NCBI GenBank assembly: GCA_038318935.1
Contig: JBBQCR010000001.1
Coordinates: 1-31,599, forward strand
DNA length: 31,599 nt
Direction: 5' to 3'
DNA from: Phycisphaerales bacterium
GTDB taxonomy: Bacteria; Planctomycetota; Phycisphaerae; Phycisphaerales; SM1A02
The notes under the pieces were generated by a model. The model did no database searches. It saw only the letters and a program-made list of their open reading frames with translations, and was not told where the DNA came from. Shown here piece after piece: positions 1 to 31,599 of the stretch. Numbering within the stretch: position 1 is the first letter of the stretch; each line of letters starts with the position of its first letter. A program made the translations under genes and the position numbers.

Positions 1-1
1 C

Positions 2-670
2 AACGAGATCGCCGCCGGCATCCGCATCGCGCTTGCTCCACGCGGTGTTGCTCACGTTGAAGTCCCATCGGTCCGCCGCATGATCGAAGGCGGTGCGTTT
101 GACACCATCTACCACGAACACCGCTGCTACTTCTCCGCTGCGGCGCTGCAGTCGCTCTTCCATCGGCATGGCCTGCGCATGATCGGCGCGGAGATCCTCG
201 AGATCCATGGCGGTTCGCTCCACGTGCGGCTGGCCCACGAAGGCGACGAATCGCAGGCCGACGCGATGGTGCGGGACGAGCGGGCGGCCGGTCTCTTCGA
301 CGATCGGTTCTATGCAGACTTCAAGGCTCGCGTGGCACGTGCGAAATCGGAGGTCGTCGGTGCCATCGACTCGTTCGGAACCGTCGCGGGATACGGCGCC
401 GCCGCCAAGGGTGTCGTACTCCTCAACTCGTTCGGTCTCGACGCGGAACGGATCCCCTGGGTCTCCGATGTCAGTCCACACAAACAGGGCCGATTCGTTC
501 CGGGCACTCGGCAACGGATCGTCGCACCGAGCGCGTTGCTTGAAGCCAAGCCTGACGCTGCCCTTCTTTTGCCCTGGAATCTGAAGGACGAGATCGTCCG
601 CATGAACAGGGCCTTTCTTGACCAAGGCGGCCGATTCATCGTGCCGATACCGAAGGTGGTGATCGTGTGA
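2..670 (+). CDS. NDP-hexose C3-methyltransferase (TcaB9/KijD1-like; Methyltransf_14-type C-terminus), 5'-truncated by the window edge
   Basis: The frame is open from base 2 (NEIAAGIRIALAPRGVAHVEVPSVRRMIEGGAFDTIYHEH). It carries the DTIYHEH motif, GYGAAAKG, DxSPHKQGRFVPGT and LLLPWNLKDEI, all typical of sugar C-methyltransferases. Confidence 0.9.
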   Translation, partial: NEIAAGIRIALAPRGVAHVEVPSVRRMIEGGAFDTIYHEHRCYFSAAALQSLFHRHGLRMIGAEILEIHGGSLHVRLAHEGDESQADAMVRDERAAGLFDDRFYADFKARVARAKSEVVGAIDSFGTVAGYGAAAKGVVLLNSFGLDAERIPWVSDVSPHKQGRFVPGTRQRIVAPSALLEAKPDAALLLPWNLKDEIVRMNRAFLDQGGRFIVPIPKVVIV

Positions 671-1209
671 CAACGCTGACCGGCACATCCATCCCTGTGG
701 TGACCTCCAACCCCAATTCCATGGCCAATTCCGGGGCCAATTCCGGGGCCAGTTCGATCGATGGCGTTCTTGTAGTTCCGCTGAAGCGCATCCCCGACGA
801 ACGCGGCACGGTGCTCCACATGCTGCGGGCCGATGATCCGCACTTCAAGGGCTTCGGCGAGATCTACTTCTCGACGGTGTACCAGCGCATCGTCAAGGGT
901 TGGCATCGTCACCGGGAAATGACCCTCAACTACGCCTGCGTCGCAGGTCGCATCAAGCTGGTGATGTTCGACGATCGCCCCAACTCGCCGACGCGCGGCG
1001 CATTGATGGAACGCTTCCTCGGACCGGACGATTACAGCCTCGTCCAGATTCCCCCGGGCGTCTGGAACGGCTTCAAAGGCATGAGCGAACCGGTGGCGAT
1101 CGTCGCGAACTGCTGCACCCACGCCCACGATCCGCTTGCGAATCGCAGCGAGCGCCTGGATCCTTTCAGCAACCACATTCCGTACGACTGGCAGGAGAAG
1201 TGCCATTGA
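667..1209 (+). CDS. rfbC: dTDP-4-dehydrorhamnose 3,5-epimerase family (RmlC/RfbC cupin)
   Basis: Motifs DERG, GEIYFS, VKGWHRH, GRIKLVMFDDRPNSPT, VQIPPGVWNGF. The GTG start overlaps the upstream TGA (GTGA). The true start could be later, since the N-terminus is a repeat. Confidence 0.85.
   Translation: MTTLTGTSIPVVTSNPNSMANSGANSGASSIDGVLVVPLKRIPDERGTVLHMLRADDPHFKGFGEIYFSTVYQRIVKGWHRHREMTLNYACVAGRIKLVMFDDRPNSPTRGALMERFLGPDDYSLVQIPPGVWNGFKGMSEPVAIVANCCTHAHDPLANRSERLDPFSNHIPYDWQEKCH
709..756 (+). repeat. Four imperfect 12-bp tandem units with core CCAATTCC, in frame in the rfbC N-terminus
   Basis: aaccccaattcc atggccaattcc ggggccaattcc ggggccagttcg, encoding NPNS-MANS-GANS-GASS. Confidence 0.85.
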
Positions 1210-2123
1210 GCGAGCGATCGCCATGCGTGATGGTCACCGGCGCTGCGGGCTTCATTGGCTCGCGCATCGTTCGGCGGCTCTCCGTTGGTGGTGGAACAGT
1301 GATCGGTGTGGTCCGCTCGCTGGACCCCGTTCGACTCGCTCGATTGCATGCGGCCCTTGGCCGCGATCACGACGACATTCGGATCGTCGCCTGCAATCTG
1401 CATGATCCCGCGGCGACGGCGACCCTCATCGCGGAGTATCGCCCCGATCGTTGCGTGCACGCGGCGTGGGAAGTCAACCCGGCAACCTATCGCGATGATC
1501 CGGCGAACGACCACTGGGTTGGGACGACGCTTCGCCTCGCAAGCCTGCTGCGAAGTAACGGCTGCACGTGGATGGGCGTCCTCGGCACTTGCATCGAGCC
1601 ACACGACGATGCGTCGCCGAGTTGCCGGTATGCCGCGGCGAAGTCGTCGCTGATGCGGTCGCTGGTCACCGAGTGTGCAAGTGACCCCCGACTTGCTCTT
1701 TGCTGGTGGCGCGTCTTCCAGCCCTACGGACCGGGCGAAGCGGCATCGCGACTCCTGCCATCAATCGCACGGGCACTTGCCGCTGGTGACTCCTTCACCG
1801 TCAACGCACCCGACGACGTGCGCGACTTCATCCATGTCGACGACATCGCCGATGCAATTGCATGCAGCATCCGAGAGGAGACGCGTGGAACGTTTGAGCT
1901 CGGCACGGGACTTGGCACGTCGCTCGCCTCCGTGGCATGTCGCATCGCCACGATCCTGGGCGCATCCGACGCGGTAGAGCTTCGCGAAGCGACAACGGCA
2001 AGCACGCTCGTTGCCGATCCTCGCCCGCTGATTCGGGCCACGCAGTGGGCACCTCGCATCTCACTCGACGCCGGACTTCGCGAACTCGTCGGCCGTCAAC
2101 GACAGAGCGCGGAGGCTGCATGA
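1206..2123 (+). CDS. NAD-dependent epimerase/dehydratase/4-ketoreductase (extended SDR)
   Basis: VMVTGAAGFIG, HAAW, YAAAK (YxxxK), RVFQPYGPGE, RDFIHVDDIA. A TTG start at 1206 overlapping the rfbC stop is preferred over the track start at 900; GTG 1227 or ATG 1230 are alternatives. Confidence 0.85.
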   Translation: MSERSPCVMVTGAAGFIGSRIVRRLSVGGGTVIGVVRSLDPVRLARLHAALGRDHDDIRIVACNLHDPAATATLIAEYRPDRCVHAAWEVNPATYRDDPANDHWVGTTLRLASLLRSNGCTWMGVLGTCIEPHDDASPSCRYAAAKSSLMRSLVTECASDPRLALCWWRVFQPYGPGEAASRLLPSIARALAAGDSFTVNAPDDVRDFIHVDDIADAIACSIREETRGTFELGTGLGTSLASVACRIATILGASDAVELREATTASTLVADPRPLIRATQWAPRISLDAGLRELVGRQRQSAEAA

Positions 2124-3316
2124 CCGTCCTCTGTCCGCTCTGTGCATCGTCGCACTTGGAACTGGTACTTCGGGCGAGTGACCAACCACTCCTGCTCAAT
2201 CACCTCTGTTCGACGCGAGTCGACGCGTTGGCGGCACCTCGCGGCGATCTTGAGTTTCATGGCTGCCTCGAATGCGGATTCGTCCACAACGCCGCGTTTG
2301 ACCCTGATGCAGTGCGATACGAACCGGGGTACGTCAACGATCAATCGCATTCGGGCGTCTTTCGGAGCCATCTCGATCGGGTGTCCGCTCGACTCGCGCG
2401 GCTCATCGACGGCGCACCGGGCGCGATCATCGAAGTGGGCTGCGGACAGGGCGATCTCCTGCGCGAGCTGTGCCTCCGAACAGGCCGGACTGGAATCGGC
2501 TTTGACCCGGCACTCCGCGCTTCAGCGCAGATCGCGCCCTCAGTCGAGGTCCGCGCTGCACGATTCGACGAACACTCGCTCGACCAGACGCACGCCCCGA
2601 TCGCTCTCTTGTTCTGTCGCCACGTCCTTGAGCATCTGCCCGAACCTGTCGCAATGATGCGGACGATGACCGCATCGATCGCCGATCACCCTCAGGCATC
2701 GCTCTACCTCGAAGTACCGACGTTTGAGTGGATCGCCGAGCATCGCGCCTTCTACGACCTCTTCAACGAACACTGCTCGCTCTTCAGCGCCGCGTCGATG
2801 ACGTACGCGCTGCAATCGACCTGCTGTCCGAGCAGCACAGTCGAGCACGTCTTCGACGGCCAGTATCTCACCGCGACCATGCGCCGCGGCGGCAGCGAGG
2901 CCGGATCGCGACTGACGCGTCCGCTTGATTTCGCCGCCGTGAGACGACACCTCGCTGACGAAAAGAATCGCTGGCATACGCGCTTCGAGGAGCTGCTGGA
3001 CGTGGGCCCCGTCGTCGTCTGGGGCGGCGCAGCCAAGGGGGTGAGCGTCGTGAATCACCTCGGCCTTGACCATCGTCGTCTTCCGCACATCATCGACATC
3101 AACCCCGGCAAACAGGGACGATTCGTCCCAGTCACCGGCCAACGGATCATCGCTCCGAACGAGCTCGCGAGCGTCCTCGCGACAGGCTCGACCCCCACGG
3201 TGGTGATCATGAATCCCAACTATGAACACGAGATTGCGCGACAGCTCGTCAGCCTCGGCATCGCCGCCCGCATCGAAGTCATCAGCGGGAGTGTGCCCCT
3301 TGCAGTTCAGCGTTGA
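2120..3316 (+). CDS. Second NDP-sugar C-methyltransferase-like class I SAM methyltransferase with N-terminal Zn-binding cysteines
   Basis: CPLC...CLECG, IIEVGCGQG, RHVLEH, LYLEVP, FNEH, WGGAAKG, DINPGKQGRFVPVTG, IMNPNYEHEI. ATGA overlap at 2120-2123 with GGAGG at 2111. Confidence 0.85.
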   Translation: MTVLCPLCASSHLELVLRASDQPLLLNHLCSTRVDALAAPRGDLEFHGCLECGFVHNAAFDPDAVRYEPGYVNDQSHSGVFRSHLDRVSARLARLIDGAPGAIIEVGCGQGDLLRELCLRTGRTGIGFDPALRASAQIAPSVEVRAARFDEHSLDQTHAPIALLFCRHVLEHLPEPVAMMRTMTASIADHPQASLYLEVPTFEWIAEHRAFYDLFNEHCSLFSAASMTYALQSTCCPSSTVEHVFDGQYLTATMRRGGSEAGSRLTRPLDFAAVRRHLADEKNRWHTRFEELLDVGPVVVWGGAAKGVSVVNHLGLDHRRLPHIIDINPGKQGRFVPVTGQRIIAPNELASVLATGSTPTVVIMNPNYEHEIARQLVSLGIAARIEVISGSVPLAVQR

Positions 3317-4073
3317 CACGAGCACCTGGACGATCACGACCAATGAGGGTCGTACGCTCTCGTGGTTCGACGACGAAGGCTTCCGTCTGCTCAGCGACTG
3401 CTGGCTGGCCGCGTCTTGGCAGCGCAAGTACAGCTATCAGTTCCGCTGGCTGGGGCGCCCGATCATCCAGTTGCCGACGGACATCATGATGATGCAGGAC
3501 CTGATCCAGCGGATCCGTCCGACGCTCATCATCGAGACCGGCATCGCCCACGGCGGTTCGGCGGTGCTGCACGCGTCGCTCTTGCGACTTGTGCACGGGA
3601 CGGTCGATGCGACGGCGAGTCGGCCACACGTCGTCGCCATCGACATCGAGATTCGCTCCCACAACCGCGCTCCGATCGATGCCCATCCGATGCGGTCGAT
3701 GATGACCCTGATCGAAGGCAGTTCGACCAGCCCCGAGGTCGTCGCACAGGCCAAGGCGGCGATCAGATCCGATGACGTCGTGCTGGTGGTCCTCGATTCC
3801 AATCACCTGCGCGACCATGTCCTCGCTGAACTGAACGCCTACGCGCCCATGGTCACTCCGGGAAGCGCCGTGGTGGTCATGGACGGCGTGATGCAGCAGC
3901 TTGCCGGTCTTCCCGACGCCGATCGTTCCTGGTCCACCGACAATCCGATCAGCGCGATGAGCTCGTTCCGCGACACTCCGCTCGGAAAGCAGTTCGAGGT
4001 CGACCGCTCCTACGACGGTTTCGCCTGCACGCACTCGCCCAGTGGCATTCTCCTTCGCCACTCAGGCACGTGA
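3300..4073 (+). CDS. Cephalosporin hydroxylase (CmcI) family / rhamnosyl O-methyltransferase-like protein
   Basis: YSYQFRWLGRPIIQLPTD, IIETGIAHGGS, IDIEIR, LIEGSS, VVLDSNH, YAPMVTPGS. A TTG start at 3300 (MQFSVDT) is chosen; GTG 3291 is possible. Confidence 0.85.
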   Translation: MQFSVDTSTWTITTNEGRTLSWFDDEGFRLLSDCWLAASWQRKYSYQFRWLGRPIIQLPTDIMMMQDLIQRIRPTLIIETGIAHGGSAVLHASLLRLVHGTVDATASRPHVVAIDIEIRSHNRAPIDAHPMRSMMTLIEGSSTSPEVVAQAKAAIRSDDVVLVVLDSNHLRDHVLAELNAYAPMVTPGSAVVVMDGVMQQLAGLPDADRSWSTDNPISAMSSFRDTPLGKQFEVDRSYDGFACTHSPSGILLRHSGT

Positions 4074-4079
4074 TCTCCG

Positions 4080-5465
4080 ATGCCCAAGCCGCGACTCACC
4101 ATCGGACTCGTGGTGCGCAACGGTGCTCAGCATCTGCGTGCCGCCGCGACCTCCTTGCTCGAGCAGACGTTTCGTGATTTCGAACTTGTCGTCTATGACA
4201 ACGCCTCGACCGACGATACGCCCCGCATCGCGGCCGACCTGGCGGCAGGCGACCGTCGCGTGCGCGTGGTTCGCCACCCGACGAACATCGGCGCACTGGG
4301 CAATCTGATTGTCGCCGCCGAAGAGGTCCGTACTCCCCTCTTCTGCTGGGCGGCGCACGACGATGTGCGCGAGCCGACATTCCTCGCGAGCCTCGTCCGC
4401 CTGCTCGACGAGCATCCTTCCGCCGGACTCGCGTGTTGCGCGATGCGGCACATGGATCCCAACGGCACTCCCGGATCGATCCGCGCCGACACCTTTTCGC
4501 TTCGCACCAGCAACGGAATGACGGTGACAGAGCGCTTGTGCATGTACCTCAAGGACGCGCCGGGTACGCCGTTCTACGGCGTCTTCCGCACCAGTGCCGC
4601 GCAGGCCTCGCTCGACGTACTTCGTCGCGATGGACTGCTCGATGGCGTGCCGCTTCTCGGTATCGACATGCTGTACCTCGCCGATGTGACTCGCCGGAAC
4701 GACCTCGCGGTCACCGACGAGCCGCTGATGTTCTTCCGGCACGGCGGCTGGAGCCACCGTCGCGACGTCTATGGAACCTTGCCCGTCTATCTGCGCCATG
4801 TCCGGGGACTGATCCGCGGACTGCGACGAGCCTCGACCGACTCCTCATCGACGCCGCTCGATCGTGTTCGTCTGTCGCTGGCCCGCACCCGCTGCCTGAC
4901 CCGCTACTTCCTCGCCGGTCCCATGCGGCGCATGACCTGGCACTACGTCGCTGAAGCCATGCCTCCGCTTCGGGCGTTCGAATCGTGGATCGCCGCTCGC
5001 ATCGAGCCAGCACTGCGACGATTGCGACAGCGAGTAGCGGAACTGCCACAGGGCTCGCACGTCGCGATCTTCGGCGCCGGCAAGCACACTCGTCGGCGAC
5101 TTGAGGCGATTCGCATGGCCATCGGCGCACGGGCAAGAATCGTTGCGATCTTCGATGACGCGCCGTCCGCAAGCGTGACATCCATCGAAGGCATTCCCGT
5201 CCTCGCCTCCTCCGCACTGGCCACGCAGCGGCCTGACGTACTTCTGGTCTCCAGCGACACCTACGAGGCGGCGATGCTCGATCGCGCACGATCGCTCGCA
5301 CCAGCAGTTGCCGTCTGGGCCCTCTACGATGTCGCGCTGGAGAGTACGGATGCCGCGCGTTCTTCCGCCTCGATCGACGCGACAAACGCATCTAGCCGAT
5401 CGAGCCCGTCGTTGTCCGCGGGTGCGGCAGGCGCTGGTAAGGCTTCAATGAACGCGACGCGCTGA
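4080..5465 (+). CDS. Glycosyltransferase family 2 with a C-terminal Rossmann-like accessory domain
   Basis: IGLVVRNG, FELVVYDNASTD, NIGALGN, WAAHDD. The C-terminal part has VAIFGAGKHT...IVAIFDD...IEGIPV...PDVLLVSS. Confidence 0.85.
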   Translation: MPKPRLTIGLVVRNGAQHLRAAATSLLEQTFRDFELVVYDNASTDDTPRIAADLAAGDRRVRVVRHPTNIGALGNLIVAAEEVRTPLFCWAAHDDVREPTFLASLVRLLDEHPSAGLACCAMRHMDPNGTPGSIRADTFSLRTSNGMTVTERLCMYLKDAPGTPFYGVFRTSAAQASLDVLRRDGLLDGVPLLGIDMLYLADVTRRNDLAVTDEPLMFFRHGGWSHRRDVYGTLPVYLRHVRGLIRGLRRASTDSSSTPLDRVRLSLARTRCLTRYFLAGPMRRMTWHYVAEAMPPLRAFESWIAARIEPALRRLRQRVAELPQGSHVAIFGAGKHTRRRLEAIRMAIGARARIVAIFDDAPSASVTSIEGIPVLASSALATQRPDVLLVSSDTYEAAMLDRARSLAPAVAVWALYDVALESTDAARSSASIDATNASSRSSPSLSAGAAGAGKASMNATR

Positions 5466-6601
5466 CGAAGATGTTCGGCTGCGGAGCAGGTTCGCAGCAT
5501 CGTGGCGCGAGCTGCGATCGCAATCGCGGCGCTGCGTCGTGGACTCTCCAGCACCGCGATCTGGGCGGCAGCCAGGGCCTCAACGTCATCGACAGGAACT
5601 CGCTCAAGACCACTGACGTGCTCCGCGATTCCAACCCCGTCGCTGACGATGATGGGCGTCCCGCGATCGAGGGCCTCGGCCGCCACGAACGAAAAACTCT
5701 CGAAGCGGCTCGGCACGACGACGAGCGATGCCCGATCCATCCGTGCCACGACTTCGGCATGCGGTAACGCTCCGACGATGTGGAATCGGTCGCGATAGTC
5801 ACGATCGACGAGTTGTTTCGTGAACGCCGCCATGCTCGTTCCGTCGGGCCCGGTCGGCGTGTCCATCCCGATGAGGAACGCGTGAGCCCGCGGTCGAGTG
5901 CGCAGAACGCGATTGCAGCTTCGCGCCCACACGTCGACCCCCTTCCTCGGTTGGACGGCGCCGACAAGCAGAATGCTCTCGTCTCGCTCCGCGGTCGACG
6001 GCGCATCGTCGCCGGCGCGAATCGGATAGGGAACTCTCCAAGGCGCCTGCCGAGTCTCCAGGTATTTCCCCAGCAGGTGTGACGTGCAGAGCACTCCATC
6101 GGCCGCGGCAAGTGCCTCTCGCTCCCACGCGTGATAGATGACTCGGCCGAAGCGACTCTGATCCGCGGATTGAATCGACTCCTCGAGGAACATCGGCGTG
6201 TGCGCGTGCACCACCATGGGAGTTGTGCCGACGTGCTGTCGCACGCGACTGCTCGTGAGTGATGCAAAACCCTCAGCCTGACAATCGACGAACTCGATCG
6301 CATCGAATGTCCTCGGCAACGTGAGCAGACGACGCGCGACCGCCCGGGACCAGAGCGCATAGCGATAGGGACGAATGCGCTCGATCCGCCGCAACGTCGG
6401 TATCCGGGCCGCAAATTTGTCGGTCATGTCCTCGGTGGTGATCGCATGGATCGTTGCCCCGCGAGGCAGTCGGTCCGATGGCCGGGTGATGAGGTCGACC
6501 GTCCAGCCCGCTTCGATCGCGGCATCGACGAAGCACGCGACGTACGTACCGATGCCGCCATGCGTCGGATGATGCTGAGCACTCGCGAGAAGCCAGCGCA
6601 T
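5324..6601 (-). CDS. Glycosyltransferase family 4 (GT-B)
   Basis: GGIGTY, VVHAHTP, LVGAVQPRKG, VVVPSRFESFSFVAAEAL, GTPIIVSD. The ATG at 6601 overlaps the upstream stop (TGATG), so it is preferred to the track start at 6715. Confidence 0.9.
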   Translation of the reverse strand: MRWLLASAQHHPTHGGIGTYVACFVDAAIEAGWTVDLITRPSDRLPRGATIHAITTEDMTDKFAARIPTLRRIERIRPYRYALWSRAVARRLLTLPRTFDAIEFVDCQAEGFASLTSSRVRQHVGTTPMVVHAHTPMFLEESIQSADQSRFGRVIYHAWEREALAAADGVLCTSHLLGKYLETRQAPWRVPYPIRAGDDAPSTAERDESILLVGAVQPRKGVDVWARSCNRVLRTRPRAHAFLIGMDTPTGPDGTSMAAFTKQLVDRDYRDRFHIVGALPHAEVVARMDRASLVVVPSRFESFSFVAAEALDRGTPIIVSDGVGIAEHVSGLERVPVDDVEALAAAQIAVLESPRRSAAIAIAARATMLRTCSAAEHLRQRVAFIEALPAPAAPADNDGLDRLDAFVASIEAEERAASVLSSATS

Positions 6602-9036
6602 CAGGCCGCCGATCCCTGTCGTGGTCGGCCTGCGCCGCCAAATGCCATGAGCATCCGTTCGACAAGACCGTCGTAGGTGTCGTGTTGGAGAACCGATGCC
6701 CGCATCGGCTCGCACAGCGCGCGACGAGCCCGAGGATCTTCCAGGAGTTGATCGAGGAGAGTGTGCAGTTGTGCAGCATTGCGAAACGTCGATCGCTCGA
6801 AGCCCGGCAGATCTGCGGCGACGCGTTCCGGCAGCAGCCGCATGTCCCGCAGGGTCTCGAAGAGCCCGGTATCAGTCCGTAGTTCCGGGATGTCATTGCC
6901 CGCGCGAAGGACTGCGACGTGCGCAGCGCGCCTTGGATCGCCGAGCAGTCGAATTTGTACGCTCACCAGTCGTTCCGCTTCGCAACATGCCACGTCGAAG
7001 GCTGCGTCCTCTTCGCGATGACGGACGAGCTCCGCGAGGCTGGTGAAGCAGCGCTCTTCAATGCGCTCGCGAATTCGCAGGAACGGCGCACGGAGAAAGT
7101 CCGCCGGGTTCCATCGCGACAGCATGCAGCCACCGCACGCCAGACCGTCCAGCAGTCGTTGATGAAGCGAGCTGTAGCCGTTCACCTGCAGACTGATCGC
7201 CGAGGCCTGATAGACCGCTCGCAGCTCACGCCCGTTGGCGACTTGCCCCGCAGCGAATTGGCTGAACTCGGGGTGCCGAACCCAACCGCTCCCGTACAGG
7301 CGGAATCTCCGTCCGCGCTGTCGAGCCCACGCGGCGGTCCAGGCGATCGCTTCGTGCCGATAGACACGGTCGTAGATCCTTGCGAGCTGGGGATAGATGC
7401 GCGACCGACGGAACTCCGGCGTCAGCGGCGTCAATCGCACGGTGGCTTCCGCCTCAAGCATCCGCTCGACGAGGTGTTGGCTGTTGAGCCAGCCATCGCT
7501 CGCGAGTTGTGTTCGGATCAGCCCGAGAAACGCCTGGCACAGGCGTGTGAACTCTGCCGGTGTCCCCGCGCAGATCAGAGCCAGCAGCTCCTCGGGCGAT
7601 TCCGATCCGTGGCTGACGAACGACACGTCGCAACGATGCGGCTCCAGCTCCGATTCGGGCAATCGCACATTCGAATAGGTCTCGGCGTCGGTCAAGTTGT
7701 TCGTGCCGATGCACCGCGCGATCGGATAGCCGTAGAGCGATTCAAGCACATGCGGAGCGTGCGTCACCACCAGATCCAACGCTCCCACCGATGCGCCGGC
7801 ATCCTTCGAGCACAGCCGATCCATGTGATCCTGCATCCAGCAGACATACGGAAGGTTGGCCGGAATTGCGTCCTGAAACTCACAACGGAGATGATTGATG
7901 ACCACCACACCGTCGCACTCCGCAGCAGCAAGCGCCGATCGGATATCGACCGTCGGCACATGCTCGTTGGCTTCCTTCACTAGCTCAAAGGTACAACCTC
8001 GGCGACGGAACGCCGCCGCCAGATCCCCCATCGCGTGCTGGATGACCGACGAGAATCGGGTCGTGAAACCCAAGAGGCGAAGCGGCGTTCCGCCGGAGGT
8101 TGCCTCGGCGTAGCGATGTTTCCACCATCCGACCGAGCGCTGCGCGTACCGACAACGAAGGAGTTCCGTGAGGCGATCCTGCTTTGAACGCATCGCGGCG
8201 TGCAGCGGCGCGTAGAAGGCGGTGTCGATCGCTGGCGGCGTCCAGCCTGGGCGGCGGTTGGTGATGGTGTGGCTCGCCGGTGCACGCCACGGATGATCGG
8301 CGAGGAACAATCGGTAGCGATTGACGAGGTCATCCCCGACGAGGCAGGTGACGCGACCGCTTACGAGATCCGAAGCATCGTCCAGCAGCGCCAGCCAGAT
8401 GCTGAAGAGTTCGACGTCGGATTCCAACACGTCGATCGTCGCCGCGTATCCAGCGGGATCGCGCTGCGTGAGGAGCCTTGCAAAGAGTTGCGGAGTCGGA
8501 GTGCCGAGCAGACTGAAGGAACTGGTCGGTGTGAAGGGCGGAAGCGCGATGGATGCGGCGCGGGCGGCGTGATCCGCGAGTGGAACGACGAGATCGATCT
8601 TGCGGTCGGCGCGATCGCGAACGATCTGGTGATTGCCCTTGATGCTACGGAAGACATGCAGTCTTTCCGGAAGCGAGGATGGCAGCGAGGAGAGCGAGGG
8701 TACCGTGCGAACCAGCACCGCACGTCGCTCTGCGTAGCGCGAGCGAAGGGTCGCTGCTGGGATCTCCCCGGACGGCAGTCTCGAAAGCTGCTGCGCAAGC
8801 CCCGCAAGCTGCGGATCGGCAAGCAGTCCATCGACCGCGTTCAGGACGCGGAGCGCAAGACCGCTCAACCCGATCCGCACCATCGCCCGAATCATCGCGA
8901 GGAGAACCGGCAGATCCCCCGCATCAGCAATCCGAACGTACGCAGACTCGATCGCTGATTCGGGATCGGCTCCGTTCAGCGCTGCGCTGATCGCTGCGAG
9001 ATCCGTCGCGTCCCGATCGGCGAGCGTCGCGCTCAT
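6601..9036 (-). CDS. 811-aa CgeB/Glyco_trans_1_2-like glycosyltransferase with a Maf-like N-terminal region
   Basis: The C-terminal half has PYVCWMQD, CDVSFVSHGS, FRLYGSGW, YQASAISLQVN and RLLDGLACGG. The N-terminal half has FRSIKGN and IDVLESDVELF...RVTCLVG, recalling Maf proteins. ATGA overlap at 9033-9036. Confidence 0.6.
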   Translation of the reverse strand: MSATLADRDATDLAAISAALNGADPESAIESAYVRIADAGDLPVLLAMIRAMVRIGLSGLALRVLNAVDGLLADPQLAGLAQQLSRLPSGEIPAATLRSRYAERRAVLVRTVPSLSSLPSSLPERLHVFRSIKGNHQIVRDRADRKIDLVVPLADHAARAASIALPPFTPTSSFSLLGTPTPQLFARLLTQRDPAGYAATIDVLESDVELFSIWLALLDDASDLVSGRVTCLVGDDLVNRYRLFLADHPWRAPASHTITNRRPGWTPPAIDTAFYAPLHAAMRSKQDRLTELLRCRYAQRSVGWWKHRYAEATSGGTPLRLLGFTTRFSSVIQHAMGDLAAAFRRRGCTFELVKEANEHVPTVDIRSALAAAECDGVVVINHLRCEFQDAIPANLPYVCWMQDHMDRLCSKDAGASVGALDLVVTHAPHVLESLYGYPIARCIGTNNLTDAETYSNVRLPESELEPHRCDVSFVSHGSESPEELLALICAGTPAEFTRLCQAFLGLIRTQLASDGWLNSQHLVERMLEAEATVRLTPLTPEFRRSRIYPQLARIYDRVYRHEAIAWTAAWARQRGRRFRLYGSGWVRHPEFSQFAAGQVANGRELRAVYQASAISLQVNGYSSLHQRLLDGLACGGCMLSRWNPADFLRAPFLRIRERIEERCFTSLAELVRHREEDAAFDVACCEAERLVSVQIRLLGDPRRAAHVAVLRAGNDIPELRTDTGLFETLRDMRLLPERVAADLPGFERSTFRNAAQLHTLLDQLLEDPRARRALCEPMRASVLQHDTYDGLVERMLMAFGGAGRPRQGSAA

Positions 9037-10742
9037 GCGTTGCCACGCTCGAAGACCGCGAGTCCGTCAACCAGGCATCGCAGCGTGAAGCGCTGGTCCC
9101 GCAGCACGCGACCGAAGACAAAGCGCATCACCGGTTCGATCTGTGGGGCGACGTCGTGAAAGAGCATCGCGCCGCCTGGTGCGACCAGCGGTGCATACAG
9201 TCGAAAGTCCGATTCGACGCCTGACCAAGTATGCAGACCATCGATGAAGACCAGACCACATCGGCCTTCCAGCTCGGGGATGTCGCTGATCGCTGCGTCG
9301 CTCGTGAGGACGATCTGTCGGAGGCGGTCGAGATGGCCTTCCCGAGCAAAGGCAAATCGCATGATGTCGCGCGTGGACGCATCGGGATCGATCGAGTGAA
9401 TCGGTGGGCGCCGCTCGTCGGTCGCGGCGGCCATCACGAGGGCGCTGCCGCCAAAGGCGGAACCGATCTCGACAATCGGTCGATCCGCCGCGTAATGGCG
9501 GGCGGCGATGCCAAGGATCGTCCGCTGAGCCGGTGTCTGCATTGTCGAGACTACCTCGCGGGCGCAGAGATGCCCGTGCAGGAGTCGTTCAAAGGCTGTC
9601 GCTCCGAGATCAATCGTATGTTCTGAGGGAAAGACCTGTCGCGTCGCGTGCGACCACAGTCGCATGCCCAGTTCGCGCGCGGCGAAAAAACCGAGATCCG
9701 CCCGATCGTGCAGCGCGACATACGTCTGCGTGGACTCGTACCGGGTCGACGGCGGCAACGGTCCCTCGATGAAGTTGGTGACCAGATCAATCGCATCCGT
9801 TGGTGCCTGCAGCGTGAACCGATGCCCACTATGCACATGCGGAAACGCGACTCCGTTGATGCCGCAGAGATCCTCACGGATCACGCTGACTTGAAGCGGA
9901 AACTCCGAACACGTCGCATGGAGTCGATGTCCATCGAGCGTGAGCGCTCGACGAGCTGCTGCGTGGAGTCGTACCTCACCAAGCGCCGTGAACTGGCGAA
10001 GGCCGCTCGCTCGTTGAGCGTTGTCGAAAGTCGGCACACCGCGCTCTCTGGCTTGTACGAGCGTCCGGTGCAGCGTCTCGTGTCGCATGAGCGGTGAGCA
10101 GACGACCGCCGCGTCCTGTGGCAATGCCCGCAGATCATCAAAGGACGCGAATCCATCGCTCTCGGCTCGGCGGCGACTGTCGGAATTGCCGTCGTAGATG
10201 ATGATCCGATCAGCCGCCACATCGGATTCACTCCGCAAGCGATGGGCGATCTCCGATCCCTGATGACCGTACCCGAGGATCGCAATCGTGCATTCAGCGG
10301 CGAGCGAACTCGCGAACTCGGTGATCGCTGAGGCCTGCGGGTCGGCGGAGAGACCGTCGATCGCTCCCATGACGACGACATGTTCGTCATCGATCGCGCC
10401 CGTGGCGCGCAGCGCGAGCAGAGTCGGATGGTCGGGCGTGGTGAAGACGAAGCAGACTCCGGAGGTCGGTCGATCCACCGCGCCGCTCCATGGCGGCAGG
10501 AGCATGCCTGGAACCCGTACGAAGTCGTGACGCTCATCGATCAAGGGATCGGGAAGGACGAACTTCCAGGCGGTCGTCGCGGTGGGTTCTCCAGCGAGTT
10601 CACCGAGGACGCGCACGTCGCCGCAGAAGACGATCGCTGCGAACTCGCCGCGACACAGCGGATGTCGGGCGTCGATCCTCGAAGCGGTCAGATGTTGACT
10701 GAGTGTTCCGATGCCCATGATGGTTGCCATGATGGTTGCCAA
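9033..10742 (-). CDS. Multidomain protein: NAD(P)-binding Rossmann domain plus C-terminal class I SAM methyltransferase (Methyltransf_24-like)
   Basis: IAILGYGHQG dinucleotide motif; IVEIGSAFGGS, HSIDP, LVFIDGLH, APGGAMLFHD. The start is ambiguous (TTG 10742, ATG 10730, ATG 10718). Confidence 0.75.
   Translation of the reverse strand: MATIMATIMGIGTLSQHLTASRIDARHPLCRGEFAAIVFCGDVRVLGELAGEPTATTAWKFVLPDPLIDERHDFVRVPGMLLPPWSGAVDRPTSGVCFVFTTPDHPTLLALRATGAIDDEHVVVMGAIDGLSADPQASAITEFASSLAAECTIAILGYGHQGSEIAHRLRSESDVAADRIIIYDGNSDSRRRAESDGFASFDDLRALPQDAAVVCSPLMRHETLHRTLVQARERGVPTFDNAQRASGLRQFTALGEVRLHAAARRALTLDGHRLHATCSEFPLQVSVIREDLCGINGVAFPHVHSGHRFTLQAPTDAIDLVTNFIEGPLPPSTRYESTQTYVALHDRADLGFFAARELGMRLWSHATRQVFPSEHTIDLGATAFERLLHGHLCAREVVSTMQTPAQRTILGIAARHYAADRPIVEIGSAFGGSALVMAAATDERRPPIHSIDPDASTRDIMRFAFAREGHLDRLRQIVLTSDAAISDIPELEGRCGLVFIDGLHTWSGVESDFRLYAPLVAPGGAMLFHDVAPQIEPVMRFVFGRVLRDQRFTLRCLVDGLAVFERGNA
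10715..10741. repeat. Perfect 12-bp tandem duplication spanning the start codons of the 9033-10742 gene
   Basis: ccatgatggttg ccatgatggttg cca; on the minus strand this reads (L/M)ATI-MATI-M. Confidence 0.9.
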
Positions 10743-10760
10743 GAGAGTGCCCTTCGCTGC

Positions 10761-11828
10761 TCACGCCGATGCCGCAAAGGTTCCGAGAACAGGCAGAGGA
10801 ATCGATCGTCCCAACGGCGTTTCCAGCGGCTCCTGCAACTGTCGTTCGACGAGCGTGCGCATCTGTGCAACGAGATCAGGATCGGCGAAGTGGGTGTACA
10901 GCACGTGAGCTCCATGCTTCGTGCACGTCGCACAGGTCGAATGGCGATACTTGTCCGCTTGCAGCGCCGCCCAGTCGGTGTCGAGATAGTTGCCGATGAA
11001 GTGCCGCTTCGCGTCGTATACCGCGCAGCACAGGGAAACGTTGCCGCGGAAGTCAAGAACGAGTTGATCGATGAGTTCGCAGTGCCGGTCGCGAACCGGA
11101 CGCATCACCTGCACAGCGTCAGCGACGCGAGGAACAAGCGCGCGATCAGCGAAGTCCCGCTCCGACTCGCTCAACGTGCCATCCATGTACTGGACGAGCT
11201 TCTCGACCGGCATCAGGAAGGCCCAGTCGGCGATGAAATCGAATCCGAGATCGCGGGCGAACGACTCCATCGCCTGGATCTCGCTGAGATTGTGCCGGTA
11301 CTTGTGGTAGTAGACGTGGATCCGGGTACGGCTGCCGACTGTCCGCTTCGCGGCGCTGAGCGCCCGCATGTTCCGCTTCACCTTGTCGATCACGCCACCT
11401 CGATGCCCGATTCCATAGATCGGCTGCGTAAAGCCGGAGAGAGAGACGCGAAAGGTTTTCATCCCAGCCGCCATCAGTCCCTCGGGGTCCTTGAGGTAGT
11501 TGAGATTCGAGGAAAGATGGACATGGAATCCGGCATCGGCGGCCACCTTGCAGAAGTGGTTGATGCGCGGATGAATCAGCGGCTCCGTCCAGTTGTAGAA
11601 GTGCAACTGCCAGTTCGGGAACTCGCGACGAAGCTTCGCGAGCACGCGATCAAAGACATCGTCGGAGATCATGCCCTTCTCGTTGGTGCCAGCCATGCTG
11701 CCGACCGGACACGAGGGGCACTTGAGATTGCAGGTCCCGACGAGATCCCACAAGATGATCTTCGGCCCCGAGCTGATCGACGCTTCCAGCGAGGGACGAA
11801 GATCAGGATCGCATGGCGAGGTCGTCAC
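10761..11828 (-). CDS. Radical SAM protein with a C-terminal SPASM/twitch-like Cys cluster
   Basis: CNLKCPSC (CxxxCxxC), LHFYNWTEPLIHP, LSSNL, C...GNVSLCC...IGN...CATC. GTG start. Confidence 0.9.
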   Translation of the reverse strand: MTTSPCDPDLRPSLEASISSGPKIILWDLVGTCNLKCPSCPVGSMAGTNEKGMISDDVFDRVLAKLRREFPNWQLHFYNWTEPLIHPRINHFCKVAADAGFHVHLSSNLNYLKDPEGLMAAGMKTFRVSLSGFTQPIYGIGHRGGVIDKVKRNMRALSAAKRTVGSRTRIHVYYHKYRHNLSEIQAMESFARDLGFDFIADWAFLMPVEKLVQYMDGTLSESERDFADRALVPRVADAVQVMRPVRDRHCELIDQLVLDFRGNVSLCCAVYDAKRHFIGNYLDTDWAALQADKYRHSTCATCTKHGAHVLYTHFADPDLVAQMRTLVERQLQEPLETPLGRSIPLPVLGTFAASA

Positions 11829-12066
11829 GGAGGGTGCTGGTCTTTCGTCGTGAACGCGGCAGATCTCGAGCGTCGGGAGTGTTCACAACGTCGGCCCTTC
11901 CGCCCCGGGCGCTTGAAAAGGACGCCCAGAATCCCGCAGGCGCAATGAGATCTCCGGCGTGGGACTTCTCGCACGAGGATCGCGGCGCGACTTCGGACGG
12001 AACCTCAGATTCGCCAGAAGCACCCCCTGCCACGAAACCGATAACAAACGCACAGGAGATCTCGCC
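11829..12066. promoter_or_regulatory. Divergent promoter region between the radical SAM operon (-) and the dioxygenase operon (+); RBS AGGAG at 12054-12058
   Basis: A 238-bp gap between divergent starts, with AGGAG 8 nt before ATG 12067. The individual promoter boxes are not resolved. Confidence 0.6.
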
Positions 12067-13209
12067 ATGAGCAGGATTCTGAACACCGCCGCCACGACCG
12101 ATACACACCGTCCCGCCGTCAAGCCATCGATCCCGACCGACACCGTCGGGAAGTACAGCTCGGCGGACGAACAGATTCTGCTCGAACACGATCTCCTGTC
12201 GAAGGCCGATCTTGAGTGCCTGAGGGCCTCGGCCGCGACCACTGGCGTGTCGCCAATCGATGCACTCATCGACCGCGGCGTCTACACGCCCGCTCAGATC
12301 GACCGCTGCCTTAGCACCCACGCGTGGTGGACCCGCTCGACGCCGGATCACCTCGCCTCCATCACATCACCAGCGGCGATCGCTGGCTATCGCCGCGAGT
12401 ACGACCTTCACGGCTGCTTCAAGATCCCGCACTTCTTCTCTCGGGAGGAGTTCTCGGCGATGGATCTCGCGACGACCCGCATGAGCGTCGAGCACGTTGA
12501 CGCAAATCCGCAGAAGCACAAGCTCTATCACTCACTCGGCGGATCGATCCTCTACTCGCAGAAGGCCCTGACCGATGTCAATGGCCATCCTGCGTTGATG
12601 AAGATCGCCTCGTCGTTCCTTGGCGACGACCTGGTGCAGGGCAAGTACTACCTGAAGATCGACGATCCCTATCGCTACGCAGGGATGTTCGGCCATACGC
12701 ACGCAGAGACGCACTATGACGCCTTGACCCGCGGCTTGTACATGTTCCTCTACATGGACGCGACGAGCCACGACTGCGGCGGTTTTCAGATCATTCCCGA
12801 CTCGCATACCTGGTACTCGCGCGGAGCGAACGGCCAGACGCTGTACAAGGGTCAAGAGCTGAAGTCTGAGTCCGCGGTCACCAACAAGGCATCGCTTGTC
12901 CACGATCCGGAACCCGCGCAACGCTGGGCCGGCTATCAGTCACTCGATATGCCGGGCAACACGCTACTGGTCCTCACACCGTTTCTCTGGCACGCAGTCC
13001 GTCCGGTCATGCACCGCCGCCGACTGCTGTTCACCGGCTTCTTCGATGCGAAATCGCTCACGCGCGACTTCGTCACCCGAAGCGATTACTTCAGCGCGTT
13101 CCCCTACGACCTCAAGGATTGCGACATCTCGTTGCTCGACGAGCGGCAGCGGAACCTGCTCTCCATTCATCTCGATCGCGAGGGATGGCTGAAGCGGCGA
13201 GGACTCTGA
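12067..13209 (+). CDS. PhyH-family Fe(II)/2-oxoglutarate dioxygenase with a degenerate MshEN-like N-terminal module
   Basis: GCFKIPHFFS, HAETHYD, GGFQIIPDSH, FLWHAVRP...R. The ATG at 12067 with RBS is preferred to the track start at 11959. Confidence 0.75.
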   Translation: MSRILNTAATTDTHRPAVKPSIPTDTVGKYSSADEQILLEHDLLSKADLECLRASAATTGVSPIDALIDRGVYTPAQIDRCLSTHAWWTRSTPDHLASITSPAAIAGYRREYDLHGCFKIPHFFSREEFSAMDLATTRMSVEHVDANPQKHKLYHSLGGSILYSQKALTDVNGHPALMKIASSFLGDDLVQGKYYLKIDDPYRYAGMFGHTHAETHYDALTRGLYMFLYMDATSHDCGGFQIIPDSHTWYSRGANGQTLYKGQELKSESAVTNKASLVHDPEPAQRWAGYQSLDMPGNTLLVLTPFLWHAVRPVMHRRRLLFTGFFDAKSLTRDFVTRSDYFSAFPYDLKDCDISLLDERQRNLLSIHLDREGWLKRRGL

Positions 13210-13276
13210 TCCGGCGTCACACGTGCAGATCCTCCACCGCTTCCACGCCGCCAATTTCGACAGGACTACCCAAACC

Positions 13277-14065
13277 ATGCCCGTACGAATCGCAGCACCG
13301 CAGTCGTCGCCAACACCAGCCAGCCCGACGAAGAAGAGTGGCGTCACGCCGGTCCGCGCGGAGTCGTTGGCTGCTCAGTACGCCACGCAGGGCTACTGTC
13401 TCGCGCGCAACGCCGTCCCGCTGTCGTCAATCGATCACCTGATGTCCCGCTACCTCGACTTGGTGGAAGAGAGCACGGGACGGCGCTTCACCGACGCCCA
13501 TGGCGCGGACATCGTCGCCTTCTACGACGAGCACCCCGAGCTGGAATCGGAGGTCTATCTCAAGATCCGCGATAAGCCCTGGCTCACGGAGTTCGCGTCG
13601 CAGTCGGCGCTGCTCGAGCCGGTCCGTGCGCTCCTCCCGCGCGGCTTCAGCCTCTTCAGCAAGATTCCCTTTCGTATCGACATGCCGCTCTGGACCAAGG
13701 AGCTCGCGCTCTGGCATCAGGACCACTTCTATGTGCGCGGCAACACCGACATCATCACCGCCTGGGTTCCCTTCCAGGACACCAGCTATTTCAATGGCTG
13801 CCTGAGCGTCATGCCAGGATCGCACACCCTCGGCGTCGTGCCGCACGACGGCAAGGTTGGCAAGAAGTCCGTCCCCACAAGTATCTTCGATCGCGAGATC
13901 CGCTTGGTCGAGATGCGCAAGGGTGACGTGCTCTACTTCAACGCCTTGCTCTTCCACAGCGGGAACCTGAACGTTTCGCCATCGATCCGCTACTCGCTGC
14001 AACCGCGGTTCACTCCCACCGGCGCCCCGACCGATCCCGCCATGGGCGATCTCCTTCCCATGTGA
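13277..14065 (+). CDS. PhyH-family Fe(II)/2-oxoglutarate dioxygenase
   Basis: QGYCLAR, LWHQD, TAWVPFQD, NGCLSVMPGSH, MRKGDVLYFNALLFHSG...RYSL. ATG 13277 follows AGGA; the track start GTG 13223 is possible. Confidence 0.9.
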   Translation: MPVRIAAPQSSPTPASPTKKSGVTPVRAESLAAQYATQGYCLARNAVPLSSIDHLMSRYLDLVEESTGRRFTDAHGADIVAFYDEHPELESEVYLKIRDKPWLTEFASQSALLEPVRALLPRGFSLFSKIPFRIDMPLWTKELALWHQDHFYVRGNTDIITAWVPFQDTSYFNGCLSVMPGSHTLGVVPHDGKVGKKSVPTSIFDREIRLVEMRKGDVLYFNALLFHSGNLNVSPSIRYSLQPRFTPTGAPTDPAMGDLLPM

Positions 14066-14092
14066 TCGCCAACCACCGAGTGAGCTCCCCGC

Positions 14093-14845
14093 ATGATCCG
14101 TGAACCGAAGAACCAGTCCAAGGCCGATCTCTCCCAGTTCTCGATGATGGAGAGTGTCTTCGAGCATTCCGCAGGCTCGCTCGCTGAGCGGATCGACGGG
14201 TTCCCGAAATTCGCGTCGCGACAGGCGCTCGCGAAGTTTCTCGCCCGCTACGAGATCTTCCAGCACATGCTCGAGGTCAATGGTTCGATCATCGAGTGTG
14301 GCGTCCTGCACGGCGCCGGGTTGCTGACGTGGGCAAAGCTCTCGTCGATCTTCGAGCCAGCCAATCACGTGCGGAAGATCATCGGCTTTGACACCTTCGA
14401 GGGATTCCCGTCCATCAGCGATGCGGACCGGACCGAAGGCGATTCGGCGCACCTTGTCGATGGAGGACTGGCGGGTTCGACGCTCGACGATGTGCAGCGG
14501 GCCGTTCATCTGTACGATCAGAACCGACCAATCGCGCACATCGCCAAGGTCGAACTCGTCAAGGGCGATCTGTGCACAACCGCTCCGGCCTACCTCAAGC
14601 TCAATCCACATCTGGTCGTGAGCATGCTCTATCTCGATCTTGATCTGTACGAGCCGACCAAAGTCGCTCTTCAGACGTTTCTCCCTCGCATGCCCAAAGG
14701 GGCGGTGATCGTCTTCGATGAACTCAACGCCAAGATGTTCCCCGGCGAGACGCTTGCCGTCGACGAGGTGCTCGGCCTGAGAAATCTGCGCATCCGCCGC
14801 CTGCCGTTTGATTCCTATGTCTCCTACTGCGTGATCGGCGAATGA
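14093..14845 (+). CDS. TylF/MycF (macrocin O-methyltransferase) family sugar O-methyltransferase
   Basis: GSIIECGV, IIGFDTFEGFP, LVKGD, LYLDLDLYEPTK, GAVIVFDE, FPGETLAV. Confidence 0.85.
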   Translation: MIREPKNQSKADLSQFSMMESVFEHSAGSLAERIDGFPKFASRQALAKFLARYEIFQHMLEVNGSIIECGVLHGAGLLTWAKLSSIFEPANHVRKIIGFDTFEGFPSISDADRTEGDSAHLVDGGLAGSTLDDVQRAVHLYDQNRPIAHIAKVELVKGDLCTTAPAYLKLNPHLVVSMLYLDLDLYEPTKVALQTFLPRMPKGAVIVFDELNAKMFPGETLAVDEVLGLRNLRIRRLPFDSYVSYCVIGE

Positions 14846-15756
14846 AGGGCGCGTCCGCGCGAACCGTCGAGATCCCGCTCCGCCCCCTCGGACGAGACGG
14901 ATCGATGATCCCGATCATCGGCTTCGGCGCCGAAGCACTCGGACGCAGCGGTCGTCGGTTCGAAGACGCGGAGCGGACACTTCATGCGGTGGTGGATGCG
15001 GGGGTCACGCTCATCGACACCGCCTCGTGCTACGGCAACTCCGAACGCTTTGTCGGCACCGCCCTCGAATCCCGTCGCGACGAGATCACAATCGTGACGA
15101 AGTGCGGCTGGGGCGAGGACATGTCGCCGCAATGGAGCCCGGCCGAGATCGCTGCCACAGTCGATACGTCGCTGCGCTCGCTGCGGACTGATCGTGTGGA
15201 CGTGCTGCTTCTCCACAGTTGTCCGCTTGAGACACTGCAACGCGGTGACGTGATTGTCGCGCTTCAACGGCTACGTGATGCCGGAAAGGCCGTCCGCATC
15301 GGCTACAGCGGCGACAACGAGGCGCTCACTCACGCCGTCGAATGCGGCGCGTTCACCGTGGTCGAAGCGTCGTTCAACATGCTTGATCGGGCCAACGCTG
15401 CGGCCATCGCCGAAGCCCATCGTCGCGGCATGGGAGTCCTTGCGAAGCGACCACTCGCCAACGCAGTCCCCGGACGGACCGAGCGCCCCAAGAGCGACTA
15501 CGCGGCCCAGTACTGGCCGCGCTGGCAGGCGCTCGGAATGTCGCGTGAACTCGCAGCGCTGCCGTGGCTCGATGTCGCGGTGCGTTTTGCGGCATTTTGG
15601 CCCGGGGTCAGCGGAATCCTCGTTGGCTCAAGCCATGCGCATCACGTCGTCGAGCATCTCGATCGCCTTCGTCGCGGCGCGTTGCCGGAGGAGATCCTCC
15701 GTCGTCTCGATGTTGCCTACCAGAGTGCTGATCGGGGATGGGTCGCACTCGGGTGA
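14842..15756 (+). CDS. Aldo/keto reductase
   Basis: IGFGA, LIDTASCYGNSE, IVTKCG, SLRSLRTDRVDVLLLHS, with the Asp/Tyr/Lys/His tetrad present. ATGA coupling to the TylF gene. Confidence 0.9.
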   Translation: MKGASARTVEIPLRPLGRDGSMIPIIGFGAEALGRSGRRFEDAERTLHAVVDAGVTLIDTASCYGNSERFVGTALESRRDEITIVTKCGWGEDMSPQWSPAEIAATVDTSLRSLRTDRVDVLLLHSCPLETLQRGDVIVALQRLRDAGKAVRIGYSGDNEALTHAVECGAFTVVEASFNMLDRANAAAIAEAHRRGMGVLAKRPLANAVPGRTERPKSDYAAQYWPRWQALGMSRELAALPWLDVAVRFAAFWPGVSGILVGSSHAHHVVEHLDRLRRGALPEEILRRLDVAYQSADRGWVALG

Positions 15757-15868
15757 TGCGCTTCGTTCACTCAAGACGCTGCAGAAGCTGGTGATGGACA
15801 CGGGGCTGCGCGCTCCGCACTCTTGGTGCGACGTGCTCTGGGCGGCTGCAGTGCCCACGCCCCGTGCC

Positions 15869-16600
15869 TCACTCGATTTCGTCCGGCAGCTCCGCGTTGT
15901 GGTAGACCTTCTGTACGTCGTCGTGATCTTCGATGGCGTCGATGAGCGCCAGAAGTTTTTTCGACTGATCGAGATCGAGCGCCACCGTCGACTGCGGTAG
16001 GTAGGTGATCTCCGCGTTCTCGATCGGAAATTGCGCGGTCTCCAGCGCGATCTTCACCCGTTCGAAGTCGGCTGGTTTGCAGGTGACTTGAACGAAGTCG
16101 CTGTCGAGCGCGACGTCCTCAGCGTCGGCAGCGAGCGCGACCTCCATGACCGACTCTTCCGGCGCGGTGGCGCTCAGGAGGAGGATCACTCCCTGCTGCG
16201 TGAATCCGAACGCCACCGAACCAGGCACGCCCATCTTGCCGCCGTTTTTGTCGACGAGCGTGCGCAGCTCCGCTGCCGTCCGGTTGGCGTTGGCGATGAG
16301 AAGATCGATCAGAATCGCGGTGCCACCGGGGCCAAATGCCTCGTACCGCACCGACTCGTAGCGCTCGGTGCTTCCTTCGCCGGTGCCCTTGCGAATCGCC
16401 TTCTCAATCGTGTCACGCGGCATGTTTGCCGCCTTGGCCTCGTCGATCGCGATGCGCAGCGAGGCATTGAACTTGACATCACCGCCAGACTGGGCGGCGA
16501 CGATGATCGCGCGGCTGCATTTGCTCCAGGCCTTGCCGCGCTTTCGATCGACGGCTGCCTTGCGATGCTTGATGTTCTTCCACGCACTGTGTCCGGCCAT
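15869..16600 (-). CDS. yebC: YebC/PmpR family protein
   Basis: MAGHSAWKNIKHRK, AKAANMPRDTIEKAI, YEAFGPGG, IEDHDDVQKVYHN. Confidence 0.95.
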   Translation of the reverse strand: MAGHSAWKNIKHRKAAVDRKRGKAWSKCSRAIIVAAQSGGDVKFNASLRIAIDEAKAANMPRDTIEKAIRKGTGEGSTERYESVRYEAFGPGGTAILIDLLIANANRTAAELRTLVDKNGGKMGVPGSVAFGFTQQGVILLLSATAPEESVMEVALAADAEDVALDSDFVQVTCKPADFERVKIALETAQFPIENAEITYLPQSTVALDLDQSKKLLALIDAIEDHDDVQKVYHNAELPDEIE

Positions 16601-16630
16601 GGCGAGTTCGATCGATCGTTGACGCGTGAG

Positions 16631-19600
16631 TCAAGTTGAAGGAGCAGCGATCGGCGCGATCTCAGGATCGCCCTTCTCGCTCTGTTGAAGTTTGCGCTCG
16701 GCCCGGTCAATGACCCGGCCGTAGTTGCGTTCCCACCACGTGGGGCCGTCGATGACCTCGACACCGTACTCGGAACGCTGGTGGTTCCCAAGAACGCGAA
16801 GCATCGTGTCACGTGGATACTCGCGGTCGGCAGTGCGGCGAACGTCACGCCACGCGTTTCTCGCCCCTTCGCTGTCGCCCTTCCGCCACAGGGCATCACC
16901 GAGATGATCGATCGGCTCGACGCCTGGATTTGTCCCACCAAGCTTGATCGCCTCGCGAAGGAAGGCGATGGCCTCGTCGAAAGCGCCTTGCTTGTATCGC
17001 AACCAGCCGATCGAATCGAGAATCGCCGCGTCGCCCGGACGGGCTGCGTGTGCTTTCTCCAGCATTCCGGCAACATCCGGCCCGCTCTCACCATGTTCCA
17101 GTCGGTCCCATGCGAGATTGTTCAGGCAACTTGGATGCGATGGATCGACCTCAAGTCCGCGGGTGAGGATCACGTTCGCGCCTTCGCGATCGCCGATCAT
17201 CGCGAACAACCCGGCAAGCTGATACAGGGCGTCCGGCTCGCGCTCGGTCGGCGTCGATTCCTTGGCGAAGGGCCGGCCCCCACGGGCCCGCACCAGTTCC
17301 AGCAGCGCAATTGAGTGCTCGGCTCGAGCGCCCGCCGCTGCGTCGAGGGCGAAGGCGATGCTCGCCAATCGCGTCGCGGTCATGATGTCCATGCGATCGT
17401 CAGCGCGAACGAGGGTGGCGACAAATTCTGCGCCGTCGGCGTATCGACGAGCGTCGGCGAAGTATTGCCCCGCCGCTTGCCAGGCTTGGGCATCGCGCGA
17501 CGTGACACCGGAAGGCGCGCCCATCGCTGCGGATGCGGCTCGTTCGGCGAGCGCCCTCCGACGCGCCGCCCCTTCCGGGCCGGGCGATTCCAGCGTCACC
17601 AGAACCGCTGCGCGGAGGATCACCGCAGGGTCGATGCCCTGGGCGTCCGACCCACCCGGACTTGTCCGTTCCACAATCGCATCACCGAAGCGGATCGTCA
17701 GTCGCGATCTCGCGTCGCCGTCCGCGGGCAAGCGGATCGCCAACTCAAGCGCTGCAAACACATCGCGAAGCGACAGCGAGTCCAGGCGCTCGGCGAGCCC
17801 TTCAAGAATCGGGACTGCCTGAGCTCCGTTGTCCATGGCGATGAACTGCGCGCCCTGGGTCAGGTCGCGGCGCGGGCTGGGTGGCTTCAGGGCCAGCAAC
17901 GCCGTCGCGACCACATCAGCATCCGCCGTGCGATTGAGCGCCCGCAGCGGCAATTCCAGAAGCGGGAACGCGACGGGGTCGTGGATCGGTTGCTCGGAGC
18001 GAGCCATCAGTCGTTCGAGCGCCTCGTTGGGATGGCCGTCAGCGATGGTCGTCTCTGTCCAAAGTTGCCAAACACTCGCGTCAGCGGGTGTCGCTGCGAT
18101 GCGCGCGTCGAGGACCAGCAGCGCCTCGCCGCGCCGATTGCCGGCGATCAGCGTGCGCACCACCGTCCGAAGCAGGTCTGGTTCCGTCAGGTCGGATGCG
18201 GCCCGAGCGAACAGCATGTCGAGGGCGTCCGCGCCGCGACCGACGCTGAAGAGTCGTTCAACTGCAAGTTGGTTCGCAAGCGTTCCCTGCGGATCGGCTT
18301 CGATCGCCTCGCGACGCAGTTGTGCCGCCGTCGCCTTGTCATCGGCGGTGGCGCTGGCACCCTGGGCACGCGCGTCCGCCAACCCCAGAAGTAGTCGCCA
18401 TGCTGGCTGGAACGTGTGATCAACTGCGACCGCGTTCCGAGCGCTCGCAAGCGCATCGCGAAGTGCGTCGGCGGATCCACGACGGGCAGCGATGTCGGCG
18501 AGAGCCTGGGCGTTCAGTGTCTGGGCTCGGGCGCGGATGCTTCTCGAAGTACCCGCCGCTGCGTCGGCTGCCCGCGCTGCATCGCTCGCCCTCGGTCCAT
18601 CGCCGCAGCGGCGCCACGCTCTCGCCAACTCCAGTTGCGTCGCCGCGTCGTTGGCCTCGGCCTGTCGTGCAAGGTCGTAGAGCAGCGCGCCTTCTTCGGC
18701 TTCACCAGCCGTGAAGACCAGCGCCCGAAGGATCGCTCGGCCTGCTGCCGGACCCGTCTTTGAGCCAAGTTCCCAGGCCTCGCCCGTGCGACCGAACGTC
18801 GTTGCCAGACGCATCCGAAAGGCAATGCTCGTCGGTGTCTCCGGTACAGCGCCACTCGCATCAAGGAGCGTCGGGGCGTCGAGTCCGCAACGGATCACCG
18901 CGTCGATCAGGGCCTCCGGATCGGTCGCACATACCTCAAGCAACGACACAGCAACGGTCACCGCTTCCGCTGGTGAAGCCCGCGCCGCTTCGAAGAGGAG
19001 CGCCCGCAACACTTGAGCGTCGGGGTTCGAACGATCGAGCCCATCCAGCAGGATGGCCCGCGCGTCCTTGGGATTGAGCGCCGCAGCGAGCCGAACGAGC
19101 GACGGGTGATGGTCTTGATTCCGATCGAGCGACGCGGCAGCCCAGTCGTTGAACTGCGTGGATCCCGGAGCCACCGCAGCGACCCACCCAACCAGCGTGA
19201 TGAGCTCGTCGCTTGGCAGGCTCTCGGTGTTGAGGACGATCGGTTGCAGCAGATCAAAGGCCTGACCGCTGCGACCGATGGCCAGACGACCCCACACACG
19301 GCGGGCCAGCAGCGGCATGGAAATCGCCGCGCCGCGTGCGGCGGGAGCGCCGTCCCAGGAGATCACGGCATCAGCGATGCGATCGAGCCGCGCTTGGGCG
19401 TCACCGAGCGTGACAAACGTCTCGGCCAACTGCCATGGTTCAACACCCTGTTGCGAACGGCGAACCGACGAGCTCAAGACCTCGACGAGCGCTGCATCGG
19501 CATCGAGTTCCTTGAGCGCACGGGCCACCGAGAGTTCGACAGCATTCTCCGCCTCCGGTCGAAAACCGGCGAACGCATTTCGCCGAGCCTCCGTCCCCAG

Positions 19601-20236
19601 CAGCAGCAGTGGCGCCAACGACACGACCGCTCGGCGCGACTCGCCGCGATTGGCGGCCTGCAGCCCCAACGACAAGAGCGCTTCGGGGCGGGAAGGATCG
19701 GTGTCGAGCAACCGCTGGTACAAGCTGGCGGACTTCTGTTGATTGCCAGCACGGGCGTAGGCGCGGGCAAGCTCGCCGAGAATCTCCGGTGAGCCGGGAT
19801 CGAGGGCGAGCGCCGCTTCCAGTTTCGAAATCGCGACGAGCGTCTTGCCGTCGAGATTCGCCGCCTTGCCTTCAACGTATTGTTTGAGTGCCTGCAGGCG
19901 AGCGTCGCGATCGGCAGGTGGCGATGACGCCTGGATGCCTCCCGCGATCGGGCCGATTTCCTCGCGGATGCGGGAGTACACCTCTGCCAGGGAGAGTTGC
20001 GAGAGCGGACCTCGCGATGGATCGAAGACGCCTGGGAGGAGGAGCGGCGGCGGAGCGACGACACTGTCGGCAGCCTCCGGGGGGGACGCCTGAACGGCTC
20101 TTGCCGCGACGAGCACTGCCGACGATTTTTCCGTCGCGGCGAACAGCACTCCGCCGTTGAGTATCACAAGCCCCAACAGCGCCGACGGGCGGCGCTCGCC
20201 TCGAGTTCCGCTTGGAACCCGACGCGACGGCCTCAC
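16631..20236 (-). CDS. Large tetratricopeptide-repeat protein, probably exported or membrane-anchored
   Basis: N-terminal hydrophobic stretch LLGLVILNGGVLFAA. TPR-type repeats (LEAALALDPGSPE, LNNLAW, ILDSIGWLRYKQG, DHLGDALWRKGD). GTGA overlap at 20233-20236. Confidence 0.75.
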   Translation of the reverse strand: MRPSRRVPSGTRGERRPSALLGLVILNGGVLFAATEKSSAVLVAARAVQASPPEAADSVVAPPPLLLPGVFDPSRGPLSQLSLAEVYSRIREEIGPIAGGIQASSPPADRDARLQALKQYVEGKAANLDGKTLVAISKLEAALALDPGSPEILGELARAYARAGNQQKSASLYQRLLDTDPSRPEALLSLGLQAANRGESRRAVVSLAPLLLLGTEARRNAFAGFRPEAENAVELSVARALKELDADAALVEVLSSSVRRSQQGVEPWQLAETFVTLGDAQARLDRIADAVISWDGAPAARGAAISMPLLARRVWGRLAIGRSGQAFDLLQPIVLNTESLPSDELITLVGWVAAVAPGSTQFNDWAAASLDRNQDHHPSLVRLAAALNPKDARAILLDGLDRSNPDAQVLRALLFEAARASPAEAVTVAVSLLEVCATDPEALIDAVIRCGLDAPTLLDASGAVPETPTSIAFRMRLATTFGRTGEAWELGSKTGPAAGRAILRALVFTAGEAEEGALLYDLARQAEANDAATQLELARAWRRCGDGPRASDAARAADAAAGTSRSIRARAQTLNAQALADIAARRGSADALRDALASARNAVAVDHTFQPAWRLLLGLADARAQGASATADDKATAAQLRREAIEADPQGTLANQLAVERLFSVGRGADALDMLFARAASDLTEPDLLRTVVRTLIAGNRRGEALLVLDARIAATPADASVWQLWTETTIADGHPNEALERLMARSEQPIHDPVAFPLLELPLRALNRTADADVVATALLALKPPSPRRDLTQGAQFIAMDNGAQAVPILEGLAERLDSLSLRDVFAALELAIRLPADGDARSRLTIRFGDAIVERTSPGGSDAQGIDPAVILRAAVLVTLESPGPEGAARRRALAERAASAAMGAPSGVTSRDAQAWQAAGQYFADARRYADGAEFVATLVRADDRMDIMTATRLASIAFALDAAAGARAEHSIALLELVRARGGRPFAKESTPTEREPDALYQLAGLFAMIGDREGANVILTRGLEVDPSHPSCLNNLAWDRLEHGESGPDVAGMLEKAHAARPGDAAILDSIGWLRYKQGAFDEAIAFLREAIKLGGTNPGVEPIDHLGDALWRKGDSEGARNAWRDVRRTADREYPRDTMLRVLGNHQRSEYGVEVIDGPTWWERNYGRVIDRAERKLQQSEKGDPEIAPIAAPST

Positions 20237-21549
20237 TTCTTGGAACCCTTCTTGACCGACTTCGAGGTCCCCTTTGTGGCTGGCTTGGCCACCAGCTTCG
20301 CCGCAGTTTTGCCAGCGGGCTTTCCTGCGGCTCGGGTTCCCGATTTCGCGACGGCCCGAGCCTTTGGGCTACTGGCGTGTGACTTGTTGGCGTTAGATCC
20401 CGTTGAGGTCTTCGCTGATGGTTTGGTTGTTGGCTTGGCTGCTGGTTTGGCTGTTGGCTTCGGGAGCGCGCCATGTCCGCTCTTCTTGGCAACGGTGTTC
20501 GCGTGCTTCTCCAACACCTTCGTCCCGGGCTTCGCTGCGGACTTCGTCTCCGCCTTCACCGGCGGCTTGCCTGCATTCTTTGCTGCGGCCTTCGCGTCGG
20601 CGATTGTCTTCAAGGCCTTCGCGTCCCGCGCCGCAATCTTGGCCGCGGCCAGCGCCACCTGCTGCGCTGCGGCCTGCGCGGCTTGCTGAGCCACCTGTCG
20701 CGCGGCCTTGGCTTCCGCTCGTGCAGCAGCCTTGGCCGCCACCTTTGCGGCCTCCGCTCGCTCGGCCTCGAGCTTCGCCGCTGCTTCAGCGGCCTTCGCA
20801 GCAGCTTCAGCCGCCTTCTCTGCCTCGCGCCGCGCGGCGCGATCGGCCGACTGCTGGGCGGCCAGTCGCGCCTGCTTGAGCTTCTGCATCGCCTTGGGAT
20901 CTTTCTCCCAGACCGAGTCGGCGAAGCCAACGAGTGCGTGATGGACCTTCAGGGCGTCTTCGATAGTGTTGTGCTGCTTGGTGAGGGCGTGCGCAAGATC
21001 CGCCGTCGGTGTTTCCTTCGCGACGAACTTGCTGTCGCGGAAGATGTCCGCAAGCTGATCGTCGACCGGAATGACAGCGTGCCCGAAGTGGAACAGCAGG
21101 ATGCGGGCCGCGACGAACGGCAACATGCCGTCGAGATTTTCGACGTACGTGCGCTGCTCGCGCTTTCCCATGGCGCTGACGTGGTCGAGGCTGACTTTGT
21201 GCTCGCGCTTGTAGAGATCGTTCAACGAGCGGCGCATTCGGTTCGACCGTTCGTCGACGAAGGGGTACCGCAAGCCGATGATGGCGATGATCTCTTCCGG
21301 CAGGTCGACGCGCAACTCGTTGAAGTCGACACATTCCTTGCGGATGCGTTCGATCGCCGAGACCGCTTGCGATGTCGACGCCTCCCAGAGCAGAAAGCTC
21401 TGGACCAGCGTCGCGATCGGATCGGTCGGCGCTTCGGGAGCGCTGGCGGGTGCGTATCGCTTCAGGATCGGCGCGAGCTTCGTAGCGGACAGCGTCGTCG
21501 CAGAGGCGTCAGTCTTCACAGTGGTGTTCCCTCGAAAGGGCTCCTGCAT
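20233..21549 (-). CDS. HhH-GPD/endonuclease III-like domain fused to an Ala/Lys-rich coiled coil and a histone-H1-like basic tail
   Basis: DPIATLVQSFL, DFNELRV and LDGMLPFVAARILLFHFGHAVIPVD align with the Nth HhH-GPD motif. There is no FeS Cys motif. The roughly 215-aa tail has AEAAAK and KPAAK repeats. Confidence 0.7.
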   Translation of the reverse strand: MQEPFRGNTTVKTDASATTLSATKLAPILKRYAPASAPEAPTDPIATLVQSFLLWEASTSQAVSAIERIRKECVDFNELRVDLPEEIIAIIGLRYPFVDERSNRMRRSLNDLYKREHKVSLDHVSAMGKREQRTYVENLDGMLPFVAARILLFHFGHAVIPVDDQLADIFRDSKFVAKETPTADLAHALTKQHNTIEDALKVHHALVGFADSVWEKDPKAMQKLKQARLAAQQSADRAARREAEKAAEAAAKAAEAAAKLEAERAEAAKVAAKAAARAEAKAARQVAQQAAQAAAQQVALAAAKIAARDAKALKTIADAKAAAKNAGKPPVKAETKSAAKPGTKVLEKHANTVAKKSGHGALPKPTAKPAAKPTTKPSAKTSTGSNANKSHASSPKARAVAKSGTRAAGKPAGKTAAKLVAKPATKGTSKSVKKGSKK

Positions 21550-21561
21550 TCTCGTCTGGGG

Positions 21562-22092
21562 CTACGCCGTCGTGGGCGAAAACCCGTCGGTGTGTGGAAT
21601 CTTCTCGCCGTGGTCGTCGCCCCGGTCGTCGTAGCTGTCGTCGGCGGCGTCGTCGCTGGCCACCTCGGGCTGATCCGTCTGAGCGACCTGCTGCAGCGCG
21701 CTGTAGAGCGCCGCTTCACGTTTCATCGAATCGTCAATCTCAAAGACCAGGCGCGGCACGCGCCGCAATCGCGTGGCCTTGCGCACGACTCCCTCCAGGT
21801 GCCGGGTGCCGGACACGAGTCCCGAGAGGGTGAGTCGTCCCCGGTCGGCGGGCAGCACGCTGATCCGCACGCGGGCGTGCGTCGCATCGGGCGAGAGGTC
21901 GACACCAACGATCGACACCATTCCCTGCACGCGGGGATCGTTCATTCCGCGCAGAAGTCGCTCCTGCAGGACCCGCAGGATCAGCGAAGCGATCTGGGCG
22001 TTTCGCGACGAGGGCGCACCGCCGCGCTCGGCCCCGTCAAGGGCCGCCGAGAGCGATGAGGCGGGATGCGGTCGTCGTGGATCCTCGGTCAT
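21562..22092 (-). CDS. rbfA: Ribosome-binding factor A
   Basis: DPRVQGMVSIVGVDLSPD...ARVRIS, LRRVPRLVFEIDDS; located directly after infB. Confidence 0.95.
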   Translation of the reverse strand: MTEDPRRPHPASSLSAALDGAERGGAPSSRNAQIASLILRVLQERLLRGMNDPRVQGMVSIVGVDLSPDATHARVRISVLPADRGRLTLSGLVSGTRHLEGVVRKATRLRRVPRLVFEIDDSMKREAALYSALQQVAQTDQPEVASDDAADDSYDDRGDDHGEKIPHTDGFSPTTA

Positions 22093-22173
22093 GGAATATT
22101 CAACGTGATCCGAACAGGAAGCTGTGCGACGCTCATTGGCTACGGACGAGTGTTTGCGGTCCGGTCAGATATC

Positions 22174-25100
22174 TCAGAGATTGCGGGCCACACTGATCGT
22201 CCTGTAGCACTCGAGAACGTCGCCAACCTTGATGTCGTCGTAGCCGACGATCTTCATGCCGCACTCCTGGCCGGCGCGAACGTCCTTCGCGTCGTCCTTG
22301 AATCGCTTGAGCTGCTCGAGACGGCGATCCTTCTCGATGACGATGCCGCCGCGCGTGACACGGATCTGTGCGTTGCGCTCGATGGTGCCGTCCAGCACGT
22401 AGCAACCGGCGATCATGCCGACCTTCGAAATCCTGAACGCTTGCCGCACTTCGGCGTGTCCGAGCACTTCGAGCTTGAGCTCGGGGGCAAGGAGACCGGA
22501 CGCGGCCTTCGTGACGTCGTCGGTCAGGTCGTAGATGACGTCGTACAGGCGGATCTCGATGCCCTTCGCCTCTGCGAGGTTACGAGCCTTCGAACTGCTG
22601 GTGACGTTGAAGCCCACGATGATCGACTTGGTTGCTTCGGCGAGTGCGATGTCGCTCTCGTTGATGCCACCGACCGCACAGTGCCGCACGCCGACCGCGA
22701 CCTCGTCGGTTGAGATCTTCTGAAGAACAGCCCGCAAGGTCTCGACCGATCCCTGCACATCGCCCTTGACCACCAGCGAGAGTTCCTTGCGCTGACCCTT
22801 CTCGAGGTGGGCAAAGATGTTGTCGAGTGTGATCTTCGGGGCCGCGAGCTCACGCTCGCGGTCGAGACGACGACGTTCTTCAGCAGCCTGTTCCGCTGCC
22901 TTCAGCGAATCGACGACGTAGAACTTGTCGCCCGCGTCAGGAAGCTGATCGATGCCGGAGATCGCGACGGGCGTCGAGGGAATCGCTTCCTGACCGCGGA
23001 CACCGCGATCAGTCACGATGTCGCGCACACGACCGAAGCCGCGACCAACCACGATGAAGTCGCCCTTCTTGAGGGTGCCTTCCTGGACGACGACGTTGGC
23101 CACGGGGCCACGACCCTCTTCCATCTTGGCTTCCAGCACCGTTCCGCGAGCGGCACCACCGAAGTCGGCGGTCAGCCCGAGCAGATCGGCCTGATAGTCC
23201 AGAATGTCGATGAGATCCTGAATGCCCTCGCCCTTGGTGGCGCTGGTACGGATCACTTCGGTCGTGCCGCCCCACTCGGTGGGATTGAGTTCGTGCTCGG
23301 CAAGCTGTCCGAGAATGCGACGGATGTTGGATTCGGTCGCCTCGGGCTTGTCGATCTTGTTGAGCGCCACCACGATCGGGACGCCGGCGGCCTTCGCGTG
23401 GTTGATGCTCTCGACAGTCTGCGGCATCACGCCGTCGTCGGCGGCGATGACGAGCACCACGATGTCGGTCACCTTGGCGCCGCGGGCACGCATGTTGGTG
23501 AAGGCCTCGTGGCCGGGAGTATCGATGAAGGTGACGACGCGATCGCGCTCGCCGGTCTTCACCGGTACCTGGAAAGCGCTGGTGGCCTGGGTGATGCCGC
23601 CCGCTTCGCCCGACGCCACGTTGGCGTTGCGAATCTTGTCAAGAAGACTCGTCTTGCCGTGATCGACGTGACCGAGGATGGTCACCACCGGAGCACGCGG
23701 ACGGACATCCACCTTCTCGCGATCGGTGAACCGGGCTTCGATGATCTCGGCTGCGGACTTCGACTCGACGACAAGCAGCTCGATGTCGAACTCGAACATG
23801 ATCTCCATCGCCCGCTCGCTGTCGATCGCGGAGTTGATGGTCGCGACTGTGCCGGAGAGGAACAGCTTGCGGAGGATGTCGACGGCCTTGACGCCGGTCG
23901 CTGCGGAAAGCTCCTTGATGGTGATCGGCTCACTGACGCGGATCGGCTCGTGCTCCGGCTGACCGCCACGCTGCGCGGGCTGCGACTTGCGCTGACTCTC
24001 GCGGCGATGGTCCTTGAAGAAGCCGCCGGAGCGCGACAGTCGATCCGATCGCTCGCGCAGATCCTGATCGCGCCACGGTTCGCCGGGCACCGCAGGCCCA
24101 CCGGTCGCGGGACCGCCGCCTGCTCGGGCGAGTCGCCCACTTCGACCGGTCTCGTCACGTCGACCGCCACGGCCAGCCGCAGCCCCGCCACGACGATCGT
24201 CAGGCCGACCTGCGCCACTTGCGCCGCCGACGCGACCGACCCGCATCGGACCGCCGGTGCCGCCGGTCGCGCTGCGCGGACGCGGCGCGGGCAACTGCTC
24301 GGGCGCTTCGATGCGAATGACCTTGGGGCCCGACATCGCAGACTTGATGGGCGACTGGAGCTTCGGACCTGCGGCAATCACATTGTCTGGGCGCTTCGGA
24401 ACGTTCATCACCGGCGGGCCACCCGCGCCGGAGTCGTCGCCGGAACTGCTGTCGCGGCTACCAGCGTCGGTGCGTGGATCCGTCTGCGGACCGGTCCGCG
24501 CCGGCGGACGGGCGGTGCCGCGATCGCGCGATGGCGGTCCAGCCGAGGCACTCGCGGCGACGCCGGGTCGGTGCGACGGGGTTGCCGGTCGGGCAGGAGC
24601 CGCTGGAGTCGCCGCAGGCTTGTTCATCGCCGAGGGAATCGGTGAGGGAACACCGGGCGCGCGGGCAGGGCGAACCGGAGCGTCGGTCTTGGTGGCGGTC
24701 GGGTCAGCCGCCGGTGCGTGCGGCTGCTTGCTCGGAGCATGCGGCGTGGCCGCAGCGGTCTCTGCCCGCAAGCCGCCGTCAGACCTTGGGCCAGACTTGG
24801 TGTCGTGTTGGGAATCGCGCTGGCTCTGATCTGCCTTCGGAGTTGGCGTCGCCTCGGTGCGCGCCGTTGGCTTGTGATCAACAGCGCCCGAGCGCTCGTG
24901 CGCCTTGGTGTCCGCCGAGCGATCCGCCGGGCGATCCGCTTGGTGCTCGGACCGTCCCGCATGCGTGTCTCGCTTTGCGCCGAGTCCGTGCTCGACGCCG
25001 CGATCGTGGGCGTGTTCGGCCATCACGTCACGCTTCGATTCGTGCGGCGGATGTCCGAACTCCGAGTGCGTGGCCGTCTTCGCTGCTGGCGTGGCGGTCT

Positions 25101-25545
25101 CGCGGGTCGGATGGTCGACCTTGTTCTCGTGACCTGCTGCGGTGCTGGTTGTGGCGGCCGCGTCGACCGGCTTCTTCGCAGCTTTCCGCGCGATGCGCGG
25201 TGCCTCTTCCGTGGTGACGTCGCTGCCAGCGTGCGATCCAGTTTGCCCGGATTGGGCGTGCCCAGCCCGGGCTGCAGGCTGAGTAGACGCGCGGCTCTCT
25301 TGCGCTTCGGCGTGTCCCTCCGCGTGATGCTCGTGCCCGTGCGCGTGCTCAGCACCGGACGCGACCGCGTGACCGCTGAACCACTCGCGAATGGTCTGGG
25401 CCAGACCAATCGAGACGGGCGAGAGGTGCGTGGTGATGTCGGGGATCTCCTCCACCTGACACTTAGCCACGATGTCCTTCGAATTGACGCCGAGCTCCTT
25501 CGCGAGCTGGTGGACCTTCAAGGCGGCCTTCTTCGTCGTCGTCAA
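22174..25545 (-). CDS. infB: Translation initiation factor IF-2 with a long low-complexity N-terminal region
   Basis: [11 protein letters not shown]-domain, [32 protein letters not shown] start with GGAG RBS. Confidence 0.98.
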
Positions 25546-25674
25546 GCGTTGCTCCTAGCCCGATGCGTGCGGTGCAAGACCCTCGGGTCGTCTGCTGCCT
25601 CACGCCTGATGCCCGTCATGAATACGTTCCGAATCCTGCTCATCCACCCCCGAGCTGTTGCTTGGGGTCCTCTT

Positions 25675-25707
25675 CCGATCATCTGATCATCCGATCATCC
25701 GATCATC
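25675..25707. repeat. Four 8-bp tandem units c(c/t)gatcat immediately after the nusA stop
   Basis: ccgatcat ctgatcat ccgatcat ccgatcat c. Confidence 0.9.
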
Positions 25708-25712
25708 GCTGG

Positions 25713-27098
25713 CTACGGCTTCCCACCGCCCAAGATGTTGTCCGCGGCCGCTTCCGCAGCGGCGTCCGGCACCACCGCAGAGGCTCGCGCCGAATAGCCA
25801 CCCGAGGTGCCACTCGAAGTGCTGCTCGAACCACCAGCCCCGCCCAGAATGCTGTCCGTCGCCGCCCGATCTTCGGCCGCCCTCGCGTCCGACACCAGCT
25901 TGTCGCGGGCCTGCTGCTCCGCGACTTCCTTCGACCGCTCGGAACACGTCGCGACGACGCGGTCCGCGAGTTCTTCGCTCATCTCCAGTTCCTGCACCAA
26001 CACCGGCGTGCCGACTTCTTCGATGTCGAAGACGCTGATCATGCCCAGTGCGCCCATGCGATCGAGCATCTCGTCGGTGATGCCCTCGACCGAACGCACG
26101 GTGCTCTCGAGGATCTCAAGACCCTTCGCGAACTCCGCTGGCGTGAGGATGTCGATGTCCCAACCGGTGAGTCGCGCGGCCAGGCGCACGTTCTGGCCTC
26201 GTCGACCGATCGCCAGCGACAACTGATCGTCGCGGACGATGATCGTCGAGCGGCCGAGTTCGAAGCACAACGAAACTTCCTCAACCTCCGCCGGCTTCAA
26301 TGCGTTGGCGATGAGAATCTGGCTCGACTCGTTCCAGCGAACGATGTCGATCTTCTCGCCACCGAGTTCATCGACGATGTTTCGGATGCGGCTGCCGCGC
26401 ACACCGACGCACGCGCCGACGGCATCGACCTTGGAGTCGAGCGACGACACGGCGAGCTTGGTTCGGAACCCGGGCTCGCGAGCCATGGCCTTGATCTCGA
26501 TCACCCGCTCGGCAACTTCAGGCACTTCCGTCTCGAAGAGCTTGCGAATGAAGTCTGGATGCGAGCGTGAGAGGACGATCTTGACCTGATTGATCGCGTC
26601 ACGGACGTCGAGGATCAGGCATCGGACACGATCGCCGGGCTGGAACTGCTCGCCGGGAATCTGTTCCGAGCGGGGCATGAAGCCTTCCGCACGTTCAATC
26701 TGGACGACCAGCGCGCCACCCTCGTAGCGCTGTGCCACGCCAGTGACCAACTCGCCCTGTCGCTTCGCGAATTCATCGAGGAGGCTGTTGCGCTCGTCCT
26801 CGCGGAATCGTTGGATCATCACCTGCTTGGCGGTCTGAGCGGGAATGCGGCCGAGCTTCTCAAGTCCGATCTCCTCGCGTTCGACATCCTCGCCGTTCTC
26901 CCCCTCAACATTGCGCCACAGGATTATCTTGCCGCTGATGCGATCCATCTCGCAACCGAACTCTTCGGTATCGAGCGAGTTGAAGTGCTTGCGGGCCGCG
27001 CTGATCATCGCCTGCTCAAGATCGTGGATCAGGAGTTCGCGATCGATGTTCCGGTCGCGGGCGATCGAATCGAGGATGCGGAGGGTTTCGGAGTTCAT
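25713..27098 (-). CDS. nusA: Transcription termination/antitermination factor NusA
   Basis: [69 protein letters not shown]. Confidence 0.98.
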
Positions 27099-27181
27099 GG
27101 CGGCGTCAGGGAGGAGATGTCGGAAGGAAAGAAGATGTCAGGATGTTCAAACGGAGTCGAGAGCCCGAGTCGTGCAAGCTT

Positions 27182-27225
27182 GGTCCGGCAAACCCGGTCC
27201 GGCAAACCCGGTCCGGCAAACCCGG
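27182..27225. repeat. Three perfect 14-bp tandem units (ggtccggcaaaccc) in the nusA 5' region
   Basis: Exact copies at 27182, 27196 and 27210, plus a trailing gg. Confidence 0.95.
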
Positions 27226-27240
27226 CGGTCACTGGCACTC

Positions 27241-27290
27241 AGAAAAAGGCACAGGCCACGCGAACTGGCGTAGCCCGCGTGGCCTGCTTT
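27241..27290 (-). terminator. Putative intrinsic terminator or attenuator upstream of nusA
   Basis: An 11-bp perfect stem (27252-27262 with 27276-27286) is followed on the minus strand by UGCCUUUUUCU. It lies about 140 nt before the nusA ATG. Confidence 0.6.
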
Positions 27291-27392
27291 CCGTCGACGG
27301 AAGAACCGGAAGCTCACCGCACAGCGGTGTCCTCCAATTCCGTCGACGCCAGCTTCACGAGTAGACCGGCTTTCGTTTCTCGATCCTTTGCC

Positions 27393-27428
27393 TGATCGTG
27401 ATGATCATGAAGATCATGATGATCATGC
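27393..27428. repeat. Four imperfect 9-bp tandem units with a GATC core
   Basis: tgatcgtga tgatcatga agatcatga tgatcatgc. Confidence 0.85.
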
Positions 27429-27481
27429 GCAGCAGGCGGATCGAAACGAAGGCCGAGCGCCTCGCCGTGACACATGCCATG

Positions 27482-27752
27482 GACGCGGTGACGCGTCATG
27501 GCTGGGCCACGGGTCGACCGAACGAACGGTCCGCGAGGACCGCCGAGCGAGCGACGAAACGGGCTGCGAGGTCGGTGGGTGCGAGGTCGGTCATGACCAC
27601 AAACCACAGGTCCGACGACACGGACAGCAGGCTTTCTGGACGTCTCCCCCTCCCGGTGAGGAGGAAACTCCAGACCGGGCAGTGTACTGGGACGTGGGGA
27701 GAAGCGTCAACGCGCGGATTGTGAAGGCTTCGTCCAATCGACGAGTTGACGC
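27482..27752 (+). ncRNA. Candidate structured RNA of unknown family (GNRA-capped hairpins)
   Basis: Hairpins gacgcg-GTGA-cgcgtc, cggtcc-GCGA-ggaccg and cccggt-ga-ggag-GAAA-ctcc-ag-accggg, plus an 8-bp stem at 27704-27752. It matched no family I could recall. Confidence 0.25.
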
Positions 27753-27775
27753 CCGACGTTCGCGTCGTGCGGCGC

Positions 27776-28795
27776 TCAGAACCGGTCGTCCGCTGTGACT
27801 GTCCGGGCGATGCGGAGGGCCCGGGATCCGCGGTGCTGGCCGATGTGGGCGAAGAACTTCGGGCGACCCTCGACGCTGAGAACCACCGGATCGGTGGCGT
27901 TCTTGCCGGTCAGGATCAGGTCCCCCACGTCGAGTTGGAGGAGGTCCGCAAGAGTCATCGAAGTCTCGGCCAGCGTCGCCTCGAGTTGCATCTTGGCCCC
28001 GCCAAGCTCTTTAGCAAGCCGCTGTCCGAACTTGTCGGAATCTTCCTGGCGACCGGGCATGGCCCAGGTCTGGGCGCTCAGGCGCTCCATGATCGGTTCA
28101 ATGGTGTTGTACGGAATGCACAGTTGCATCGTCCCCGCCCGGTTCCCCAAGCGGACCTCAAAGAGGATCCCGACCACCACCTCGTTGGGGGGGACAATTT
28201 GCATCAACTGTGGATTCGATTCCATATCGCCGAGCTGGAACTCGATCGGCAGGACGTTCGACCACGCCTCGCTCAGCACTTGCATCGCCCGGTTCAGGAT
28301 CTTCTGGATCAGCCGCTGCTCGATCTGGGTGACCGGTCGCTGCGGGATGAAGAGGTCTTTGCCGCTGCCTCCGAGCAGGCGATCAATGATTGGATAGATG
28401 GCGAGCGGGCTCAGTTCGAGGCAAAACGCCCCGGTGAGCGGCGGACCCTTCACAAGATTGAAGGAAGTCGGATTGGGGAGCGTCGCCGCAAACTCGGCGT
28501 AGCTCATCTGCGAGGCACTGACCACCCGGACGTCGACGATCGCCCGCAGGAAGCCAGAGGCCGCCGCGCCGAAGTTGCGGGCAAAGGTTTCGTGCATCGT
28601 CTGGAGCGTTCGCATCTGCTCCTTGCTAATGCGCTCCGGACGCTTGAAGTCGTAGTCCTTGATTTCCACCTTCGCGTTCTCCCGCAACGACTGGGAAAAC
28701 ATCTGGACCGGCGTGTCGTCCTCTTCCAACGTTCCGTTTCCGACCGCTTTGAGCAGGGCGTCGATGTCCGCTTGGTTGAGAACGTCGTTTGGCAT
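27776..28795 (-). CDS. fliM: Flagellar motor switch protein FliM
   Basis: MPNDVLNQADIDALL CheY-binding N-terminus, YDFKRPERISKEQMRTL, IIDRLLGG, ESNPQLMQIV, LCIPY, C-terminal SpoA domain (LDVGDLI, IGQHRG). The real start is ATG 28795; the track ORF is over-extended to 29620. Confidence 0.95.
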   Translation of the reverse strand: MPNDVLNQADIDALLKAVGNGTLEEDDTPVQMFSQSLRENAKVEIKDYDFKRPERISKEQMRTLQTMHETFARNFGAAASGFLRAIVDVRVVSASQMSYAEFAATLPNPTSFNLVKGPPLTGAFCLELSPLAIYPIIDRLLGGSGKDLFIPQRPVTQIEQRLIQKILNRAMQVLSEAWSNVLPIEFQLGDMESNPQLMQIVPPNEVVVGILFEVRLGNRAGTMQLCIPYNTIEPIMERLSAQTWAMPGRQEDSDKFGQRLAKELGGAKMQLEATLAETSMTLADLLQLDVGDLILTGKNATDPVVLSVEGRPKFFAHIGQHRGSRALRIARTVTADDRF

Positions 28796-28836
28796 GATGG
28801 TGAAAGGACGAGGCTCGGGCGCCGGGTCGTGGACCG

Positions 28837-28859
28837 CCCTCAGCGGAACCCTCAGCGGA
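28837..28859. repeat. 12-bp-period duplication (ccctcagcgga x2) in the fliM/dsbD divergent intergenic region
   Basis: ccctcagcggaa ccctcagcgga. In addition, gaggctcgggcg occurs at 28810 and 28886. Confidence 0.75.
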
Positions 28860-29044
28860 TATCGGAAGCTTGGCTCGCTCGGCTTGAGGCTCGGGCGGGG
28901 ATCCGTCAGGTATCCGCATCGCCCTCGACAACCCCCGCCACCCAGCCGATCTTTCCAACTGACCGCCTTCAAGCCCGGAGTACAGTGACGAACTGGTTTG
29001 CTTCGGGCGCTCCCCCGCCCGCCCGTCTCGAAAAGGTCTCCTCG

Positions 29045-31105
29045 ATGATGCGTCACTCGTTTGGCCGGCTGTGCTCGCTCTTCCGAACTCCTCCCGCCGC
29101 CCTGTGCGCCCTCGTGCTGGCGCTTGTCGCTGGGCTGATCGGGACCGCAGAGCCTGCTCAGGCGCAGGTGAAGACTCCGACGGGCATCCCGTCCTTTCGC
29201 CCGCAGGCCGCGCCCGCGAGTCAGTTCGGCGACTCGCGCGACGAAGTGACCCCAAGTCTCCTGGTCTCGAGGACCCAGGTCCGTCCGGGAGACGACTTCG
29301 TCATCGCGGTGGTCTTCGACATCAACCACGGCTGGCATCTCTGGCCGCAGAAGGGTGCGGCAGCACCGAAGGGGGCGCAGAACGTCGCCGAATTCGATGG
29401 CGCTATTTACACCACGCTCACTCCGACGGCCGTCGAGGGCATCGCCATCAACGCCGGCTTTACCCAGTGGCCGGAGACCCACGCGATTCAAGCGGATCTT
29501 GGAAGCGGACCAGGCACGTACGCAGTCTTTGAAGGTCTGACGAAAGTCTTCCTTCCCGCCACAGTCAGCGCCGACGCGAAGCCGGGGCCACGCACGATCA
29601 CCGTGCAACTGGGATTTCAAACCTGCGACAGCTCGACCTGCATGGCCCCGGTCGACATGACGCTGACCGCGAACATCGAAGTCGTCGCACCGGGCACGGC
29701 GACAACCGCCTCCTCGACCGATCCCGCCTTCGCGAGCTTTGATCCCTCGGTGTTCAACGCCATCCGCAGTGGCGCGGTCGCGCCTGAGCTCGTCTCCTTC
29801 GATGTCGTCGGCTACAAGTTCAACATCAACGCCCGAGGTTGGGGATTTGCGTTGCTCTTACTCGTGGCGGCCATCGGCGGTGCGCTCCTCAACTTCACAC
29901 CGTGCGTCCTGCCGGTGATTCCGCTCAAGATCATGGGCCTCGCCAACGCCGCCGGTTCGCGTGGCCGGACCTTCATGCTGGGCTTCGTAATGTCGCTGGG
30001 TGTCGTGGCATTCTGGGCCGGACTCGGCATCGCCGTGACGAGCATCACCGGCTTCACCAGCACCAACCAGCTCTTTCAGAATCCGTGGGTCACGATCGGT
30101 ATCGGCGCGGTGATCGGCGTCATGGCCATCGGCATGATGGGATTCTTCGCCGTCGGTCTGCCGCAATGGATCTACGCGGTCAATCCGAAGCACGATTCGC
30201 TCCCCGGGTCCTTCGGCTTTGGGATCATGACGGCGATTCTCTCAACCCCTTGCACCGCGCCTCTGATGGGCGCAGCGATCGCGTGGGCCACTACCCAAGA
30301 CAAGGCAACAGTCCTCATCGTCTTCGCTTCCGTGGGTGCGGGCATGGCAGCGCCCTACCTCATTCTCTCGGCGTTCCCGGCCCTTTTGAAGAACATGCCC
30401 CGGACCGGACCGGCGAGTGAACTCATCAAGCAGGTGATGGGACTCTTGCTTCTGGCCGCCGGGGCCTACTTCATCGGCGCAGGACTCAGCGGGCTCCTTC
30501 GCGAGGAAGCAGACCCGCCGACCCGCGTGTACTGGTACGCGGTCGCGGCGATCGGCACGATCGCTGGCCTCGTCCTCTTTGTCCGCACGCTCCAGATCAC
30601 CCGGAGCAGCGGACGCCGAGCAATCTTCGGCGGCATCGGTTTGGCCGTCGCCGCCATCAGTGTCTTCATCGGCCACGAGCAGACCACGAAAGGTCCGATC
30701 GCCTGGACCTACTACACGACCGCTCGACTCGACGACGCCATGAAGCGCGGCGATGTGGTGGTGATGGAGTTCACCGCCGAGTGGTGCCTCAACTGCAAGT
30801 TGCTTGAGACTGGCGTACTGCACACCGAAGCGGTCGCCTCGGCCCTGAACGCCAAGGGCGTCACACCGATCAAGGTCGATCTCACCGGCAACGCCGAAGC
30901 GGGCAACAAGCGCCTGAAGGAATCCGGAAGCATCACCATTCCGTGGCTGGCCGTCTATGCCCCCGATGGCCGCCAAGTTTTCAAGAGTGAACTCTATACG
31001 CCGCAACAAGTGCTCGATGCGATTGCCGCCGCTCGAGGTGCAGTGAAGTCGACCGCATCAACTGCTACCTCGCAACCTGCCAACGACGGACGACGCGGCT
31101 CATGA
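29045..31105 (+). CDS. dsbD: Thiol:disulfide interchange protein DsbD/ScsB-like (N-terminal Ig-like, transmembrane and thioredoxin domains)
   Basis: Signal peptide ending AQA; QTCDSSTCMAP; LLNFTPCVLP and LSTPCTAP transmembrane cysteines; FTAEWCLNC. Start ATG 29045 or 29048; the track ORF is over-extended to 27746. Confidence 0.9.
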   Translation: MMRHSFGRLCSLFRTPPAALCALVLALVAGLIGTAEPAQAQVKTPTGIPSFRPQAAPASQFGDSRDEVTPSLLVSRTQVRPGDDFVIAVVFDINHGWHLWPQKGAAAPKGAQNVAEFDGAIYTTLTPTAVEGIAINAGFTQWPETHAIQADLGSGPGTYAVFEGLTKVFLPATVSADAKPGPRTITVQLGFQTCDSSTCMAPVDMTLTANIEVVAPGTATTASSTDPAFASFDPSVFNAIRSGAVAPELVSFDVVGYKFNINARGWGFALLLLVAAIGGALLNFTPCVLPVIPLKIMGLANAAGSRGRTFMLGFVMSLGVVAFWAGLGIAVTSITGFTSTNQLFQNPWVTIGIGAVIGVMAIGMMGFFAVGLPQWIYAVNPKHDSLPGSFGFGIMTAILSTPCTAPLMGAAIAWATTQDKATVLIVFASVGAGMAAPYLILSAFPALLKNMPRTGPASELIKQVMGLLLLAAGAYFIGAGLSGLLREEADPPTRVYWYAVAAIGTIAGLVLFVRTLQITRSSGRRAIFGGIGLAVAAISVFIGHEQTTKGPIAWTYYTTARLDDAMKRGDVVVMEFTAEWCLNCKLLETGVLHTEAVASALNAKGVTPIKVDLTGNAEAGNKRLKESGSITIPWLAVYAPDGRQVFKSELYTPQQVLDAIAAARGAVKSTASTATSQPANDGRRGS

Positions 31106-31422
31106 CGCAGTTCCTCTATACGGTGACCGCGACATTCGTCGATGGGCACGTGGCCGACGAGTGGGTCGCTTGGTTACGCGACGGCCATCTTGCGGATGTC
31201 CTCCGCGGCGGAGCCCTCGACGCGACGGTCGTGCGGCTCGATGGTGATCCGCTGACGCTCGAAGTCCACTATCACTTCGCCTCACGCGAGAGTTTCGCAA
31301 CCTACGAGCGCGACGCCGCGCCAGCGTTGCGTGCCGAAGGCATGGCCAAGTTCCCGCCGTCGCGCGGCGTGAGCTATCGAAGATCGTTTGGTGAGATTGT
31401 TGTGACGCGGTTGAGCGGCTGA
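31102..31422 (+). CDS. DUF4286-like small protein (dimeric alpha-beta barrel type)
   Basis: LYTVT, EWVAWLRDGHLADVL, YHFASRESFATYE...APALRAEG. ATGA overlap with dsbD. Confidence 0.7.
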   Translation: MTQFLYTVTATFVDGHVADEWVAWLRDGHLADVLRGGALDATVVRLDGDPLTLEVHYHFASRESFATYERDAAPALRAEGMAKFPPSRGVSYRRSFGEIVVTRLSG

Positions 31423-31424
31423 CG

Positions 31425-31598
31425 CTATCGCGCCTGCCGCGGCGCCTGCAGCGGCCAACGAGGTGGCAGCGTCATCTCGCCTCGCTCGGCCCGTGCAGCA
31501 CTGGCGATGCGTTCGTCAATCACCGCCCGCTGCTTCGGGGTGAGCTGGGCCAGCGGATCGAGTTGAAGATCGGCGTCGAGTTCGAGCGCTCGTTTCCA
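31425..31598 (-). CDS. C-terminal 57 aa of an unidentified protein entering from beyond the window
   Basis: The minus frame is open from 31598 (WKRALELDADLQLDPLAQLTPKQRAVIDERIA...) to TAG at 31427-31425, convergent on the DUF4286-like gene. Confidence 0.5.
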   Translation of the reverse strand, partial: WKRALELDADLQLDPLAQLTPKQRAVIDERIASAARAERGEMTLPPRWPLQAPRQAR

Positions 31599-31599
31599 G

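Follow-up and report, generated by a model that had tools for sequence, protein, structure and literature searches.

An endonuclease III-fold protein with altered catalytic positions and a basic tail, encoded beside small-subunit genes in Planctomycetota

What does a protein with the fold of a DNA-repair enzyme do in an operon of translation genes? The question is raised by a gene, here called X, in a 31,599-nucleotide stretch of a Phycisphaerales bacterium genome (contig JBBQCR010000001.1; the whole stretch is referred to as the window). To our knowledge, all characterised HhH-GPD members act on DNA, and the fold is among the best-studied DNA-repair scaffolds. The preliminary description had placed an endonuclease III-fold protein with a histone-H1-like tail within the nusA-infB-rbfA operon, and the gene order nusA-infB-rbfA-X-TPR-yebC is indeed seen in the window. 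The genes and the parts of X are as follows.

25713..27098, minus strand: nusA
22174..25545, minus strand: infB (IF-2)
21562..22092, minus strand: rbfA, directly upstream of X
20233..21519, minus strand: gene X, probable coding sequence, 428 aa and stop
20902..21486, minus strand: HhH-GPD/endonuclease III-like core of X, residues 22-216 (pI 6.1, net charge -4, one Cys)
21307..21327, minus strand: family signature D75-F-N77-E78-L-R80-V81, with N and R invariant in 68/68 phylum-wide orthologues
21088..21165, minus strand: remodelled helix-hairpin-helix, residues 129-154 (G141 kept, L143 for the second Gly, P144 present, F145 at the lyase-Lys position)
21061..21063, minus strand: Asp163 codon at the canonical catalytic Asp position (D in 67/68 clade members and 24/58 phylum-wide)
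20602..20898, minus strand: Ala/Glu/Lys-rich continuous helix, residues 218-316 (net charge about +12; 21-nt repeat, 2.2 copies)
20236..20601, minus strand: disordered polycationic K/A/P/T/S tail, residues 317-438 (net charge +25; 12-nt repeat, 3.7 copies, encoding KPxx units)
16631..20236, minus strand: TPR protein of 1201 aa with a hydrophobic N-terminal segment; its start overlaps the X stop (GTGA)
15869..16600, minus strand: yebC (TACO1/YebC family)

The gene itself is real. In the ORF list of the window, its longest frame covers 20233-21549 (-) and opens with ATG at 21549, giving 438 aa. The start is probably GTG at 21519 instead, since homologues open with MKTD or VKTD, the database gene call is 428 aa long and a GAGG stands about 10 nt upstream. 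With this start, the 12 bp first reported between rbfA and X become 42 nt; the reported overlap between X and the TPR gene stands, the first start codon of the latter overlapping the X stop. No convincing terminator between nusA and yebC emerged from a promoter/terminator scan, and the sequencing runs containing the locus are DNA metagenomes only. We also considered X as a substitute for truB after rbfA and rejected it, truB being located elsewhere in the genome.

The proposed fold is well supported. An AlphaFold2 model of residues 22-216 (pLDDT 94.7) is a two-domain, all-helical HhH-GPD/endonuclease III fold with a six-helix barrel, and it agrees with both Foldseek, a comparison that the preliminary description had proposed (TM 0.74, E 3e-7), and VIA-align, where Deinococcus radiodurans EndoIII-3 gave Z 18.1 over 207 residues. 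The segment YVENLDGMLPFVAARILLFHFGHAVIPVDDQL, encoded at 21052-21147 (-), aligns to the HhH-GPD core without gaps, as had been stated for E. coli Nth; this holds for the family profile against the PDB entries of D. radiodurans EndoIII-1 (E 1.4e-8) and E. coli Nth 2abk (1.5e-3), and for a MAFFT alignment with the genome's own Nth. Homology to HhH-GPD is visible only via the family profile. The single X sequence gave no Pfam match to PF00730 (HhH-GPD) even at E <= 1, and the Pfam and NCBIfam searches returned nothing usable, a BAR_3 match being spurious and one to NF053634 weak. We found no Pfam model for the X family and no paper on it.

Compared with Nth of E. coli and Bacillus (2abk, 1orn), with which it shares the two-domain fold and a gapless HhH-loop-Asp stretch, X differs at several telling positions. 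Profile and MAFFT alignments bear out the described changes: Lys120 is replaced by Phe (F145), the second hairpin Gly by L143, and the Asp is retained as D163. The absence of the Cys cluster is likewise confirmed, the core having a single Cys and no Cys4 motif. HhH geometry is predicted, with G141, P161 and D163 present; the hairpin sequence is non-canonical and has lost its G-x-G. W55 occupies the wedge position of Nth Gln41. The core is acidic (pI 6.1 versus 9.5 in the genome's Nth) and does not match TIGR01083, the Nth equivalog model, to which the true nth of this genome scores 247 bits. The idea that X is the organism's only endonuclease III was rejected, as nth and mutY, both with canonical motifs, are present elsewhere in the genome.

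The nearest solved structures and sequence relatives are D. radiodurans EndoIII-3 (4uob) and EndoIII-1 (4unf/8a5f), at an identity of only 15-18%. Like X, they are atypical endonuclease III paralogues coexisting with a canonical Nth. Both bear an Fe-S cluster, and neither is known to possess a long basic tail. EndoIII-1, unlike X, keeps the lyase Lys (LPGVGVKTA) and lacks the D-x-N-E-x-R-V motif.

Next, we examined conservation. The X family is specific to Planctomycetota, where it is found phylum-wide, mostly in single copy, in about 950 clusters. Among 68 species-level orthologues from across the phylum, N77 and R80 are present in all and D75 in 61, and the motif D-x-N-E/D-x-R-V is the sole invariant feature of the family. 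It is absent from canonical Nth, MutY and EndoIII-1, which carry unrelated residues in that stretch. The catalytic positions behave differently. Lys is never found at the lyase position, the hairpin varies, with G141 kept in 23/68 orthologues, and Asp occupies the position of Asp163 in 24 of 58 aligned sequences (18 of 28 among hits of at least 70 bits). Its replacement occurs despite preserved synteny, by His (G093), Asn (G228, G049), Ser (G284, G139) or Thr (G192, G017), and two such syntenic orthologues come from lineages of the window organism's own class. A Cys4 motif for the Fe-S cluster is kept in about half of the orthologues (30/68), and the Cys-x6-Cys-x2-Cys-x5-Cys (4Fe-4S) motif is absent from 285 homologues of the Phycisphaerae and Gimesia types. 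The family appears to derive from an Fe-S endonuclease III-like glycosylase. Frequent replacement of the Asp in syntenic orthologues, together with an Fe-S motif in about half of the family, suggests that selection maintains something other than glycosylase chemistry. The proposal of a repurposed fold is strengthened by this pattern of a drifting Asp, a missing Lys and one invariant motif foreign to Nth, MutY and EndoIII-1. Since the fold is kept while Lys and Fe-S are lost, a long basic tail is present and the neighbours are nearly always small-subunit genes, the endonuclease III fold in X probably has a new job.

Within the organism's own clade the picture is stricter: Asp163 and the aromatic character of the Lys position (F40/Y27) are each conserved in 67/68 members, P161 in 65/68, G141 in 64/68 and W55 in 63/68. 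Because Asp163, W55 and G141 are so strongly kept, monofunctional glycosylase activity is possible for X. On this view X, in the Phycisphaerae clade if not more widely, would be an active monofunctional DNA glycosylase, Fe-S-less like AlkA, MagIII and OGG1, with a tail that aids DNA scanning and expression tied to growth-related operons. Lack of the lyase Lys is shared with MutY, MIG, AlkA and MagIII, retention of the Asp in this clade likewise, and AlkA and MagIII also have no Fe-S cluster. The genome's own MutY has Tyr at the Lys position, aromatic like F145, where MIG has Tyr126 and AlkA Trp218. Structural matches to monofunctional HhH-GPD glycosylases reach Z 14-15.6 (VIA-align), the closest relatives by sequence and by structure are DNA glycosylases without exception, and the Fe-S-bearing members tie the family to real EndoIII-like enzymes. 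In eukaryotic glycosylases, disordered tails influence how the enzyme searches DNA (PMC9266487), a parallel for the tail of X. Nevertheless, we regard this explanation as unlikely. Besides the many syntenic orthologues without the Asp, the acidic core and the hairpin without G-x-G speak against it, the closest solved structure, EndoIII-3, has no detectable EndoIII activity (PMC10523315), and a repair role does not explain the recurrent position after rbfA or rpsP. X further departs from monofunctional glycosylases in its own motif, long tail and ribosomal-operon context, and it has no substrate-pocket signature in common with them.

The C-terminal half had been described as an Ala/Glu/Lys coiled coil followed by KPAAK/KPTTK repeats. 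The composition agrees, and repeated KPxx units are present; the coiled coil is less certain, as a single stable helix would be just as compatible with the EAAAK-like composition, and residues 218-316 are modelled as one helix of about 100 residues (pLDDT 82-96). Helix and tail together have a net charge of about +37. Such a segment brings to mind Chlamydia Hc1/Hc2, Pseudomonas AlgP and mycobacterial HupB, with their Lys/Ala/Pro-rich, repeat-containing, disordered polycationic segments (bacterial H1-like tail proteins are described in PMC5676037 and PMC9239181). Unlike these proteins, X has its tail joined through the 100-residue helix to an enzyme-derived core, and the resemblance is in composition only: the HC2 profile (PF07382) gave no Pfam match at E <= 1. 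Tail length and charge vary widely across the family. The net charge is at least +5 in 49/68 orthologues and below +5 in 19/68, some being net acidic, and the median tail among representative clusters measures 39 aa. Similar K/A/P-rich extensions occur in this genome on topoisomerase I, a sigma-70 factor, RsfS, a DksA-like protein and uL5, which makes the basic tail a feature of the whole lineage and no sign that a protein belongs to the nucleoid. As similar tails decorate many proteins here, DNA condensation, the nucleoid role envisaged earlier, finds no specific support.

A broader version of this idea makes X a non-catalytic DNA binder or nucleoid protein, reading lesions or structures or acting architecturally, its H1-like tail coating or bridging DNA. 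All known relatives of the fold bind double-stranded DNA, the charge of helix and tail would suit such a role, half of the family retains the Fe-S loop, catalytic residues are dispensable across the family, and three of the tailed proteins (topoisomerase I, the sigma factor and the DksA-like protein) fit with it. Among the Foldseek matches is Schizosaccharomyces pombe Mag2 (4hsb), an HhH-GPD protein without catalytic activity that binds nucleic acid but excises no bases; Mag2 differs from X in being eukaryotic and DNA-directed, has no polycationic tail and no sequence relation to X beyond the fold. We consider DNA binding of this kind unlikely: the tail is not family-defining, being short in the median cluster and acidic in some orthologues, no HC2/H1 profile is matched, RsfS and uL5 bear the same tails, and an invariant D-x-N-E-x-R-V patch is unexpected in a protein coating bulk DNA. 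Moreover, synteny points to ribosome genes.

This synteny extends far beyond the window. In Phycisphaerae-type loci, rbfA lies directly upstream of X in 78/78 cases and yebC within 5.2 kb downstream in 46/54. In a phylum sample of 95 genomes, rbfA is adjacent to X or within 3 kb of it in 22, rpsP (bS16) stands directly upstream in 37 and yebC within 5 kb downstream in 40; at least one of these placements holds in 83/95, so the proposed link with the translation machinery turns out firmer than claimed. Five more divergent copies of X are also located after rpsP. Orders such as rpsP-X-TPR-yebC and ffh-rpsP-X-maf-DUF192-release factor were seen. In Planctopirus limnophila, nusA is Plim_2559 (PMC10632474). 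The yebC product acts in translation as a factor that binds the ribosome (PMC12234827, PMC11990639). The conserved block also includes hisG and an apparently exported TPR protein, so the neighbourhood of X is not functionally uniform. A glycosylase inside a ribosomal operon also has precedent, since E. coli mutM is co-transcribed with rpmB-rpmG.

X, the TPR gene and yebC travel as one block, with the 4-nt X/TPR overlap recurring in several genomes, and in two families X adjoins maf, which encodes a nucleotide pyrophosphatase. These arrangements, and an invariant polar motif where Nth, MutY and EndoIII-1 have unrelated residues, would suit a protein-protein adaptor, with YebC, RbfA and the TPR protein as conceivable partners, or a protein whose former base pocket takes up a small nucleotide ligand, the tail being incidental. 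We find this improbable: one family (f38) keeps the TPR gene and yebC without X, and X was not found fused to any partner domain. The long C-terminal extensions of G017 and G075, inspected as candidate fusions to TPR or other domains, are low-complexity repeats without a Pfam domain.

Another feature of the phylum concerns RimM, whose genetic partner in E. coli is rbfA. Only 1/121 Planctomycetota genomes yielded a RimM, against 10/10 bacterial controls, and the RimM models (PF01782, TIGR02273) had no match among complete genomes of the phylum. The slot right after rpsP, usually that of rimM, is taken by X in about 40 Planctomycetota genomes, and elsewhere X adjoins rbfA. X is no member of the RimM family by fold: RimM has a beta-barrel and a PRC domain, X is HhH-GPD, and the likeness lies in position and presumed role only. 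Family f38 has neither X nor RimM.

We tentatively prefer to see X as a nucleic-acid binder, repurposed and largely non-catalytic, that works with the 30S/translation machinery, although we would not put this at even chances. The base-excision chemistry of the ancestral Fe-S glycosylase would no longer be under selection. In the mildly acidic core, the two-domain cleft and the new invariant D-x-N-E/D-x-R-V patch may form a specific recognition module; in the organism's own clade, the rigid helix of about 100 residues and the polycationic tail of about 120 would supply non-specific polyanion affinity and reach. X is predicted to be co-transcribed with nusA-infB-rbfA and yebC, and in other lineages with ffh-rpsP, from which we infer that X may act not on damaged DNA but, during maturation or translation, on the small ribosomal subunit or its rRNA. 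A role in 30S assembly is suggested by gene position. The more specific proposal that X is a ribosome-biogenesis or translation factor, either replacing the missing RimM non-orthologously or acting together with RbfA or YebC, and that it would recognise 16S rRNA or pre-30S particles through the remodelled base-flipping cleft and the D-x-N-E-x-R-V patch while held by the tail, seems to us quite unlikely. Several points weigh against the 30S reading. We know of no HhH-GPD protein that binds RNA or ribosomes. The Fe-S cluster of Nth and MutY serves DNA binding, and the Fe-S motif in 30/68 orthologues would count accordingly. Likewise, own-clade conservation of Asp163, W55 and the aromatic residue resembles the pattern of active monofunctional glycosylases.

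In the X family, canonical catalytic residues have drifted and a new motif has become fixed, in 30S-related operons of a phylum without RimM (1/121 genomes). Genetically tractable Planctomycetes, Planctopirus and Gimesia among them, make X accessible to experiment. Should it prove a glycosylase, it would represent a new cluster-less, tail-bearing bacterial type. Should it act on the ribosome, it would give HhH-GPD proteins their first RNA or ribosome target, extending the fold to RNA and filling a gap in planctomycete ribosome assembly.

The open frame of the endonuclease III-like gene (hereafter X) spans 20233-21549 on the minus strand of the window and encodes 438 aa, which supply the residue numbers used here. 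Because all X homologues start with MKTD or VKTD (residue 11 of this frame), the database gene call has 428 aa and a GAGG precedes the GTG at 21519 by about 10 nt, the coding sequence is likely to be 20233-21519. With this start, X begins 42 nt after the rbfA stop and not 12 bp as given in the preliminary description, whereas the overlap with the TPR gene described there was confirmed.

Genes neighbouring X in the window
25713-27098, minus strand, nusA
22174-25545, minus strand, infB
21562-22092, minus strand, rbfA, upstream of X
16631-20236, minus strand, TPR protein of 1201 aa, first start overlapping the X stop (GTGA)
15869-16600, minus strand, yebC

No convincing terminator was found between nusA and yebC. 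A strong GC-rich hairpin (16 bp) followed by a T-run, located at 27251-27287 on the minus strand, precedes nusA by about 150 nt and may act in the operon leader as a terminator or attenuator. About 530 low-complexity residues at the N-terminus of IF-2, rich in His, Ala, Pro, Arg and Gly, precede the IF2_N and GTPase domains, and GC content reaches 0.72 over window positions 24001-25000. A partial second match to the RBFA domain (73 bits, positions 1-79 of the profile) on a small contig of this MAG (C529:1914-2138, plus strand) may stem from a strain variant or from contamination, or be a fragment.

Next, we examined the fold of X. Pfam search gave no HhH-GPD match, and the only NCBIfam match was a weak one to NF053634 (D. 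radiodurans DR2438 glycosylase). However, a 68-sequence N-domain profile of the X family matched D. radiodurans EndoIII-1 in the PDB over 163 residues (E 1.4e-8) and E. coli Nth (E 1.5e-3). The AlphaFold2 model of residues 11-225 (pLDDT 94.7) found D. radiodurans EndoIII-3 as top Foldseek match (TM 0.74), followed by EndoIII-1, ROS1, Bacillus EndoIII, OGG1, MIG, Nth and MagIII; Nth and MIG had been proposed beforehand for this comparison. VIA-align gave Z 18.1, and the AFDB Swiss-Prot search returned glycosylases only. EndoIII-3, the nearest solved relative, has no detectable EndoIII activity of its own (PMC10523315, PMC9268735).

Both the PDB profile alignment and a MAFFT comparison with the Nth encoded in this genome pair LDGMLPFVAAR of X with LPGVG(V/R)KTA, which places F145 at the lyase-Lys position, L143 at the second hairpin Gly and D163 at the canonical Asp. 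The core has one Cys and lacks the Cys4 motif, so the originally described endonuclease III fold without lyase Lys and FeS motif holds. That X is the cell's Nth was rejected, since the same genome encodes mutY (with Tyr at the Lys position) and a canonical nth (247 bits on TIGR01083, Lys kept, 8 Cys). The core of X is acidic (pI 6.1, net charge -4), compared with pI 9.5 for this Nth.

Exhaustive phmmer search yielded 951 family clusters at 50% identity, 679 of them at E <= 1e-10. Most members are 230-330 aa long and end in a short basic tail; those named come from MAGs of Phycisphaerae and from Planctomycetaceae, Gimesia among them, and are labelled "hypothetical" at NCBI and automatically "endonuclease III" at UniRef and JGI. 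Our literature search found no paper on the family. As to phyletic distribution, which the preliminary description had left to be checked, the family profile matches 249 of 301 Planctomycetota genomes at 1e-5, usually in single copy.

Among 68 sequences of the window's own clade, Asp163 is conserved in 67, G141 in 64, P161 in 65 and W55 (the Nth Gln41 wedge position) in 63; N77, R80 and R101 are invariant, and the Lys position holds Phe (40) or Tyr (27). Such strong conservation of cleft and Asp counts in favour of a monofunctional glycosylase. A glycosylase gene in a ribosomal operon has a precedent, E. coli mutM being co-transcribed with rpmBG. Phylum-wide, the picture differs. In 68 orthologues chosen at species level to represent about 50 families, aligned to the X profile (less certainly in the C-terminal half for the weakest), the sole universal feature is D75-x-N77-E/D78-x-R80-V81, with N and R in 68/68 and D in 61/68. 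The Lys position is never Lys, G141 is retained in 23/68, and Asp163 is Asp in 24 of 58 aligned sequences (18/28 among matches of at least 70 bits); MAFFT concurs on the orthologues checked. Even synteny-keeping orthologues have His (G093), Ser (G284, G139), Asn (G228, G049) or Thr (G192, G017) there. Selection across the phylum thus maintains something other than the glycosylase active site. We consider the monofunctional glycosylase explanation rather unlikely. The C-x5/6-C-x2-C-x5-C motif, retained in 30/68, implies an Fe-S EndoIII-like ancestor, with loss of the cluster in Phycisphaerae, Planctomycetaceae and others.

In the full-length model, residues 218-316 form one continuous helix (pLDDT 82-96; 44% Ala, EAAAK-like heptads, net charge +12) and residues 317-438 are disordered (K/A/P/T/S-rich, net charge +25), both encoded over short DNA repeats. 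The long helix agrees with the preliminary description, but its coiled-coil state is not established, because EAAAK repeats form stable single helices. The shortest family tail has 11 aa and the longest exceeds 650 aa; net charge is at least +5 in 49 of the 68 species-level orthologues, some others being neutral or acidic. The most extreme tail seen, a 657-aa extension with repeated EEKPKR(K/R)xKK units and no Pfam domain, belongs to an orthologue that retains the Fe-S motif (G017:C14, locus L140, 489-3089). Seven other proteins of the window's genome carry similar tails.

Proteins with low-complexity K/A/P-rich extensions in the window's genome (coordinates paired with names by list order)
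C5:4102-7014, topoisomerase I
C43:8963-10174, sigma-70 factor
C63:4909-5895, RsfS, weak HC2 match
C186:4986-6236, DksA-like zinc-finger protein
C167:536-1195, HARE-HTH protein
C214:2645-3397, ribosomal protein uL5
C12:3026-3988, HAD/PNK-like phosphatase

Polycationic tails on nucleic-acid-associated proteins look like a lineage-wide habit. As DNA-binding and ribosome-binding proteins share them, the tail of X would be a lineage-wide polyanion-binding appendage and does not identify X as a nucleoid protein, as its H1-like character had first been read. Bacterial glycosylases, unlike eukaryotic ones, normally lack such tails (PMC9266487). That X reads DNA without catalysis, or acts as an architectural protein, is in our judgement unlikely. 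No HhH-GPD protein is known to bind RNA, which counts against an RNA target.

Operon conservation was also pursued. In 80 mostly Phycisphaerae genomes, rbfA lies directly upstream of X in 78/78 testable loci, and yebC at most 5.2 kb downstream in 46/54, with hisG next in the remaining ones. Of 121 evenly sampled Planctomycetota genomes of high quality (mutually related, as in all our genome counts), 95 contain X at 1e-8. Neighbours counted from coordinates were adjoining rbfA in 19 (plus 3 within 3 kb), same-strand rpsP (bS16) directly upstream in 37 and same-strand yebC within 5 kb downstream in 40; at least one relation holds in 83/95. In five genomes initially scored as negative, a divergent X that carries the signature motif follows rpsP directly. 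Gene orders include nusA-infB-rbfA-X-TPR-yebC (Gimesia aquarii), rpsP-X-TPR-yebC (G107) and ffh-rpsP-X-maf-DUF192-release factor (G127); genome family f38, devoid of X, has nusA-infB-DUF503-rbfA-hisG-TPR-yebC.

X-TPR-yebC moves as a block, after rbfA or after rpsP. The large TPR protein conserved between X and yebC (480-1260 aa, hydrophobic N-terminal segment; window, L001, L003, L005, L029, L192) is still present in f38. In several lineages the unrelated metabolic gene hisG (ATP phosphoribosyltransferase) sits inside this translation-related cluster, as rbfA-(X)-hisG-TPR-yebC (L043 of G032, 6375-7244; L031, 8300-9169). In one complete f38 genome the yebC homologue (G132:C1:1112562-1113020) has three in-frame stops (2 TGA, 1 TAG) and may be a pseudogene.

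The slot after rpsP is normally that of rimM. In E. coli, RimM acts late in 30S maturation, as does RbfA, and a genetic link connects the two. The window's genome has rpsP-trmD-rplS (contig C17, L191). RimM (PF01782) was found in 10/10 bacterial control genomes and in 1/121 Planctomycetota genomes, that one 4% contaminated; TIGR02273 search of five complete Planctomycetota genomes found nothing. RimM, a 30S maturation factor that is near-universal, thus appears to be missing from Planctomycetota. That YebC binds ribosomes and serves as a translation factor is now established (PMC12234827, PMC11990639, PMC11381339).

Against a small-subunit role stand also the cleft and Asp conserved in the window's clade, the mutM precedent, the Fe-S loop retained in about half of the family and the presence of hisG and the TPR protein in the block; because of all the contrary points, the glycosylase and DNA-reader explanations stay live. 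Of the first proposal, fold repurposing is favoured and the link to translation is upheld by ribosomal-gene synteny, while the nucleoid role gains no specific support. The data favour a repurposed fold whose conserved role can do without base excision. X recurs behind two 30S genes and ahead of the gene for a translation factor, and the phylum apparently has no RimM; we therefore tentatively propose, at somewhat less than even probability, that the target of X would be the small subunit or its rRNA.
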